Source: Candidatus Omnitrophota bacterium (GTDB lineage: Bacteria > Omnitrophota > Omnitrophia > Omnitrophales > Aquincolibacteriaceae). From it: a DNA stretch of 64,000 bases. The stretch's first letter is position 1, and each line of letters opens with the position of its first letter. The stretch spans positions 4,553 through 68,552 of the forward strand of contig JACPXM010000024.1 in NCBI GenBank assembly GCA_016196545.1. Direction: 5' to 3'. The position numbers and the translations under genes are program-made. The notes beneath the pieces were generated by a model, which saw only the letters and a program-made list of their open reading frames with translations, was not told the DNA's origin and searched no databases. Below are positions 1 to 64,000 of the stretch, piece by piece.

Positions 1-14
1 TTTCCATGATGTCC

Positions 15-1871
15 TCATCCGATCTCGTAGAGGGAGTATCGATACCGGTCGTCCCTCAAATTTTCGGAATCGATAGTGATTAACGGTCTAACTCGTGGAT
101 CCTGGCTAATCGATTGATCTAATAATTGAAGAACAGGGTCCTCTGAGGCTGACGACGAAGAAAGATTTTTAACTCTTAAAATATGCGTGAATCCCCGGTG
201 TTTGATCTCAGAAATCAAGGCCTTCGGATTTGATTCTCCCCGATAAGGCTCACGAATCTTCAGCATGTTCCATCGGATAATCTCGGCATCAAAATAATAC
301 TGCCGTATTTCCTCCGCATTGAATATTTTTGAATTCGGTGGAAGGTGACGATTTGTCCACGAGGCGATGGGATAGGAACGTTCTACCTTGGTCAAATATT
401 CGGAACTTGAACGCCTTTGAAGCAGCGAAAAAATCTCATACCGATAATGGTAAATTCCCAGTAAAAATAAAGAGAGGCTCAAGAAAAATGCGATCCCTAG
501 CATTGCCCTTTTTACAGCACCCTTTCTTCGGGCATCATAAAAAGAGGAAATGCCCACCCCCGAAAGTACTCCCCAACTAACCAAAGCAGGCATAAAATAC
601 CTTGCGTTCTGCGCGAGGAAAAACCAGAAAATGGAATAGCCGATAAAAAAAAACCCCCAAAGAAAAACAAGTTTACTTTCCTTTCGGAATGCGGCGAATA
701 GAAAAGGAAGCGTCCCTAAATAGTAAGGTCCGATCCAATGTCCCCGGTCAAAAAGCTCTGGTTTAAACGTCATCCACCCTAAAAGGAGCCCATAATTTAA
801 GAACGATTTGGGAACTCCATATCCCATGTAAGCTCCAAGGTTGTGAATCCCGGAAGTTCCAAACCAATGGCCGAAATAGGGGTAAAAGGGATTGCCTTCA
901 AGCAACCCATTCCTTAAAAACCAATACCCGCAGGCAAGGAAAAAACCTGAAAGAAATACAAGACCGCGGGAAGGTACGGACTTTAGATTCTTGTCCATGA
1001 ATCCGGAAAAAATTAGAATCATTCCTAAAAAGGGCAGCGCCCACAGGCTGATCAACTTTATCGCTACAGCGATTCCTGCAAAGATGCCGGAAATAAAATG
1101 AAGTTTTAAACTTAAGGCTTGACGGTTGCTGCACAAAATAATTAATGCCAGAAACAGATAAAGCGAAGCGGCGATGTCGACATAGGTTGCTGACATTTGA
1201 TTAAAAACGGTAGGCGTCAATAAAAGCATGAGGCCACTAAAGAGGGCCCAGGGGCGTTGAACGCCCCTAAAGTTCAAATAACTCATGAGGGCTAAACTCA
1301 GAAGCAGGGCGGTCATCCAATGGAATAATTTGGCCGCAAAAACACTTTTGAATAACAAAGCAGAAGCATAGAGATAGTTCCAAAACTGGGGCATGTAGGA
1401 ATTGAGTTCCTCTTCAAGGGGCCTGAGGGAATGGCGACGAGCATAGAGTTTGGGTAGATGAAGCTGATAACACAGAGCGTCATTTGCGGTTTCAGGTAAA
1501 ACATTTAAGACCAAAGTCAGGGCGCAAGAAACCAAAAAGAGAATCGCAAAACCTCTCTCAAAAGAGCTTGTATCACACACCAAAAATCGGAGAACCTCAC
1601 TTCCCCATTCCCGCAAGTCACCCCAAGACTTCAAAGAGAAGAGAAACAATAAAAGGACCAATCCGCTAAGGACCCCGACTTGATAAAATCCCGTAAAACT
1701 CAGCAACATCATCACGAATCCATAAAGAGCAAACCCCAGCGCAAACGTAAAAATCCCTCTTAAAAGGATAGAGAAATCTTGAAAGCAGCTTTTAAATAGG
1801 TGGCCTAAGGCATAAATCCCTGGAAGAAGAAACCCCATATACAAGGCACCTGTCAACACCGAGAGAATCAT
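15..1871 (-). CDS. Polytopic membrane protein, putative GT-C-type (ArnT/PMT-like) glycosyltransferase
   Basis: 618-aa ORF with hydrophobic helices across roughly the first 470 aa, then a soluble C-terminal tail. Its start overlaps the stop of the upstream YfhO-like gene by 1 nt. It is the last gene of the sugar-nucleotide/glycosyltransferase operon. The call rests on architecture and context only. Confidence 0.4.
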   Translation of the reverse strand: MILSVLTGALYMGFLLPGIYALGHLFKSCFQDFSILLRGIFTFALGFALYGFVMMLLSFTGFYQVGVLSGLVLLLFLFSLKSWGDLREWGSEVLRFLVCDTSSFERGFAILFLVSCALTLVLNVLPETANDALCYQLHLPKLYARRHSLRPLEEELNSYMPQFWNYLYASALLFKSVFAAKLFHWMTALLLSLALMSYLNFRGVQRPWALFSGLMLLLTPTVFNQMSATYVDIAASLYLFLALIILCSNRQALSLKLHFISGIFAGIAVAIKLISLWALPFLGMILIFSGFMDKNLKSVPSRGLVFLSGFFLACGYWFLRNGLLEGNPFYPYFGHWFGTSGIHNLGAYMGYGVPKSFLNYGLLLGWMTFKPELFDRGHWIGPYYLGTLPFLFAAFRKESKLVFLWGFFFIGYSIFWFFLAQNARYFMPALVSWGVLSGVGISSFYDARRKGAVKRAMLGIAFFLSLSLFLLGIYHYRYEIFSLLQRRSSSEYLTKVERSYPIASWTNRHLPPNSKIFNAEEIRQYYFDAEIIRWNMLKIREPYRGESNPKALISEIKHRGFTHILRVKNLSSSSASEDPVLQLLDQSISQDPRVRPLITIDSENLRDDRYRYSLYEIG

Positions 1872-4135
1872 TATTTTCGCGATAATCGAGTGAAAGGGTT
1901 GAAAGAAAATTCAATTTTATATTTTCCAGGTGCGGGAATGTGAACCGCTTGAAAGAGGCCGAAGGCATTTGTCAGCGCCGCCTCTTTCCCATTTAAGGTT
2001 ACCTTCCAGCCGGGATAAACTAAATTTGTCAGCACAAAGATCCCAGACCCCCCGGCTTCAAGATTCCATGCCTCAGACTCCTCCTTTAAATCGGAAGCTG
2101 TAATCAAGGCTTCGGAATTGAAAGGCTCAACCTGAAATAGATCGGATGGAATCGCCCCTCTAAAAAAATGGGCCTTTGCCGGATTTAAGTTAACAAGTTT
2201 GTATAAGAAAATTGATTTGTCAGAACCCACGAGTTCTAAACGTGAATCGGATAAAGACTTTGCGGAAAGAATATGCGATACATTTAAAAATGCAAGTAGC
2301 GGTAAATTTTTTAGAACGTAGGATGCGTCAGGAATCGTGAATCCGTTGGAATCGTTCACGTTCCCCAAAGTTCCGATGGTTTGATAATAGCGAGAGGTCA
2401 CCAGAGGGCTGTAAGCGCCGATATCTTCGATTCCATAAATCATATTTAAATTTGGAATGAGTGGAATATCGGGCTCATGACCACGGATGCCAAAAATGCG
2501 GCCTAGATTTCCCTGACTTTTTTCCTCAAGAAGCTTTGCAAGAATCGGTGAAGGTTTGTTCAAAATGGAATAACTTCCGAAGTCCTTACGAAGATCATAA
2601 AAGGAGTACAGATAAAGTTCAGAAAATAAAAAGGAGAGCGTGAGAAAAAGCCAGGTTTTCGATATTCGCTTAGCGCGAATCACGTGGAGGAGTAAGCTGA
2701 AAGAGATAATTAAAAAAAGGTATTGACAGAGATTCCAGCCCTGAAAAGGTGACAAAACCTCATTCATGGCATCCATATAATGATTCAATTTTTCCAGGTA
2801 GATTTCCATGTCGTGGGGATGTCCTGGTCTTCCAAAAATAACTTTTTCGACCAACATCCTTCCCCATTCAAAAACCTGCACCCTGTGATTTCTCAAATAG
2901 AAATAAAACCCCAGAGCCCCCAAAAATGAAAATCCGATAAAGTAGGCCGAGACTCGGGCGCAAAGCAGGACAGAATGCGGAAGCCTCCGCCTGGAAAGTA
3001 GAGAAAAGGCCTTTTCAAGTCCCAAACCGGCTAACAGGCTGTATGCAAAAAGGATGTAAATGATAAATTTGGAAGGCGTTCGAAAAGAATAAAAGCGGGT
3101 GATTTTGATAATCCCCCTATAGAATGGGCTCCATTCTCCAGCAGCCACAAGAATGCCCAAAATCAAAATAAGGGTCCATAGTTTGACGAGAGCCGTTTGC
3201 CTTAACGGCTTAAATGCAAACGGGAGCAAAGCAAAAAAAAGAGAAAAGACTCCGGCATAAAGGCTTATCCCTCTAAAAATCCCCTGCGTATAGGGAAGAA
3301 AAAAGGTCATCAAGGCTGTGGGAGGCATGGAACCCACATAGGCATAGGCTTCCAACGGGCTAGCCCGATTTGAAAGCATGGCCAAGTCATAAGTCATTTT
3401 GAGCTGCGGAAATGACAAAAGGAGAGCGAGTAACAAAATAAACAATACGCCGATTAAGAGGGGTAGAGTCAATTTAATACGTTCCTTCTTAGGTTCAGCA
3501 CAAACAAGAAATCCCAAGCGCAAACCGATATAGAGCAAAAAATTCATAAGCGTAAAAAGGGCCACCTGTAAATATCCCGCCATGAGCATTTGCCAGACAC
3601 ACATTGCCGCATAAAATAAATATTGCTTTGATTTAAACTTCAAAAATTTTTCCCACACATAAAGCGTCAAGGGAAACCAACTCAGAGTCTTCAAGGAGGT
3701 TAAATTGTAATAGGCCCCTCCATAACCCGCTCCGAAGACAAATAGAAAGGCTGAAAAGAAAGCCCCTTTGGGGCTTAATCCCATCGATCGAGCATAGAGA
3801 AAAGTCCCCCACCCGCTCAGAAATAGATGAAAAATAAACAAATACGAATAAGCGAAGTGAAAGGGAAATAGGAAATAAAAAAGCAAATGCGGAAGATAGA
3901 ATATTCCGATCTGCCCTTCCGCGGCGATGGGAAAACCACAATGAATCATCGACGTCCAAAAAGGAAGACGAAAATTTTTGAGAGCCTGAGCTAAATAATG
4001 GGCCCAGGGGTAGTGCTGCTCCAAATGATCTGCGATCAAGGGGCCCTTCAGAACAAGAAAGAGATCGGGATAAAACGAGAAAAGGAGAAATCCTAAAAGA
4101 AAGAGATACGGTCGATCGCGATGGGTTAAGAGCAT
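1871..4135 (-). CDS. YfhO-like polytopic membrane protein (putative glycan/glycopolymer transferase)
   Basis: 754-aa ORF. The N-terminal region (HYPWAHYLAQALKNFRLPFWTSMIHCGFPIAAEGQIGIFYLPHLL) resembles the YfhO family N-terminus. It has many TM helices followed by a roughly 200-aa soluble C-terminal domain. Confidence 0.5.
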   Translation of the reverse strand: MLLTHRDRPYLFLLGFLLFSFYPDLFLVLKGPLIADHLEQHYPWAHYLAQALKNFRLPFWTSMIHCGFPIAAEGQIGIFYLPHLLFYFLFPFHFAYSYLFIFHLFLSGWGTFLYARSMGLSPKGAFFSAFLFVFGAGYGGAYYNLTSLKTLSWFPLTLYVWEKFLKFKSKQYLFYAAMCVWQMLMAGYLQVALFTLMNFLLYIGLRLGFLVCAEPKKERIKLTLPLLIGVLFILLLALLLSFPQLKMTYDLAMLSNRASPLEAYAYVGSMPPTALMTFFLPYTQGIFRGISLYAGVFSLFFALLPFAFKPLRQTALVKLWTLILILGILVAAGEWSPFYRGIIKITRFYSFRTPSKFIIYILFAYSLLAGLGLEKAFSLLSRRRLPHSVLLCARVSAYFIGFSFLGALGFYFYLRNHRVQVFEWGRMLVEKVIFGRPGHPHDMEIYLEKLNHYMDAMNEVLSPFQGWNLCQYLFLIISFSLLLHVIRAKRISKTWLFLTLSFLFSELYLYSFYDLRKDFGSYSILNKPSPILAKLLEEKSQGNLGRIFGIRGHEPDIPLIPNLNMIYGIEDIGAYSPLVTSRYYQTIGTLGNVNDSNGFTIPDASYVLKNLPLLAFLNVSHILSAKSLSDSRLELVGSDKSIFLYKLVNLNPAKAHFFRGAIPSDLFQVEPFNSEALITASDLKEESEAWNLEAGGSGIFVLTNLVYPGWKVTLNGKEAALTNAFGLFQAVHIPAPGKYKIEFSFNPFTRLSRK

Positions 4136-4159
4136 GGTGCGCCTCGAATAAGGGACCTT

Positions 4160-5851
4160 TTAAATTTCATAAAGCTGAAGGATCGGTCCAGGTCTCTGGC
4201 GACTGAGCAGTTCATCCATCGTAAAGGGACCTCCAGTCATCGAGATGGCATCGAGGGCATATTCTATTTCAGGATTCCGATAGGGGGAAAAGGTTTGAAT
4301 GCGTTTGGCATGAGAAGACAAAGGTTCAAAAAATGACGGCGGATTTCTGGTCTTTTGCAACGCTGCGATCAAAACATAGCGAATGCCCTTGGATTTTAAA
4401 GCCTCCCAATCATAGGCCACAGTCGGAGTGGCGTAGAGAAATCGAAGGCTATCGGGACCCTCCCCGGTCATAAAATAAAGCTCAAAGCGGGATTCTCCTT
4501 CCCGTGTCTGAGATAAAAGATAATTCAATTTCCTCAGTTTGGACTCATAGTGATGTCCGCTTTCTAGAATCGTGAGCTTCTTCTGTTCCAGTTGCTTCTC
4601 CGAAGGTAAAAGTCGAGGCATAAAGAAATCACTATCGAGTGCGATCACGGTTTCCTTGCTCAGATTCGCTTCAATCCAATTCTTTGCCAATGTCCGAGTA
4701 TCTTGTTGGGACATGATTTGGTCATAAAGAACGGAACTCAAGAGCGGATAAAATATCGCCCCCAAAATCACAAAATAGATCGCAAAACGCTTGCCCCATT
4801 TAATCCTTTCGATTATCCATTCCGAGGCATCCGCAGCCAGAAGGCAAATAAAAGGAAGGAGGGGCAAAACATACCGGTCGTAGGGCTGGCCTTTGAAGGA
4901 AATAAGAAGATAATAGGCGACAATAAAAAAACTGACACTGACCCTTTTTTTATCCCACGGATGAAAGGATTTCAACAGGCCTAAAAGGGAGAGACAAAGG
5001 AGGGGGCTTCCCAATCCTCCCTTTAAGGAATAGAGAAAATGATGAAAGAGCCCTACGGGGCCATGGGATTTTGATTGCTGAATTATTTCTCGAAGAAAAT
5101 GTCCGTAATCCAGCAACGCAAAGGGGTTGAGTAACAGAAAAACCACTGCTGCACAAAAGGCCGCCGCAAAGAAGTGGAGGAAAACTTGCCTGAAGGACCT
5201 CTTGCCTAGCAGAGATAAGAGATAGGGGAAAGCAATAAAAATTCCATTGTATTTGACCGCTCCCGCGAGACCCATCAAGGCACCTATTTTCAAACTTCGA
5301 ATCCCTTGGGGATAAACCTCAAATTTTAAAATTTCATGAAAGGCCAAAATTAGGACGAATCCCAAGGGAATGTCCGCATAGAGATAATGGGAGTTTTTGA
5401 CATGATTGAAAGCGACCGCAAAATAAAGGGCCCCTAACAGGGCCTTTTTCTTGCCCCAATGATATTGCATCATTCGATACAAAGCACCCACCGATAGAGT
5501 TCCAAGCAAGGCACCAAAGAGTAATCTTCCCGAAAAATAAAAAAGACTGGGGTCCGAATAAAACAAAGTTTCAAAATCCTGAGGGTTTTGCCAGGTTCCG
5601 ATGAGCTTTCCGACAAAGAATAAAATTCCATAAACAAAAAAAAGCAAATAACTTACAAGAGGAGGAATTTTAAAAAAATGAGGGTTGAAATCTCCGGAAC
5701 TATAGGCTAAGGCATGATTGACAAGGATAGGCTCATCGGCATGATAGAGAAAGGGAAGCCCGAATTGAATTCCCCAAAATCTCAGAAGAAAGGCCGCCAA
5801 AAGAATGGCCGCTAAAAGAAGGGGCGTTGTAGAACGAGTTTTAAACATCAT
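4160..5851 (-). CDS. GT-C glycosyltransferase, family 39 / ArnT-PMT_2-like
   Basis: N-terminal motif LRFWGIQFGLPFLYHADEP...IPPLVSYL is typical of the PMT_2/ArnT-like family, and there are more than 10 TM helices. The ORF track starts at 5911, which overlaps the GT2 gene by 71 nt. I moved the start to the internal Met-Met at 5851/5848. Confidence 0.6.
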   Translation of the reverse strand: MMFKTRSTTPLLLAAILLAAFLLRFWGIQFGLPFLYHADEPILVNHALAYSSGDFNPHFFKIPPLVSYLLFFVYGILFFVGKLIGTWQNPQDFETLFYSDPSLFYFSGRLLFGALLGTLSVGALYRMMQYHWGKKKALLGALYFAVAFNHVKNSHYLYADIPLGFVLILAFHEILKFEVYPQGIRSLKIGALMGLAGAVKYNGIFIAFPYLLSLLGKRSFRQVFLHFFAAAFCAAVVFLLLNPFALLDYGHFLREIIQQSKSHGPVGLFHHFLYSLKGGLGSPLLCLSLLGLLKSFHPWDKKRVSVSFFIVAYYLLISFKGQPYDRYVLPLLPFICLLAADASEWIIERIKWGKRFAIYFVILGAIFYPLLSSVLYDQIMSQQDTRTLAKNWIEANLSKETVIALDSDFFMPRLLPSEKQLEQKKLTILESGHHYESKLRKLNYLLSQTREGESRFELYFMTGEGPDSLRFLYATPTVAYDWEALKSKGIRYVLIAALQKTRNPPSFFEPLSSHAKRIQTFSPYRNPEIEYALDAISMTGGPFTMDELLSRQRPGPILQLYEI

Positions 5852-6560
5852 TGCGATGAAGCCAGCGAATGCGAAGTAAATCCAGAAACATCCAAAGAGG
5901 ATCCCAGACAATACTTAAGGTGCTTTGAGGAGAGTTTCGCCACACCACCGGCATTTCAAGCAGCCGATAACCTTTTTTTTGGGTAAGATAGACGATTTCC
6001 GCATCAAAGCTGAATCCCATGATTTTCTGAGCCCGAAAGAGGTCTTGAGCCGCCCTGCGAGAAAAACACTTAAACCCGCACTGTGAATCTTTAATGGAAT
6101 TAAAAACTAAAAATTGAGCAATCCGATTATAAATTCGGCCCATTGTTTCCCGTAAAATATTTTGACGGATTTCAACCTTGGAGCGGTCTAAGGCACGGGA
6201 ACCCAGGACCACCTCATAACCCGAACGCATATAGCCAATCATTCGATCCACCTCCTCAATGGGGGTGGACAGATCCGCATCGGAGAAGAGGAGGTATCTC
6301 GCCCGACCCCGGAGCATTCCGGTTTTAACGGCGGCGCCCTTTCCCTGATTTCGGGGGTGACGGATAATTTCCCCCGGAAAGGAGCCTAAACATTTTCTGG
6401 CCACCTCCGCCGTTTGATCCCTGCTCCCATCGTCAACCACAATAATTTCCGCATCCATTCGTCTCTGTTTAAAAAAATTGATCATCTTCAGCAATGAGTT
6501 TTCCAGTCGCAGGGCCTCATTGTAGGCGGGAACAATCACGGAAAGCTCGAGCTCTTTCAT
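5841..6560 (-). CDS. GT2 polyprenol/dolichol-phosphate glycosyltransferase (GtrB/ArnC/DPM1-like)
   Basis: LSVIVPAYNE...IIVVDDGSRDQT...NQGKGAAV...SDADLSTP is a classic GT-A family 2 polyprenyl-phosphate sugar synthase pattern. It lies directly upstream of the GT-C enzymes, which use such lipid-linked donors. Confidence 0.75.
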   Translation of the reverse strand: MKELELSVIVPAYNEALRLENSLLKMINFFKQRRMDAEIIVVDDGSRDQTAEVARKCLGSFPGEIIRHPRNQGKGAAVKTGMLRGRARYLLFSDADLSTPIEEVDRMIGYMRSGYEVVLGSRALDRSKVEIRQNILRETMGRIYNRIAQFLVFNSIKDSQCGFKCFSRRAAQDLFRAQKIMGFSFDAEIVYLTQKKGYRLLEMPVVWRNSPQSTLSIVWDPLWMFLDLLRIRWLHRNDV

Positions 6561-7495
6561 GATACTTTATTTCTCCATTCCCCAAGCATGGCCTTTAACG
6601 CCTGAAAAGCATTGGATTGAATCCGCCACCCGATCTTTTTCATTTTAAAAATCTCAAGCAAGGTTGTCGAGGGTTCGCTCCCCCTCCGTCTATCCGAGTG
6701 AACTCGAACCCGCATGGGAAGTTTAGTTTGCTTCATCAGGAACGTGGCATAATCCGAAAGAGGCCGGCATTTTCCGGACGCGATATTATAAATCTGGCCG
6801 GATTTTCCTTTTACAAATAAAAGCCAATACGCTTTTACGACATCCCGGACATCCAAAAAATCCCTGCCTAAAGTTAAATCCCCTACTTCGAGTACAGGCC
6901 CCCTCTTTCCCTGCTCGGCCATCGCAATTTGCCGGCACCAATCCGAAAACACAAAATCACTTCTTTGCCCAGTTCCAATATGATTGGTCGGTCGGGCAAT
7001 AACCGCATCCAGCTTAAATCGAGCCGCAAAATTCAGTGTCGAAAGTTCCGCAAGCCCTTTGCTTGCTGCGTAAGGACTGTCCGGCATCATCAGCGAATTT
7101 TCCTGAAGCGGTTCCTTGAGATAAAAAGCCCGGCCATAAACTTGGCTGGTTGAGGCAAATACAAGTCGGCTTCTTAATTTCAGAGATCTCATGGATTCAA
7201 GAATATTTAATGTCCCAAGTGTGTTTATCGCAAAAGTTTCCTGCGAATGCTTCCAGGAAAAACGAGGTACACTTTGTGCCCCTAAATGAAAAATTCCTGA
7301 GGGCTTAAGCGTTTTGAGAAGATCGAAAACCTGCTGCCTATGTTGAAGGTTTAAGGAATGCCATTCTATTTCCGAATCCCTGCGAAGATGACGATAAAAG
7401 GTTCCATGAATTTCAAATCCCTTCGGCTTTAAAAACTTTATAAGATGGAAGCCACTGAATCCGCTGGCTCCGATAATAAGAATTTTTTCACGCAA
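6557..7495 (-). CDS. NAD(P)-dependent epimerase/reductase, probable GDP-4-keto-6-deoxy-D-mannose reductase or GDP-6-deoxyhexose synthase
   Basis: Extended SDR Rossmann motif IIGASGFSGFHL and a YAASK catalytic motif. It is translationally coupled immediately downstream of gmd. Product specificity (rhamnose, fucose or other) cannot be determined from sequence. Confidence 0.55.
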   Translation of the reverse strand: MREKILIIGASGFSGFHLIKFLKPKGFEIHGTFYRHLRRDSEIEWHSLNLQHRQQVFDLLKTLKPSGIFHLGAQSVPRFSWKHSQETFAINTLGTLNILESMRSLKLRSRLVFASTSQVYGRAFYLKEPLQENSLMMPDSPYAASKGLAELSTLNFAARFKLDAVIARPTNHIGTGQRSDFVFSDWCRQIAMAEQGKRGPVLEVGDLTLGRDFLDVRDVVKAYWLLFVKGKSGQIYNIASGKCRPLSDYATFLMKQTKLPMRVRVHSDRRRGSEPSTTLLEIFKMKKIGWRIQSNAFQALKAMLGEWRNKVS

Positions 7496-7496
7496 A

Positions 7497-8480
7497 TTAA
7501 GAGACTCTCAGTTGCCGGGAAACACGCTCGATGTCGGCTTCCACCATCAAACGGACAAGACCTTTAAAATTAACTTCCGGTTTCCATTTTAAAATGCGCC
7601 TGGCCTTGGCAGCATCCCCACAAAGGGTGTGGACTTCCGCGGGACGATAAAAGCGAGGGTCAATCTCTACATATTTTTTCCAAGAAAGTCCCGCACAAAG
7701 GAAGGCCTCTTTGACAAAATCTTCCACCGAGTGAGACTCCCCGGTGGCAACAATGAAATCTTCGGGTTTTTTCAGTTGAAGCATTTTCCACATGGCTTTG
7801 ACATAATCCCCCGCAAAACCCCAATCCCTTTTCGCATGTAAATTCCCCAACGTCACGGAGTCCCATAACCCCAGCTTAATTCGAGCGACGGCGTCCGTAA
7901 TTTTTCTCGTCACAAACTCAATACCCCGCCGTGGAGATTCATGATTAAAGAGAATTCCTGATACCGCAAAAAGTTTGTAGCCTTCCCGGTAATTGACCGT
8001 CATCCAATGTCCATAAAGCTTCGCAATTCCATAAGGGCTACGAGGGTAAAAAGGCGTGTTTAACGTCTGGGGCGAACGAGGCGCTAAACCGTACATTTCA
8101 CTGGAGGAAGCCTGATAAAATCGTATCTTTGGATCAACCAACCGAACTGCTTCTAGCATGCGCGTTACACCCAGTGCCGTCACCTCCCCGGTCAGAACGG
8201 GTTCGGTAAAGGAAGTGGGAACAAAGGATTGAGACGCTAAATTGTAAACTTCCCGGGGTTTAATCGTTTTTAAGATTCGAATGAGGGAGAGCTGATCCAG
8301 CAAGTCCGCTTCCACCAAATGAATTCTAGGAATCAGATGCTCAATCCTTTCAAAGGGCTGCGTGCTGGATCGGCGCATGACCCCATAGACTTCATATCCT
8401 TGGGACAAGAGAAATTCGGCCAGATAAGATCCGTCTTGGCCCGTGATACCTGTTACAATCGCCTTACGTTTGTTTTTCAT
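7497..8480 (-). CDS. gmd: GDP-mannose 4,6-dehydratase
   Basis: N-terminus [34 protein letters not shown], plus [11 protein letters not shown] and [10 protein letters not shown], are hallmark Gmd motifs. Confidence 0.9.
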
Positions 8481-9439
8481 TTCGGCACCTTGCTTTTCTC
8501 GTCAATGGCCCCTTTGAAATACTCAAGGGTGTTTTTAAGGCCTACTTCAAGGGTTGTTTGCGGTTGCCACCCGAGCTTCTCTTTGGCCTTCCGGATGTCA
8601 GGTTGCCTCACTTTAGGATCATCCTGCGGTAAGGGTTTGTAATCAATTTTACTTTTACTTGCCGTCATCGCGATAATTTTCTGGGCAAGTTCGAGAATGG
8701 TCATCTCCTGGGGATTTCCGAGGTTCACCGGTTCATTGAGGCTTGAGAAGGCAAGTCTCATAATCCCCTCCACCAAATCATCAACATAACAAAAACTTCG
8801 GGTTTGCTTCCCATCTCCAAAGACGGGGATATTTTGTCCCCGTAGGGCGCTTGAGATAAATTCTGGAATAGCCCTGCCGTCATGAAGACGCATGCGGGGA
8901 CCATAGGTATTAAAAATACGCACGATTTTTACATCCACTTGATGGACCCGGTAATAGGCCATACTCATCGCCTCGGCAAAACGCTTGGCCTCGTCGTAAA
9001 CACCACGGGGGCCCACGGGGTTGACATTTCCCCAATAATCTTCAGGCTGCGGATGAATCAGAGGATCTCCATAGACCTCTGAAGTCGAAGCAAGCAAAAA
9101 AGTGGCTTTTTTAGCCTTCGCGAGGCCCAAAACATTATGGGTTCCGAGGGCCCCCACCTTCAGTGTTTGGATTGGAAAATTCAGATAATCCAACGGACTT
9201 GCGGGGGAAGCGAAATGCAAAACGTAATGAACAATTTCGGGATAGTAAAGCGGCTTTGAAATATCATGCTCGATTAAGTGAAAACGGGATTGGCTTTTCA
9301 AACGCTCAATATTTTTTTGATTGCCTGTTATGAGATTGTCCACGGCCACGACTTCGTACCCCTTTTCGAGGAAACGCTCGCATAAGTGAGAGCCGAGGAA
9401 CCCGGAACCCCCCGTAATCAAAACACGTTTAAGACTCAT
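8477..9439 (-). CDS. UDP-glucuronate decarboxylase (UDP-xylose synthase)
   Basis: [43 protein letters not shown] and YDEAKR motifs, with a UXS-like length of 320 aa. It lies downstream of the UDP-glucose dehydrogenase that makes its substrate. Confidence 0.8.
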
Positions 9440-10395
9440 AAATTCTCCTTAAGAAACCACGCCACAGTTTTTTCCAGCCCTTGATGAAAACGCGTCTGAA
9501 CCTTAAAGCCCATTTTTTTCTCTGCCTTGGAGATATCCGCAAAAGTGCGCCGCACATCCCCGGCCCGTCGAGGTAGAAATTTAACAGATTTCGCCTTCCT
9601 TTTTAAGATTTTTTGCAACGCATACAAAATATCAAGAACGGAATACTCGTCATGACAAGCGATATTGAACGATTCTCCTGAAACCTTTTCCGAAGCAGCC
9701 GTCAAAGCCTTGAGATTTCCTTCCACCACGTTATCGACATAGGAAAAATCGCGGGATTGCTTACCGTCCCAATGAATCTGGAGGGGTTGGGACTTCAATA
9801 ACCGGTCGATGAAGATAGGAATGACCGCAGAATACCGGGATTCCGGATTCTGCCGTGGTCCGAACACATTAAAATAACGCAAAGAAACCGTGCTCAACCC
9901 AAAAAGCCTCCAGAATAAACGGCAGTAATATTCCCCCATTAATTTCGATGCTGCATAGGGAGACTCCGGACAAACGGGGTCTCCTTCTGAAGAAGGATAT
10001 TTTTTAGCAAATCCATAAACGGAAGAGGAAGAGGAAAAGATGAATCGCTTCACCTTGGCATCGCGGCTTGCCAAAAGCAGTTTTAAAGTTCCTGTCACAT
10101 TGACATCATTGGTCTCAAGAGGGTTGTCCACGGATCGCAGCACGGCCCGATTGGCACCGATATGAAAGACATATTGAACGTCGCGAAGGGCCTTCCGGAG
10201 AGTGGCTTCATTGCGGAAATCCCCTTTCAAAAAATCTATTTTCCCCTTCCAAGAGGAAAGATTATTTGAAGATCCCGTACTCAAATTATCAAGGACTCTG
10301 ACAGAATAGCCACGCCTTAATAAGCCCTCCACAATGTGAGAACCGATAAAACCAGCACCGCCCGTAACAAGACAATGCGAATGGCTTTTTTTCAT
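9436..10395 (-). CDS. NAD-dependent nucleotide-sugar 4-epimerase (TviC/WbpP-like)
   Basis: [11 protein letters not shown]...VLDNLSTG and YAASK motifs. It is paired directly downstream of a TviB/WbpO-type dehydrogenase (1-nt overlap), matching the known dehydrogenase-epimerase pair. Confidence 0.65.
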
Positions 10396-11714
10396 CAGAG
10401 GCGTGCAATATGCGGGGCTTGAAAGGCTTTTAAAACGTTTCGCGTGTCAAAAATAAGCCGGGTATGCCTCACAATGTTTCGGTAATTAAAAGCGCTATGA
10501 TCCGTCGTAATCATGACAAGATCTTGGCGGCGAAGCAAAGAGGGGGTCAAAGGCTGAGATTCTAAAACCATGGCATTGTGTTTGAGGGAGGGCACAAACG
10601 GATCATGGTATTGAACGAATGCCCCGAGACGCCTGAGGCCCTCAAGGATGTCCAAGGCGGGAGATTCCCGCGTATCCGCGACATCCTTTTTATAGGAGAG
10701 TCCCAGAAGAAGCACTTTGGAACGACTCATCGCCTTGCCTAAATGTCGATTTAAATGATAAACGGCCTGCGAAACCACATAGTCAGGCATTTCCGCATTC
10801 ATGCGCCGAGCCAGTTCAATAAAATGCAAATCAGCGCCGTGAAGCCGCGCCTTCCAGGAAAGATAAATCGGGTCGACTCCAATGCAATGCCCTCCGATTC
10901 CAGGACCCGGATAAAAGGGCATAAAACCAAAGGGTTTGGTTTTGGCTGCATCGATGGCCTCCCAAATATTGATCTTTAAATGGCCCGCCGCTTTCGCCAA
11001 TTCGTTGACAAGTCCGATATTTACGATACGAAAAGTATTCTCAAGGAGTTTTGCCATCTCTGCGGTTCGAGAAGAACTCACCTTAACAACCTGGCTGGTA
11101 ATATTTGAATAGAGTGCGGCCGCCAAATCGCGGCATGCCGGCGTGATGCCACCCACAACCTTGGGAATGTTGCCGGTATGATATTTTTTATTGCCCGGAT
11201 CAATTCTCTCCGGAGAAAAACACAAAAAGAAATTTTTTCCAACCTTGAGGCCTGACTTTTCAAGGCAGGGCAAAATCACCTCTTCGGTAGTCCCCGGGTA
11301 GGTCGTACTCTCAAGGATGACTAATTCCCCGCCGTGGAGCCGTTTGGCAATGGCGTTGGCCGCCGAAACAATGTAAGAAATATCGGGATCCTTGACACGG
11401 TTGAGCGGGGTGGGCACGCATACGATCACAACATCCATAGCTTCCAAAACATCGTAGTCAGAAACTGCTTTAAATTTGTGATGGGCAATGATCCGTTGGA
11501 TGTCCCTTGATTTTAAGTCTGAAATATAAGATTGACCCTTCTCTAAAAGCGCGATTCTTTTGGAATCGATATCAATGCCAGTCACCGCATATCCCTGCCG
11601 GGCGAAGGCATGGGCTAGAGGTAACCCGACATAACCTAAACCGATCACAGCGATTTTGGCCTGTTTGGATTTTATTTTTGAAAAAAGAGATTTTTCGTCT
11701 TTGCTTTTTTTCAC
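10395..11714 (-). CDS. Nucleotide-sugar 6-dehydrogenase, UDP-GlcNAc/UDP-ManNAc type (TviB/WbpO/WecC-like)
   Basis: IAVIGLGYVGLPLAHAF Rossmann motif, GPGIGGHCIGVDP catalytic-Cys motif and LGLSYKKDVADTRESPA C-terminal domain motif. Confidence 0.8.
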   Translation of the reverse strand: MKKSKDEKSLFSKIKSKQAKIAVIGLGYVGLPLAHAFARQGYAVTGIDIDSKRIALLEKGQSYISDLKSRDIQRIIAHHKFKAVSDYDVLEAMDVVIVCVPTPLNRVKDPDISYIVSAANAIAKRLHGGELVILESTTYPGTTEEVILPCLEKSGLKVGKNFFLCFSPERIDPGNKKYHTGNIPKVVGGITPACRDLAAALYSNITSQVVKVSSSRTAEMAKLLENTFRIVNIGLVNELAKAAGHLKINIWEAIDAAKTKPFGFMPFYPGPGIGGHCIGVDPIYLSWKARLHGADLHFIELARRMNAEMPDYVVSQAVYHLNRHLGKAMSRSKVLLLGLSYKKDVADTRESPALDILEGLRRLGAFVQYHDPFVPSLKHNAMVLESQPLTPSLLRRQDLVMITTDHSAFNYRNIVRHTRLIFDTRNVLKAFQAPHIARL

Positions 11715-11717
11715 GGA

Positions 11718-13007
11718 TTATCTTCCGATGCTAAAGTATTGAAAGCCGGATCGTTTCATCAAAACGGGATCAAAAATATTACGGCCATCAAAAACAATCG
11801 CATGCTTCATGATTTTTTTAATTCGCTTCATATCCAGGGTCTTAAACTCATCCCATTCCGTTAAAATAACGAGGGCGTCTGCATGCTTCGCCGCTTCATA
11901 GGGGTTTTTGACATAGCGAATATCCTTGAATTGTTTTTTAAAATGTCCCGAGGCCTTGGGATCATAGGCTTGAATTTTAACGCCCTCTTTTAAAAGCTCT
12001 CCGATAATGTCGAGGGAAGGCGCAAAACGGATGTCATCGGTATTCGGCTTAAATGAAAGTCCCAACACGCCAAGTGTCTTATCCCTCAAATTCCAAAGAT
12101 GGTTTTCAATCTTTTTGACAAAGAAACGTTTTTGATCTTCATTGATGTCCAGCACTTCCCTTAAAAGGTTAAAGGGAATCCCCATTTTTTCAGAGATTCT
12201 TAAAAAAGCCATGAGGTCCTTCGGGAAACAAAAACCCCCAAAACCGATGCCCGGTCTTAAAAAACTTGCCCCAATTCTCGGATCAAGTCCCATGCCCTCG
12301 GTCACCATATCGATATTGGCCCCTGAGGCGTCACAGATTCTTGCGAGCGCATTCACAAAAGAAATTTTAGTCGCCAAGAAGGAGTTGGAGGCATGTTTGA
12401 TCAATTCCGCACTTTTCAAATCGGTCACTACAATTTTGGCCATCAAAGGCTCATAGAGTTTTCTTAGAATCTTTTCCGCCTTCGGTGTGGAGACTCCAAG
12501 AATAATCCGGTCGGGATTTAGAAAATCGTGGATGGCCGAACCCTCGCGCAAAAACTCAGGATTGGAGGCTACGTCAAAAAGGGTCGTTTTAGCCTTCATT
12601 TCGCAAATCGTTTGATAAATGCGTTCTCCCGTTTGAACGGGAACGGTGCTTTTTTCGACAATTAATCGGTATTGTCTCAGTCGTGTGGCGATTTCCCGCG
12701 CTACATTTTCAACAAAGGATAAATCCGCCTCACCCCGATCTTTGGGCGGCGTATTGACACAAATAAAAAGGACTTCACATTTTTTGACCGCGTCATCAAT
12801 ATGGCTGGAAAAATGAATTTGTCCCTTTTGCAGGTTGGACCGTATCATTTCTTCAAGACCCGGCTCATAAATCGGTGAAATACCCTTTTTAAGGAGCGCG
12901 ATTTTTTTGAGGTCATTGTCCACACATAAGACCTCATTGCCCAGATGGGCAAAGCACACCCCGGTCACCAACCCCACATACCCTGAACCAATAATTCCAA
13001 TTTTCAT
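11718..13007 (-). CDS. ugd: UDP-glucose 6-dehydrogenase
   Basis: MKIGIIGSGYVGLVTG, NPEFLREGSAI, GIGFGGFCFPKD (catalytic Cys) and LGLSFKPNTDDIR motifs. Confidence 0.9.
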   Translation of the reverse strand: MKIGIIGSGYVGLVTGVCFAHLGNEVLCVDNDLKKIALLKKGISPIYEPGLEEMIRSNLQKGQIHFSSHIDDAVKKCEVLFICVNTPPKDRGEADLSFVENVAREIATRLRQYRLIVEKSTVPVQTGERIYQTICEMKAKTTLFDVASNPEFLREGSAIHDFLNPDRIILGVSTPKAEKILRKLYEPLMAKIVVTDLKSAELIKHASNSFLATKISFVNALARICDASGANIDMVTEGMGLDPRIGASFLRPGIGFGGFCFPKDLMAFLRISEKMGIPFNLLREVLDINEDQKRFFVKKIENHLWNLRDKTLGVLGLSFKPNTDDIRFAPSLDIIGELLKEGVKIQAYDPKASGHFKKQFKDIRYVKNPYEAAKHADALVILTEWDEFKTLDMKRIKKIMKHAIVFDGRNIFDPVLMKRSGFQYFSIGR

Positions 13008-13023
13008 ATCAATCCTTAAAGCC

Positions 13024-15330
13024 TTAGGGCGTTCCCTTTTTAGCTAAGGGAGTCACTTCAAAATCAGATTGGAAATCCCCAAGCATCGAACTTGGATTGG
13101 CGCCCGCCACGTTTTCTCCGATTCTTGGTTCTCCAAAGGAAGCGCGACCCGGTCCCGCGCCGAGATGAATCTCAGGAAATGCCTTAAAGCGGAAATTGAA
13201 GAACAACTCCTTATTGTTGCTGCGGATTGCGGAATTGCGCACATTGTATCCAAAATCCAGAATGAAATCGTGCAAATCGCGCGTGGCCGATACCTGCCAC
13301 TCTTCGAGCCCTAAATCATTTTCATTCCAGCGAACATATCCATGTAATTCCCACAAGCGATTGAGGCGATAGCGGGCATTGAAAACAAACTGCCCGTTGT
13401 CGGAAACATCGCCAATCCCTTTCACAAAACGGTGGCCGAAAAGCAGCCTTAAATTCTTAAATCGCGTCACCCAATCCTGGTTAAACACCCGAAAGGAATC
13501 ACGGTCCATATCATAATCAAAGCGGGCTTCATAGATGAGCCAGTCATAGGGGCGCAGCACGAGATCCTGACTTAAAATTGAAAATTGACTTGAGGTCGAA
13601 GCGTCTTCAAACGTAATAAAGCGCGAGGCTTGAGAGCGCCCATCCGGATGAATTTCATAGCTAAGAAAGGTGTTTAGGCTTACAACATCGACGCGTTTCA
13701 TCTGTCCTTGCATAACGCGTTTGGTTTGAAGCCGGTTTTCGATACCAAAGGTCACGATATCCGCATCATCAATGCGGTCGGTGGAATCAAAATGATCGAT
13801 GGTTTCATCACTAACTGTAGAACGAACCGATCGGTACTGAATGCTGGGCTCAAAGACATGCCTTAACTCATTCATTTCAAATCCAAGCCGATGAAAATTG
13901 ACCGGAAAAGTTTTATAGGCATGCGTTCTTAAATCGGCTCCCCCTCCTAACAGCGTTCGGAAACGATCCTCATCGGATTCTTTTTCGCGGCTATAATAAG
14001 TTCCCCCCAAATTTACAAAAGGACTAAATTTAATTCCCTTCCATTGCAAAGGGGCGATCCACTCATTCATCTGATGAATGCGCCAAACGTCCTCATTCAA
14101 AGGGATTCTTCCCAACACTTTGTGAAGATTGGCAAAACTGGTATCACTTTGATAATAAATCCCAGATTTGAAAAAGGGTTGATTCTTCCAACCGAACCGG
14201 ACGTCCGGCACTCTTTCTACAAGAGATTCGAAGTTATTCACTCGTTTTTCAACATACGTCATAAGCCCGTAACGATCGGTATTATGGTTTAGTGTCACAA
14301 AGGATTGAGGCTCAATTTCCGCACGGCCTTCTTTTTCAAAAAAATCCTGCAGGAACTGCTCATCGGAAAATCGATTGTACCGAGAAATAATGTAATTATA
14401 TTTATTATGCATGGTTTGATTCATCCACGTGAGACGTCCGCGTGTTCGGTCCTCACGTTCCCGGTAGGGATTATCGGAACCAAAGGTAGGTGCATTGTTA
14501 TCCTGCGTGAGATAGCCCTTCGCAAATCCCTTAAAATATTTTCCATAGTCGTAAAAAACATCAGCACCGGATCCGAATCCGCGCTTGGAGCGCCAATCCA
14601 CATGAACATTCCCCCCTATATTTCGATTGATGGAGAATCCCTTACTGCCTAAAAGATAAGCGCCGTGCTCTGAATTATAGCCGGCCTTCAGCGTAAAGGG
14701 CAAATTGCCCCTCTCATTAAGGGGGATAATCAGATAGGGCAGCCAGAAAACAGGTTTTCCCAAAACCACAATGGTAACGCTTTTCGCGATTAATTTATCC
14801 CCTTCATAAATAGTAACTTTTTTGGCTTTAAAGGAATAATGTGGATTTTCGAGATTGCAAGTTGTGACGGTTCCTTTTTTGACGATTTGAACGCCGTCTT
14901 TGAGTTGTTGATAGTCTTCACCGGAACTGAACCAAGGAATATGGTAGGTGCGTCCATTCGGAAAGCTTGCCGCATCGGTGGCAAAATTATAATGGACTTC
15001 TTCTCCTCGAGCGACAGCGTATTTATGGCGGAAAATGATAACGTGCCCGCGGGCATAGGCTTTTTTAGATTTTGTTTCAACTTCCGCGTAATCGGCCGCC
15101 AGTTCAATCTCCTGATAACGGAGAATGACATTCTCTCTGGCAATGATTTTCTGCTGGTCCCGAGTGTATTCAATCTGATCGGCAACCACTTGCACCTGAC
15201 CCCCTTCACTTTGAAAGGGAGTGTCGTAAGGAAGGGCTCGCTGGGGAGGCTTGTCTTCGGAATCGGCAAAGCCACGAAAAGATACCGCCAAAAAGACAAA
15301 CGTAACAAGGAGCCAGGACAGCGCTTTCAT
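13024..15330 (-). CDS. lptD: LPS-assembly outer-membrane protein LptD
   Basis: 768 aa with a signal peptide. It has an OstA-like N-terminal domain (ADQIEY...ARENVILRYQEIELAADYAEV...ARGHV), a TTCNLENPHYSFKAKKVTIY segment and a PVFWLPYLIIPL motif, followed by a long beta-rich C-terminus. Confidence 0.8.
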   Translation of the reverse strand: MKALSWLLVTFVFLAVSFRGFADSEDKPPQRALPYDTPFQSEGGQVQVVADQIEYTRDQQKIIARENVILRYQEIELAADYAEVETKSKKAYARGHVIIFRHKYAVARGEEVHYNFATDAASFPNGRTYHIPWFSSGEDYQQLKDGVQIVKKGTVTTCNLENPHYSFKAKKVTIYEGDKLIAKSVTIVVLGKPVFWLPYLIIPLNERGNLPFTLKAGYNSEHGAYLLGSKGFSINRNIGGNVHVDWRSKRGFGSGADVFYDYGKYFKGFAKGYLTQDNNAPTFGSDNPYREREDRTRGRLTWMNQTMHNKYNYIISRYNRFSDEQFLQDFFEKEGRAEIEPQSFVTLNHNTDRYGLMTYVEKRVNNFESLVERVPDVRFGWKNQPFFKSGIYYQSDTSFANLHKVLGRIPLNEDVWRIHQMNEWIAPLQWKGIKFSPFVNLGGTYYSREKESDEDRFRTLLGGGADLRTHAYKTFPVNFHRLGFEMNELRHVFEPSIQYRSVRSTVSDETIDHFDSTDRIDDADIVTFGIENRLQTKRVMQGQMKRVDVVSLNTFLSYEIHPDGRSQASRFITFEDASTSSQFSILSQDLVLRPYDWLIYEARFDYDMDRDSFRVFNQDWVTRFKNLRLLFGHRFVKGIGDVSDNGQFVFNARYRLNRLWELHGYVRWNENDLGLEEWQVSATRDLHDFILDFGYNVRNSAIRSNNKELFFNFRFKAFPEIHLGAGPGRASFGEPRIGENVAGANPSSMLGDFQSDFEVTPLAKKGTP

Positions 15331-15347
15331 GGGCCGTGGAATCGTTT

Positions 15348-16715
15348 TTATAAGTCCTTATAAAAGATCACCCGATTTCGGCCCTCTTCTTTTGCCCGAT
15401 AGAGGGCCTTGTCGGCAAATTGGATTAATTGCAATGCAAGTTCGGAAACGGGTATTCGAGCCAAATCATTGCCTCCATCTGTTGGAAACAACGCGCCACC
15501 GACGCTTACCGTGACTTTAGTTTTATCCGCAAGAATTTCAAAATGATGCCGCGCAATGCTGGAACGTATTCTTTCGGCAATTTCCATCGCCACTTCCGGC
15601 TTGGTTTCCGGAATGGCTACAATGAATTCCTCTCCGCCATACCGGGCAAGAATATCGACCTGTCGTAAACTTTCTCTTAAAAGAGATGCCACTTGACGAA
15701 GGGTGGCATCTCCTGTCAAGTGGCCGTGGTCGTCATTATATCGTTTGAAATGATCAATGTCTAACATTAATACTGCCAAGGGGAAGCGATAATTTATACT
15801 TCGTTTAAGTTCTTCTTCAAAACGCTCGAGGAAATGCCTTCGGACAAAAAGTCCGGTCAAGCCGTCACGAATGGAAAGTTCCTTAACCTCATCATAGAGC
15901 CGAATCTTCTTAATTTGTAACGCGAGGAATGAGGCTAGGACTTCGAATTTCGCCAAATCATCGGATTCGGCACCTTGAACCGTGAGGCCCGACTTTAAAT
16001 CCTGTATTTGCGACAAGGGAAAAAACCAAGTTTTGTCCCCCTTGGCTATTTTCTTGCCTCCTTGGGGTTCGTCCAAAAAAATTCTTTCTTCCGCAGATAA
16101 GAGATTTAAATTACGCTCCGCAATCACACCCTGCAAGGAGATATTGAAAATAAGAACTGGTGATTCTTCCGATTTTGTCTTGACCATTAACTTCATTTGC
16201 TGAAAGGGCAGAACGGGCATCACTTTGCGAAAAAGTTGATCCGCCACGGCACCAAAACTTAGAACCTCACCAAAATCACGGGCCAGCTCGAAGAGATCAA
16301 GGAGGCTTGTTACCTGCTTTTCCAAATGGCGAAGGCTTTCAAGACGTGCTTGATGCTTTTGTTTTAAGAGGTCTAGTTGCTCCAGGACAAATCGCGCAGA
16401 GGCGGTTTCCATTCCAAGCAAGCCCGCCCAATAATTGCGATATCGCACAAGAACGAAAAAAAGGGCGAGCCCTAGAAGGATGAGCGTAAGAACCTCGCCC
16501 GTCAGTCGATAGAAAAAAACCCCGAAAAAAGCAGCCGACAGAAAAAAAAGGCCTACCCAGAAAAGGAAAAGGTCGCGTTTCCAATAAGGATAAAAAAGCG
16601 GGAAGATAAGCAGGGGAGAAAGACAAAAAGGGTAAAGCGCGGGACCTTTTCCGACAAGCCACAAGATCCCTGCGAAGAGAAGCAAAAAGACAAAGTTTAA
16701 GAGCCGGAAATACAT
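15348..16715 (-). CDS. Membrane-anchored diguanylate cyclase (GGDEF)
   Basis: About 4 N-terminal TM helices and a C-terminal GGDEF domain (DGLTGLFVRRHF, DIDHFKRYND, RYGGEEF). An RxxD I-site (RQVD) sits exactly 5 residues before GGEEF. Confidence 0.85.
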   Translation of the reverse strand: MYFRLLNFVFLLLFAGILWLVGKGPALYPFCLSPLLIFPLFYPYWKRDLFLFWVGLFFLSAAFFGVFFYRLTGEVLTLILLGLALFFVLVRYRNYWAGLLGMETASARFVLEQLDLLKQKHQARLESLRHLEKQVTSLLDLFELARDFGEVLSFGAVADQLFRKVMPVLPFQQMKLMVKTKSEESPVLIFNISLQGVIAERNLNLLSAEERIFLDEPQGGKKIAKGDKTWFFPLSQIQDLKSGLTVQGAESDDLAKFEVLASFLALQIKKIRLYDEVKELSIRDGLTGLFVRRHFLERFEEELKRSINYRFPLAVLMLDIDHFKRYNDDHGHLTGDATLRQVASLLRESLRQVDILARYGGEEFIVAIPETKPEVAMEIAERIRSSIARHHFEILADKTKVTVSVGGALFPTDGGNDLARIPVSELALQLIQFADKALYRAKEEGRNRVIFYKDL

Positions 16716-18154
16716 ACCTGATTTCTTCCTGAGCGTTTTGCGCGATAAAGGGCTTGGTCTGCAAACTTAATTAACTCTTCAAGGTCAAGGGAATCCTCGG
16801 GCATGCTGGCGATGCCCATAGAAACCGTCACTTGCACCTTGTCTCTGCGAACCGTAATCGGAGATTCCTCGGTTTGTTTACGAATTCTTTCCCCGATTTG
16901 CAATGCCTCTTTTTTATCAATTTCTGGCAGTAAAACAACAAACTCTTCGCCTCCATATCGAGCTGCAAGCGCACTTTTGTCTTTCAAGGAGGCAAGGATT
17001 TTTGCAAAATGAACCAGCACCATGTCCCCCATGGCATGTCCCATTTTGTCATTGATTCGCTTAAAATGATCAAGGTCGCACATTAAAACAGAAAGCGGCC
17101 GATGCGTCATAAGCGCCCTCTGATGTTCGTCCCTAAAACGCTCATAAAAATGGCTACGCACAAAGAGTGCGGTCAAGGAATCACGAATGGCAAGCTCTTT
17201 TGTTTTCTCATAAAGCTGTGCGTTAAAAAGAGCAGAGGAAGACAACACTGCAATCGTATCCAGGAGTCGCAAATCATCATTGGAAAATTGATCCGGCTGT
17301 ATCGATTGAAGACGCAAGGTCCCGGCAGCCCTTCCACCATGAATCAGGGGGGCGATAATGAGGCTTCTCACGTCTTTGAGCTTGATGACTTCATGGGCAT
17401 CGAATCGGAAATCCTGCTGGGCATCGGAGATGATCAATCGCCTTCTATTTTTTAGAGCCCATTGATCGTAGAGATCCCCCTCCTGCCTTTTTTTTGACTT
17501 GATTTCAGAATTCGCAGCGTATTGTGCAACCACGAGAGGAAATGAATTTTGATTTTCAGCAGGACTCAAAAAAGTCAAAATCGCGCCGTCCCCTTTTGCA
17601 ATGAAGTGATAGGTCTTCTCAACCACAGCTTTTGAAATCTCTGAAACCAGAAGGGAGGTTGCAAGCTCTTCGGCAAGTCGCCTGAGATTGTAATAGGTCG
17701 AGTATTTTTCGAAGAGGATGCTGATCCCTTCTCCCTTCACTTTATAGGACAGCTCAAGGTCATTTTTTTCATTCACGGCTTTTTCCCGGTCCACGGCCAA
17801 AACCGCAATCTGTTCAAGGTATTCTTGATCCAGAAAATGCAAAAAAAGGAGCAAAAAAGCATACGCGACAATATGCCACAGATAGAACGCGGACGCCGTG
17901 AAGGAACAAATAAAAAGGATAATCAGACTTGTCAGCCCCACGGTTACAAGACCCCCGGGCAGACGAAATGCAAACCAACTCGCAAGAATTGAAAACATAT
18001 AGCCGGTTAATCCCAGAGATATTTGGATGAGATAATATTCTGGAGTGAGGGATGATTTTAAATAAGAAAGGTGAAGAAAAATTTTCTGCGTCAGGAGAAA
18101 AAAAAGAACAGCCGCTGCACCAACACTGATTCGCTTAAGGGTAGCAGCCCCCAT
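16697..18154 (-). CDS. Membrane GAF-GGDEF diguanylate cyclase
   Basis: N-terminal TM helices, a central GAF-like region (RSLIIAPLIHGGRAAGTLRLQS...) and a GGDEF domain (DSLTALFVRSHF, DLDHFKRIND, RYGGEEF). No RxxD motif lies at the I-site position. Confidence 0.85.
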   Translation of the reverse strand: MGAATLKRISVGAAAVLFFLLTQKIFLHLSYLKSSLTPEYYLIQISLGLTGYMFSILASWFAFRLPGGLVTVGLTSLIILFICSFTASAFYLWHIVAYAFLLLFLHFLDQEYLEQIAVLAVDREKAVNEKNDLELSYKVKGEGISILFEKYSTYYNLRRLAEELATSLLVSEISKAVVEKTYHFIAKGDGAILTFLSPAENQNSFPLVVAQYAANSEIKSKKRQEGDLYDQWALKNRRRLIISDAQQDFRFDAHEVIKLKDVRSLIIAPLIHGGRAAGTLRLQSIQPDQFSNDDLRLLDTIAVLSSSALFNAQLYEKTKELAIRDSLTALFVRSHFYERFRDEHQRALMTHRPLSVLMCDLDHFKRINDKMGHAMGDMVLVHFAKILASLKDKSALAARYGGEEFVVLLPEIDKKEALQIGERIRKQTEESPITVRRDKVQVTVSMGIASMPEDSLDLEELIKFADQALYRAKRSGRNQVCISGS

Positions 18155-18158
18155 AAGC

Positions 18159-19268
18159 TCAGAAAATGGCAGCTTCCGTTTTGGGATCGAAGAAGTGAGC
18201 CTTGCTCATATCAAATACAATTTGAAGGTCCTGATTGACAGTGGCAGTGTCCTGATTGGTGACCCGGGCCACAAAATTATTGGTGCCCGCATTGAGGTAA
18301 AGGTAAATCTCTGAGCCCATGGGTTCTACCATATCCACCGTTGCCGTGATGGTAAATTCAGGGCGGGCGTCTTGAGCAAATATTTTGTCGTAAATATCTT
18401 CCGGACGAATGCCAAAAATGACATCCTGATTCTTATAGGGCGATATTTTTGAATGATGCTGGGGCAGAAGCCTTAATCGAATTCCTTTGTCCTGAAAGAA
18501 ATAGTCTCCATTTTGTTTTGCGATTTTCCCATTCAAAAAATTCATCGGCGGCGAACCGATGAATCCCGCCACAAATTTATTGGCAGGGTTTTCATAAATA
18601 TTGACGGGGTCGGAGGTCTGTTGAATGGTTCCCGACTTCATGACCACAATGCGATCTCCAAGCGTCAGCGCTTCCACTTGGTCATGCGTTACATAAATCA
18701 TGGTACTTTGAAGGCGATTATGCAATCGCTGCAATTCCATGCGCATCTGAACCCTTAACTTCGCATCCAGATTGCTTAAAGGCTCGTCAAATAAAAAGAC
18801 TTTGGGTTTTCGAACAATCGCCCTTCCCACGGCGACCCGCTGCCTTTCGCCGCCGGAAAGTTCCTTGGGTTTTCGTTTCAGCATATTGGAATGGATCAGC
18901 CCCAAAATTTCCGCAGCTTCATGAACGCGTCGTTCGATTTCTTTTTTGGGATAGCGCCGAAGCTTAAGGCCAAAGGCCAGATTTTCATAAACCGTCATAT
19001 GAGGATACAGGGCGTAATTTTGGAACACCATGGCAATATCCCGGTTCTTAGCGGGAACATCATTAACGATGAGATTATCAATTAAGATCTCCCCTTCGCT
19101 GATTTCTTCAAGACCCGCGACCATTCGAAGCGTCGTTGATTTTCCACAGCCGGAAGGACCGACTAAAACGACGAATTCTTTATCGGAGACTTCAAGGTTG
19201 ACATTGCGAACTGCATTCACATGGTTGGAGTAGAACTTGCTAAGATTTCGTAAAACAACGGTGGCCAT
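18159..19268 (-). CDS. ABC transporter ATP-binding protein, MalK/UgpC/MsmK type
   Basis: Walker A GPSGCGKST, signature LSGGERQRVAVGRA, Walker B VFLFDEPLS, plus a MalK-like C-terminal regulatory (TOBE) extension. No permease or binding protein is adjacent. Confidence 0.85.
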   Translation of the reverse strand: MATVVLRNLSKFYSNHVNAVRNVNLEVSDKEFVVLVGPSGCGKSTTLRMVAGLEEISEGEILIDNLIVNDVPAKNRDIAMVFQNYALYPHMTVYENLAFGLKLRRYPKKEIERRVHEAAEILGLIHSNMLKRKPKELSGGERQRVAVGRAIVRKPKVFLFDEPLSNLDAKLRVQMRMELQRLHNRLQSTMIYVTHDQVEALTLGDRIVVMKSGTIQQTSDPVNIYENPANKFVAGFIGSPPMNFLNGKIAKQNGDYFFQDKGIRLRLLPQHHSKISPYKNQDVIFGIRPEDIYDKIFAQDARPEFTITATVDMVEPMGSEIYLYLNAGTNNFVARVTNQDTATVNQDLQIVFDMSKAHFFDPKTEAAIF

Positions 19269-19283
19269 AATTCCTTTCTGTAT

Positions 19284-20201
19284 TTAATCGAGATAATCGA
19301 GCAGTAATTTCAGGGTAATTTTTAAATCGCGCCGGTCAATAACTTTATCGATAAGACCGTGTTCCAAAAGAAATTCAGAGGTTTGAAAATCAGGGGGAAG
19401 TTTCTGTCGGATGGTTTGCTCAATCACACGGGGACCCGCAAATCCGATGAGGGCCTGAGGTTCTGCGACGATGACATCGCCTAAGGAGGCGAAGCTTGCC
19501 ATGACACCCCCCATCGTGGGATTTGTCAAAACGGAAATAAACGGGACTTTTGTCTTTTTTAAAAGCCCCAGCGCAGCCGAGGTTTTCGCCATTTGCATCA
19601 AGCTCAAAACCCCTTCATACATCCGCGCTCCTCCTCCGGATCCAGACACAATCACAAGGGGAATTTTCTCCTCAAGACAGTATTCAACAAGCCTCGTAAT
19701 TTTTTCGCCCACCACCGAGCCCATCGATCCCATGATGAAACGCGAATCCGTCACGCCGAAAGCGATTTGTTTCCCCAGGAGTTTTCCTTCCCCGGTAAGG
19801 CAAGCTTCGCGCAAACTGGTCTTTCTTTGATCCTGCTTAAGTTTTTCCAGATAGGATTTGGCACCCTCAAATTGCAGCGGGTCCAAACTGCTCAAATCCT
19901 CGTCCCTCTCTTTAAACGTTTTCTCGTCGAGTAATTGGTCGACTCGTTCGGAAGCTCCCACGATAAAGTGATAGCGGCATTTTTCACAGACGGAGAGATT
20001 GCCTTTGAGGGATTTATTAAAAAGCACATGTTGGCAATTTGGACATTTCGTCCATAACCCTGCGGGGACGCTTTTTTTTCGAAGGCCTGATCGAACCGGC
20101 TCGGATTTGACTTCCTGTTTTGACAAGTCTGCTTTTTGTTCCATTAAGACCCTGCGAGTTAAGGGAATGGCTGACGTGAAATTGTAAAATTCTAAAGACA
20201 T
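19284..20201 (-). CDS. accD: Acetyl-CoA carboxylase carboxyltransferase beta subunit
   Basis: N-terminal zinc ribbon CPNCQHVLF...CEKCRYH followed by the carboxyltransferase domain (GSMGSVVGEKI, SGGARMYEG). Confidence 0.9.
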   Translation of the reverse strand: MSLEFYNFTSAIPLTRRVLMEQKADLSKQEVKSEPVRSGLRKKSVPAGLWTKCPNCQHVLFNKSLKGNLSVCEKCRYHFIVGASERVDQLLDEKTFKERDEDLSSLDPLQFEGAKSYLEKLKQDQRKTSLREACLTGEGKLLGKQIAFGVTDSRFIMGSMGSVVGEKITRLVEYCLEEKIPLVIVSGSGGGARMYEGVLSLMQMAKTSAALGLLKKTKVPFISVLTNPTMGGVMASFASLGDVIVAEPQALIGFAGPRVIEQTIRQKLPPDFQTSEFLLEHGLIDKVIDRRDLKITLKLLLDYLD

Positions 20202-20281
20202 GAGCTAGGAATGTCAATTAAATTCTAACTAATTGCAGTATATAGCTTTACAACAATGAATGAAAATGCTATTGTTTGCGC

Positions 20282-21718
20282 ATGGAAACACGGCTTACCC
20301 AGCAGCAATCCCAGAAGCTCGTTTTATCGCCTCAAATGAGGCAATACCTCCGTCTGCTTCAACTTCCTGTAGCAAATTTGGAGCAAGCCATCGACGAGGA
20401 AATGAGCCAAAATCCCCTTCTCGAAGAAAAAAGCACGCCGCAAGAAGAACTCCCCCAAGACGGCGAATCTCAAAGCAAGCCTGAAAAAACCGAGGAAGTT
20501 TCTCTGGGAGACTCTTATGATCGAATCGATGAAATTGACAATTATTATGACCCCTCTGAAAATCGTTTTGAAGATCGCTTAGCGGACCCCTCAGACCTTC
20601 AGAAAAAGAAGACGTTTCAAGATTCCCTTCTTACACGACCTCAGGCCTTGTCGGATTTCCTTTTGTGGCAAATTCGATTTCTTGATTTTTCGGAAGATCA
20701 AAAAAAAATCGCTGAGGAAATCATCGGAAATATTAATGAAGACGGCTACCTGTCCATTTCCTGCGAGGAGCTTTCAGAATCCCTTCATAAAACCAAAGAA
20801 AATGTCGAAGGCATCTTAAAGTCCATTCAAACTTTAGAACCTCCCGGCATTGCCGCCCGAAATTTACAAGAGGCTTTGCTCCTTCAATTAAAAAAATTGA
20901 TTTCGCCCTCTCCCCTTGCGGAAAATATGGTCAAAGAGCATCTTTCCCTCCTTGAAAAACAAGCCTATGATCAACTCTCCAAGATTTATGCGGTGGATCT
21001 TGAAACGGTCAAAGAGGCCGTCCATCAGATTTCACGTCTGGATCCAAAGCCAGGCCGAAGTTTTTATTCCGAAGAACCGATTGCCATTAAACCCGATGCG
21101 AGCGTTTTTGAGTCCGATGAGGACGATGCAAAATGGGAAATTGAAATTCATGAGGAATCCTTGCCCAGGCTTCGTGTCAATCCTTATTATCGCCATTTGC
21201 TTCGTAAGAAAGGAACGGATGAAAAGACACGCGCCTTTATTCAAATCAAGCTTCAAAAAGCACAGGAGTTTTTGCAAGCCTTGCTTTTGCGTAAATCCAC
21301 CTTACGAGAAATTACCCAAGAAATCGTGAAACATCAGGATGAATTTCTGCGAAAAGGTTTCGGATATTTAAAACCGCTTCGGCTGAAAGATATTTCGGGA
21401 GCCTTAAGTATTCACGAGTCTACCGTCAGCCGCGCCGTCCAAAATAAATATATTTCAACGCCGCAAGGCACGATCCCGTATAAAAGTTTTTTTTCAAATC
21501 GTTTGGATACGCTGGAAGGCGAAGAAGAAGTTTCGCAAAAAAGTATTACACATCGAATTCGACATATGATCGATTCCGAAAATCCTGCATCCCCCTTAAG
21601 TGATCAGGAGATTGCCGAAAAACTGCTTCAAGAAGGGGTGAAAATAGCCCGGAGGACCGTTGCGAAATACCGCGACATCCTTAAAATCCTTCCCTCCCAT
21701 TTGAGGAAGCACAAATAA
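20282..21718 (+). CDS. rpoN: RNA polymerase sigma-54 factor
   Basis: Gln/Leu-rich region I (LTQQQSQKLVLSPQMRQYLRLLQLP), an acidic region II, a HTH and the RpoN box ARRTVAKYR near the C-terminus. The ORF track starts at a TTG at 20276. The ATG at 20282 gives the typical N-terminus. Confidence 0.9.
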   Translation: METRLTQQQSQKLVLSPQMRQYLRLLQLPVANLEQAIDEEMSQNPLLEEKSTPQEELPQDGESQSKPEKTEEVSLGDSYDRIDEIDNYYDPSENRFEDRLADPSDLQKKKTFQDSLLTRPQALSDFLLWQIRFLDFSEDQKKIAEEIIGNINEDGYLSISCEELSESLHKTKENVEGILKSIQTLEPPGIAARNLQEALLLQLKKLISPSPLAENMVKEHLSLLEKQAYDQLSKIYAVDLETVKEAVHQISRLDPKPGRSFYSEEPIAIKPDASVFESDEDDAKWEIEIHEESLPRLRVNPYYRHLLRKKGTDEKTRAFIQIKLQKAQEFLQALLLRKSTLREITQEIVKHQDEFLRKGFGYLKPLRLKDISGALSIHESTVSRAVQNKYISTPQGTIPYKSFFSNRLDTLEGEEEVSQKSITHRIRHMIDSENPASPLSDQEIAEKLLQEGVKIARRTVAKYRDILKILPSHLRKHK

Positions 21719-21728
21719 TGTACGTATT

Positions 21729-21773
21729 GGCACACCGTTTACACTTTATACCGGAGACATAGGTTACACTTTT
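21729..21773. repeat. Left terminal inverted repeat of the IS
   Basis: ggcacaccgtttacactttataccggagacataggttacactttt. It pairs with the reverse complement of 22998-23042. Confidence 0.75.
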
Positions 21774-21784
21774 TTGCTTCATGA

Positions 21785-22969
21785 TTACAGCGCCTTTTCT
21801 AACATAAGCCCAAAAGGATCTTCTCGAGGTGCAAACTTTCCGCTCTCTTCATCGAAATATCCGAGGTCGTAGTCTTTAAAAGAAACCTCCCAAATCCCGT
21901 CATCCACTAACCGAATCCCGATGGGTTGATTTGCCAAAGGCCGGCCAATGTGAATTTTTAAGTTGTGGAGGCAAATCCTGCCGCAATGGCTCACCAAAAT
22001 CGTCTTGTCATAACCCGGGTAGGTAATATCGGGAAGTCCGATATAGTGTCTTTGTGATTTTTGATATAAATCTCCCGGACATTTCATCTCTAATGCTTGG
22101 TGAGGTCTTTCAAAATTGTATTCGTGCATGAATTGGTAAAACTTTTCCTGCTGTTGCAGAAAATTTGTTCCGGGAGGTTGCGTGGCCTCCCGTTTCAACG
22201 TTCGGTGCATTCTCTCATGCCGGCCGTTTTGCTGTGGACACCCTGGCTTGATTCTCTCAAGTTTAATCCCTAAGCGAATCCACCATACCGACAGCCGCGT
22301 TAGACCCCAAGCAGCGTTGCCGCAGGCAAAAGGAATTCCGTGGTCACTTCGAATGGCTCCAGGAAGTCCGTATTCCTTGAAGGTTTCCTCGAAAACTCTG
22401 AAAGCTGTCGCTTCTTGGGTGCTTGAAAGGGCCTCGCAATTAATAAGAAAGCGCGTGGCAAAATCGGAGATTGTAAGCGGATAACAATAAATACTACTCC
22501 CTAATTTAAATTCCCCCTTAAAGTCAACGCACCAAAGATCGTTGGCTTCTTCGGGATTTGAAAGATAGGTTGCGGTGGCTCGGTAAGGACTGCTCCTGCG
22601 CTTTCTTTTGACAAGATCATGTCTGTCCAACACCGCGTGCACCGTGCTGATGGCAGGTAGTTTGACTCCCGTATGGCGCTTAGCAATTAATTCACGGATC
22701 TTCGGAGCGCCCCAGTGAGGTCTTTCTTTTTTCGAACGGACGATAAACTGCTCGATCTCAAAGGGAATTTGGTTGGGATGTTTATGTGGAGCTCGAGACT
22801 GATCAAAAAGGGCCACCGAACCAAGCTTCTGATAACGTAACCAGATCTTATATCCGGTGACCCTTGAAATTCCAAATTCCCGGCACAAGGGCGCCATTTT
22901 TTCACCCGACAAAAGACGCCCAATAAATTTCATTCGCTCATCCATAACACATATTTCCTTCCACGGCAT
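21785..22969 (-). CDS. IS481-type DDE transposase (HTH plus integrase-core/rve domain)
   Basis: 394 aa with an N-terminal HTH (MAPLCREFGISRVTGYKIWLRY). Catalytic-core landmarks are WCVDFKG, IRSDHGIPF and PQQNGRHERMHRTLKRE, a DDE arrangement as in IS481/IS3-superfamily integrase cores. Confidence 0.85.
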   Translation of the reverse strand: MPWKEICVMDERMKFIGRLLSGEKMAPLCREFGISRVTGYKIWLRYQKLGSVALFDQSRAPHKHPNQIPFEIEQFIVRSKKERPHWGAPKIRELIAKRHTGVKLPAISTVHAVLDRHDLVKRKRRSSPYRATATYLSNPEEANDLWCVDFKGEFKLGSSIYCYPLTISDFATRFLINCEALSSTQEATAFRVFEETFKEYGLPGAIRSDHGIPFACGNAAWGLTRLSVWWIRLGIKLERIKPGCPQQNGRHERMHRTLKREATQPPGTNFLQQQEKFYQFMHEYNFERPHQALEMKCPGDLYQKSQRHYIGLPDITYPGYDKTILVSHCGRICLHNLKIHIGRPLANQPIGIRLVDDGIWEVSFKDYDLGYFDEESGKFAPREDPFGLMLEKAL

Positions 22970-22997
22970 ATCCGCCTCCTTTAAAAACGATATGCCG

Positions 22998-23042
22998 TAA
23001 AGTGTAAACTATGTGCTCAGAATGAACTGTAAACCATGTGCC
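22998..23042. repeat. Right terminal inverted repeat of the IS
   Basis: taaagtgtaaactatgtgctcagaatgaactgtaaaccatgtgcc. Its reverse complement aligns with 21729-21773. Confidence 0.75.
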
Positions 23043-23060
23043 CGGAATATACCTAAGTAA

Positions 23061-23132
23061 GCTGGCGCTCGGACTTGAACCGAGGACCTGCTGTTTACGA
23101 AACAGCTGCTCTACCAGCTGAGCTACGCCAGC
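23061..23132 (-). tRNA. tRNA-Thr (anticodon CGU)
   Basis: Hand-folded cloverleaf: acceptor GCTGGCG/CGCCAGC, D arm GCTC-AGCTGGTA-GAGC, anticodon stem GCTGT/ACAGC with loop TTCGTAA, T arm CTCGG-TTCAAGT-CCGAG. CCA is not encoded. Confidence 0.9.
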
Positions 23133-23297
23133 AAACTTTAGATTGCCTGCTAAAGCTTCATTGCGGCAACGCTAATTTAATAAGCCCACTTATAAGAACC
23201 GCAGTCCCGCGCAACGGCGCGGGGTTACGCCAGCAAATTTGGTACGTCTAGAAACTCTTCCCCAGCAAGGAAAATTCATATATTACGGGATCTTTCG

Positions 23298-23822
23298 CTA
23301 GGAAGCAACGCTCCAAAATCCCAAAATCGTTTTCGCGTCAATGATTTTACCCTTGCGAATCATGCGGAAAACCTCGGTGAGACTAAATTCGGCAACCTCA
23401 ATATCCTCGTCTTCATCGGGCTTGCCCACTGCAGGGGATAATTTCTCTGCCTTAAATAAATACATAATTTCACCGGATATTCCAGGAGTCGGATAAAACT
23501 TCATGACGGGAGTCAGTTTTCCGGGTCTCATGCCGATTTCCTCAATGAGCTCCCGCGTAGCAGCCTTTTGAATGCTTTCGCCCGGTTCAATCCCCCCTGC
23601 GGGAAATTCCCATATCCAGGATTTTGCTGCAAAACGAAACTGACGAATTAAGAGGACCCTTCCCTTCCGCGGAATCGGAATAATCACCACCGCACCGGGA
23701 TGTTCCAAGATTTGACGCGAAAGAACATTACCTCCTGGCATCTTAATTTCGCAATCGACCAAATGAATAGGGCCTTTCGAGAATATCACTTTTCGTTTGA
23801 GGATCTTAAATTTTTCAGGCAT
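23298..23822 (-). CDS. Nudix hydrolase (ADP-ribose pyrophosphatase-like)
   Basis: Nudix box GGIEPGESIQKAATRELIEEIG. Confidence 0.8.
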   Translation of the reverse strand: MPEKFKILKRKVIFSKGPIHLVDCEIKMPGGNVLSRQILEHPGAVVIIPIPRKGRVLLIRQFRFAAKSWIWEFPAGGIEPGESIQKAATRELIEEIGMRPGKLTPVMKFYPTPGISGEIMYLFKAEKLSPAVGKPDEDEDIEVAEFSLTEVFRMIRKGKIIDAKTILGFWSVAS

Positions 23823-23828
23823 AAACGC

Positions 23829-24623
23829 TCATTGGAAGAACACCGAGACTTTTTGAGTCTCCTTTAAAGCGCCCCTTTCTTTGGCAGAACCATTCGGAAA
23901 AGCAATCTCAAGCTGACCGGCGCTGCTCCAGAGGGCCTTGAGTCCCGCCTTACCCTTCCCATAAGTTTCGCAGAGGGGGCCAATATTTTTATGGTTGACG
24001 TAAACTTTTCCTTTTTTCCAAAACGATTCCGGGGCATCGCTCCGACGGATATTCGTGATCGCATTTCCGAAATGATCAAAATAAATAATTTCGCCGCGAA
24101 TCGTCTTCGCCTCCTTGGTAAGTGCAGGGGAATGAACGCGGCGAAAGCTTTTCAGCGTTCTTCCCAATCGATTAAAAATTTTTTCCGAGTCGCGATTTGC
24201 TAAATGAGCTCCCACCGCAGAAAATATATCGCGCCCATGAAACGTTGAAGAAGGGGAGGACGTTAAAAAAAATCTTATATTCTCAATATGCCGAAGGGAT
24301 AAAATCTTCTCATGCTGCAACGCCAGGCTCAGCAAACCGTTGTCCGGAGCTACAAAGTAATAGCGGGATGTTTTCACCGCAATGGCCTTGCGTGAGGTCC
24401 CAACCCCGGGATCGACGACGCAAACAAAAATGGATTTTTGAGGAAAATACGAATAACTGATTTCAAGGAGGCAAGCGGCTTGAAGAATATTCTGAGGGGC
24501 AATTTCATGACTTAGATCAATCACGGGTGTCCCAGGGGCAAGGCTTTCAATGACGCCTTTCAAAACACCCACATAATGGTCTTTAAGTCCGAAATCCGTT
24601 AAAAGAACAATGGGCCGTCTCAT
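23829..24623 (-). CDS. SAM hydroxide adenosyltransferase family protein (DUF62, chlorinase/fluorinase-like)
   Basis: N-terminus IVLLTDFGLKDHYVGVLKGVI, plus VVDPGVGT and APDNGLLS motifs, is typical of the DUF62 SAM-cleaving family. Confidence 0.7.
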   Translation of the reverse strand: MRRPIVLLTDFGLKDHYVGVLKGVIESLAPGTPVIDLSHEIAPQNILQAACLLEISYSYFPQKSIFVCVVDPGVGTSRKAIAVKTSRYYFVAPDNGLLSLALQHEKILSLRHIENIRFFLTSSPSSTFHGRDIFSAVGAHLANRDSEKIFNRLGRTLKSFRRVHSPALTKEAKTIRGEIIYFDHFGNAITNIRRSDAPESFWKKGKVYVNHKNIGPLCETYGKGKAGLKALWSSAGQLEIAFPNGSAKERGALKETQKVSVFFQ

Positions 24624-25405
24624 GCATTCGAAATTTCTGATTCAGGACGCCCTTCGGTTTCAAGCCAGCGGTCCGGCCTCTTGATTTTACGTTCATCAGG
24701 ATCAAAAACATGAATACAGTTACGGCCAGCCCGTTTGGACTCAAGTAAGGCGGTATCCGCCCAGCGTATCAAATAATCCTGATCCACCGTTCCCGTAGAG
24801 TATTCGGTAATGACTCCCATGCTGATCGTCACATGAAAGGATTCTGTCGGAGAAAATTTGACAAGAAGATCGGGATTCACTTCAATACTTTTTCTAATTT
24901 TTTCGGCAAGACGAACGGCCCTCGGCAAATCAAGCCCCGGCAAAATGACGCAAAATTCGTCCCCCCCATATCGAAATATCGGAGATTTATCATCTAAATG
25001 TTCCTGCACCACCTCGGCCACTTTTTGCAGAATGTGATCCCCCATTTGGTGACCGGCTAAATCATTGATTTCTTTGAATTGATCAAAATCGTACATGATC
25101 AGCGAAAATACGTCCTTCGCCTTTTGGTCCTTATGCACTTCTTTGGAGAGCCATTGCATTAAATAAGTCCGGTTATAGACGCCGGTCAAAGGATCCACGA
25201 TGGCAAGGTGCTCCATCCTTTGATAGGAACGCTTCAACCTTTTTTGATAATCCTCTAAAATCGTATTCACGGACTCCATTCTTTTTTTGAGCAAAAATTC
25301 TTGCAATCGATATTTTTCGTTGAGATGCGCCCCCACGGTCACAATGAGAAAAAAAAGCATCAAATAAACATTACTTTTTAAGAAGGTGCTATTGGTGACC
25401 GGCAT
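24620..25405 (-). CDS. Diguanylate cyclase (GGDEF) with a single N-terminal TM helix
   Basis: DPLTGVYNRTY, YDFDQFKEIND and RYGGDEF motifs. Its ATG overlaps the TAA of the upstream 4-5-TM ORF (TAATG). Confidence 0.85.
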   Translation of the reverse strand: MPVTNSTFLKSNVYLMLFFLIVTVGAHLNEKYRLQEFLLKKRMESVNTILEDYQKRLKRSYQRMEHLAIVDPLTGVYNRTYLMQWLSKEVHKDQKAKDVFSLIMYDFDQFKEINDLAGHQMGDHILQKVAEVVQEHLDDKSPIFRYGGDEFCVILPGLDLPRAVRLAEKIRKSIEVNPDLLVKFSPTESFHVTISMGVITEYSTGTVDQDYLIRWADTALLESKRAGRNCIHVFDPDERKIKRPDRWLETEGRPESEISNA

Positions 25406-25815
25406 TAGAAAATGAGCGCGTAAATCACATATTGATCCCGCGCGGCTTGTCCCCCGAGCAAAATAATGCCCAAATTATAGACGCCGATAAAGCACGCCAG
25501 CACAAAGGCAAACGCATAGATGTCCTTTCGGAATTGATGAACAAAGGTAAGTCCCAAATAAATAAGAAGCGTGACTTCCATCAGAGCCGTCAAGGTCATA
25601 ACCCGCGACGGGTTTTGAAACGAAGAGGAGAAATAATCGATCATCGAAATCAGAGGAAAGAGAATAAGGAAGATGGAAAGGCAAATCCGAAAGCGAGAAA
25701 CCGCGATCTGCTCCATTGAACCTTCAAACTGGGCAACGAGCTGAGAGGAACCGTCAGCGTCTCCTGCGTCCTGGCGCTCAATCATTTTGACAAAATCTTG
25801 CGTATTTTTCTTCAT
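25405..25815 (-). CDS. Small polytopic membrane protein, possibly the detached sensor/anchor module of the downstream GGDEF
   Basis: 136 aa with about 4 TM helices after a roughly 40-aa acidic N-terminus. The stop overlaps the GGDEF start by 1 nt. Confidence 0.5.
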   Translation of the reverse strand: MKKNTQDFVKMIERQDAGDADGSSQLVAQFEGSMEQIAVSRFRICLSIFLILFPLISMIDYFSSSFQNPSRVMTLTALMEVTLLIYLGLTFVHQFRKDIYAFAFVLACFIGVYNLGIILLGGQAARDQYVIYALIF

Positions 25816-25913
25816 AAAGGGGACGGCCTGTTAAACGGCTAAAAACAAGCCAAACTTAACCCATCTCCTGAAAAGGCTCAACTTATGAAAGATTCTGCCG
25901 AATCAAGAATTTG

Positions 25914-26300
25914 ATGAAACTCCTCAAAGGCATTTGCATTCTCTGCTTAACCTTCACAGCCTTATCCGGCTGTGCGACAGGCCGGAACTTAACTTCCAAG
26001 CATTACCTCCCAGAATGGGAAAACAAAATCATTAATGTCCCAAACCCTTCTGAAACCTCCGCCGGATTTTGGGCGGCAAAGACAGCCCAGAAAGTCTCGG
26101 TGGGAATCGGGCGAACCCTTCTGATCCCCTTTGCCGTTCTGGGAAATGTGGCCGTGAATGCCTACTTAATTCCCACATGGCCCTTTCGCTGGGCCCTTCG
26201 CGGCGACAAGCGGCTGATGGTTTGGTATCCGCTTTTCCATGTCGGCGAGGAAGTGGATTCCGATTATTTTTCCAAAGAATGGAACCGGGACTTAACCTGA
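25914..26300 (+). CDS. Lipoprotein, function unknown
   Basis: Signal peptide with lipobox LTFTALSG-C. The ATG at 25914 lies one codon inside the TTG start at 25911 in the ORF track. The gene is convergent with, and overlaps by 9 nt, the end of the 277-aa gene. Confidence 0.6.
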   Translation: MKLLKGICILCLTFTALSGCATGRNLTSKHYLPEWENKIINVPNPSETSAGFWAAKTAQKVSVGIGRTLLIPFAVLGNVAVNAYLIPTWPFRWALRGDKRLMVWYPLFHVGEEVDSDYFSKEWNRDLT

Positions 26301-27125
26301 TTTCTGTTCCGAATCCTTAAACGCCTTCACCAAATCGGTTTTATTCATCTCGCGTTCCGAGAGCGCCGTCTCATCCGTGCCTTTGATTTTCAGTCGATCA
26401 AGCAGGACATCTTTTTCCCCGGTGCTCCTGTCGGGGGCACATTGATCGCAGCAGGAAATCGGCCAGTCATATTCCACGGAATGCCTGATTTCCCGCCATT
26501 GCGTTTGAAATTCGGGGAACGTATACGTCGCAAAATAAATAAGTTTTTCATAAAAGCGCTCTGAAAAAGACCCATGGTCGGAGGGCGTATCCTTCAGGCT
26601 TTGAAGCACTTGTGTATGAAAGGTATGGCTATGCTCGTCATACTGGGATAAAACCTTCTCCATCTCGGATAATTTTTTTTCAAAATCCTCCCGGAAACGG
26701 AAGGAACAGTCCTGAAACCTCTGGAAAGGGCATGCCTTTGAGATTTCCTGGGCAAACGATTTCAGAGAAATCCACGCGGCATTCAGCGCGTGGCGCTTTA
26801 TCGATATCTCGCTGACGATAAAATCCGCATCATGAAGCAGGCGCTCATAAAGCAATTGCCCTTCGGCCTGCTCCCCGGCGGAATATTTGTCCCTTCGTTT
26901 CAAATCCGATTTCCATAAATCATGGTAAAGCAAATTCCGGTGCTTCCATTCCAGCCAAAACCGATCCCGAAAGCTTTCTTCCATGACCTTGAGGTCACCC
27001 AGCATCTGAATTTGAACGCGCTGCATCCGGTCCGAACAACTTGAGGAAGGTTCCCCTCCATCCATTGAAGAAGTTCCGAGGAGTAAGAAAATAACCACCG
27101 CAACGAGGCGATCAAACACTTTCAA
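26292..27125 (-). CDS. Secreted six-Cys helical protein, paralog 2 (unknown family)
   Basis: 277 aa with a signal peptide. It shares with the upstream gene an N-terminal Cys, the blocks RFWLEWKHRNLLYHDLW / KYRWTEVKLRRLYYERLW, ACPFQRFQDC / ACPEKDFKKC, and CCDQCA / CCYECA. Confidence 0.6.
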   Translation of the reverse strand: MKVFDRLVAVVIFLLLGTSSMDGGEPSSSCSDRMQRVQIQMLGDLKVMEESFRDRFWLEWKHRNLLYHDLWKSDLKRRDKYSAGEQAEGQLLYERLLHDADFIVSEISIKRHALNAAWISLKSFAQEISKACPFQRFQDCSFRFREDFEKKLSEMEKVLSQYDEHSHTFHTQVLQSLKDTPSDHGSFSERFYEKLIYFATYTFPEFQTQWREIRHSVEYDWPISCCDQCAPDRSTGEKDVLLDRLKIKGTDETALSEREMNKTDLVKAFKDSEQKSG

Positions 27126-27882
27126 GTGCCTTATCCTTTATTTGTACGGCGCACTCGTAACAACAATCATCGCCTTGAAATTTCCAGGTCAATATTTTTT
27201 GGATTTCATGAAGGAAATTTATGATGCGCGCATCTTCTTCAAAGCGCCTGGCTTGATGGTCTTTTTCGAATCTCCAGTAAAGGGCATCGTGGTCCGCAGG
27301 ATGCTCCAGCGTATCTTCCAGATAAAGACCCTTTTTATCTCCGGCCGTTTTCATCATCGCAGAACGGTACTCCCTTTCGTGTTCAAAGATCGAATCAAGA
27401 GAAGGCTTGATCTCGTCGGCAAGCTCATAGGCAGGCTTAAAGGCCTTTTGAAAGCATTTCTTAAAATCTTTTTCCGGGCAGGCATTGGAGACATCATAGT
27501 CGCGGGATTGAAAGTCCCGAAGCGCACGAAGCATTTCAGCGGCCGCCGATTGGGAGTCGTTTTCAGCGCTTTCAATCGTTTGAAGGATGCGGGCCTCCTC
27601 ATCCCTCCCCCGGGTCCGGACTTCTTGATCCGCAGGATCCGTGGCGTCCTGCCGGGCCTGCCAGAGCCGTTCATAATAAAGTCGGCGAAGCTTTACTTCC
27701 GTCCAGCGGTATTTTATATAATTTTGTTCGACTCGGTCTAAATCCTTCAAAATTATTTTTTTGTGTTGATCATATTGAATCTTACAGGCGGAGAAAGGAT
27801 CGGCTTCTTGGGCATGAAGAACGCCGCCGAGCGATAACCCAAAAGACACCATAACAATTGCGGCCAATAGATGCTGAATCAT
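27112..27882 (-). CDS. Secreted six-Cys helical protein, paralog 1 (unknown family)
   Basis: 256 aa with signal peptide MIQHLLAAIVMVSFGLSLGGVLHAQEA. The Cys pattern is conserved with the 277-aa neighbour. The two genes overlap by 14 nt. Confidence 0.6.
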   Translation of the reverse strand: MIQHLLAAIVMVSFGLSLGGVLHAQEADPFSACKIQYDQHKKIILKDLDRVEQNYIKYRWTEVKLRRLYYERLWQARQDATDPADQEVRTRGRDEEARILQTIESAENDSQSAAAEMLRALRDFQSRDYDVSNACPEKDFKKCFQKAFKPAYELADEIKPSLDSIFEHEREYRSAMMKTAGDKKGLYLEDTLEHPADHDALYWRFEKDHQARRFEEDARIINFLHEIQKILTWKFQGDDCCYECAVQIKDKALESV

Positions 27883-27900
27883 GTGGCTGGCAACGGCGCG

Positions 27901-28167
27901 TTAAGCAGCTTTGGGAAGTGGTATGGACACTGAAACTCTTTGACCTTGGATCAGGAATTCACGTCTTGCCATAAGCGCCCGTGCGTAGTGAGAATTCATC
28001 CCCCCCATATGTTTTTGAACACTCTCAAGGGCCTCTTCCACCTGCTTTAAGCTCATTTGAGTGATTTTTAAATGGTGGGGCTTATCGGCTACAGGCTTTG
28101 GGGCCGCCGCCTCTGGCTTGGGGGCCTTCGGGGCCGGTTTTCCTTCCGCCTCTTTAGATTCTGCCAT
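27901..28167 (-). CDS. Small Ala/Pro/Lys-rich protein, unknown function
   Basis: 88-aa ORF with a low-complexity N-terminus (KPAPKAPKPEAAAPKPVADKP) and a helical C-terminal half. It lies between the 1317-aa gene and the paralog pair on the same strand. Confidence 0.45.
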   Translation of the reverse strand: MAESKEAEGKPAPKAPKPEAAAPKPVADKPHHLKITQMSLKQVEEALESVQKHMGGMNSHYARALMARREFLIQGQRVSVSIPLPKAA

Positions 28168-28257
28168 GCGTCCTCCTATTCTTAGCTGACGTTTGGCTTT
28201 ACCCTAAACTATCGTCGATGTTTTGGAAAATTTCAAGGGTCAATTCAAAGAAAAGTA

Positions 28258-31200
28258 TTAGGCCGAGGAGGCGATCGCTTCTCGAAAGGCCCGGACGGCC
28301 GAAAGCAAATGGTACTTGAAACGAGTTTCTCGAAATTCAGCAGTTGTTATCAGCGTTCGATTTTCCCTAATCTCCGAGCGCGCTTCCGGTTTATGAGCTT
28401 TATGCGTAGGGATCCCCACGGCATAATAATTTATTCCAAGTGCAGCCACTTCATCTGGATCATAAAAATGACGGCCGTCGACTAAACGAAGATACCTTGA
28501 CCTGGGCCTCCCTTTTTTGCTAAGTAAGATTTTCCCAATTTCCTTATACTCAGGCCAATCCGTGACAAGAATTTGAACATCTGTTCCGTGGACGGCCTGT
28601 TCCGCTTTAATATACCGACGAAACGCCGGTTTCCTTACCCCGACAGACCTTTCAAAATTAACAATCGCCTGATATTCAGGATCTGTTGCTCGGATCATGG
28701 CGCCTTCTTGGATTAATTTTTGAACAATCCCGATGGAAGGAGAATTCTCTATTGAATAAGAACCCGGCTTATAGGCCAAACCCAACACCGCCACCTTTTT
28801 TCCCCTCAAGGTTCCTCCAACAGCCTCTTTGACCTTATCAATGTAGAGATCAATTTGCCGCCCATTGATCTGTTGGATAGCAGTAATAAAGGGGATTTGG
28901 TTCATTTCTTCTGGTGAAATGGGCAATCCAAATTCAGTCAGGATATCCTTTCGAATCTCTCGATAAGACTCCATGTAGCTTTGCGGAAGATAATGTCGGA
29001 CGAGCTCTGTAAAGTATTCCAAGGTATGATGAAGCTCATATCCTCCAAACCCTAATCCGGGTTGCAGGTAGAGGCTCCCTACAACAGGATCATGGCCGAG
29101 TCCCTTTAACACATCACGGATATTGGCTCTTTTTTTATCAGAAACTTCAGCAAGATGGTTAATGAAAGCCAGCCGTATGGCGAGAAACAACTGCCTCACC
29201 TTTTCAATAAAAACTTCTTTATCGATCTTCGCTGGGATTTTTGAGCGACCTATTCCCTCATATTTGTAACCAAGATTCTTCAATTCGTTAGGATTCCAAA
29301 TATTGCGGCCATCAAACAGGTGCGGCAGTGGCTGATCTTGGCGTCGGAATAAACCCGCTAGCTTTTGAAAATCTATTTTTTTATATAACCCCCACTCTGT
29401 TACAAGAACAACCGCGTCGGCTCCTTCCATCATTTCTCCGTAAAGATCGGAATCGTGTTCATAGTAGGTTACGCCCCGATCCTCTTTTAAGGGGCCTTCT
29501 GCCAGTTCTCGGGTCGCTACGGGATCGTGCACAGAAACATGAGCCCCTCGTTTTAGTAAATCTTGAACAATGTAACTTGAACGTGCCTCACGGACATCGC
29601 TTGTCTCTGGCTTGAAAGACCCTCCAAGAATCACGATTTTTTTGCGCTCAACACCGCCCAATTGATTCACAATTTTCTGAACAAAGTTTTTCCATTGCAA
29701 CTCATTAATGGCTTGGACATCCAAAAGCAAATCATAGGGAATCCCTTCTTCATGAGATTGGCGTGTGTAAGCGGCGATATCTTTCGGAAAACAGGATCCA
29801 CCGTAACCAATTCCGCAACTTAGAAAAGCGCGAATTATACGAGGGTCTACACCAATCGCATCCGCGATTTCTTCAATATCCAATCCCAAGGCTTCCGCAA
29901 GCCAACTGATGAAACTGATAAATGAAATCTTAGTCCCACGAAAACCATTGGCACCATATTTAACCTCAGCGGCACTGCGCGTACCCATCAGAATGATCGG
30001 CATATCTTTATAAACAAATGCTGGATTTCGATTGGCCGGATTATAAAGGGCAGCTATTTTTTCTGCGATGGCAAGATCTTCTGCACCAATCACAATGCGT
30101 CCCGACTCACCTAGAGCATCTTCCAACTCCTTACCTTCACGAAAAAATTCAGGTTCTCTGGCAATCCACAGCCGCTTTTGCGAAGATCCTTCGCGCAATC
30201 CGGATCGATTCGATTCAGTCGACTTCCTTTCCTGAATGATCTCATCAATAATTTTTGTTAATTCACTTTCAACTTCTGGAGGAGATGTGCTCTTATTCAC
30301 AATAATAAGGTCTTGATCTAAAGCAACGGTTTGGGCAATGGCTTCAACGGCCTTTTTTAAATAAGTGATATCGGCTTCTCCGGTTTTGCTTTGCGGTGTC
30401 GGTAGCGCTAAAAAAACAATTTCTCTGCCGCGAAGAGCTTCGGCGAGATCCGAAGTAAACCGTAGTCTCCCGGTCTGCAAGCCTTGCTGCAAAAGTCCTT
30501 CCATGCCAGGCATATAGTGCACAAGTTTGCCTTGCTGCAGGGCCGCAATTTTGGAGGTATCGATATCATACCCTACCACATCATGACCTCTGAGCATGGC
30601 ATCGGCAATGGCCTTCGCCGTACCCACAAAGCCTATTCCTATCACCGCAATTTTTGCAGGTTGATGTTCGGGCCATTTACGAACTTCTGATCGTAAGCCC
30701 GTAGAACGCCAGATGAAATCAAAGTTTTTTGTGTCCATCGTAATCAATTCGGCGGGAATCGCGTTTAGGGGGGGCGACAATCCCGAAATAGAATTCAAAA
30801 CGGGATGCCGGAGAAGGGCCTCTGATTTTTCCAAGGGATTGATTTTGCTCTCTAAAAGGGCCTTTAGAAAGATCGCCTGCTGTCGATTTAAGGTCTCCTT
30901 GGTATAAACTGAGACAGCTTCATTTTCACCGCGCAGGACGCGTTGGTAAAGACTTTCCTCCAAAGGTAAAAAATTCGGCTGAATCGAGGCATAGCCTGTC
31001 CCGCGACTCTTCATGATAGCGTGAAGCCCCGCTGCATGAAAACCTCCGGTAATCAAAAGGACCGAAGAGGCCTTCATCCATTGCGCCTCACGAAGAGCAT
31101 TTTCATAGAGCACGAGGTCTCGCGCCCTGGCATCGGAATAAAAACGAAGAGCTGCCTTTACGAAGGGATTTAGTTTTTCAATCCGAATACCCTTCCGCGA

Positions 31201-32211
31201 GGCCGTGGCATATTCTTGCGGGGTCAGTTCAAGTTTCAGAAGCTTCTCTAGAAAATGAAAGTTTTTCCAATCCTTGCCCCACCGGCGCTCCTCTTCCTTG
31301 ACTGTGAGCTTGTCCAAAAGGGCCGATTCGAGCTGGTCGATTTCGGCAAATAATGCATCTATTTTTATTTCAGAGAAAGGATCCTTTTCACCCAAAAACA
31401 TGAGGACGAGATTCGGAAAGCGAAGTCGTTCAATGCGATCCCCCAAATCAATCCCGAGGCGATTGAGAATTTCAGTTTTGAGATAGCTTAGATAAACCTC
31501 CAAGTTGGGGGAAGCTGGAATTTCGCCGCGGCGGCCGAGTTTCGTTCTCTCCCGTTTTTTTATAAATCGACGTAATTCCGGATTTAAAATTCTAGAAGCC
31601 CCTAATTCCAGCTGGTCCCTGAGAGGCCGGAGGGCCTTTTTAATTTCATCCTGGCTCAAAAGCAGCGAGCGATAGGTTCTGATGTTTTTTCGATAAAGCT
31701 CGGCATTCTCGATGCCCACAAATCGGATTTCCCTTTCCCTCACCCCTTTTTCCCTATCTGCTTTGCCCTCCTTATAGAATTCCCAAGCCGCCAGCTCAGC
31801 CCCCGTAAGCTCCCCTTTGTGCAATAAATTGTTAACGATGGCCTCATTGATTGAAGCATTCCCCGGAATCAGGTTTAAATATTCTGGATGAAGCTCTCCC
31901 ACACTTCCCTCGATGGCCACTAAAAGAGTTTCTGGGCGGCTTGCTTCAATAAATTTTATGATTTCCTTGATCTTAAACTGGGCATCAGGCTCACTATGGG
32001 CATCTTGAATATGAAAGATAAAGGGAGCAATTGATTTCTTATCGGGATCCGGTAATTGGATTTCTAAAACCCGTCCTAACTCGGAAGGTAGTTGGATTTG
32101 AAATTGATCCCGGACTTGTGCTAGAGCGGGGTAGGATCCGTGGAAGGACTGCAAACTAAAAGACAAGAGTAAGAGAAAAGTGATTTCTCTTGATTTGGCG
32201 ATAGCTCTCAT
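28258..32211 (-). CDS. 1317-aa multidomain protein: signal-like N-terminus, TraB/GumN/TIKI-like domain, a full UDP-glucose/GDP-mannose dehydrogenase module, and a second Cys-less central plus C-terminal dehydrogenase half-module
   Basis: aa 1-32: basic-hydrophobic-ALAQ signal-like segment. aa ~60-415: FHIQDAHS...VAIEGS...LLITGGFHAAGLHAIMKSRGTGYASIQP, which resembles the GTxH...E...GAGH...GY pattern of TraB/GumN/ChaN/TIKI. aa 518-985: KIAVIGIGFVGT, EPEFFREG, GIGYGGSCFPKD and ILGGSFKPETSDVREA. aa ~1000-1265: LQPGLGFGGYELHH (catalytic Cys absent) and AVLGLAYKPGSYSIENSP. The reading frame is uninterrupted. Confidence 0.7.
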   Translation of the reverse strand: MRAIAKSREITFLLLLSFSLQSFHGSYPALAQVRDQFQIQLPSELGRVLEIQLPDPDKKSIAPFIFHIQDAHSEPDAQFKIKEIIKFIEASRPETLLVAIEGSVGELHPEYLNLIPGNASINEAIVNNLLHKGELTGAELAAWEFYKEGKADREKGVREREIRFVGIENAELYRKNIRTYRSLLLSQDEIKKALRPLRDQLELGASRILNPELRRFIKKRERTKLGRRGEIPASPNLEVYLSYLKTEILNRLGIDLGDRIERLRFPNLVLMFLGEKDPFSEIKIDALFAEIDQLESALLDKLTVKEEERRWGKDWKNFHFLEKLLKLELTPQEYATASRKGIRIEKLNPFVKAALRFYSDARARDLVLYENALREAQWMKASSVLLITGGFHAAGLHAIMKSRGTGYASIQPNFLPLEESLYQRVLRGENEAVSVYTKETLNRQQAIFLKALLESKINPLEKSEALLRHPVLNSISGLSPPLNAIPAELITMDTKNFDFIWRSTGLRSEVRKWPEHQPAKIAVIGIGFVGTAKAIADAMLRGHDVVGYDIDTSKIAALQQGKLVHYMPGMEGLLQQGLQTGRLRFTSDLAEALRGREIVFLALPTPQSKTGEADITYLKKAVEAIAQTVALDQDLIIVNKSTSPPEVESELTKIIDEIIQERKSTESNRSGLREGSSQKRLWIAREPEFFREGKELEDALGESGRIVIGAEDLAIAEKIAALYNPANRNPAFVYKDMPIILMGTRSAAEVKYGANGFRGTKISFISFISWLAEALGLDIEEIADAIGVDPRIIRAFLSCGIGYGGSCFPKDIAAYTRQSHEEGIPYDLLLDVQAINELQWKNFVQKIVNQLGGVERKKIVILGGSFKPETSDVREARSSYIVQDLLKRGAHVSVHDPVATRELAEGPLKEDRGVTYYEHDSDLYGEMMEGADAVVLVTEWGLYKKIDFQKLAGLFRRQDQPLPHLFDGRNIWNPNELKNLGYKYEGIGRSKIPAKIDKEVFIEKVRQLFLAIRLAFINHLAEVSDKKRANIRDVLKGLGHDPVVGSLYLQPGLGFGGYELHHTLEYFTELVRHYLPQSYMESYREIRKDILTEFGLPISPEEMNQIPFITAIQQINGRQIDLYIDKVKEAVGGTLRGKKVAVLGLAYKPGSYSIENSPSIGIVQKLIQEGAMIRATDPEYQAIVNFERSVGVRKPAFRRYIKAEQAVHGTDVQILVTDWPEYKEIGKILLSKKGRPRSRYLRLVDGRHFYDPDEVAALGINYYAVGIPTHKAHKPEARSEIRENRTLITTAEFRETRFKYHLLSAVRAFREAIASSA

Positions 32212-32303
32212 GAATATTTTGGGGCCTAAAGCATATCTTTCTGTAATAATTTTATTGTGTTTATAAAATAATTAAGAAAAATGAATACATAAGGACATGC
32301 CAT

Positions 32304-32798
32304 TCAAGAAACATTTTCATGCAATGCCGAAAGTAAATCCGATAATTTTCGGTTAAGCCTTTCTACTTCCTGAAGGGGCGTTTCTTTAATAAGAGGGGCC
32401 GCGTGATGGTCGATCGTTTCTAGAAAATCTTTAAGGTCGAACGGCTTTAAAATGAAGTCTGAAATACCAAGAATGGCTGCATGCCGGCGGCTCTCGGGGC
32501 TGTCATAAGCGGTTATCATGATAAAACCCGATTTCCCAACACCCGCTTTGTCTTGGAATTCTTTGATGTGTTGAAGGGTCATCAGCCCGTCTAAGCCGGG
32601 CATTCGGATATCACAGAGCACCAAATGAAAGAATCCGCTTTTTGCCTTCCTAATTCCTTCCAGCCCGTTCGATGCCACATCTACGGAATACCCACCCCGT
32701 TCCAGCACCTTCTTCAGTGTACGCGTCAGAAGGGGGTCATCATCGATTACCAATACCCAGCCCTTCTCCATCTCTGTTTTGGGTGTCAGACCAACCAC
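32304..32798 (-). CDS. Single-domain response regulator (CheY-like receiver with a short C-terminal helix)
   Basis: VLVIDDDP...LVLCDIRMPGLDG...ITAYDS...ILKPF are receiver-domain landmarks, including the phospho-acceptor Asp. There is no output domain. Confidence 0.85.
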   Translation of the reverse strand: MVGLTPKTEMEKGWVLVIDDDPLLTRTLKKVLERGGYSVDVASNGLEGIRKAKSGFFHLVLCDIRMPGLDGLMTLQHIKEFQDKAGVGKSGFIMITAYDSPESRRHAAILGISDFILKPFDLKDFLETIDHHAAPLIKETPLQEVERLNRKLSDLLSALHENVS

Positions 32799-32998
32799 CT
32801 CCTTATTTTGCGGGAATCATTTTACATCTATATCGACTTCTAATCTAGGCGGTTAAAAACAAGGGCGGAAATGAATCGTCATCCTACCCTTGATGTCGCA
32901 TTTTAGGTAAATTGTGACATTATTTGGTAAAAAGTACGGGCGATTCTTTTCACATGCCCAAGTGAATATTTTCTTGCACAGGATACCTGCCGGTGCCC

Positions 32999-34258
32999 TT
33001 AAGTTTGAGTTTCGTTTTCATAAAACTCTTTGACTGCGAGATCGGCACAAATTGAACTCGCATCCCAGTCCATCAGCGTGATCCCATCCCCGCTTCGCGC
33101 GCGGCTTAAGGCCACATAAGCTTGACCGGGCTCCCACAAACCACGCAAACTGATATGGCAACGTTCTAGCGTGGTTCCCTGCACTTTATGAATCGTACTG
33201 GCATAAGCCAGGGTCACGGGAAAGTTCATCGCAAAAGCCGCCTCTTGGCCGTCATCATCCAGTAGGGTAAAAGTAAAGGTCTCGATTTCAAGGAGCCGCC
33301 CTCCCGCACGCACCAACAAGATATCATCTTCCAATTCCTCAAGTGTACCCACCGTACCGTTGATATAACGCTGCCTCGGATCATTCATACGCAACATCAC
33401 AAGCGCGTTTTTTTTAAGCTCCAGCACCTCGGGCACCGGCGCATCACGCTTCAGCCTTTCGATATAAATATCCGTACCGCCGTATTCGGTTTTATAGAAC
33501 CGCGACGGGCTATCAATTTCATTCAAACGGGCCCGGTTAAACGCATCCGTTTGTGCGCGCCTGGGAAATACATGCGGCACATTAGTCTCAACCTCATCCG
33601 CCCTAGTGAGCCTTTCATTTAAAAACATCCGCACACGCTCAGAGTTCTTTCCCCAACGGATGTCCTCAAGCACCTCCAAAAAGGCCGTATCTGCGGTGCG
33701 CTTAACTTCACGCAAAATGACTTTCTTAAAACATGACCGCTCCCAGGTCTTGGATAAAAAACACCACTCCTTTTCCCTCCCTCGCGTAATCGGCGGAAGT
33801 TGAGCAAAATCTCCCACCGCAATAATGCGGATGCCTCCCCAGGGAAGAGGTGATTTTTTCATGGCTCGTGCAATGTGCTCCGCGACGTCTAAGGTCTCGC
33901 CTGAGAGCATGGAAATCTCATCGATAACAAGCGTCGCGGTCTGTTTTAACCTTTTACGCAATCGCTTATTTTTTAAGGCCTTCTTGACCACGGCCTCCAC
34001 GCCGCCCTGCATAATACCCAACCCAAAAAAACTGTGAAACGTGCGCCCGGCAATCAGGATCGCTGCCGCACCCGTACTGGCTACGACTGGCACTTTCTCC
34101 GAGCATTGATCTAAAAACTCCCGAATCAAAAAACTCTTGCCCGTGCCGGGACCGCCGGTCAGAAAAAGGTTCTCCCGGCCCTCCGTAAGATCCCGAAACG
34201 CTTCAGTTTGTGAGGGCGTTAATTGTACCTTTTTCACGGCTTCTTTTATTTCAGGCAT
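32999..34258 (-). CDS. Pif1/RecD-family SF1 DNA helicase
   Basis: Walker A GGPGTGKSF, Walker B LVIDEISM, VGDFAQLPP, and C-terminal TIHKVQGTT and YVALSRA motifs. Confidence 0.8.
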   Translation of the reverse strand: MPEIKEAVKKVQLTPSQTEAFRDLTEGRENLFLTGGPGTGKSFLIREFLDQCSEKVPVVASTGAAAILIAGRTFHSFFGLGIMQGGVEAVVKKALKNKRLRKRLKQTATLVIDEISMLSGETLDVAEHIARAMKKSPLPWGGIRIIAVGDFAQLPPITRGREKEWCFLSKTWERSCFKKVILREVKRTADTAFLEVLEDIRWGKNSERVRMFLNERLTRADEVETNVPHVFPRRAQTDAFNRARLNEIDSPSRFYKTEYGGTDIYIERLKRDAPVPEVLELKKNALVMLRMNDPRQRYINGTVGTLEELEDDILLVRAGGRLLEIETFTFTLLDDDGQEAAFAMNFPVTLAYASTIHKVQGTTLERCHISLRGLWEPGQAYVALSRARSGDGITLMDWDASSICADLAVKEFYENETQT

Positions 34259-34359
34259 ATTCGATTCCGTTAATCCTGGCTTTGAGGGAAAGCTGACATT
34301 TGGTTTTAGGAAGCATCGGATTTTTCAGTCCGCGTGGCACCGGTAGTAACGACTCCGGT

Positions 34360-36237
34360 TTAGTACAACGTCTTTGGCGCAAAACCATACCGCAGCCAAA
34401 GAGGACCTAAAAGAAATCCCGCCACTAAAAGCAGGACCGGTAACAGTGAAAAACCCGAAGTCATCCAGATTCCGAAACCCGTCAGCCAAAAAAATATGGA
34501 AAGCGCGAAGGTCACCGTTGCTGTGATCCCAAAGTAAAACCGTTTGAGCGGCGCTCCGCCGTCATCGCCGGCGGCGAGAGCAGCCTTGCGCCAAAATCCG
34601 GGCGGTCTGACCCGGCGGTAAAAAGCCTGAAGCGTTTCTTCCGGCTCAGGCGGCGTTAGCTTCGTCACAAGCAGCATTCCGAGCGTCGAAACAAAAACGA
34701 GCACCATTAACTTCAAGCCTTCATTTAAGCCGGGGAAAAAATGGATCAGCACAAACGCAAGCGCCAAGGACAAGACACCGGCCGAAATTTCAGACCAAAT
34801 ATTAATGCGCGACCAAATCCATCTCAAAATCAAGACCGTGCCCAGGCCGCCTCCGAACAAAAGACTCAGGTGCCACGCCTTCTGAATCGATTCAAGCCGG
34901 ACCATAATCGCTAAAGCAATCACAAGAATCAGCAAGTTTGAGACGCGCGCCACCCAAACGAGTTCCGTGCGCTTGGGCGAACGTTTCATGAATTGTTCCA
35001 TCAGAAACCGCTTGTACAAATCATTCGACCAATAAGAAGCGCCCCAATTTAAGTGCGTGTCGACAGTCGAGGCCAAGGCCGCGAGCATACCCGTCAACAT
35101 CAGCCCCTTCGCGCCTACGGGTAAAAAATCGTTAATTCCCCGCGCGAACGTTTCTTCTCTCATTAAGGTAAAGGCACCCGAGACTTCTCCACCGATCGGA
35201 AGCGACTCGGCCGGGTAAAGAATTAAAAGGCCGAGCGCGATCGGAATCCAAAGCAGGCCGCGGAATAAAATTTGTCCGGTTGTAAAAATGATGGCGGCCA
35301 GTTTGGCTTGGCGGTCCGTCGAACAAGCCATCGTTCTTTGAGCGAGATAACCCGTACCGTCGGCATTCACTTGAGCAAACCATTGGACCGCGAGCACGCA
35401 GAAAAACAGCATCGTGAGCGGCTCAAAATCACTCGGACCAAAGGACAGAACGGAACGGGCGGTCTCAGGGCCGTAAAGATCGCTTAACCGGGTGCCCAAA
35501 GCGCCGAAGCCTCCGATTCGGTCGATCACGATCCAAGCGTAAACAGCGGTCGCGATCATGGCTAATGAAAATTGCACCACATCCGTGGCCACAACGCTTC
35601 TCAAGCCGCCGGTTGCCGAATAAAGCGCCGTAAAACTGACGATCGCCAAAATAGAAATGAAGTTGTTGGCCGAATAAACCCACACCGAAGGATGGTCTTT
35701 GAGAAGTGACGTGAGCACGAGATCGAATCGTTGGACGCCTTCGACTATTGGATTCATCAGCCACGCCGGAAGCCACTCGTGCCAAATCAAAAACGGTTCG
35801 GCAATGCGGGTCGCTGCAAGAAGCACCATCGCTAGAATCGTGCAATTGACAACCGTCCCGAGATGAATCGCTTTGAGCGCGCGCAGCAAAGCTGCCCACG
35901 TTCCGTGATAACGGACTTCGGTCAACTCCGCGTCCGTCAGCACCCGCGCGTTTCGCCATGCAGCTCCGAGCACAAAACCCATGAGTAAAAACGCGAGCGC
36001 GTAAATCCAAAGCCGCCACAGCGAAAAAATTCCGGCGGTCGCCACGAGACCCGTTACGAGAAGCGGCGTATCAGCGGCGTACTGAGTGGCTGCCATGCTC
36101 AATCCCGCCTGCCAGCCTTTTAGCGTTCTGCCGGCCAGAAAATATTCTTCGAGACCTTCTCGGGCTTTTTTTTGGTAGAAAAATCCGGTGAAAACAGAAT
36201 AGAAAACAAAGGCGAGGACGATCAGGAGATCGATCAT
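34360..36237 (-). CDS. Sodium:solute symporter family (SSF) transporter, substrate unknown
   Basis: 625 aa with about 14-15 TM helices. The N-terminus (EYFLAGRTLKGWQAGLSMAATQYAADTPL) is typical of SSF. The gene is noticeably more GC-rich by eye than the rest of the window. Confidence 0.7.
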   Translation of the reverse strand: MIDLLIVLAFVFYSVFTGFFYQKKAREGLEEYFLAGRTLKGWQAGLSMAATQYAADTPLLVTGLVATAGIFSLWRLWIYALAFLLMGFVLGAAWRNARVLTDAELTEVRYHGTWAALLRALKAIHLGTVVNCTILAMVLLAATRIAEPFLIWHEWLPAWLMNPIVEGVQRFDLVLTSLLKDHPSVWVYSANNFISILAIVSFTALYSATGGLRSVVATDVVQFSLAMIATAVYAWIVIDRIGGFGALGTRLSDLYGPETARSVLSFGPSDFEPLTMLFFCVLAVQWFAQVNADGTGYLAQRTMACSTDRQAKLAAIIFTTGQILFRGLLWIPIALGLLILYPAESLPIGGEVSGAFTLMREETFARGINDFLPVGAKGLMLTGMLAALASTVDTHLNWGASYWSNDLYKRFLMEQFMKRSPKRTELVWVARVSNLLILVIALAIMVRLESIQKAWHLSLLFGGGLGTVLILRWIWSRINIWSEISAGVLSLALAFVLIHFFPGLNEGLKLMVLVFVSTLGMLLVTKLTPPEPEETLQAFYRRVRPPGFWRKAALAAGDDGGAPLKRFYFGITATVTFALSIFFWLTGFGIWMTSGFSLLPVLLLVAGFLLGPLWLRYGFAPKTLY

Positions 36238-36480
36238 TTAACGGAAGATTTTTTTTATCCAGGAAAGAAACGCGATAAGCGTTCCTGATTTTCCTTCGTG
36301 AAGTTCGGCTCCGCAGAAAATACAGCTCAGAGCATCAGGAGGGGCTGTTTGCCGGCATGCGGAACAAACGACCGGCTGCTGGCCTTCCCAATCTCCCTGG
36401 GCCCACTTGTGCCTCAGTTTTTCGGGAGGCTTTTCGGCTTCGATCTCCCAGTCTTTCGGTTCATCGTCTGAAAAAGCCAT
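36238..36480 (-). CDS. Small zinc-ribbon protein
   Basis: 80 aa with CSAC...CIFCG (CxxC-x12-CxxC) and a C-terminal amphipathic/hydrophobic helix. The stop abuts the SSF start codon. Confidence 0.45.
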   Translation of the reverse strand: MAFSDDEPKDWEIEAEKPPEKLRHKWAQGDWEGQQPVVCSACRQTAPPDALSCIFCGAELHEGKSGTLIAFLSWIKKIFR

Positions 36481-36489
36481 ACTCTCCCG

Positions 36490-36942
36490 TTAATGCATGT
36501 TCTCATTGAATTCGTAACCGGACTTCATCCTGACCATGTCCCTGGCATTCGGTTTCGAGCTCAGAGATTTTTTCAACGAATCGGCTTCCTTGAAAGCCTC
36601 GTTCTTGATCCCCTCCAGATCAGGCTGCTTCAAATAAATATTGGGGTGTTTCGGCGTAGTGGGAATTTTTCGTTGAACGGTTTCTTCACTTTCCGTCCGG
36701 TATTCGATTTCGCCATCTTCGACTTCCAAACCGGAGACTTCTGAAAAACTTCTGGAGGCCGGATTGGAAGCAACAGGTACCGGTGGAGCTATAGGAGGTT
36801 GTAAGAGCGGCGGAGGTCCCGTCTGCGGCATAAACAGGGGCATCATACTAAAATTTTCAGAACTCTGCAGCGAACTGAATAGGGGCGTTCCAGGAGGTTG
36901 GTCCGTAACCGGGGTCATATTTTGACTTCCCTTCGGCACCAT
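36490..36942 (-). CDS. Pro-rich hypothetical protein
   Basis: 150-aa ORF with low-complexity Pro-rich N-terminal and charged C-terminal halves. See the finding on a possible upstream frameshifted signal peptide. Confidence 0.35.
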   Translation of the reverse strand: MVPKGSQNMTPVTDQPPGTPLFSSLQSSENFSMMPLFMPQTGPPPLLQPPIAPPVPVASNPASRSFSEVSGLEVEDGEIEYRTESEETVQRKIPTTPKHPNIYLKQPDLEGIKNEAFKEADSLKKSLSSKPNARDMVRMKSGYEFNENMH

Positions 36943-37245
36943 CTGGGAGGTCCTGCCATGGATATGAACAAAAGCTCAGGCTCCATTTCCTGTTGGTCAT
37001 CGGCGAGAAAGGCTGAGTTAAAAATGAAACTTCCGGCAGCGAACACGAAGTCTAGAATCAGAAATTCTTTCCTCATACGGGAAATTCTTGCATGCAATCG
37101 GCCTTAGGTCAATCCTAAAGTGTCATTCATTGGGATCGCGCTTACACTTCGGATCGGACATTCGCGGACCACATTGAGCATGAATGTTTTACAATGCCGG
37201 CAGCGTTTTACGCCTTCCATAACGCCGTAAACTTCTTTTCTTGTT

Positions 37246-37659
37246 TTAATCTTGGATAAAAATGCGGACACCGTCCGAACCGCCGCCCCGGGATGAACGG
37301 ATTAAGTCGTCAAATTTTTTGCGCAGCCAGCGCTTGAAGAACATACGGGTCGCCGGAATCAAAAGAAAAAGACCGGTCAAGTCGGTCAGCAGTCCGGGTG
37401 TAATCAAAAAAAGCCCGGCTACCAGCAAAATCAGCGCATCGATTAGTTCTTCAGCGGGCACGTGACCTGCGCGGAGTTCGTTTTGAATGTTAACCCACGT
37501 GCGGAAGCCTTCGAGTCTGGCAATGACCGCGCCCACGAAGCCGGTCACAATGACCAGAAGCACTGTCGGCCAGAATCCAAACGCCTCGCCCATTTTGATC
37601 AGGATCAATATTTCCAGCAACGGAACGGTGATAAAGATGAGCAGTAATTTAGCAAACAT
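37246..37659 (-). CDS. fxsA: FxsA family inner-membrane protein
   Basis: LLIFITVPLLEILILIKMGEAFGFWPTVLLVIVTGFVGAVIARLEG and LITPGLLTDLTGLFLLIP match the FxsA pattern. Confidence 0.75.
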   Translation of the reverse strand: MFAKLLLIFITVPLLEILILIKMGEAFGFWPTVLLVIVTGFVGAVIARLEGFRTWVNIQNELRAGHVPAEELIDALILLVAGLFLITPGLLTDLTGLFLLIPATRMFFKRWLRKKFDDLIRSSRGGGSDGVRIFIQD

Positions 37660-37801
37660 ACACGATTATGCTACTTACGATGAATGCCCGGCGCAACCTT
37701 TTTATGAAGTAGCACGCTCCTTAATTAAATAGCTTGAGTTAAATAAGTTACACCGCTTTTGATGTAAGTTTTTGCTGGGGCTTATTAACGGGAAAAAAAA
37801 G

Positions 37802-37875
37802 TGGAGCGGGATACGGGAATCGAACCCGTCTATTCAGCTTGGGAAGCTGACACATTACCACTATGTTAATCCCGC
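37802..37875 (-). tRNA. tRNA-Gly (anticodon CCC), CCA encoded
   Basis: Hand-folded: acceptor GCGGGAT/ATCCCGC, anticodon stem TCAGC/GCTGA with loop TTCCCAA, T arm ACGGG-TTCGATT-CCCGT, then T-CCA. Confidence 0.9.
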
Positions 37876-37922
37876 GTAAGTTCAGAGAATAGACGAACTT
37901 CTGTCTTCTATTTCTCTGAGTC

Positions 37923-38900
37923 TCAAAAACTGCTGATTTTTCGAAAAAGCTCAAGCCTTTCGTCAATATCCTTGCGTTTGATACGGCGCAAACTATCAAG
38001 GCCAAAATCCTCAACGGTGAAAGAGGCGACAACACTCCCATAGGCAATGGCCCGCTTTAAGGCCTCAAACTTTACCGATTTAGAGGCTGCCAAATACCCC
38101 ATCATCCCGCCCGCGAAAGTGTCCCCCGCCCCGGTGGGGTCAAAAACAGCCTCCAGGGGATAAGCGGGAAGGGCAAAAAAATGATGCTCCGAAAAAAGGA
38201 GCACCCCATGTTCTCCCTTTTTGATGACGACGTGGGCAGGCCCAAGCTCCCGGATTTTCTGTCCGGCCCGGACCAAATTGCTCTCTCCCGTAAATTCCCT
38301 CGCCTCTCCGTCATTCATCACCACGCAGTCGACGCGCGCCAAAACGTGAAGGAGTTCTTTCTTTTTTGTGTGAATCCAAAAATTCATCGTATCGCAAGCC
38401 ACGAAATCAGGACGCGGCTGTGCCAGCTGGTCCAAGATGGAGATTTGCAACTGGGGGTCAATATTGGCAAGAAATAAATAACGCGGACTTTGTTTAAAAT
38501 GGACTTTGGGATTGAAATCCTTTAAGACATTTAACTGCGTATCCAAAGTTTGGGCGGAGTTTAAATCCAAACCGTATTTGCCTTTCCAATAAAAGGTTTT
38601 GCCGGGCGTTGTTTCAAGATGCCCCAAATTAATCTTGCGCTCCTCCAGGATTTGGCGGTATTCGGCAGGAAAGTCATTGCCCACATTGGCCACAAGCGCC
38701 ACGGAATTAAAAAAGCTGGCCGCATAGGAAAAATAAGAAGCGGAACCGCCAAAAACGCGGTCCCTTTTGCCGAAGGGCGTTTCCACCGAATCGATGGCAA
38801 CGGTGCCAATCACAACCAGAGGCGCCGGCGTATCAATCGGAGTCGTTTTTTGTTTGCTCGTATTTTTCAAGGATTTGACGGAGGCACCGCGCGGCTTCAT
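37923..38900 (-). CDS. PfkB-family carbohydrate kinase
   Basis: Ribokinase-fold landmarks VVIGTVAIDS, GGSASY and C-terminal DPTGAGDTFAGG. The ORF track starts at a TTG at 38939. The ATG at 38900 has an AAGGA Shine-Dalgarno about 7 nt upstream and still overlaps the thiE 3' end by 68 nt. Confidence 0.75.
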   Translation of the reverse strand: MKPRGASVKSLKNTSKQKTTPIDTPAPLVVIGTVAIDSVETPFGKRDRVFGGSASYFSYAASFFNSVALVANVGNDFPAEYRQILEERKINLGHLETTPGKTFYWKGKYGLDLNSAQTLDTQLNVLKDFNPKVHFKQSPRYLFLANIDPQLQISILDQLAQPRPDFVACDTMNFWIHTKKKELLHVLARVDCVVMNDGEAREFTGESNLVRAGQKIRELGPAHVVIKKGEHGVLLFSEHHFFALPAYPLEAVFDPTGAGDTFAGGMMGYLAASKSVKFEALKRAIAYGSVVASFTVEDFGLDSLRRIKRKDIDERLELFRKISSF

Positions 38901-39507
38901 AACTATCCTTTTGATGGAAGAGGGCCCGAACCACGGCAACCCTTTCAGCGCCGGCGTCCAAGACCTGATTTAGATTTTGAGAATCAATTCCGCCGATGAC
39001 GACTATCGGTTTCCCGACTTTCTCATGGACTTGCGAAATCAGATTCAATCCAATTGGTTTGTAATGACTCTTTGTCGGGGTAGAAAATATCGGTCCAAGA
39101 CCCAGATAATCCACATCTTCCCGGCTTGTCTTTAGCGCTTGCTCCAGGCTATGCGTCGATTTGCCTAAAAACCGAATCACGGCACCGGTGCGGGCGAGCG
39201 TCCTCCTCACCACTGAAACCGGAAAATCGTCCTGACCGACATGAAGGCCGTCGGCTCCGGTGGCTAGAGCCAAATCCAATCGGTCATTTACGAAATAAAG
39301 TTTCTTTTGTTTTGCCGCGATTTTTTTTACCTTCAGCCCCAGCCGAAAAAGCGCCCCGTCCATGAATCCCTTGGAGCGGAGTTGCACAATATCGGCACCG
39401 CCGCGGTAGACGTCCTCAATTTTTTTAAGGATCGAATCGTCCGACTCTTTTAAATCGGTGACAGCATACAATCTAAAATTTTTGAAAACTTTGTCTTTCC
39501 AGTTCAT
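38833..39507 (-). CDS. thiE: Thiamine-phosphate synthase
   Basis: LYAVTD, IVQLRSK, INDRLDLALATGADGLHVGQDD, GPIFSTPTK and VVIGGI motifs. Confidence 0.85.
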   Translation of the reverse strand: MNWKDKVFKNFRLYAVTDLKESDDSILKKIEDVYRGGADIVQLRSKGFMDGALFRLGLKVKKIAAKQKKLYFVNDRLDLALATGADGLHVGQDDFPVSVVRRTLARTGAVIRFLGKSTHSLEQALKTSREDVDYLGLGPIFSTPTKSHYKPIGLNLISQVHEKVGKPIVVIGGIDSQNLNQVLDAGAERVAVVRALFHQKDSYEAARCLRQILEKYEQTKNDSD

Positions 39508-39910
39508 AAACGCGAAACCTCAGGGCCTCCAATCTCGAAGAAGCCTTTGGCATGAGGACCTTCGATAATTCCTCGAGCACGCGTAGGGCCTCTTCGGCCC
39601 TTTTGAGATTGGCGGCCATAATTTGCTTCCAATCGGCCTTGGATAAATCCCGAATCGCATGGGCGCGGCCGACATCGCGAATCGAATCCCGGGACAAAAC
39701 CAGCCTTCGATAAGGAAGCGGTCCCCGCAAAACAATTTGCGACAAATCATGCCGGCATTTTTTAAAGGCCAAGCTCAGGGATTTTTGATTCAAAAGAAAG
39801 CGCGAAAAATCCTCGGCGACGCGAAGGGCTTCTTTGGCCCGGTTGAAATTTGCGTCAAATATTCTTAAGTAGGGATTTTTCATCGAACGCCTGCCGCTTG
39901 AGCCTGCCAT
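39473..39910 (-). CDS. ThiE-associated N-terminal-domain-like protein (stand-alone)
   Basis: The 145-aa helical protein starts LRIFDANFNRAKEALRVAEDFSRF and has a repeated ...NLKRAEEALRVLEE... segment. From memory, this resembles the N-terminal extension of long (cyanobacterial-type) ThiE proteins. It overlaps thiE by 35 nt in another frame. Confidence 0.4.
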   Translation of the reverse strand: MAGSSGRRSMKNPYLRIFDANFNRAKEALRVAEDFSRFLLNQKSLSLAFKKCRHDLSQIVLRGPLPYRRLVLSRDSIRDVGRAHAIRDLSKADWKQIMAANLKRAEEALRVLEELSKVLMPKASSRLEALRFRVYELERQSFQKF

Positions 39911-39912
39911 CG

Positions 39913-40398
39913 TTAGGGTTTCGTATTTAGCATCTCAATCATTCTTGTACTAGAACGTCCTGAAACGAGCGGAATCCTCAGGACTCTCCCACCCCAAGAT
40001 TCCACATCGGCTGCTCCGGCGATTTCCCTCTTTTTCCAGTCAGCGCCCTTGACTAAAATGTCCGGCCTCAATTCCTGAATGACTTCAAGCGGGGTGGGCT
40101 CCTCAAAAAGCGTCACGTAATCCACGCATCCCAGCGCGGCCAAAACCCGCAGCCTGTCCTTTTCGGGATTCAAAGGGCGCTGGGGGCTTTTATAAGTTTT
40201 TACGGAGCGGTCACTATTGACGCCGATCACCAGAATATCTCCCGCGGACTTGGCCTTTTCTAAATACGTCACGTGGCCAAGGTGCAAAATATCAAAAGTT
40301 CCATTCGTGAACACAACCTTTTTTCCGCTCTTTTTCAAGAGCCGCAGAAGCGATTTTAATCGGGGAAGGGATTGGATTTTCTTAGCCGAAGAGGCCAT
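39913..40398 (-). CDS. hldC: D-glycero-beta-D-manno-heptose-1-phosphate adenylyltransferase (RfaE domain II type)
   Basis: Cytidylyltransferase fold motif VVFTNGTFDILHLGHVTYL plus VIGVNSD. The ORF track starts at 40503, well inside gmhA. The internal Met at 40398 leaves a 17-nt overlap. Confidence 0.8.
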   Translation of the reverse strand: MASSAKKIQSLPRLKSLLRLLKKSGKKVVFTNGTFDILHLGHVTYLEKAKSAGDILVIGVNSDRSVKTYKSPQRPLNPEKDRLRVLAALGCVDYVTLFEEPTPLEVIQELRPDILVKGADWKKREIAGAADVESWGGRVLRIPLVSGRSSTRMIEMLNTKP

Positions 40399-40957
40399 CT
40401 TCGACCACTTCCGAGAGGGCGTGCAAGGCCGCAATGTGGACTTCCTGAACATGCGGTGTTTTAACGGACTGCGCTTTAAAGCAAAGATCCACCTTCGAGC
40501 CAAGAGAGCCGCCGGTGCCCCCCGTAAAACCCACCGTAACCATGCCCTGCCGGCGTGCCTGGTCCACCGCCTTCAAAACATTTTTTGAATTTCCGCTCGT
40601 GGAAATAGCGATTAGCACGTCTCCCTTATTTCCCAATCCTTCCACTTGGCGGCTAAATACGTCTTCAAATCCGTAATCGTTTCCAATGGCCGTAAGGATG
40701 GAGGTGTCGGTGGTAAGCGCAATCGCGGGAAGGCTGCGCCGTTCGCGCTTGAAACGGGCAATGAACTCCGCGGCAATGTGCTGGGCATCGGCCGCGCTAC
40801 CGCCGTTTCCGCAAAGCAAAAGCTTCAGGCCGTCTTTAAAGGCCCTCAGAATTTCTTTGGAGATTTTATCCAAAATCTGGAGATTTTCGCCCTGAAAACT
40901 CTTTTCGATTGCTGCTAAATGTTCCTGTGCTACTGATTCAAAACTCTTCGTCATCAT
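40382..40957 (-). CDS. gmhA: Phosphoheptose isomerase (SIS domain)
   Basis: LLCGNGGSAADAQHIAAEF, LTTDTSILTAIGNDYGFE and ISTSGNS motifs. Confidence 0.85.
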   Translation of the reverse strand: MMTKSFESVAQEHLAAIEKSFQGENLQILDKISKEILRAFKDGLKLLLCGNGGSAADAQHIAAEFIARFKRERRSLPAIALTTDTSILTAIGNDYGFEDVFSRQVEGLGNKGDVLIAISTSGNSKNVLKAVDQARRQGMVTVGFTGGTGGSLGSKVDLCFKAQSVKTPHVQEVHIAALHALSEVVEDGLFG

Positions 40958-40962
40958 ATCGA

Positions 40963-41994
40963 TTATCCGAAAAATACCTGGGCCATTTGGTAATAATCAA
41001 GCGGTACCGTTTTAAGACTTCCAACCGCTTCCTGGAGCGGAACCGCGACAATATTGCGTCCCTGCAAACTCACCATAAAACCGTACCTTTCTTGTTTGAC
41101 CAGCTCAATGGCCTGGACCCCAAACCGTGTTCCCAGAATTCGATCAAAGGCCGTCGGAGACCCCCCTCGCTGAATGTGACCCAACACCGTCACACGAGTT
41201 TCATAACCCGTTTTCTGCTCAATCATTTCGCTGATGGTTTGTCCAATTCCACCCAGACGGATATGCCCAAACGCATCGAGCTTTTGGTCCATCGTAACTT
41301 CCTTGTCTTTTAATTTCGCACCCTCTGCAACCGCCACAATACTGAAGGTACGGCCACGCGCATGGCGCTTTTTGATCAGCTCGCAAACCTTATCCAGATC
41401 AATCTCCACTTCCGGAATTAAAATCACATCGGCCCCTCCCGCCAGACCCGCCTCAAGCGCAATCCAACCCGCATGCCGACCCATAATTTCCACCACCATC
41501 ACCCGATTGTGGGACTCCGCGGTCGTGTGGAGGCGGTCAATGCATTCCATGGCAATGTTGAGTGCAGTATCGTAACCAAACGTATAGTCGGTGGCGTTTA
41601 AATCATTATCAATCGTTTTAGGCACCCCCACGATTTTCAACCCTTCTTGAGCGAGTTTGTTGGCAGCCCCCAAAGTGTCCTCTCCTCCCACCGTGATGAG
41701 GGCTTTAAGCTCATGCTTGGCAATATTACTTTTTACTTTTTCAAGGTCTCCCGGCTTTTTATAAGGATTCGTGCGGGAAGTTCCGAGAATCGTACCTCCT
41801 TTGGGAAGAATTCCGGAAACGGACTGATGGTCCAGAATAATGAATTCATCGTCAATCACACCTTTCCAGCCATTGCGAAAACCGAGCACCTGCCAACCTT
41901 CCACGGCGGATCGCTTCACCACGGCACGCAGGACCGGATTAAGTCCCGGACAATCGCCTCCGCCCGTTAAAATACCGATTCTTTGCATGGACAT
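40963..41994 (-). CDS. 6-phosphofructokinase, probably PPi-dependent
   Basis: IGILTGGGDCPGLN, GGEDTLG, PKTIDNDL and MGRHAGW motifs. Asp in GGxDT and Lys in PKTIDND are the residues associated with PPi rather than ATP use in PFK family A. Confidence 0.8.
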   Translation of the reverse strand: MSMQRIGILTGGGDCPGLNPVLRAVVKRSAVEGWQVLGFRNGWKGVIDDEFIILDHQSVSGILPKGGTILGTSRTNPYKKPGDLEKVKSNIAKHELKALITVGGEDTLGAANKLAQEGLKIVGVPKTIDNDLNATDYTFGYDTALNIAMECIDRLHTTAESHNRVMVVEIMGRHAGWIALEAGLAGGADVILIPEVEIDLDKVCELIKKRHARGRTFSIVAVAEGAKLKDKEVTMDQKLDAFGHIRLGGIGQTISEMIEQKTGYETRVTVLGHIQRGGSPTAFDRILGTRFGVQAIELVKQERYGFMVSLQGRNIVAVPLQEAVGSLKTVPLDYYQMAQVFFG

Positions 41995-42015
41995 TCCTCC
42001 CTCAATAGAATTTTA

Positions 42016-42588
42016 TTAGAGCGTTACGGCCTGCTTTTCATCACTCGGAGAAACAAATTCATGATCTTCGATTTTTTGAACATCGCAAATCACTTGCAAT
42101 TTGTTATCCTCCCCCAGTAATTTTTTGAGGCGCTGATACAACTCCGCTTGCACCTCATTTAAGAGTTCTTGCACATTGCTGCCTGCCCAAAGCGTTAATC
42201 GAACCCTCATTTCCACGTCTTTACCGTCAATCAGGGTTTTAATCTTCCAATCCTTTACGAGATGAATTCGCTTAAGCACTTTTTTAGCCACGTCTTCCAT
42301 GGCAATAACCGAAACTACGACGGGCCCAATTTCACTGTGAAAAATCAAGGCCTCCGCATCGCGGCCCTTTTTGACCAGCAATTTTGTAAAGGCAAGCCCC
42401 ACCGTGATAAAGAGAAGGCCTAAGAGGCCGGTTTGCATGGATTGCATGGGACTCTCATAAAGTTCACGAATCTTGATAAGTAAATCTTCCAAACTGACAA
42501 GGTGAATGGAAACAATGATCAAAAGACTCCCCAAAGTCAAGTAGGCGAAAATGGTAAAAATTTGAGCAAAAACATTAAACACTTTCAT
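42016..42588 (-). CDS. Membrane-anchored hypothetical protein (AmaP/Asp23-anchor-like?)
   Basis: 190 aa with two N-terminal TM helices and a soluble C-terminal domain. It lies immediately downstream of accC. The family suggestion is weak. Confidence 0.3.
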   Translation of the reverse strand: MKVFNVFAQIFTIFAYLTLGSLLIIVSIHLVSLEDLLIKIRELYESPMQSMQTGLLGLLFITVGLAFTKLLVKKGRDAEALIFHSEIGPVVVSVIAMEDVAKKVLKRIHLVKDWKIKTLIDGKDVEMRVRLTLWAGSNVQELLNEVQAELYQRLKKLLGEDNKLQVICDVQKIEDHEFVSPSDEKQAVTL

Positions 42589-42597
42589 GACGATAAA

Positions 42598-43977
42598 TTA
42601 TCCCGCCTTTTTTTCCTCTTGGATTTCCACTTTCTCTGTCAGAAAATGGGCATCAATAAAGTTTGTGGACACACCGCCCTGTCGGAAACGGGGTCGGTTC
42701 AAAATTTTTTCATGCAGCGAAACCGTTGTTTTAATCGGACCGATGATTGTCTCCTTAAGGGCCCTTAGCATAATGGCGATGGTTTCATTGCGGTCTTTGC
42801 CGTAACTGATGAATTTTGCGATCATGGAATCATAATAAGGGGGAATTGAATAGCCCGCAAAGGCGTGTGAATCGACACGAATATGGGGCCCTCCCGGAAC
42901 GATCCACGTATCAATTTTCCCTGGAGACGGCATAAATTGATTGTCAGGATCTTCCGCATTGATGCGACATTCCATTGCGTGACCTTTCAACTGAATTCGG
43001 TCCTGGGAAAAACTTAATTTTTCGCCCATTGCTATGAGGATTTGTTCTTTCACCAAATCGATCCCAGTGACCATTTCCGTCACCGGATGTTCCACCTGAA
43101 GGCGCGTGTTCATTTCCATGAAATAAAAATTGTTGTCTTGATCCACCAAAAACTCAATGGTTCCAAGATTTTCGTACTTAAACGCCTTGGCCGCCCGAAC
43201 GGCCACCTCTCCGATTTTTCTCCTTAATTTGACATCAAATCCAGGTGCCGGGGATTCCTCAATTAACTTCTGATGCCGACGCTGAACGGAACAATCGCGC
43301 TCTCCCAAATGGATGATATTTCCCCGGCCGTCTGCCGCAATTTGCACTTCAATGTGACGCGGCTCTTTTAAGTATTTTTCAATATAAACTTCTCGGTTCC
43401 CAAACGCAGCCTCAGCTTCTGCTTGTGCCGTCAGAAAAGCGCTTATTAATTTCCCGTCATTATGGGCCACCTTAATCCCCTTCCCTCCTCCTCCCGCAAC
43501 AGCCTTGCAAACGACAGGATAACCGTATTTTTTTGCAAGCCGCAGCGCATCTTCTTGATTTTTGACCGTCCCCTTACTTCCGGGAATTGTGGGCACTCCG
43601 ATTTTCTGCATTTCTGTGCGCGCCACGGACTTGTCCCCGGCCAGACGGATACTTTCAGGTTTGGGTCCAATGAATTTAATCTGACAAGATTCACAAATTT
43701 CCGCAAAATGCGCATTTTCCGCTAAAAATCCGTAGCCTGGATGAATAGCCTCCACGTCCGCAATTTCAGCCGCCGAGATAAGGGCAGGAATATTGAGATA
43801 ACTTTCCGATGAAGGCGCTTCTCCGATGCATATCGCCTCATCGGCGATTTTCACATGCAAAGAATCCCTGTCTGCCTTGGAGAAAACTCCGACGGTCTTG
43901 ATTCCAAGTTCCCGGCAGGCTCGAATAATGCGAACTGCGACTTCACCGCGATTCGCAATTAAAATTTTGCTAAACAC
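42598..43977 (-). CDS. accC: Acetyl-CoA carboxylase biotin carboxylase subunit
   Basis: [21 protein letters not shown]-grasp motifs GGGGKGI and [14 protein letters not shown], 459 aa. Confidence 0.95.
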
Positions 43978-44451
43978 TTAACTCCTATGAATCTTAAAGA
44001 GGGTCTGGTCGAATTCCACGGGTTGTCCATTTTTGACAAGGACCTCAGCGAGCGTTCCGGACGTTTCCGCCTTGATCTCATTCATGAGCTTCATGGCCTC
44101 AATGATGCACAAGACATCGCCTTCTTTAACCTTTTTCCCCACACTTACATAAGGAGGTTGATCGGGAGCCGGTGAGGCGTAAAAGGTCCCCACCATGGGA
44201 GATTTTACATAAACCATATCATCCGAAGTTTGCTTAGACGGGCCCCCTTCGCTGGTAGGCTTTAACTCTTTGACAGGCACAGAAGGCGCTTGGAAAGATG
44301 CCATAGACATGCCTCCAAACTCCGGAGCCGTGACTTTATTCGAGCCGCCTTTGACAAGTTTAATCTTCATGCCATCTTTTTCTACCTCGATTTCAGACAA
44401 ATCATGGTCTGCCATCAACTGAAGAATTTCTTTTATCTCTTTAATATTCAT
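43978..44451 (-). CDS. accB: Biotin carboxyl carrier protein
   Basis: C-terminal biotinyl domain with CIIEAMKLMNEI (biotinylated Lys in the AMK motif). The stop abuts the accC start. Confidence 0.9.
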   Translation of the reverse strand: MNIKEIKEILQLMADHDLSEIEVEKDGMKIKLVKGGSNKVTAPEFGGMSMASFQAPSVPVKELKPTSEGGPSKQTSDDMVYVKSPMVGTFYASPAPDQPPYVSVGKKVKEGDVLCIIEAMKLMNEIKAETSGTLAEVLVKNGQPVEFDQTLFKIHRS

Positions 44452-44581
44452 GCGCCCTCATATGAGCTTGAATGGGAATAATCAGGATCTAACCGAGCTA
44501 AAATACTAATCTTAAAGCAAACAATATGTCAACTAATGTTTGAAATGAGATTTGTGGAGTGATATCCCATAATTTACTTCT

Positions 44582-45046
44582 TTATAAGTCTTTGATGGAG
44601 GAATAGATGGCATTTAGCCCCAAAATATAACTCATCATCCCAAATCCAGCAACTTGACCTATGCAAGCGGCCGCCGTTAAGGAATGCTGCCTAAATTCTT
44701 CGCGCTTGTAAATATTCGATAAATGAACTTCTACGGCAGGTAAATTTGCCGCAAGCAGGGCATCACGAATTGCAACGCTCGTGTGCGTATAAGCGGCTGG
44801 GTTAATCAAAATACCGTCAAAGGCCTTCCCCTGAGCCGCTTTTCCAATTAAATCCACAATTTGCCCCTCATGATTGGATTGGGAAATTTTAAGCAAAACT
44901 CCGATCCTTTTCGCTTCCGCATTGAGAGAGCGGTTGATGTCGGCAATGGTAACCTTCCCGTAAATGGAAATTTCGCGCTTTCCTAAAAGATTAAGATTGG
45001 GTCCGTGAAGGACCAAAATTCTTATGTGTTTTAAGCGAGTCTTCAT
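44582..45046 (-). CDS. aroQ: 3-dehydroquinate dehydratase, type II
   Basis: [34 protein letters not shown] and VEVHLSNI motifs. The start was moved from the ORF-track 45169 to the Met at 45046, because the upstream part is a different small gene in another frame. Confidence 0.85.
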
Positions 45047-45213
45047 GCGGGTTTTTCCGCCTCTTCGATAAGCATGACAGGAATGCCCTCCCGAATGGGG
45101 TACTTCAATCCGCATGGGGCAGAGACGCAAACAATTTTTTCTCCCACAAGCTTCACCCGGGATTTGCATTTCGGGCAGGCTAAAATATCCAGCAACTCTT
45201 CATCCAATTTCAT
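45043..45213 (-). CDS. Trm112/YcaR-like (UPF0434) small zinc-ribbon protein
   Basis: 56-aa ORF absent from the ORF track, found by hand translation: [56 protein letters not shown]. The LLxILACPxC...YPIRxGIPVML pattern matches the YcaR/Trm112p-like family. It has ATGA overlaps with both neighbours. Confidence 0.65.
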
Positions 45214-46193
45214 TGAAGGGCCTCCATTTCATGAATCAATTTTTTCTTTAATCCTCCGCGAAGGGCAAATATCAATCCCGCCGCAAAACTATAGCCATAC
45301 AGCAAAAGATCCAAAAGAAGGGATAAGGCAAAGGCCCGTTCGGAAGCCATATGCTTGCTAAAAAAATACACGACGCCTGCCTCCCGAACCCCCAATCCTC
45401 CAACCGAGGGTGCCATACTCACAACCGCCAATAAGGGAATCAAAATAAAAAACAACCAAATGGAAATATCCACCCCGAGGCTTAACGCAAGCCAATAATG
45501 TGCGGTGATAAACATAACTTGACTGATGAAGGAAGTAAGGATGCATAGGGCAAGCACGGTCTTATGATTTCTATAATTATGAATCATGTGATACAAATCG
45601 GAGAGACGGTCTCTCCACTTCTGAGACGGGATCAGTACTTTCAAAAATTTAAAATGTCGCGCAACTCGCTTGCTGGCAAAAAATAACATCGTGGCAACCA
45701 TCAGAAAAAGAGAGGCAAAGACCCAATGAATGATACCGGTATCGACCAACTGCGTTGAGAAAAACAGCGTTACGGTGATCGCCATCAAAATTAAGGCCAC
45801 AAATCCCATCAAACGGTCAAAAATAACGGACGTCGTGGATTCCATCTTCTTTCCCGTGTGTTTGTACGCAAAGTAGGCCTTGGCAACGTCGCCTCCAACG
45901 GCAGAAGGAAAAAAGAGATTGAAAAAAAGACCGATAAAATGAAGGTAGGCCGCTTCTTTCAGGCTCATGATTATTTTTTGAACCTTGAAGACAAGTTGAA
46001 GCCGAATGGCCTGAATGAAAATGGCAGCGCCATAAATCACGACCGCCAGAAAAAACCACGGCCATGCCACCTCCGTTTGAATAATGAGGAGGGTTTCAGA
46101 AAGTTTGTCGCGCAAAAAAAAGACAATGATCCCAAGCGCTCCAAAGCTGATGGCCAACCGTAAAGCAAAACTTGCAGCGGGATGGTTTTTCAT
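45210..46193 (-). CDS. Lysylphosphatidylglycerol-synthase-TM-region-like (UPF0104, flippase-like) membrane protein
   Basis: 327 aa with about 8 TM helices. The PSAVGGDVAKAYF and APSVGGLGVREAG motifs are characteristic of the LPG_synthase_TM family. Confidence 0.6.
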   Translation of the reverse strand: MKNHPAASFALRLAISFGALGIIVFFLRDKLSETLLIIQTEVAWPWFFLAVVIYGAAIFIQAIRLQLVFKVQKIIMSLKEAAYLHFIGLFFNLFFPSAVGGDVAKAYFAYKHTGKKMESTTSVIFDRLMGFVALILMAITVTLFFSTQLVDTGIIHWVFASLFLMVATMLFFASKRVARHFKFLKVLIPSQKWRDRLSDLYHMIHNYRNHKTVLALCILTSFISQVMFITAHYWLALSLGVDISIWLFFILIPLLAVVSMAPSVGGLGVREAGVVYFFSKHMASERAFALSLLLDLLLYGYSFAAGLIFALRGGLKKKLIHEMEALQ

Positions 46194-46597
46194 GATTTTG
46201 AAACGAATTTCATTTGGAGCTCAGGAAGAATGGTTTCCAGCAAATGATGCTCTTCGGAAGACAAATTGCCTTGGGTTTTTTCTTTGAGGCTAGCAAGGAG
46301 ATCGATCACCTCTCGGGCAGCGTCCAAATCCACCTGGGCTTGTCCCATTCCTCCGGGATCCACTTCCCCCAAATGCATAAGGGCTTGGTAGCCCAGGGAG
46401 CTCACCAGTTGCATAAAGGCTTTGGAGGTCGCTTTTGTTGTTCCTCCAGGGACTTCGGATTCCATTTTTTCCGGTGAACGAGACGGGGAAGCTAGCCGAG
46501 CCGTGGAGGCAGGGGTCCCCTTATCCTTTTCGATGGATTCCTTCCAGTTCTCATCCACTTTCTTTTGTGTGAATCGAATATCTTTGGCTTCGCTCAT
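46190..46597 (-). CDS. DUF1844 domain protein
   Basis: The C-terminal half, FMQLVSSLGYQALMHLGEV...IDLLASLKEKTQGNLSSEEHHLLETILPELQMKFV, matches my recollection of the DUF1844 pattern. Confidence 0.6.
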   Translation of the reverse strand: MSEAKDIRFTQKKVDENWKESIEKDKGTPASTARLASPSRSPEKMESEVPGGTTKATSKAFMQLVSSLGYQALMHLGEVDPGGMGQAQVDLDAAREVIDLLASLKEKTQGNLSSEEHHLLETILPELQMKFVSKS

Positions 46598-46627
46598 GGG
46601 TGCCCTATGCTATCACGCCTATTTGAC

Positions 46628-46679
46628 AAAAAAAAGAGGTTCTTGGCCTAGTGGGGATGCATGTTGGCCAAGAACCTCT
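46628..46679 (-). terminator. Rho-independent terminator downstream of the STAS-PilZ gene pair
   Basis: A perfect 14-bp inverted repeat (46635-46648 agaggttcttggcc and 46666-46679 ggccaagaacctct) has a 17-nt loop. On the minus strand it is followed by a run of T (plus-strand A-run 46628-46635). It lies about 120 nt after the stop at 46799. Confidence 0.8.
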
Positions 46680-46798
46680 GCAGGTGAGAAGAGACTGAAG
46701 AGTCTCTAAAGTGAGATTACATATATCAAATTCAGGCCGGACTGTCAATGATTTTGTGTTACAAAATCTGTGAGAAAATCAGGCCCGGGGATTCCTAC

Positions 46799-47530
46799 TC
46801 AGGCGGCTTGAAATTCTACGGCTAGTCCGAGCTGCTTTTTTCGCAATTCAATACGGTTGATTTTTCCATCCAGCTGATACTCTTCGGGGAAATTAGCGCT
46901 CGGGAACACATGAATCGATACCTTGAGTCCGGCTGGATTCACGAGGGCCTCGATTTTTTGAGCCGCTTCGAGGTCAATATATTCCGCAAAAAGCCCCCCC
47001 TCGCTGATATTGGTCGCAATGGCCCGCGTCTCAATAGGGGTTTTGCCGTTCTCTACGAATATTTTAAAGTCAATCGGAAGCGCCACGTGCATGCGTTTGC
47101 TACGCCGCCTCTCTACCTCATGGCCTGGATGAACACTGCCTTGTTTAGACGTCTCCATGGGAAAAGTTTTTTCTTTTTCTTTTTCCAAGAGAAAGGGACC
47201 TAAATCTTCCGCGACTTCCTTCTCGCTCTGGCAAATTTTTACATTGTGGGGCAAATAGGTACTCTCCAAAAAGGTTGTAACATTGCGCGAGGCGCCAAAA
47301 ATCAAACTTTTTTGAGGCCGTATGCAAGCCGCCAAAAGCTTTCTCACTCCCAAGGGATCCAAGGAAGGCAACCTTTGCAGGTTGAGAATGACCCTCTGAA
47401 GCCGATGCCGGCGTATATTGCGCTGGATTTTCCACGCAATTTCTTGGAGGGACTCTTGGGTGGGATCTCCCTCAAGATCAAAAACACACACACTCCCTAT
47501 TTCTCGGGTACTCACTTTTAATTTACTCAT
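46799..47530 (-). CDS. STAS-like domain / PilZ domain protein (c-di-GMP receptor)
   Basis: The N-terminal ~110 aa are STAS/anti-sigma-antagonist-like (VFDLEGD...VILNLQRLPSLDPLGVRKLL). The C-terminal PilZ domain has intact RRSKR (RxxxR) and NISEGG (D/NxSxxG) motifs. Confidence 0.75.
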   Translation of the reverse strand: MSKLKVSTREIGSVCVFDLEGDPTQESLQEIAWKIQRNIRRHRLQRVILNLQRLPSLDPLGVRKLLAACIRPQKSLIFGASRNVTTFLESTYLPHNVKICQSEKEVAEDLGPFLLEKEKEKTFPMETSKQGSVHPGHEVERRRSKRMHVALPIDFKIFVENGKTPIETRAIATNISEGGLFAEYIDLEAAQKIEALVNPAGLKVSIHVFPSANFPEEYQLDGKINRIELRKKQLGLAVEFQAA

Positions 47531-48278
47531 GAAGATGATTCCTTCCTTTCTCTAAAAGGCCCGTTTGGTCAACCCAATTTCCAATTTTAATTTTTGTCGT
47601 ATCATGCAATTCCATAAACTCGACTCCAACTCCCCCGCCACCGGCCGGCCGATGAATGACCTTTCCATCAAGCGAAAGAATTTCTCGAGTATTTAAAAAT
47701 AATTGCAACCGGACAATCTGAACATCTTGCACGTCGAGCTCGGCGAGTTGTTTCTCAGAACGCGATTCCACAAAGCGGGCATAAAGCCCGCCCTCGCTCA
47801 AATTCGTGACTACCGAAAAAAGGGAATGAGATTTTCCCTCTTCACTTTCATAGTTCAAAAATAAGGGCAGGGCGGTTTCAAGACGTCCGTACCTGCGTTT
47901 TTCGGTCCAGGGATGGGATTCGGTTTTGACCCACTGTGCGAATTCACGGGAAAATTGAAAGGCGCAGGCTTCCCATTTGTCCAAGATAGGGATTTTCTGG
48001 TTTTTATCTTCGAGACGGATGCTATCGGTAATATAATGATCGTGCGCCATAACCACGCATTGATCGGCTTTTTCCGCGAGGCGCAAAATAAGCTGAGTGC
48101 CATGGACGTCGATTTGGTAAAGCTCCTCGGTATTAAGGAGGATATGACGCGATTGATTTTTTTCGAGAATTTCGCGAATAGCACGGCCACATATAGGGGC
48201 AAAGTTTCCGGACAAATCTCCAATGAGTTCGAAGATTTCCACCACGCCAACCCTCTTATGGATCAGTTTGCTTTGCAT
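47523..48278 (-). CDS. STAS-like domain / PilZ domain protein (paralog)
   Basis: Same architecture as its neighbour: VEIFELIGDL...ILLNTEELYQIDVHGTQLIL, then PilZ RRYGR and NLSEGG motifs. It overlaps the downstream paralog by 8 nt. Confidence 0.75.
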   Translation of the reverse strand: MQSKLIHKRVGVVEIFELIGDLSGNFAPICGRAIREILEKNQSRHILLNTEELYQIDVHGTQLILRLAEKADQCVVMAHDHYITDSIRLEDKNQKIPILDKWEACAFQFSREFAQWVKTESHPWTEKRRYGRLETALPLFLNYESEEGKSHSLFSVVTNLSEGGLYARFVESRSEKQLAELDVQDVQIVRLQLFLNTREILSLDGKVIHRPAGGGGVGVEFMELHDTTKIKIGNWVDQTGLLEKGRNHLHE

Positions 48279-48423
48279 AGGTTATTTTCGACCTATTAAA
48301 AAGAGTACACGCAGAATAAAGAAATATCAAATTTCCGCTAACACTTTATAACTTCTTATAGCGGATAAAGATAGAGAATCCCCCCTCCAAGGCTTTAAAA
48401 TTCCCGAAGTCAAATAGGGGCTT

Positions 48424-49827
48424 TTATTCGTTATTTAAGAAAGGTGATTTCTTGTCTTTCGAAGGCGGGGATTGATTCGATTTTCGGGACCGACGTAATT
48501 GGTTCAATCTCTGAGAAAGTTCGGCCTCAAATCCAATAGGTTTGGGTTCATAATAGAGGTTCTTCGCTCCGAAGAATTGAGTGTCCTCGAGAGGATTCAC
48601 GTTGTGAGAATAAACATAGCCTTGACCATGACCAAGCTTCTTCGCACCGGAGTAACTTTTATCTTTTAACGGTGTCGGCACTTCCTGCATTTTCCCAGAT
48701 TCTACATCCCCAAGTGCGTTATCAATTGCAACGGTACTGGCATTGCTTTTAGGAGCAAGTGCCATATAAGTGACGAGTTGAGATAAAATCAGCCGTGCCT
48801 CAGGCAAACCGACAAATTCAATGGCCTGGAGCCCCGCCGAAGCTAAAATAAGGGCTTGGGGATCGGCATTTCCTATGTCCTCACTGGCAAGAATGAGAAT
48901 GCGCCGAAGGATAAAGCGCGGGTCTTCCCCGGCCTTTAGCATTTTCGCAAGCCAGTAAAGCGCAGCATCGGGATCAGAGCCGCGCATGCTTTTAATAAAG
49001 GCGCTTGCCGTATCATAGTGAGAGTCCCCCGCAGCATCATAATAAACCATTTTTCGCTGCGAAGATTCTTCCGCAACCTTCCTATCAAAAGGAATCACTC
49101 CCTGAGAATCGGGCGGTGTCGTTAAGACGCCAAGCTCCAAGGCCGTCAGGGCCTTGCGAGAATCACCGGCTGCCTGTTTTGCCAAATGAAGGAGCGACTC
49201 TTCTGTGATTTGAACTTTGAAATGTCCCAGTCCTCTTTCCTTATCCGAAAGCGCACGCCTCATTAAAAGGATAAGGTCACTTTCCTCCAAAGGTTTTAAT
49301 TCAAATACCGTGGATCGCGAGAGCAGAGGTCCCGTAATAACAAAAAAAGGATTCAACGTTGTCGCCCCGATCAGCGTAATCCAGCCTTCCTCGACTTCCG
49401 GCATTAAAATGTCCTGTTGAGCGCGGTTAAAGCGGTGTATTTCGTCCATAAATAGAAGGGTTTTCTGGCCGGTTTTCTGTTTGATTTCTTTAGAGGACTT
49501 TAAATGCTCGCGAATCTCCGCGACATTGGAGGCTACGGCATTCACCGGAATAAACCGTGATTTTGATTTTGACGCAATTAGTCGCGCCAACGTTGTCTTT
49601 CCCGAACCCGGAGGACCGTAAAAAATTAACGAAGTCCACCGGTCACTTTCATAAAGCCGTCTTAAAAGTTTTCCGGGATGAAGCAAATGAGCTTGCCCGG
49701 CGACTTCCTCCAAAGTTCGGGGGCGCATTTTTATGGGGAGGGGCGCACTCGGATTGATGGACTCCGAATTCTTCGGAGGAAAATCATCTTCAAAAAAAGA
49801 AGGGCCAAACGCCGCGATATTTTTCAT
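48424..49827 (-). CDS. rarA: Replication-associated recombination protein A (AAA+ ATPase)
   Basis: GPPGSGKTTLARLIA, LFMDEIHRFN, GATTLNP, and the MgsA C-terminal domain (HYDTASAFIKSMRGSDPDAALYWLAKML, EDIGNADP). Confidence 0.9.
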   Translation of the reverse strand: MKNIAAFGPSFFEDDFPPKNSESINPSAPLPIKMRPRTLEEVAGQAHLLHPGKLLRRLYESDRWTSLIFYGPPGSGKTTLARLIASKSKSRFIPVNAVASNVAEIREHLKSSKEIKQKTGQKTLLFMDEIHRFNRAQQDILMPEVEEGWITLIGATTLNPFFVITGPLLSRSTVFELKPLEESDLILLMRRALSDKERGLGHFKVQITEESLLHLAKQAAGDSRKALTALELGVLTTPPDSQGVIPFDRKVAEESSQRKMVYYDAAGDSHYDTASAFIKSMRGSDPDAALYWLAKMLKAGEDPRFILRRILILASEDIGNADPQALILASAGLQAIEFVGLPEARLILSQLVTYMALAPKSNASTVAIDNALGDVESGKMQEVPTPLKDKSYSGAKKLGHGQGYVYSHNVNPLEDTQFFGAKNLYYEPKPIGFEAELSQRLNQLRRSRKSNQSPPSKDKKSPFLNNE

Positions 49828-49846
49828 GCTTGAGGAATGGGTCTTT

Positions 49847-51901
49847 CTATTGAAACGTTGCTTGATATTTCAAGGCAAGCGAATTTGCGATTTTGTGGTG
49901 CAAACTTTGAATCTCTTCCGACAAGAGAGTACGTTCGTAAGATTGATACGTCAATCGATAAGCTAAATTTTTATGCCCTGGGGAAACCCTCCCCCCCCGA
50001 TAAAGATCAAAGAGTTCAATCTTTGTCAGAAGGGAACCTCCCAGTTTACGCATTTCTTCCTCGAGCTCCCCGGAAGGCACAGACTCCGGCACACAGATCG
50101 CCAAGTCTCGTTCCATGGCGGGAAATTTTGGAATCTCTCTCACCAAGGTCAATTTTTTTCCAAGGCTTGCTAATGCCTCTAGAAAAATTTCCGCGTAAAA
50201 TACTTCACCTTCAAAATCCCAATGTTTAATTTCCTGGGCCGATACTTCCCCCAAAATGCCTAAAGTTGTACCGTGGGTTTGGAGGGATTCGCTGTTGTGC
50301 GTCTTAAGCAACGGATGGGATGAACGTTCGTAGCAAATCTTCGGAATACCTAAAGACGCAAACAAATGCTCGAGTGTGCCTTTCAGATCATAGAAAGTGA
50401 CTTCTCTTTCGGCGTCAACCCAGTTTTTAAGGCTCCATTTTCCCGCGAGTGCAAGGCCGAGGACTCGCTTTTCGGAGGCTAGCGAAGGACGAACTGGCTT
50501 CTGATAAAGATTGGAAAGTTCATAAAGCAATACCTGTTTAGAGCCGAAATCCACATTCCGCTTAATGACTTGGAGAAAACTCGGAAGAAACGTGGGACGC
50601 ATCCAACATAAATCCTTATTTTGAGGATTCTGAACGGAAATGGCCTTGTTTAAAATTTCGGGGTTGGCTAAATAATTTTTTGAAATAAGGCTAACGGTGA
50701 TGGTTTCATGAAACCCTATCCCGCACAAGACCTGACGGGCGCGGGTCTCCAAATCTTGGGCAAATGAGTCTTGATCCAAAAGCGGAGGTCGGCTGGGCAA
50801 AGATTCGGGTATTTTTTCATAGCCATAGATCCGTGCAACTTCTTCGACTAAATCAACCGGAGCGGAAACATCGCCGCGGTAGGACGGAAGGGTTATCCGC
50901 CACGCGCCCTTGGAAATACGCTTTATTTGAAATCCTAATCTTGTCAGGATGTTTAAAACATTCTTTTCAGGAATTTTAAATCCTAGAATCCCTTCGAGCT
51001 CTTTGGCGCTAAGCTTTAAATTCCGGACTTTAACTCCCGGTTTTTTTCCGGCACGAATCACAGGCCCCACGGTCTCGGGACACGCATAATGGCAAATAAG
51101 ATCAACGGCCCTCTGGCGGGAAAAATCCACACCTTGGGGGTCAACGCGTCTTTCGAAACGATAAGACGAGTCACTCGAGAGACCCAGCCGGCGTGATGTC
51201 CTTCGAATAAAACGAGGGTTAAAAAATGCGGATTCTAGAAAAATGTTTTTCGTCTCAGAATCAATTTCGGATTCCTTCCCTCCCATCACACCGCCTAAAG
51301 CGCAAGGATTTTCCGTATCACTAATCACGATATCTTCGGGATAAAGTTCATAATGATTTTCATTGATCGCAGCGAATTTTTCCTGAGGTTTTGCCCGGCG
51401 AACAACAATTTTATTTCCCTTAAGCCGGTCGGCATCAAAGGCATGAAGGGGCTGACCGGTCTCAAGCAAAACATAATTGGTAATATCCACAATGAAATTG
51501 ATGGGTCGAAGTCCGCAAGCCTCGAGTCTCTTTCGTATTAAAACCGGAGTCTCGACTTGTTTGATTCCTCCCAAATAAATTCCCGTATAATAGGGACATC
51601 CCTCCCTGTCTTGAATCTGAAGGGTCCATTTCGGAGCTATTTTCGAAGAAGCTCTCTTTTTGATTTGTGGGAGCTTTAATTTTTGATGGCAAACCGCGGC
51701 AATTTCACGTGCTACACCGATATGGGACAACCAATCCGGACGGTTGCTGGTAATCTCCGTTTCGAAAACTTTATCCTGGAGATCAGCTCTTTCCTCGATT
51801 TTTTTTACTTCGAGCCCCGCCAGGGTAAGTTTTTCAGCCATCGCAGCACCGTCTCCGCGGAATGAAACATAATCGTGGAGCCAATCAAGACTGACTTTCA
51901 T
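49847..51901 (-). CDS. pheT: Phenylalanine--tRNA ligase beta subunit (short form)
   Basis: The [13 protein letters not shown]-terminus, B3/4 and B5 regions and a C-terminal ferredoxin-fold anticodon-binding domain are present. At 684 aa it appears to lack the N-proximal OB-fold tRNA-binding insert of about 795-aa PheT proteins. It overlaps pheS by 4 nt. Confidence 0.85.
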   Translation of the reverse strand: MKVSLDWLHDYVSFRGDGAAMAEKLTLAGLEVKKIEERADLQDKVFETEITSNRPDWLSHIGVAREIAAVCHQKLKLPQIKKRASSKIAPKWTLQIQDREGCPYYTGIYLGGIKQVETPVLIRKRLEACGLRPINFIVDITNYVLLETGQPLHAFDADRLKGNKIVVRRAKPQEKFAAINENHYELYPEDIVISDTENPCALGGVMGGKESEIDSETKNIFLESAFFNPRFIRRTSRRLGLSSDSSYRFERRVDPQGVDFSRQRAVDLICHYACPETVGPVIRAGKKPGVKVRNLKLSAKELEGILGFKIPEKNVLNILTRLGFQIKRISKGAWRITLPSYRGDVSAPVDLVEEVARIYGYEKIPESLPSRPPLLDQDSFAQDLETRARQVLCGIGFHETITVSLISKNYLANPEILNKAISVQNPQNKDLCWMRPTFLPSFLQVIKRNVDFGSKQVLLYELSNLYQKPVRPSLASEKRVLGLALAGKWSLKNWVDAEREVTFYDLKGTLEHLFASLGIPKICYERSSHPLLKTHNSESLQTHGTTLGILGEVSAQEIKHWDFEGEVFYAEIFLEALASLGKKLTLVREIPKFPAMERDLAICVPESVPSGELEEEMRKLGGSLLTKIELFDLYRGGRVSPGHKNLAYRLTYQSYERTLLSEEIQSLHHKIANSLALKYQATFQ

Positions 51902-52884
51902 GAAAATTGTCTCAGAAATCTTAAATCATTTTCATAGAAAAGACGAATGTCTGGAATGCCATGTCGAATCATGGCCATGCGTTCCACACCCAGGCCAAAC
52001 GCAAACCCCTTTATCTTTTGAGTAGAATAACCCACGGCCTTAAAGACATTGGGATGAACACAACCCGCACCCAAAATTTCCAGCCATCCTTTGCCCCAGC
52101 GAATATCCACTTCCACACTCGGTTCCGTGAACGGAAAATAATGGGGCCGGAATCGCACCGCCGTTTTAGAACCAAAAAGTTCTCGTAAAAAAAGCTTCAA
52201 AATGCCTTTTAAATCTCCAAAGGTCGTTTCTTGATCCACCATGAGGCCTTCAATTTGATGAAACATAAAGGAATGACTGGCGTCTACGGCGTCTGGCCGA
52301 TAAACCCGTCCTGGGGCAATGATACTCAGAGGGGGTTTGCGGGATTGCATGATACGAATCTGGACGGTTGAAGTCTGGGAACGAAGCAATCGGCCATCAT
52401 CCACATAAAAGGTGTCAAAGGCATCCCGTGAGGGATGATCCAGCGGAATATTCAGGGCTGTAAAATTATGATATTCAGTTTCAATTTCTGGCCCTTGAAC
52501 CGTCTCAAAACCCAAACGGACAAACAACTTTGATATTTCCTGAATGGTTTGGGTAATGGGGTGGATTGAACCTTGCCTGGGTCGTAGAGGAGGTAATGTG
52601 GGATCATAAGGAATCGACCCGGTTTGGGCAGGCCCCGAGGTCTGCTTGCCTTTGAGTTCAGAGAGCGAAGATTCAATCAAACGCTTTAGGTCATTGACGG
52701 CCTTTCCATAGTCTTTCTTTGCTTCGCCGGAAAGCTCTTTAATTCTTTCCATGAGTAAAGAAAGCTTTCCTTTCTTACCCAAATAAGCAATACGAAAGGC
52801 CTCAAGTTCCTGGGGATTGTGAATCTTTTCTAAATCACCCTTTGCCTGATCCTGGACATTTTGAACTGAAGATAAATCACTCAT
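51898..52884 (-). CDS. pheS: Phenylalanine--tRNA ligase alpha subunit
   Basis: Class II motifs [17 protein letters not shown] and [13 protein letters not shown]. Confidence 0.95.
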
Positions 52885-53228
52885 TTACCCGCTAATTCCA
52901 CGAGCTTTTTGAAAGCCGCTTCGTCACGAACTGCTAATTCGGCGAGGGCCTTGCGGTCCAGTTGAATTTTTGCCCGCTTAAGGCCTGCGATAAAACGCGA
53001 ATACGTCATGCCATTCATACGGCAGGCAGCGTTAATCCTAAGGGTCCAGAGGCTGCGAAATTGGCGTTTTCTCTGTCTTCGGTCCCGGGTGGCAAACGCC
53101 ATGGCCCTTTGCACCGTCTCCTTGGCAGTCCGGAAAAGCTTGCGACGGCCCTGAAAGAAGCCCTTGGCCCTTTTCAAAACCTTGCGTCGCCTACGGCGCG
53201 ATGCGGGATTGTTGGTCGCTCTTGGCAT
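52881..53228 (-). CDS. rplT: 50S ribosomal protein L20
   Basis: [28 protein letters not shown]... is the typical bL20 N-terminus. 115 aa. Confidence 0.95.
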
Positions 53229-53263
53229 AAATACTCCTTTTTTTTCTTCCGATAAATCCGATC

Positions 53264-53470
53264 TTAACGATCGTAAGGCAAAAGATGCTGAATACGCTTG
53301 CGATCAGTTGGATCTACCGCGGTCCAGCCGCGTGCCTGTCTTTTTTTCTTAGAAGAGCGGTCCGTTAAAAGATGCCGGCGCAGTGTCTGCGTCGAAAGCA
53401 CTTTTCCGTTTTTTGTAATTCGGAATCTTTTTTTAACGGCCTTATTGGTTTTCATTTTTATTTTTTTCAT
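53264..53470 (-). CDS. rpmI: 50S ribosomal protein L35
   Basis: [19 protein letters not shown]...[14 protein letters not shown] is the bL35 pattern. The real start may be the internal Met at 53455. Confidence 0.9.
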
Positions 53471-54045
53471 GATGGCATTTCCTTTTCCGTTCTGGGTTTC
53501 GCGGCCGAAGCAGCTACTTTTTTCTGCCCCAATCGGGCAATGAAATAAAGATGCAGCGCGTTCCCCTCAAGACCTTCATTGCGCTCCAATTCTGCGACAT
53601 CGGAAATATCCTGCGAAAATCGACTGACAATGCGCTCTCCTAAATCGAAGTGGGTAATTTCCCTTCCGCGGAAAAACAAAGTCAGTTTCACTTTGTCGCC
53701 GCGTTCAATGAATTTGCGTGCATTACGAAGCTTGGTTTGATAATCATGCTCCTCGATTTTACAGGTCATCTTGACTTCCTTCACGTCGATGACCTTCTGC
53801 TTCTTGCGGGCTTCCTTTTCCTTTTTTTCCAAAGAGTAAAGGTACTTTCCCAAATCAAGAATTCGACAAACCGGCGGGCGCACCTGAGCCGCTACCTCCA
53901 CCAAGTCCAACCCTTCTTCTTGAGCTCTCCTCAACCCCTCCTTAATGGGAACAATACCAATTTGTTCCCCTTTCGAATTAATCAAGCGAATTTGAGGAGA
54001 CCTGATTTGCTCATTCGCCCTGACTTTTCTTGAATCTGTTGACAA
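53467..54045 (-). CDS. infC: Translation initiation factor IF-3
   Basis: NEQIRSPQIRLINSKGEQIGIV...AQEEGLDLVEV..PPVCRILD is the IF3 N-domain, followed by the C-domain. The start codon is TTG at 54045-54043, with a GGAGG Shine-Dalgarno sequence 4 nt upstream. Confidence 0.9.
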   Translation of the reverse strand: MSTDSRKVRANEQIRSPQIRLINSKGEQIGIVPIKEGLRRAQEEGLDLVEVAAQVRPPVCRILDLGKYLYSLEKKEKEARKKQKVIDVKEVKMTCKIEEHDYQTKLRNARKFIERGDKVKLTLFFRGREITHFDLGERIVSRFSQDISDVAELERNEGLEGNALHLYFIARLGQKKVAASAAKPRTEKEMPS

Positions 54046-54068
54046 TGAACCTCCGTTGTTTTTTTAGG

Positions 54069-55805
54069 TTAAGACCGATTTTGAATTTCCTGCTTAAGAT
54101 TCTCAATCACCGTATTCAGAGCTTGAGGTCCCAAATCTTGCTTGCCGCGTTTTCGCACGGCGACCTGATTCGTTGCGGCTTCCCGATCGCCAATCACGAA
54201 AATGTAGGGGATTTTTTGAAGCTCTGCCTCTCGAATTTTGTGGCCGATTTTTTCATCGCTCAGATCGCTATCGGCACGAATTCCGGAGGACTGAAGGAAG
54301 GCCATGACTTTCTCGGCGGCCTGAAGCTGTTTTTCTGAAATCGTCGTGACTCGGACTTGAACCGGCGAAAGCCATAAGGGAAAGGCACCGGCATAATGTT
54401 CGACCAAGACCCCATAAAATCTCTCCACCGAGCCAAAGACCGCACGGTGCACCATCACCGGACGCCTAAATTTGTTATCTCGGGCAACATATTCCAAATT
54501 AAATCTCTCCGGCATTTGAAAATCAAGTTGAATGGTGCCACATTGCCAATCCCGTCCGATGGAATCGGTGATTTCAAAATCGATTTTGGGGCCATAAAAG
54601 GCACCGCCTCCTTGGTGAACCGCAAATTCAATTTTATTATTTTGAAGCGCCCTTTGCAAAGCTTCGATGGCCTTTTGCCAGATTTCATCGGAGCCCATGG
54701 AATCCTTGGGTCGTGTGGAGAGGCTGATATTCACTTCTTGAAATCCAAAGGTTTTGTAGACCCTCAAAATCAGCGCAATGCACTTTGAAATTTCAGTCTC
54801 AATTTGTTCTTCCGTACAAAAAACATGAGCATCATCAATGGTAAAGGCATTCACGCGAAAAAGACCGTGCATCACACCGGATAATTCCCGGCGATGGACC
54901 AAACCTAATTCCGCAAGCTTCCAGGGAAGCTCACGGTAAGAGCGCTGGGCTGAGCGGTAAACCAAAGTACTTCCCGGGCAATTCATGGGTTTTACCGCAT
55001 AACTGCCATCCGCCACTTTCGAAAAAAACATATTTTCTTTATAGTGATCGTAGTGCCCGCTCTGATGCCAAAGCTCATCTTTCAAAAGCACGGGGGTTTT
55101 TATTTCCTGATACCCTTCTTTAAGATGCTCCTCTCGCCAAAATGAGATGAGCTGATCATACAAAATCATCCCCTTCGGATGATAAAAGGGCATTCCCGGA
55201 GCTTCTTGATGAAAACTGAAAAGGTCAAGTTGCTTGCCAAGCTTGCGATGATCCCGCCTTTTCGCCTCTTCAAGACGGTTTAAATAGCCGTCGAGCTCCT
55301 TTGGAGTGAAGAAGGCCGTCCCATAAATTCTTTGAAGCATGGGGTTGCGTTCGCTTCCCCTCCAATAAGCCCCCGCAACCGAGAGGAGTTTAAAGGCAAC
55401 GGCTTCCTCGGTATTATGAATATGATTTCCGCGACAAAGATCAATAAAGGAACCGTTTTGGACGAATGTGATTTCTCCATCTTTCAGTTCGCTTAAGATT
55501 TCAAGCTTATAATGCTCTTCACGCTTTTTAAAAAACTCTTCAGCCTCGGATTTGCTTACAGGGCGCTGTTGAAATTCTTGGCGTTGGCCAACAATTTCCT
55601 GCATTTTTTGCTCCAAACGCCGCAAATCGTCTTCCGTGAATGCCTCGCGGCGGTCAAAATCATAATAGAAGCCATCTTTAATGGCAGGTCCTATCGCTAA
55701 TTTTGTCCCGGGGAATAAGGCTAATACGGCCTGGGCGAGAATATGAGCACAAGAATGCCGAAGTCGCGTGAGCGCTTCTTGGCTGGAGCTAACCATACTT
55801 TGCAA
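54069..55805 (-). CDS. thrS: Threonine--tRNA ligase (no TGS domain)
   Basis: It starts directly in the second-additional/editing domain (LRHSCAHILAQAV), followed by the class II core and an anticodon-binding domain. The 578-aa length and the 95-nt upstream gap leave no room for an N-terminal TGS domain. Confidence 0.9.
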   Translation of the reverse strand: MQSMVSSSQEALTRLRHSCAHILAQAVLALFPGTKLAIGPAIKDGFYYDFDRREAFTEDDLRRLEQKMQEIVGQRQEFQQRPVSKSEAEEFFKKREEHYKLEILSELKDGEITFVQNGSFIDLCRGNHIHNTEEAVAFKLLSVAGAYWRGSERNPMLQRIYGTAFFTPKELDGYLNRLEEAKRRDHRKLGKQLDLFSFHQEAPGMPFYHPKGMILYDQLISFWREEHLKEGYQEIKTPVLLKDELWHQSGHYDHYKENMFFSKVADGSYAVKPMNCPGSTLVYRSAQRSYRELPWKLAELGLVHRRELSGVMHGLFRVNAFTIDDAHVFCTEEQIETEISKCIALILRVYKTFGFQEVNISLSTRPKDSMGSDEIWQKAIEALQRALQNNKIEFAVHQGGGAFYGPKIDFEITDSIGRDWQCGTIQLDFQMPERFNLEYVARDNKFRRPVMVHRAVFGSVERFYGVLVEHYAGAFPLWLSPVQVRVTTISEKQLQAAEKVMAFLQSSGIRADSDLSDEKIGHKIREAELQKIPYIFVIGDREAATNQVAVRKRGKQDLGPQALNTVIENLKQEIQNRS

Positions 55806-55900
55806 CGTACGTTTTCCGATCTCCTTCCAAAATCAAGACTTAGAATGGGGTATCATACACATTCACCCCTTTTCTGGCAACTGATTTGATAGGGGGAGTA

Positions 55901-55996
55901 CTACTTTTTGGTTTTGGACTTTAATTTGATTTTCAGCCGTTTCAGGCGGGCACTTCTTCTTTTTCTTTTAAGGCGCTTCTTATGGTCCCTGCTCAT
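55901..55996 (-). CDS. 31-aa highly basic peptide, possibly a bS22-like small ribosomal protein
   Basis: Hand-translated ORF not in the track: MSRDHKKRLKRKRRSARLKRLKIKLKSKTKK. An AAGGAAG Shine-Dalgarno sequence lies about 6 nt before the ATG. The ORF is 95 nt upstream of thrS at the head of the translation-gene block. Its composition and H-K-K-R-L-K-R-K-R-R core recall actinobacterial/Bacteroidota bS22, from memory only. Confidence 0.35.
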   Translation of the reverse strand: MSRDHKKRLKRKRRSARLKRLKIKLKSKTKK

Positions 55997-56169
55997 GAGA
56001 TCTTCCTTTCAAACTCAAAGTGAGCCCTAGAGATATCACAGGTTTCGCCTTATTTCAACTCTTTTCATGGACACTGGTTAGAGGAATTTCAGAGCGACTA
56101 AGATTTCTTCAAAAAAAGGTGTTTGAAATTCATCAAATTGCCGATTATCTTTAATACTATACGAGGTCC

Positions 56170-57393
56170 ATGAGATTAAAGATGCTTTCTTGGTTTCAAA
56201 AAAAAGAAAAATCACTTAAGATCGAGACGCCAAAGCCAGTCTCCTCTGCCGAAAAAAGAAGAGCAGTGCGCATTTCCTCGGCATCGGTTCGCTTTACCCT
56301 TCGTTCTAAAGGCGAGCCTGTTTCCAATTGTGAGCTTGCGGATATGAGCACTCTCGGAATCGGTATTTATCTCGACCAGGATCCCGAAGATACTGAGGCA
56401 ATCTTTTCATTTCATGAACCCGATACGCTTGCGGGCCTTGAATTAAAAGCTCAAAAGGTACGAACCTTTACAAAGGCAAGGCCCAACGGAAAGGAAGGTT
56501 TTCTTGTTGGCTATGAATTTCTTTTCCATTCTCCCGACCAGCAGCAGCAACTCATCCGATGGCTTGTGACTCAGCTCCAGGAGGAATCCGAAAAACTGGA
56601 TCTAAAGCAGGAAATTAAGCCTTCTTACAGCGCATCCTTTTATCTCGATCCCTCCACCCAGCTTGACATTCGCATGCCGGAAAATTCTGAAGAGTATGAG
56701 CAGGCTTTATCTCTCATTACCGGTTTATCCGTCTATCATGCCCTCTCGCATACTAAGTTTTTTATTGCAATTCACAAAGGAGAAGTCGCGGCATTGATTC
56801 CTCTCATTCCCGACACGGTGCCTTTCAAGCTTCAAGCGGATTCTCTTTATCACGAGCATTTGAGTTCCCTGCGATCTATGAATCGTCAACTTGGGCAAAT
56901 CGGAGCTCCTTATTTCAAGGAAGATTTAAAATTTTTCCGGAATCCTGCTACCGCTCACCTTCATAAATTAAAGCTTCTATTCTCTTTGATGCCTCATGTG
57001 ATTACCTACGCAAAAAACTTTGCCCATTTAACGGATCTTGTATCCCTTGTCCCCCCTCATCTTGAGGAGTTTTATCGCCTTTGGATGTTTCGTGAACTGG
57101 GAGAAGATGCAAAATATATCGATTTGAAATCCCATCAAATCCGAAAAGGCTATCGGTTGATGTGCCTGGACTTAAAAGAATTTCATGAAAAAATGGGCCA
57201 GACACGGCCCGAGCTTGAAACCACCGTCGTTCGATTTTTGAGGGATCCAGCGCTCTTAAAGCATTTTGAGCACAGCTATTTTCCCGAGGTAGAATTGATC
57301 CAAAAATGGTTCAAAGAAAAAAATAATGTCCTGCAGAATCTAACGCAAGAACAATGCGCTTACTTTAAGACCCTTTACCCCACCCTCGTCTGA
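56170..57393 (+). CDS. PilZ domain protein with a C-terminal GNAT-like (N-acyl amino acid synthase/FeeM-like?) domain
   Basis: The N-terminal PilZ domain has RRAVR (RxxxR) and DMSTLGIG (DxSxxG). The C-terminal ~250 aa (IRMPENSEEYEQALSLI..YH, FIAIHKGEVAALIPL, LKLLFSLMPHVITYAKNFAHLTDLVSLVPPHLEEFYRLWMFRELG, GYRLMCLDL) resemble the acyltransferase pattern ...V.P.H..FY....F...G. The C-terminal call is an inference. Confidence 0.6.
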   Translation: MRLKMLSWFQKKEKSLKIETPKPVSSAEKRRAVRISSASVRFTLRSKGEPVSNCELADMSTLGIGIYLDQDPEDTEAIFSFHEPDTLAGLELKAQKVRTFTKARPNGKEGFLVGYEFLFHSPDQQQQLIRWLVTQLQEESEKLDLKQEIKPSYSASFYLDPSTQLDIRMPENSEEYEQALSLITGLSVYHALSHTKFFIAIHKGEVAALIPLIPDTVPFKLQADSLYHEHLSSLRSMNRQLGQIGAPYFKEDLKFFRNPATAHLHKLKLLFSLMPHVITYAKNFAHLTDLVSLVPPHLEEFYRLWMFRELGEDAKYIDLKSHQIRKGYRLMCLDLKEFHEKMGQTRPELETTVVRFLRDPALLKHFEHSYFPEVELIQKWFKEKNNVLQNLTQEQCAYFKTLYPTLV

Positions 57394-57451
57394 TCCCAAG
57401 AAAATCTTGTTTCGAAGGTTTGGCTAGGTTATATTCTTGTTTCCTTCACAG

Positions 57452-57528
57452 GGGCAGTTAGTTCAGCTGGCTAGAACGCTTCCTTGACATGGAAGAGGTC
57501 ACAGGTTCAAGTCCTGTACTGCCCACCA
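57452..57528 (+). tRNA. tRNA-Val (anticodon GAC), CCA encoded
   Basis: Hand-folded: acceptor GGGCAGT/ACTGCCC, D arm GTTC-AGCTGGCTA-GAAC, anticodon stem CTTCC/GGAAG with loop TTGACAT, T arm ACAGG-TTCAAGT-CCTGT, then A-CCA. Confidence 0.9.
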
Positions 57529-57534
57529 TTGTTT

Positions 57535-57756
57535 TCAATGATAAATGGGCGTGTGTAAAATGGATTTGACCTCAACTTCTCCCTTGTCTTTTTGAATTTC
57601 TACGGGCGATAGGATCGATGGATTTTCCATTTGGCTTCTTAGCGAGGTTCTGTAACTTTCATCGTACATATCCGCCGTCGTGCGCCTAAAATTTTCTGCC
57701 TCTAAAAGAGAAGCGAACCCAAACATGAATAAGAGAACATAAGCTATCACTTTCAT
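57535..57756 (-). CDS. Small secreted hypothetical protein
   Basis: 73-aa ORF with signal peptide MKVIAYVLLFMFGFASLLEA. It lies 146 nt downstream of the monoheme cytochrome gene on the same strand. Confidence 0.4.
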   Translation of the reverse strand: MKVIAYVLLFMFGFASLLEAENFRRTTADMYDESYRTSLRSQMENPSILSPVEIQKDKGEVEVKSILHTPIYH

Positions 57757-57902
57757 GACGCACCTCCTGTTCCCCTATATCTGATAATAGATTAAGCCTG
57801 ATAGCAGGGATTTTCAATGAGAAATAGGACTTAAATACCCTCTCAATTTACAGACAAATCAACAGAGTGGGGGCGGGAAATTAGGGGCTTATTCGATCCC
57901 AT

Positions 57903-58235
57903 TCATTTGGCATGCTCATACTGAATATAGGCCATTAAGGCTTTCATTTGCTCGCTATCTTCGGCGATGGCTTTGCCTTTGGACTTATTCACCAGATACT
58001 TATTTAGGGTCAGGGGCAGCTTGTCGCCTAATTTAACGAGCATGGATTTTTTGACCGCTTTATCGCTTTTGTGGCACATAATGCACGCATACTTGACGCC
58101 TAAGCCCTCTTTGGTATTGAAAAGATTCCTTCCTTGGGCGACAAGCTCGGGGGACGGCGCATCTTCCGCATGGCAAACCAATGAATTTAGCATGACGACA
58201 ACGATTAAAATAAGAGTGCTGACGCGCGGGTGCAT
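57903..58235 (-). CDS. Periplasmic monoheme c-type cytochrome
   Basis: 110 aa with a signal peptide and a single CIMCH heme-binding motif. Downstream Met residues are available as the sixth ligand. Confidence 0.75.
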   Translation of the reverse strand: MHPRVSTLILIVVVMLNSLVCHAEDAPSPELVAQGRNLFNTKEGLGVKYACIMCHKSDKAVKKSMLVKLGDKLPLTLNKYLVNKSKGKAIAEDSEQMKALMAYIQYEHAK

Positions 58236-58250
58236 ATAGGCCTCCGTTTG

Positions 58251-60326
58251 CTAGCCCCAATGAATCATTGATTTTAACGACACTAAATGAGCATTGTAAT
58301 TGCCCGTATCCGCCAAAGGATTGGCACGATAGTGATAATAAACGTATTCCGGCTCTAAACTGAGATACTCGTTGACCGTCCAACGAAGTCCCGCAGAAAT
58401 ATCCATGAGGATAAAATCAGTTCCCAAAGGCAAACCGATGCTCGTAAAATCATCGAAATTGTTTGCCCGCGTAAGATGCAGACCGTTTGATAATGCTATC
58501 GAGTCTGTGATGTCCCATTGGGTATTCACGAACCAACTTGTGTGATTTGCATTGAAGCGTGGTGTCTGTGCCACCGCAGCCGAGCTGGCTGGTGTATCGA
58601 CCCAAGCCTGTTGACGGGATACGGAGGAAAGAATCAAGAATCGCTGAATCGGTTGAAGTGTGACATCCCAAGTGAAGATGTGGCTATTCATATCGGTTTG
58701 AACCGTTTCCTGATTTTCGACGCGGCTTAAATAATCGCGCGCTTGAAGCTGATACCGAAAGGCGCTTTGAAACCAGCGGCAAGGACGGATGGAAATTTCC
58801 TCCATGAGTTCCGAGGTCGCAATGTTGAGTTCGTCAAAAAATGCGGACCGCGCCGTGGTTCCCGTCGAATCGGTTTCCCGTTTGTCGTCATAATCATTGT
58901 GATTGCGATGAATTCGCAGATGCGATTTCAAATGAACCCTTGCAATCGGAGCAATATGGGCCCCGAGTGTCCATATCCCCCGCCGAATCCAGGTGATCGT
59001 TTCACGGCTAAAGATTTCATTCGCATTCGCTACCGATTGGGCCCGAATGCTGGTTCTGTCCTCGCTCAGCCAATTTTTGATCTGCTCAAATTCGAATTCG
59101 TTATAAATCGCGGTTCTCGGGATTGCGGTGAAACGAATATGAAAGGCCTCGCCCCATTGCCCCACCTTATTGTCATTGCGGCTTAGTTCTGTGGTATTGA
59201 TCTGGCCGTCCGGTGTTCCCAAGGCCGTTGTGATATCGTTCGGATAAGAGGAATTTCCGTGTCTTTCGATGGCCTCTGTTTTGAGCTTTCCCGTCAAGGT
59301 CAGCCATTTCCACGGAGTCACCCTAATATTTTCAACCCACGTGTGGGCATCATAGTCATTATCCGCCCGGGCATTTCGAATTTGTTTGGGATTCCCAAAA
59401 TTAAACGGAGTCCCCCGCTCATTGAGTTCGAAAATGTTTTCCATCTCTTGACTCTTGAGATGAAGAAAATGATAGGCAGCACCCGCAAAAGTTTTCTCTT
59501 CTTGAAACCATTTCTCGGCGCTTAAGGTAGTTGTCAGTACCGTTGATTTCGGAACCTGATCCTGAACCCGGATACGTCTGTTTTGCAAATTGGCAACATT
59601 GGTCGAGAGCCCCTTTTCCTCCCGGGAGAGTTCTGCGCTTTCGATCTCCCAGCTCTGCTCGCCCTTAAGGAGCACCCCCTTGATTTCTTTTTCTGCGCGA
59701 AGCGTAAAAGTATCTATCGATTCGTCGATTTGTTGCCACGAGGGTCCAATATTTCGCGTGAGCCCGCCGACAATCACAGGTGTCCACGTTAACCGGGATT
59801 TTGTCCCATCCTTAAACCGGTGTTCATACAAAAAAACAATGTGAGGCCAATCTTCCACAGTGAGTCCCGTCTCCACGCTGAAGCGTCCGATATCGAGCTC
59901 TAATTCCCGGTCGAGATCGTTCACGAATAATTCCGGAAAAGGATGATAAACGCCTCCCGAATCATCATAAAAATGGCTGAATTCTTTATACCGGATCTGG
60001 ACATATCCAAGATTTTTCTTCTCAATATCCGCTTGAAAGTCGTAATCATTATCCTGAACAATGAATCGACCTTCTAAATCCGCAGCAATTTCTTCAGAAA
60101 GATTCTCTTCTTCGACTTTAATCTCATCCGCGCCACCCCCATAGCCTTCTCGAAACCAATGGTGTTCCCTGAATTTTTCCTCATCTCCCTGAACAAAAAT
60201 ATAGCGCAGGGGCTGAGCCTCGAGAGAAACCGGTGAAGAATCCGCCCAAACCTGTTTTAAAAAAAGCACCGCCAACGCGCCAAAAAGTACGACTCCAAAT
60301 TTTCTATCACGATTTCTTAGCCTCAC
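58251..60326 (-). CDS. Large outer-membrane beta-barrel protein, MtrB/PioB/MtoB-like porin candidate
   Basis: 691 aa with signal peptide ...LFLKQVWA-DSS and aromatic/Gly/Asn/Thr/Arg-rich alternating beta-strand-like sequence throughout. There are no hydrophobic helices. Its start lies 3 nt downstream of the octaheme cytochrome stop, and its size is close to MtrB (about 700 aa). Confidence 0.55.
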   Translation of the reverse strand: MRLRNRDRKFGVVLFGALAVLFLKQVWADSSPVSLEAQPLRYIFVQGDEEKFREHHWFREGYGGGADEIKVEEENLSEEIAADLEGRFIVQDNDYDFQADIEKKNLGYVQIRYKEFSHFYDDSGGVYHPFPELFVNDLDRELELDIGRFSVETGLTVEDWPHIVFLYEHRFKDGTKSRLTWTPVIVGGLTRNIGPSWQQIDESIDTFTLRAEKEIKGVLLKGEQSWEIESAELSREEKGLSTNVANLQNRRIRVQDQVPKSTVLTTTLSAEKWFQEEKTFAGAAYHFLHLKSQEMENIFELNERGTPFNFGNPKQIRNARADNDYDAHTWVENIRVTPWKWLTLTGKLKTEAIERHGNSSYPNDITTALGTPDGQINTTELSRNDNKVGQWGEAFHIRFTAIPRTAIYNEFEFEQIKNWLSEDRTSIRAQSVANANEIFSRETITWIRRGIWTLGAHIAPIARVHLKSHLRIHRNHNDYDDKRETDSTGTTARSAFFDELNIATSELMEEISIRPCRWFQSAFRYQLQARDYLSRVENQETVQTDMNSHIFTWDVTLQPIQRFLILSSVSRQQAWVDTPASSAAVAQTPRFNANHTSWFVNTQWDITDSIALSNGLHLTRANNFDDFTSIGLPLGTDFILMDISAGLRWTVNEYLSLEPEYVYYHYRANPLADTGNYNAHLVSLKSMIHWG

Positions 60327-60328
60327 GA

Positions 60329-61081
60329 TTAATACCTCAAATGGTCGTCAAAATTGGAGCCGTGAACCGCGGTATGACAGCCGGCGCTAAAACAGGTTCC
60401 CTGCGGAAGTCGTCCGCCATGCCCTTGTCGGCCGATGATCGGGAAATTCATCTGGGTGTGACATCTCAAACACAACATATTGTCCCGCGCAACCAACATC
60501 TTTGCATGAAGCGACCCATGAACCTGATGGCAAGTCGTGCAACCTTCGCGCACCGCTTCATGCTCCCAAACAAAAGGACCCTTTTGCTCTTTATGGCAAT
60601 GGAGGCATGCCTCGTTAATTCCGGAAAGTGTCGTTGCCGACCACGGCCTGACATCCGCCCCATGCGCACTATGGCAATCGCTACAACTCATCTTCCCTTC
60701 TAAGACAGGATGATGGGAAGGCAATTGAAATTGGAATTTTTTATCTGTGTGGCATGTAAAACACGAGGAAGGATTTGTCTTGGGATTGACAATGTTATCC
60801 GTGCCTCCCCCCTTATCGACATGCAAACTCGCCGGCCCATGGCACATCTCGCAACCATGAACTTCAGATTTTCCCTCGGGGATATCGATTCTGGAGTGAG
60901 TCGATTGTAAAAATTCTTTAGCTTCCTTTTCATGGCATGCGGCACAGGATTCAGAACCCACAAATGCAGCGCCCTTGGCATCGAGAGATTGAAAAGGGAA
61001 CCTATCTTTTGGGTTCTCCCCGAGCAAGGGTGAACAGAATAGAAAAAGCATCAGAATAAAAGGATATCGCATGTATAACAA
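60329..61081 (-). CDS. Periplasmic octaheme c-type cytochrome (MtrA/MtoA/OmaB-like)
   Basis: 250 aa with a signal peptide. There are seven CxxCH motifs (C46, C77, C107, C133, C159, C181, C204) plus one CxxxxCH (C230-C235-H236), about one heme per 29 residues. The C-terminal CH..VHGSN signature is as in MtrA/DmsE/NrfB-type multihemes. Confidence 0.8.
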   Translation of the reverse strand: MLYMRYPFILMLFLFCSPLLGENPKDRFPFQSLDAKGAAFVGSESCAACHEKEAKEFLQSTHSRIDIPEGKSEVHGCEMCHGPASLHVDKGGGTDNIVNPKTNPSSCFTCHTDKKFQFQLPSHHPVLEGKMSCSDCHSAHGADVRPWSATTLSGINEACLHCHKEQKGPFVWEHEAVREGCTTCHQVHGSLHAKMLVARDNMLCLRCHTQMNFPIIGRQGHGGRLPQGTCFSAGCHTAVHGSNFDDHLRY

Positions 61082-61085
61082 AAGA

Positions 61086-61604
61086 TTATTTTAAAAACCA
61101 GGGCAATTGATTGTTTGTAATTTTTAGGAATAGGGGCAATAACCACATCTCATAAAGGGGCCGGCCCAACAAAAGAAAAAAAGAAATCGCCATGAGGGAT
61201 CCAAAAACCATTGCGATCCACGCAAATAGGGGAGATTGAAAGACCATCAACCAAAAGCTCGCAAAATCGAGGGCCATTCCCACAAAGGGCATACTGATGC
61301 AAACAACTTTGATCTTTTCCGGAAGGTTGGTGAAGGCAAATAAAAGTCCGACAAGAAAAAATAACATCGAAATGCTGAATAAGTGAACATGATGCTCGTG
61401 GATCAGTTTTGAAAAGGCAAATTCGAGGGGAAGTTCCTCACCGACTGCACCGCGATAATGAACGACAACACCCGTAAAACTGAATCCGGTATTATTATAA
61501 ATATTGATTAGACCAAACACATAACTGATTCCTACAAGCATTAAAAACCAAGTCACGAGGAATTTAATGCTCAGGCGAGCTTGAGAGTATTGAAAGTTCA
61601 TCAT
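61086..61604 (-). CDS. 4-TM membrane protein with a His-rich helix (HEHHVH), unknown family
   Basis: 172 aa with four predicted TM helices. The motif LIHEHHVHLFSISMLFFLVG lies at the start of TM2. The stop is 4 nt upstream of the octaheme cytochrome start. Confidence 0.5.
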   Translation of the reverse strand: MMNFQYSQARLSIKFLVTWFLMLVGISYVFGLINIYNNTGFSFTGVVVHYRGAVGEELPLEFAFSKLIHEHHVHLFSISMLFFLVGLLFAFTNLPEKIKVVCISMPFVGMALDFASFWLMVFQSPLFAWIAMVFGSLMAISFFLLLGRPLYEMWLLPLFLKITNNQLPWFLK

Positions 61605-61672
61605 ATGCGATTCTCTCCAAAAAAATTATCGGCATATTTTAAAAATAATAAACAAATCGATCGCCCTGGCAC

Positions 61673-62275
61673 CTAAGGATTGAAAAGGGTCGCTAAATAC
61701 ACCCCCACCTTTTCAAGAGCGCGGGTACGGTGAGAGACTTTAAATTTCATGTCTTGAGGAATCTCGCCAAAAGTTTTTCCGTAAGGGGGATAAATAAATA
61801 GAGGATCGTAACCAAAACCGTTTTTTCCACGAGGTTCCTTGGCAATCACACCGTGAACTTCCCCATCAAAGGAAGCGAGGATTTTTCCCGATTGAGCAAG
61901 CGTTGCAACACATTTAAAATAGGCGCCGCGGCAATTATCCGGAACTTTTTCAAGGAGCCTTAAGAGTTTCTGATTGTTGTCGCCATCGTTTTTTCCCTCG
62001 CCGGAAAAACGCGCAGAATAAATGCCGGGGGCGCCTTCCAGGGCATCACAACAAAGCCCGGAATCTTCGGCCAGCGTCATCAGACCCGTTTGTTGGGCAT
62101 ACCCCACCGCCTTCAGTTCCGCATTTTTCTCAAACGTTACGCCACTTTCAGGTACTTCTTGAATAGGAGATAAATCCCTTAGACTGACGATTTCAAGATC
62201 CAAATCCTGCAGGAGGGAGCGTATCTCGGAGTATTTTTTCTCATTGGTTGTGGCAACAAGCAGGGATTTTTTCAT
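61673..62275 (-). CDS. rdgB: dITP/XTP pyrophosphatase (HAM1/RdgB)
   Basis: LLVATTNEKKYSEI, EDSGL, GFGYDPLF and SHRTRA motifs. Confidence 0.9.
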   Translation of the reverse strand: MKKSLLVATTNEKKYSEIRSLLQDLDLEIVSLRDLSPIQEVPESGVTFEKNAELKAVGYAQQTGLMTLAEDSGLCCDALEGAPGIYSARFSGEGKNDGDNNQKLLRLLEKVPDNCRGAYFKCVATLAQSGKILASFDGEVHGVIAKEPRGKNGFGYDPLFIYPPYGKTFGEIPQDMKFKVSHRTRALEKVGVYLATLFNP

Positions 62276-62283
62276 CTGGCTGA

Positions 62284-63000
62284 TTAAAGATGGGTGTTTC
62301 TTTTTTGAATCTCGATTAATTCCGCGATCCCTTTTTTGGCCAAAGCAATGAGTCGGGATAATTCTTGATTGGAAAAGGGATTCCCTTCGGCGTTTCCCTG
62401 CACCTCGACAAATTTACCGGATCCCGTCAGCACAACATTCATATCCACCTCAGCCTTGGAATCTTCCTGGTAACAAAGGTCAAGACAAGTTTTTCTCCCA
62501 ACAATGCCCACACTTACAGCCGCAACATATTCCGTAATGGGATTTTCTTGAATCAAGCCACCCTTTCGAAGTTTTTCTATCGCTTCTGCAAGTGCGATAA
62601 AACCACCGGTAATGGAGGCCGTGCGTGTTCCCCCATCCGCCTGAATGACATCGGCATCAATCCAAATGGTTCTTTCGCCCAATTTTTTCATATCGACCAC
62701 GGAGCGCAGGCATCTTCCAATCAGTCTTTGAATTTCCTGGGTTCTTCCCGAAAGACGTCCTTTTGTGGCCTCACGGGCCATGCGTTCGTTTGTGGACGCA
62801 GGAAGCATGCCATATTCGGCGGTCAACCACCCCTTGCTTTGATTTTTCAAAAACTGAGGGACTTTTTCCTCGACGCTTGCGGCACAAATCACCCGTGTGT
62901 TGCCCATTTCAATCAAGCAGGAGCCGTAGGCGTTTTTTAAATATCCTTTCTTAATCGTAACTTTCCTTAATTCGGCATATTTACGTCCGTCGGGCCTCAT
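62284..63000 (-). CDS. rph: Ribonuclease PH
   Basis: MRPDGR...[29 protein letters not shown] and [18 protein letters not shown] motifs. Confidence 0.95.
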
Positions 63001-63011
63001 GGGAATCTCTC

Positions 63012-63725
63012 CTATCGAAGGTTAAGAATGCGGTGAAACCGGGGGAGGATACGAAGGTCGCGATGAATCGCCATCCCGCGTTTTTGCATTTCCATTAAAA
63101 AATCCATAAGTTCCAGATCTTCATGACCTTCTCTCTGATTGGAAACCGGCTGTAAAATGACCGGACTGCCCGGAGCGTACTTTTCAATCAGTTTCAAGGC
63201 TTCTTCAAATTCTGGGAAAAATAGATCTTTAGAGACAATGATTTTAACAAACAACTCTTTAGTTTGAGCCTGTTTGATAAATTGTTCGTGCTCACCGATG
63301 AAATTGTCTTCCTTGGTAACGCTCGGCAGCTTGATGTCCATGGCAATCAAGTCACACCCACCAATGACTTCTTCCAAGGCCTTTCCTAAAATGCCGTTGG
63401 TTTCCAAATAAATCCGAAAGCCTTTGGCCTTAAGAAGCGGCATAAGAGATTTTAGAAATGAGACATAAAGAAGCGGTTCCCCTCCGGTCAGACTCACAAA
63501 GGAATGGGGACCCGAGGTGGTTTCCAAAAGATTGACCTGCTCTAAAACCTCTTCAAGCGTGAAGTCCCGTCCCTTTTTATGCAGTTCATCACAATATTCA
63601 CAATGAATATGGCATTCCTCAAATCGGATGAAAAGATGCCGCTGGCCGGCAAGAGTTCCTTCGCCTTGCAATGAAGAAAATATTTCTGAAATACGAGCGG
63701 TTTTAGACGTTGGGGGATGCTGCAT
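63012..63725 (-). CDS. queE: 7-carboxy-7-deazaguanine synthase (radical SAM)
   Basis: [33 protein letters not shown] is the QueE N-terminus with a CxxxCxxC-type cluster, followed by SLTGGEPLL. Confidence 0.85.
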
Positions 63726-64000
63726 AATAAATCAGAGGATCTTCGAGGCCGGCTTCTTGAAATCCCTTTTGACGTATGCGGCAGGCATCACAATCTCCAC
63801 AAGGCATCTCCTTGCCCTGATAGCAGGACCATGTTTTTTCAAAGGGCACCTTCAAGGACGCGGCAAGAAGGATAATGGTCCGTTTGGAGAGCCGCAACAA
63901 GGGGGCTTCAATCTTCAATTTTTTTCCATTGAATCCCTGTTTGGTGCCAAACTTAATCATTCGTTCATAGGCAGCGAGGTAGTCAGGGCGGCAATCGGGG
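63703..64000 (-). CDS. queC: 7-cyano-7-deazaguanine synthase, C-terminal part (5' end beyond the window)
   Basis: The C-terminal Zn-binding motif SCYQG...CGDCDACRIRQKGF is present. The frame stays open upstream of the listed Met to the window edge (PDCRPDYLAAYERM...), so the gene is truncated by the window. It overlaps queE by 23 nt. Confidence 0.85.
   Translation of the reverse strand, partial: PDCRPDYLAAYERMIKFGTKQGFNGKKLKIEAPLLRLSKRTIILLAASLKVPFEKTWSCYQGKEMPCGDCDACRIRQKGFQEAGLEDPLIYYAASPNV

Follow-up and report, generated by a model that had tools for sequence, protein, structure and literature searches.

The window protein (the window being the whole 64,000-nucleotide, or 64-kb, stretch of Candidatus Omnitrophota DNA that was analysed) contains a PilZ domain and a FeeM-type acyltransferase domain in a single polypeptide, a pairing confirmed here well beyond chance. 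It is encoded by a complete CDS (56170..57393, + strand), an ORF running from ATG to TAA and comprising 407 codons plus stop, in which PilZ, FeeM-like and helical-extension segments follow one another. The protein is 100% identical to P0001, recorded as 'PilZ domain-containing protein [Candidatus Omnitrophica bacterium]'. An earlier note on this DNA had read the gene as that of a c-di-GMP-gated N-acyltransferase. Its domain assignment stands, whereas direct gating of N-acylation by c-di-GMP is weakened for the window protein because Gln243 replaces the catalytic Glu, and the concept had already been published for Nas343 and Nas354. The pairing of PilZ with a synthase of N-acyl amino acids (NAS) is likewise not new, as it appeared in a 2016 paper with the two domains in reverse order; what is new, as read from sequence alignment, is the Gln at the catalytic Glu column in a PilZ-first relative of these two enzymes. 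The explanation tentatively preferred here, with a little less than even confidence, is a cytoplasmic three-module PilZ–tether–NAS protein in which N-acylation would be switched by c-di-GMP, a domain-order permutation of Nas343/Nas354.

Domain architecture of the window protein

The polypeptide begins with an N-terminal tail (residues 1-27; 56170..56250, +) that is predicted to be disordered (pLDDT <50) and is poorly conserved, with 12-46% identity among relatives and most of it missing in the homologs P0006 and P0007. The PilZ domain follows (residues 28-132; 56251..56565, +). It matches Pfam PF07238 with 25.2 bits against a gathering cut-off of 22.5, and PilZ was matched in all six close homologs (best E 7.4e-7), each of which carries both domains. 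The two c-di-GMP motifs named in the earlier note, RRAVR and DMSTLG, were both found: the RxxxR motif as R30-R-A-V-R34 (56257..56271, +) and the D/NxSxxG motif as D58-M-S-T-L-G63 (56341..56358, +). R30, R34, S60 and G63, all belonging to these contact motifs, were found to be the sole invariant columns among 38 PilZ-N-FeeM proteins, and position 58 is occupied by Asp in 44 and by Asn in 11 of 64 occupied rows. In the AF2 model the domain is a beta-barrel with strands between residues 41 and 118 and pLDDT mostly >90. Its Foldseek matches include the c-di-GMP-bound PilZ domain of YcgR (5y6g, TM 0.68) as well as MrkH, MotI and 4xrn. The PilZ domain is predicted as a likely binder of c-di-GMP.

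The inter-domain tether (residues 133-164; 56566..56661, +) consists of the end of a post-PilZ helix (residues 122-145) and then a disordered stretch, with pLDDT <50 at residues 146-157 in the AF2 model and 3-56% identity in distant family pairs. It leads to the FeeM-type GNAT core (residues 165-335; 56662..57174, +), which was identified by both Pfam and Foldseek. Residues 187-317 match PF21926 (FeeM) with 42.9 bits against a gathering cut-off of 27 (E 5.5e-11), the sole enzyme family matched in Pfam, and the family profile matches the FeeM chain 2g0b. The same structure, the nearest one solved, takes all of Foldseek ranks 1-6 (TM 0.72-0.76, E down to 2.2e-9); next come PilZ structures with bound c-di-GMP and, after these, the AHL synthase EsaI. 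Thus, the C-terminal domain has both the GNAT-like fold and the profile match that the earlier note had expected of it. The C-terminal strings to which that note had pointed, FIAIHKGEVAALIPL, LVPPHLEEFYRLWMFRELGE and MCLDL, are present and lie on conserved columns of the FeeM-like family. The core is also the best-conserved segment between P0001 and its sister P0002, with 77% identity in proteins that are 70% identical overall. The near-invariant core residues D215, R235, P296, Y302 and F307 are retained in the window protein, and D215, R235, Y302 and F307 are common to it and FeeM. The AF2 model as a whole has a mean pLDDT of 83.7, with both domains mostly >90; given its disordered tether and its pTM of 0.64, it defines no interface between PilZ and the enzyme module.

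The chain ends in a C-terminal helical extension (residues 336-407; 57175..57390, +), which is predicted to form five helices between residues 338 and 402 (pLDDT 81-94). The extension is specific to the family: it occurs in 134 of 144 core-bearing representatives, is absent from short FeeM-like proteins, and corresponds to region 200-278 of Nas354.

Other acyltransferase families were searched for as well. The two that the earlier note had suggested, PF13444 (Acetyltransf_5, OlsB-like) and TIGR03694 (PEP-CTERM/exosortase-associated acyltransferase), gave no match in the window protein at E up to 10, leaving PF21926 as the one that matches. LuxI-type AHL synthases likewise gave no Pfam match at E up to 10, and EsaI and BjaI rank far below FeeM.

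Substitutions in the acyltransferase core

Gln243 (codon CAA; 56896..56898, +) lies in the column of the catalytic Glu, that is, Glu103 of Nas354 and Glu95 of FeeM, the role of the latter being taken from the account of it in the Nas354 study (PMC4897644). In Nas354, Glu103 is needed for activity, and the E103A variant is inactive (PMC4897644). The column was located by three sequence-alignment methods (profile versus 2g0b, MAFFT and BLASTP) and holds Glu in 141 of 146 occupied rows; Gln was found only in P0001, P0002, P0012 and P0015. P0001 and P0002 are nested in a Glu-bearing clade. A sequencing error was ruled out by the presence of the same Gln in an independent assembly (P0002, locus L010, 70% identity). 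The E-to-Q change in P0012 is apparently independent, suggesting that the change is tolerated. Gln is unable to serve as a general base, and catalysis by the window protein is uncertain. A second substitution, Gln222 (codon CAA; 56833..56835, +), lies in the column of a near-invariant Pro in the 'GLPMD' motif; 136 of 150 representatives have Pro there, and within the Omnitrophota clade the column varies. In addition, T209, P193 and H298 set the whole clade apart from the wider family.

In the preferred explanation, a c-di-GMP-binding PilZ beta-barrel would be joined by a flexible tether to a long-chain N-acyl amino acid synthase module of the FeeM/TyzA/OxzA type, made up of the GNAT core and the family-specific helical extension. 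c-di-GMP formed by the GGDEF cyclases of the organism would bind to RxxxR and DxSxxG, order the N-terminal arm and shift the seating of PilZ against the acyltransferase module. This shift would switch a reaction in which acyl-ACP or acyl-CoA donates a fatty acyl group to the amine of an amino acid, and the product would be an N-acyl amino acid lipid or surfactant. Because Gln243 stands in place of the general-base Glu, slow or altered acyl transfer, or a base-independent acceptor, would be expected in the Gln243 lineage rather than a robust FeeM-like enzyme. The restriction of invariance to the c-di-GMP contact motifs and the presence of three GGDEF cyclases in the window count for this explanation, as do the two Pfam matches, the FeeM-like fold, the activity of published enzymes built from the same modules, the recurrence of the architecture, the strong conservation of the FeeM-like core in the two Gln243 proteins with its other near-invariant residues kept, and the apparently independent change in P0012. 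Gln243, the lost GLPMD Pro (Q222), the clade differences T209/P193/H298, the lack of nearby partner genes and the lack of a defined PilZ-enzyme interface count against it.

The substitutions may also mean that catalysis has been lost altogether. A pseudoenzyme, in which PilZ binds c-di-GMP and the FeeM-like module is non-catalytic and kept for ligand binding or protein interaction, is a possibility of real but minority weight. Its ligand would be acyl-ACP, acyl-CoA or an N-acyl amino acid or lipid, and the protein would couple c-di-GMP to lipid status or sequester the ligand. Glu-to-Gln is a classic isosteric inactivating change, here in a column that is nearly always Glu and where replacement by Ala inactivates Nas354, and Pro222 has gone too. 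Strong constraint persists on the fold and on the remainder of the domain, at the 77% identity given above, which is the usual sign of a pseudoenzyme with a retained binding function, and biosynthetic or export partners are missing nearby, in contrast to the distant relatives. However, the sisters P0003-P0007, which occupy the same syntenic position as the window gene, keep the Glu, and differing roles for one gene are not parsimonious. Beyond this, no decay of the catalytic site sets the Gln pair apart, and general-base mutants of many GNATs retain some activity. The narrower claim that the window protein and its 70% sister are c-di-GMP receptors whose pseudo-acyltransferase output would have kept the acyl- or lipid-binding pocket and would serve to sense acyl-ACP or N-acyl amino acids, or to sequester them, is doubtful. 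If true, it would represent a new type of c-di-GMP effector and a link between the messenger and lipid status, at a fixed locus in an Omnitrophota clade.

Comparison with known systems

What relates the window protein to known systems, and what sets it apart? Nas343 and Nas354 are metagenomic N-acyltyrosine synthases in which a NAS domain is followed by a C-terminal PilZ domain (Thies 2016, Sci Rep 6:27035, PMC4897644). Judged by their published layout, they share with the window protein a FeeM-type NAS core, a region of ~80 amino acids and a PilZ domain in one polypeptide. Nas354 was found to make N-acyltyrosine in E. coli, and its region 200-278 was reported to resemble no known structure (PMC4897644). 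Unlike in Nas354, PilZ is N-terminal in the window protein and Gln243 takes the place of the essential Glu103. A product has been shown for Nas354 (N-acyltyrosine), whereas the window protein is known from its sequence. Two PilZ-last proteins, P0056 and P0155, align to residues 186-403 of the window protein with 25% identity, the extension included. Control by c-di-GMP was proposed for Nas343 and Nas354 rather than demonstrated (PMC4897644), and no demonstration of such control for any NAS was found in the literature.

FeeM shares ~17-25% identity with the window protein, in which the equivalent of its Glu95 is Gln. Unlike the window protein, FeeM is a single domain of ~190 amino acids with neither PilZ nor the C-terminal helical extension. 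TyzA (M. tuberculosis Rv2336) and OxzA (Pseudoalteromonas rubra) are the acyltransferases of acyl-oxazolone pathways, and TyzA is a FeeM-fold enzyme that N-acylates Tyr and Phe (PMC10404671). Compared by description, TyzA and OxzA resemble the window protein in their FeeM-like fold and N-acylate aromatic amino acids; unlike the window protein, no PilZ domain is described for them (PMC10404671).

A sensor of a nucleotide second messenger on an acyl- or acetyltransferase of the GNAT superfamily is also known from NasP and Rv0998/MtPat (PDB 4ava). NasP is a cAMP-activated NAS, as far as it is cited in the Nas354 study (PMC4897644). Rv0998 (4ava) is a weak structural match to the window protein, at Foldseek rank 49. 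In NasP and MtPat the messenger is cAMP and the sensor domain is a different one, and MtPat acts on a protein lysine. HfsK of Caulobacter crescentus is reportedly a c-di-GMP effector of the N-acetyltransferase family whose function is controlled by direct binding of c-di-GMP. To our knowledge, HfsK has no PilZ domain and belongs to another acyltransferase family than the window protein.

Polysaccharide synthases, motility and transcription are known to be gated by c-di-GMP. For Nas354 it was proposed that the messenger directly controls an acyltransferase that forms a lipid or surfactant, with no demonstration in the literature. The window protein and its Glu-bearing sisters provide a natural pair, Gln243 versus Glu243, for both the need for the Glu and gating by c-di-GMP. 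Should the family prove active, lipids of the N-acyl amino acid or acyl-oxazolone type would join the outputs of c-di-GMP signalling, which would be of moderate importance.

Gene neighbourhood, synteny and family

The gene stands alone between thrS (54069..55805, - strand), an ORF that is its divergent and conserved upstream neighbour, and tRNA-Val(GAC) (57452..57528, +), the conserved downstream neighbour on the same strand, which was detected by both ARAGORN and Rfam. This setting had been described in the earlier note from the sequence, and the ORF list and tRNA detection bear it out, as does the scarcity of + strand features, with only two ORFs on that strand among the 41 in the window that reach 200 amino acids. 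A weak sigma-70-like promoter match (9 of 12 positions; 56123..56151, +) lies upstream of the CDS. In the region around the gene, promoter and terminator sites were no commoner than in shuffled sequence, and the terminator scan gave no terminator-like site between the stop codon and tRNA-Val. At Rfam gathering thresholds the whole window contains three tRNAs only; neither the 364-bp spacer between thrS and the gene nor the rest of the window gave a match to a riboswitch or another kind of RNA element. The neighbours in the window include thrS/infC, a multihaem cytochrome, Ham1, RNase PH and a radical SAM protein. By neighbour annotation and tblastn, no ACP or lipid genes, and none for PlsC/OlsA-like proteins, ThiF, nitroreductase or exporters, were found near the window gene.

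Across Omnitrophota, the gene keeps its place between thrS and tRNA-Val. The thrS-infC-rpmI-rplT-pheST cluster is divergent from the homolog in loci L001 and L002, as judged by called genes, and thrS is likewise so in L010. In L003, from Ca. Taenariivivens baikalensis, where neighbours were judged by ORF size and order rather than by Pfam annotation, the ORFs match in both respects and the same tRNA-Val follows the homolog. A genome scan with alignment A1 led to one species-representative genome. There is no evidence of a functional link between the gene and tRNA-Val.

Beyond this clade, the pairing of PilZ with the long FeeM module is recurrent, forming a family of about 50 representatives at 50% identity that are mostly PilZ-first. 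The family numbers 224 hits in all; among 150 family representatives, 46 were found to be PilZ-first and two or three PilZ-last. The neighbourhoods of distant relatives are richer in candidate partners than that of the window gene. In L004, PilZ-FeeM paralogs occur together with a PlsC-type O-acyltransferase, a MacB/FtsX exporter and a LolA-like protein, and in L004 and L007 ThiF-nitroreductase genes adjoin the PilZ-FeeM relatives. When the L004 partner proteins were compared with the window by tblastn, a generic ABC ATPase was the only match.

The L004 set of O-acyltransferase, exporter and LolA-like protein suggests an envelope lipid as product. This fits a membrane aminolipid N-acyltransferase of the OlsB/GlsB kind, whose chemistry and GNAT sub-fold would be the same as in the preferred explanation. 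The product would then be an N-acylated compound, the first intermediate on the way to a membrane lipid that contains ornithine, glycine or another amino acid, and c-di-GMP would adjust the composition of the envelope instead of acting through a secreted signal or surfactant. Such a role is improbable for the window protein: the OlsB-type family PF13444 is absent from it and is matched, like TIGR03694, by only one of 150 relatives; tblastn with the L004 PlsC protein detected no PlsC-type partner in the window; and Gln243 is equally problematic here.

The ThiF-nitroreductase genes of L004 and L007 correspond to the published Tyz/Oxz enzyme set (PMC10404671), and 132 of 150 relatives match NF011425, a 989-aa model whose length equals that of the long FeeM module plus the ThiF-nitroreductase protein and which may thus describe a fusion of the two. 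However, it is very improbable that the window protein opens an acyl-oxazolone pathway of the OxzAB/TyzABC type, in which an oxidase of the nitroreductase superfamily would desaturate the N-acyl-Tyr or N-acyl-Phe and a ThiF-like enzyme from elsewhere in the genome would cyclise it. In the window, tblastn with the L004 protein detected no homolog of ThiF or nitroreductase; none was seen among the called genes of the syntenic loci L001 and L002 or, by ORF size and order, in L003; and the window protein reaches only 14.7 bits (E 0.005) on NF011425. The distant relatives themselves are recorded under the names 'PilZ domain-containing protein' or 'hypothetical protein' only.

Domain architecture and genomic setting

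The PilZ-FeeM gene is an open reading frame of 407 codons (56170-57393, + strand), and its product is 100% identical to a Candidatus Omnitrophica MAG entry whose sole annotation is "PilZ domain-containing protein". Pfam places a PilZ domain (PF07238) at residues 28-132 (25.2 bits, cut-off 22.5) and a FeeM domain (PF21926) at residues 187-317 (42.9 bits, cut-off 27, E 5.5e-11), and detects no further enzyme family at E values up to 10; at this threshold, no match was found to the autoinducer synthase families or to PF13444 and TIGR03694, two families that the earlier note had suggested for checking. An AlphaFold2 model built with 38 family sequences as input (mean pLDDT 83.7) comprises a disordered tail (residues 1-27), a beta-barrel (41-118), a long helix (122-145), a disordered tether (146-157), an alpha/beta GNAT-type core (about 165-335) and a five-helix extension (338-402). 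[quoted passage not shown] Thus, the Pfam matches, the model and the FeeM-first ranking bear out the domain call of the earlier note, a PilZ domain joined to a FeeM-like GNAT domain. The opposite outcome, a C-terminal domain without a GNAT-like fold or profile match, or one matching a different known family, was looked for and did not occur.

The gene lies, as had been noticed from the sequence, between thrS (54069-55805, - strand) and tRNA-Val(GAC) (57452-57528, + strand), and is indeed one of very few + strand features. The genes show an extreme strand bias: the - strand carries 39 of the window's 41 ORFs of 200 aa or more (1-64000), which leaves only 20276-21718 and the PilZ-FeeM gene on the + strand. 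Genes at 57903-61081 (- strand) encode a 110-aa protein with a CxxCH haem motif, a 691-aa protein and a 250-aa multihaem cytochrome (Paired_CXXCH, cytochrome c7). The 691-aa protein has no Pfam match and a signal-peptide-like N-terminus, and is possibly an outer-membrane barrel; together, the three may make up a porin-cytochrome module for extracellular electron transfer.

All close relatives with sufficient flanking DNA (loci L001, L002, L003 and L010 of other assemblies) have the homolog divergent from thrS. There, thrS is followed by infC-rpmI-rplT-pheST in L001 and L002 and by ORFs matching in size and order in L003, where tRNA-Val(GAC) is again downstream of the homolog. This shared arrangement indicates that the locus is old and vertically inherited in the Omnitrophota clade. 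The genes around it are of the housekeeping kind and offer no hint of function. The L001 and L002 assemblies, which are independent, break soon 3' of the homolog (195 nt and 25 nt after the gene, respectively), at the position of tRNA-Val in the window and L003, which may reflect a repeated-tRNA assembly break or a variable junction.

A long FeeM module and its published counterparts

When 1.84 billion representative proteins were searched exhaustively by profile, 224 relatives had E values of 1e-3 or lower, but only 10 had 1e-30 or lower. With a limit of about 30% identity, the close family amounts to no more than a handful of metagenomic sequences, its sole carrier among 185,579 species-representative genomes scanned being the Omnitrophota MAG Candidatus Taenariivivens baikalensis. 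Among the best 150 of the 224 relatives, 143 match FeeM and 54 match PilZ in Pfam; by motif position, PilZ comes first in 46 and last in two or three, and the others are proteins of ~280 aa with the FeeM core and the same C-terminal helical extension, without PilZ. Of the 144 core-bearing proteins in this set, 134 have the extension. Because core and extension are common to nearly all relatives, the shared unit of the family is a "long FeeM" module, with PilZ added at one end or the other.

A slaughterhouse biofilm metagenome was the source of Nas343 and Nas354, which contain a FeeM-like synthase at residues 1-200, a stretch without known structural similarity at 200-278 and PilZ at 279-394 (Thies et al., 2016, PMC4897644). 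Nas354 on its own yields N-acyltyrosine in E. coli, and its E103A substitution, at the position of FeeM Glu95, abolished the phenotype (PMC4897644). Regulation by c-di-GMP was the authors' proposal only, and the precedent named for it, as cited there, is NasP, activated by cAMP (PMC4897644). These enzymes have the same modules as the window protein, with PilZ last instead of first. Two PilZ-last relatives, P0056 and P0155 (394 aa), can be aligned to residues 186-403 of the window protein, extension included, at 25% identity, and the window protein is thus a domain-order permutation of the published enzyme type. Full-text literature searches found no other papers tying PilZ to N-acyl amino acid synthases.

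The catalytic glutamate column

The catalytic Glu column of FeeM/Nas354, assigned concordantly by profile-versus-2g0b, MAFFT and pairwise BLASTP alignments, holds Glu in 141 of 146 occupied rows among the best 150 of the 224 relatives. The window protein has Gln at this column (Q243, codon CAA), as do its sister P0002 (70% identity), P0012 and P0015, the last with a doubtful alignment. In a neighbour-joining tree, the window protein and P0002 nest as a pair in a clade whose other members (P0003-P0007) retain Glu; the change in P0012 appears to be independent. Gln222 also replaces the Pro of the GLPMD motif (Pro in 136 of the best 150 relatives), at a position variable throughout the close clade. 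Assembly error is ruled out as the cause of Gln243, since P0002 stems from another sample.

Decay of the FeeM-like domain is likewise ruled out: no other segment is as well conserved between the window protein and P0002 (77% identity, versus 66% for PilZ), and the core residues D215, R235, P296, Y302 and F307 are kept. With the domain conserved and the Glu replaced, the module is under selection, yet without the classical general base. The earlier note had presented a candidate PilZ-GNAT fusion in which c-di-GMP would directly gate synthesis of an N-acylated product. Its architecture stands, whereas novelty and function were overstated, since the fusion was already published in the opposite domain order and the window copy lacks the catalytic Glu.

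Possible c-di-GMP control and products

The PilZ domain of the window protein carries both c-di-GMP motifs, R30-xxx-R34 and D58-x-S60-xx-G63. Across 38 aligned PilZ-first members (~20% identity overall), R30, R34, S60 and G63 are the sole invariant columns, which is strong evolutionary evidence for ligand binding as the selected function of this domain. The window also encodes, all on the - strand, GGDEF diguanylate cyclases at 15351-16766 and 24623-25474 and a GAF-GGDEF cyclase at 16700-18205, adjoining the first (GGDEF E-values 3e-43 to 8e-49); with these three genes, c-di-GMP signalling is clearly active in the source genome. Two small adjoining proteins are encoded beside an MgsA-like AAA+ gene (- strand): a second PilZ protein (47523-48278, 28.4 bits) and one with a weak STAS match and a PilZ-like RxxxR..DxSxxG pattern (46799-47530). 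The pairing of PilZ and MgsA is kept in L001.

Across the family, the likeliest mechanism is that c-di-GMP binding would order the RxxxR arm, the flexible tether would let the bound PilZ shift relative to the acyltransferase, and this repositioning would switch N-acylation of an amino acid from acyl-ACP or acyl-CoA, the donors of FeeM and TyzA, respectively (PMC10404671). The AlphaFold2 model (pTM 0.64) contains no confident PilZ-acyltransferase interface. In the case of the window protein, acyl transfer that is residual or altered and controlled by c-di-GMP is tentatively favoured. A pseudoenzyme that has kept ligand binding is a somewhat less probable reading. The remaining probability falls to an aminolipid (OlsB-like) or oxazolone-pathway role, which gene clusters around distant relatives bring to mind.

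PilZ-FeeM genes are clustered with other genes in two unrelated assemblies. L004 (GCA_964555945.1, CAZKUL010000006.1, 1-21203) has seven PilZ-FeeM paralogs within 21 kb (36-84% mutual identity, six compared), together with a 659-aa ThiF-nitroreductase fusion, ABC and MacB/FtsX exporters, a LolA-like protein, a PlsC-type acyltransferase, a short-chain dehydrogenase and DUF4442. It looks like an expanded locus, possibly c-di-GMP-gated, for making and exporting acyl-oxazolones or aminolipids. The second, independent cluster (L007, 2404-15742, GCA_964572155.1; also L008 and L009) contains PilZ-FeeM, a separate ThiF, a nitroreductase-ABC fusion, two MacB/FtsX, a LolA-like protein, two FAD_binding_4 oxidases, DUF1302 and two small stand-alone PilZ proteins. 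Both contain the enzyme trio of the acyl-oxazolone pathways OxzAB/TyzABC, namely a FeeM-fold acyltransferase, ThiF and a nitroreductase-superfamily oxidase (PMC10404671). None of these partners was found in the window or the syntenic Omnitrophota loci. The N-terminal part of NCBIfam NF011425 (PRK14852, a 989-aa "hypothetical protein" model) is matched by 132 of the best 150 relatives; its length, which equals that of a long FeeM module and a ThiF-nitroreductase protein combined, suggests a fusion of long FeeM, ThiF and nitroreductase, i.e., OxzA-OxzB.

[quoted passage not shown] The gene of the relative P0009 (374 aa, Glu retained; L006, 196-1678) is followed, after a 1-nt gap, by that of a stand-alone response-regulator receiver protein, which hints at two-component input as an extra control in some lineages.
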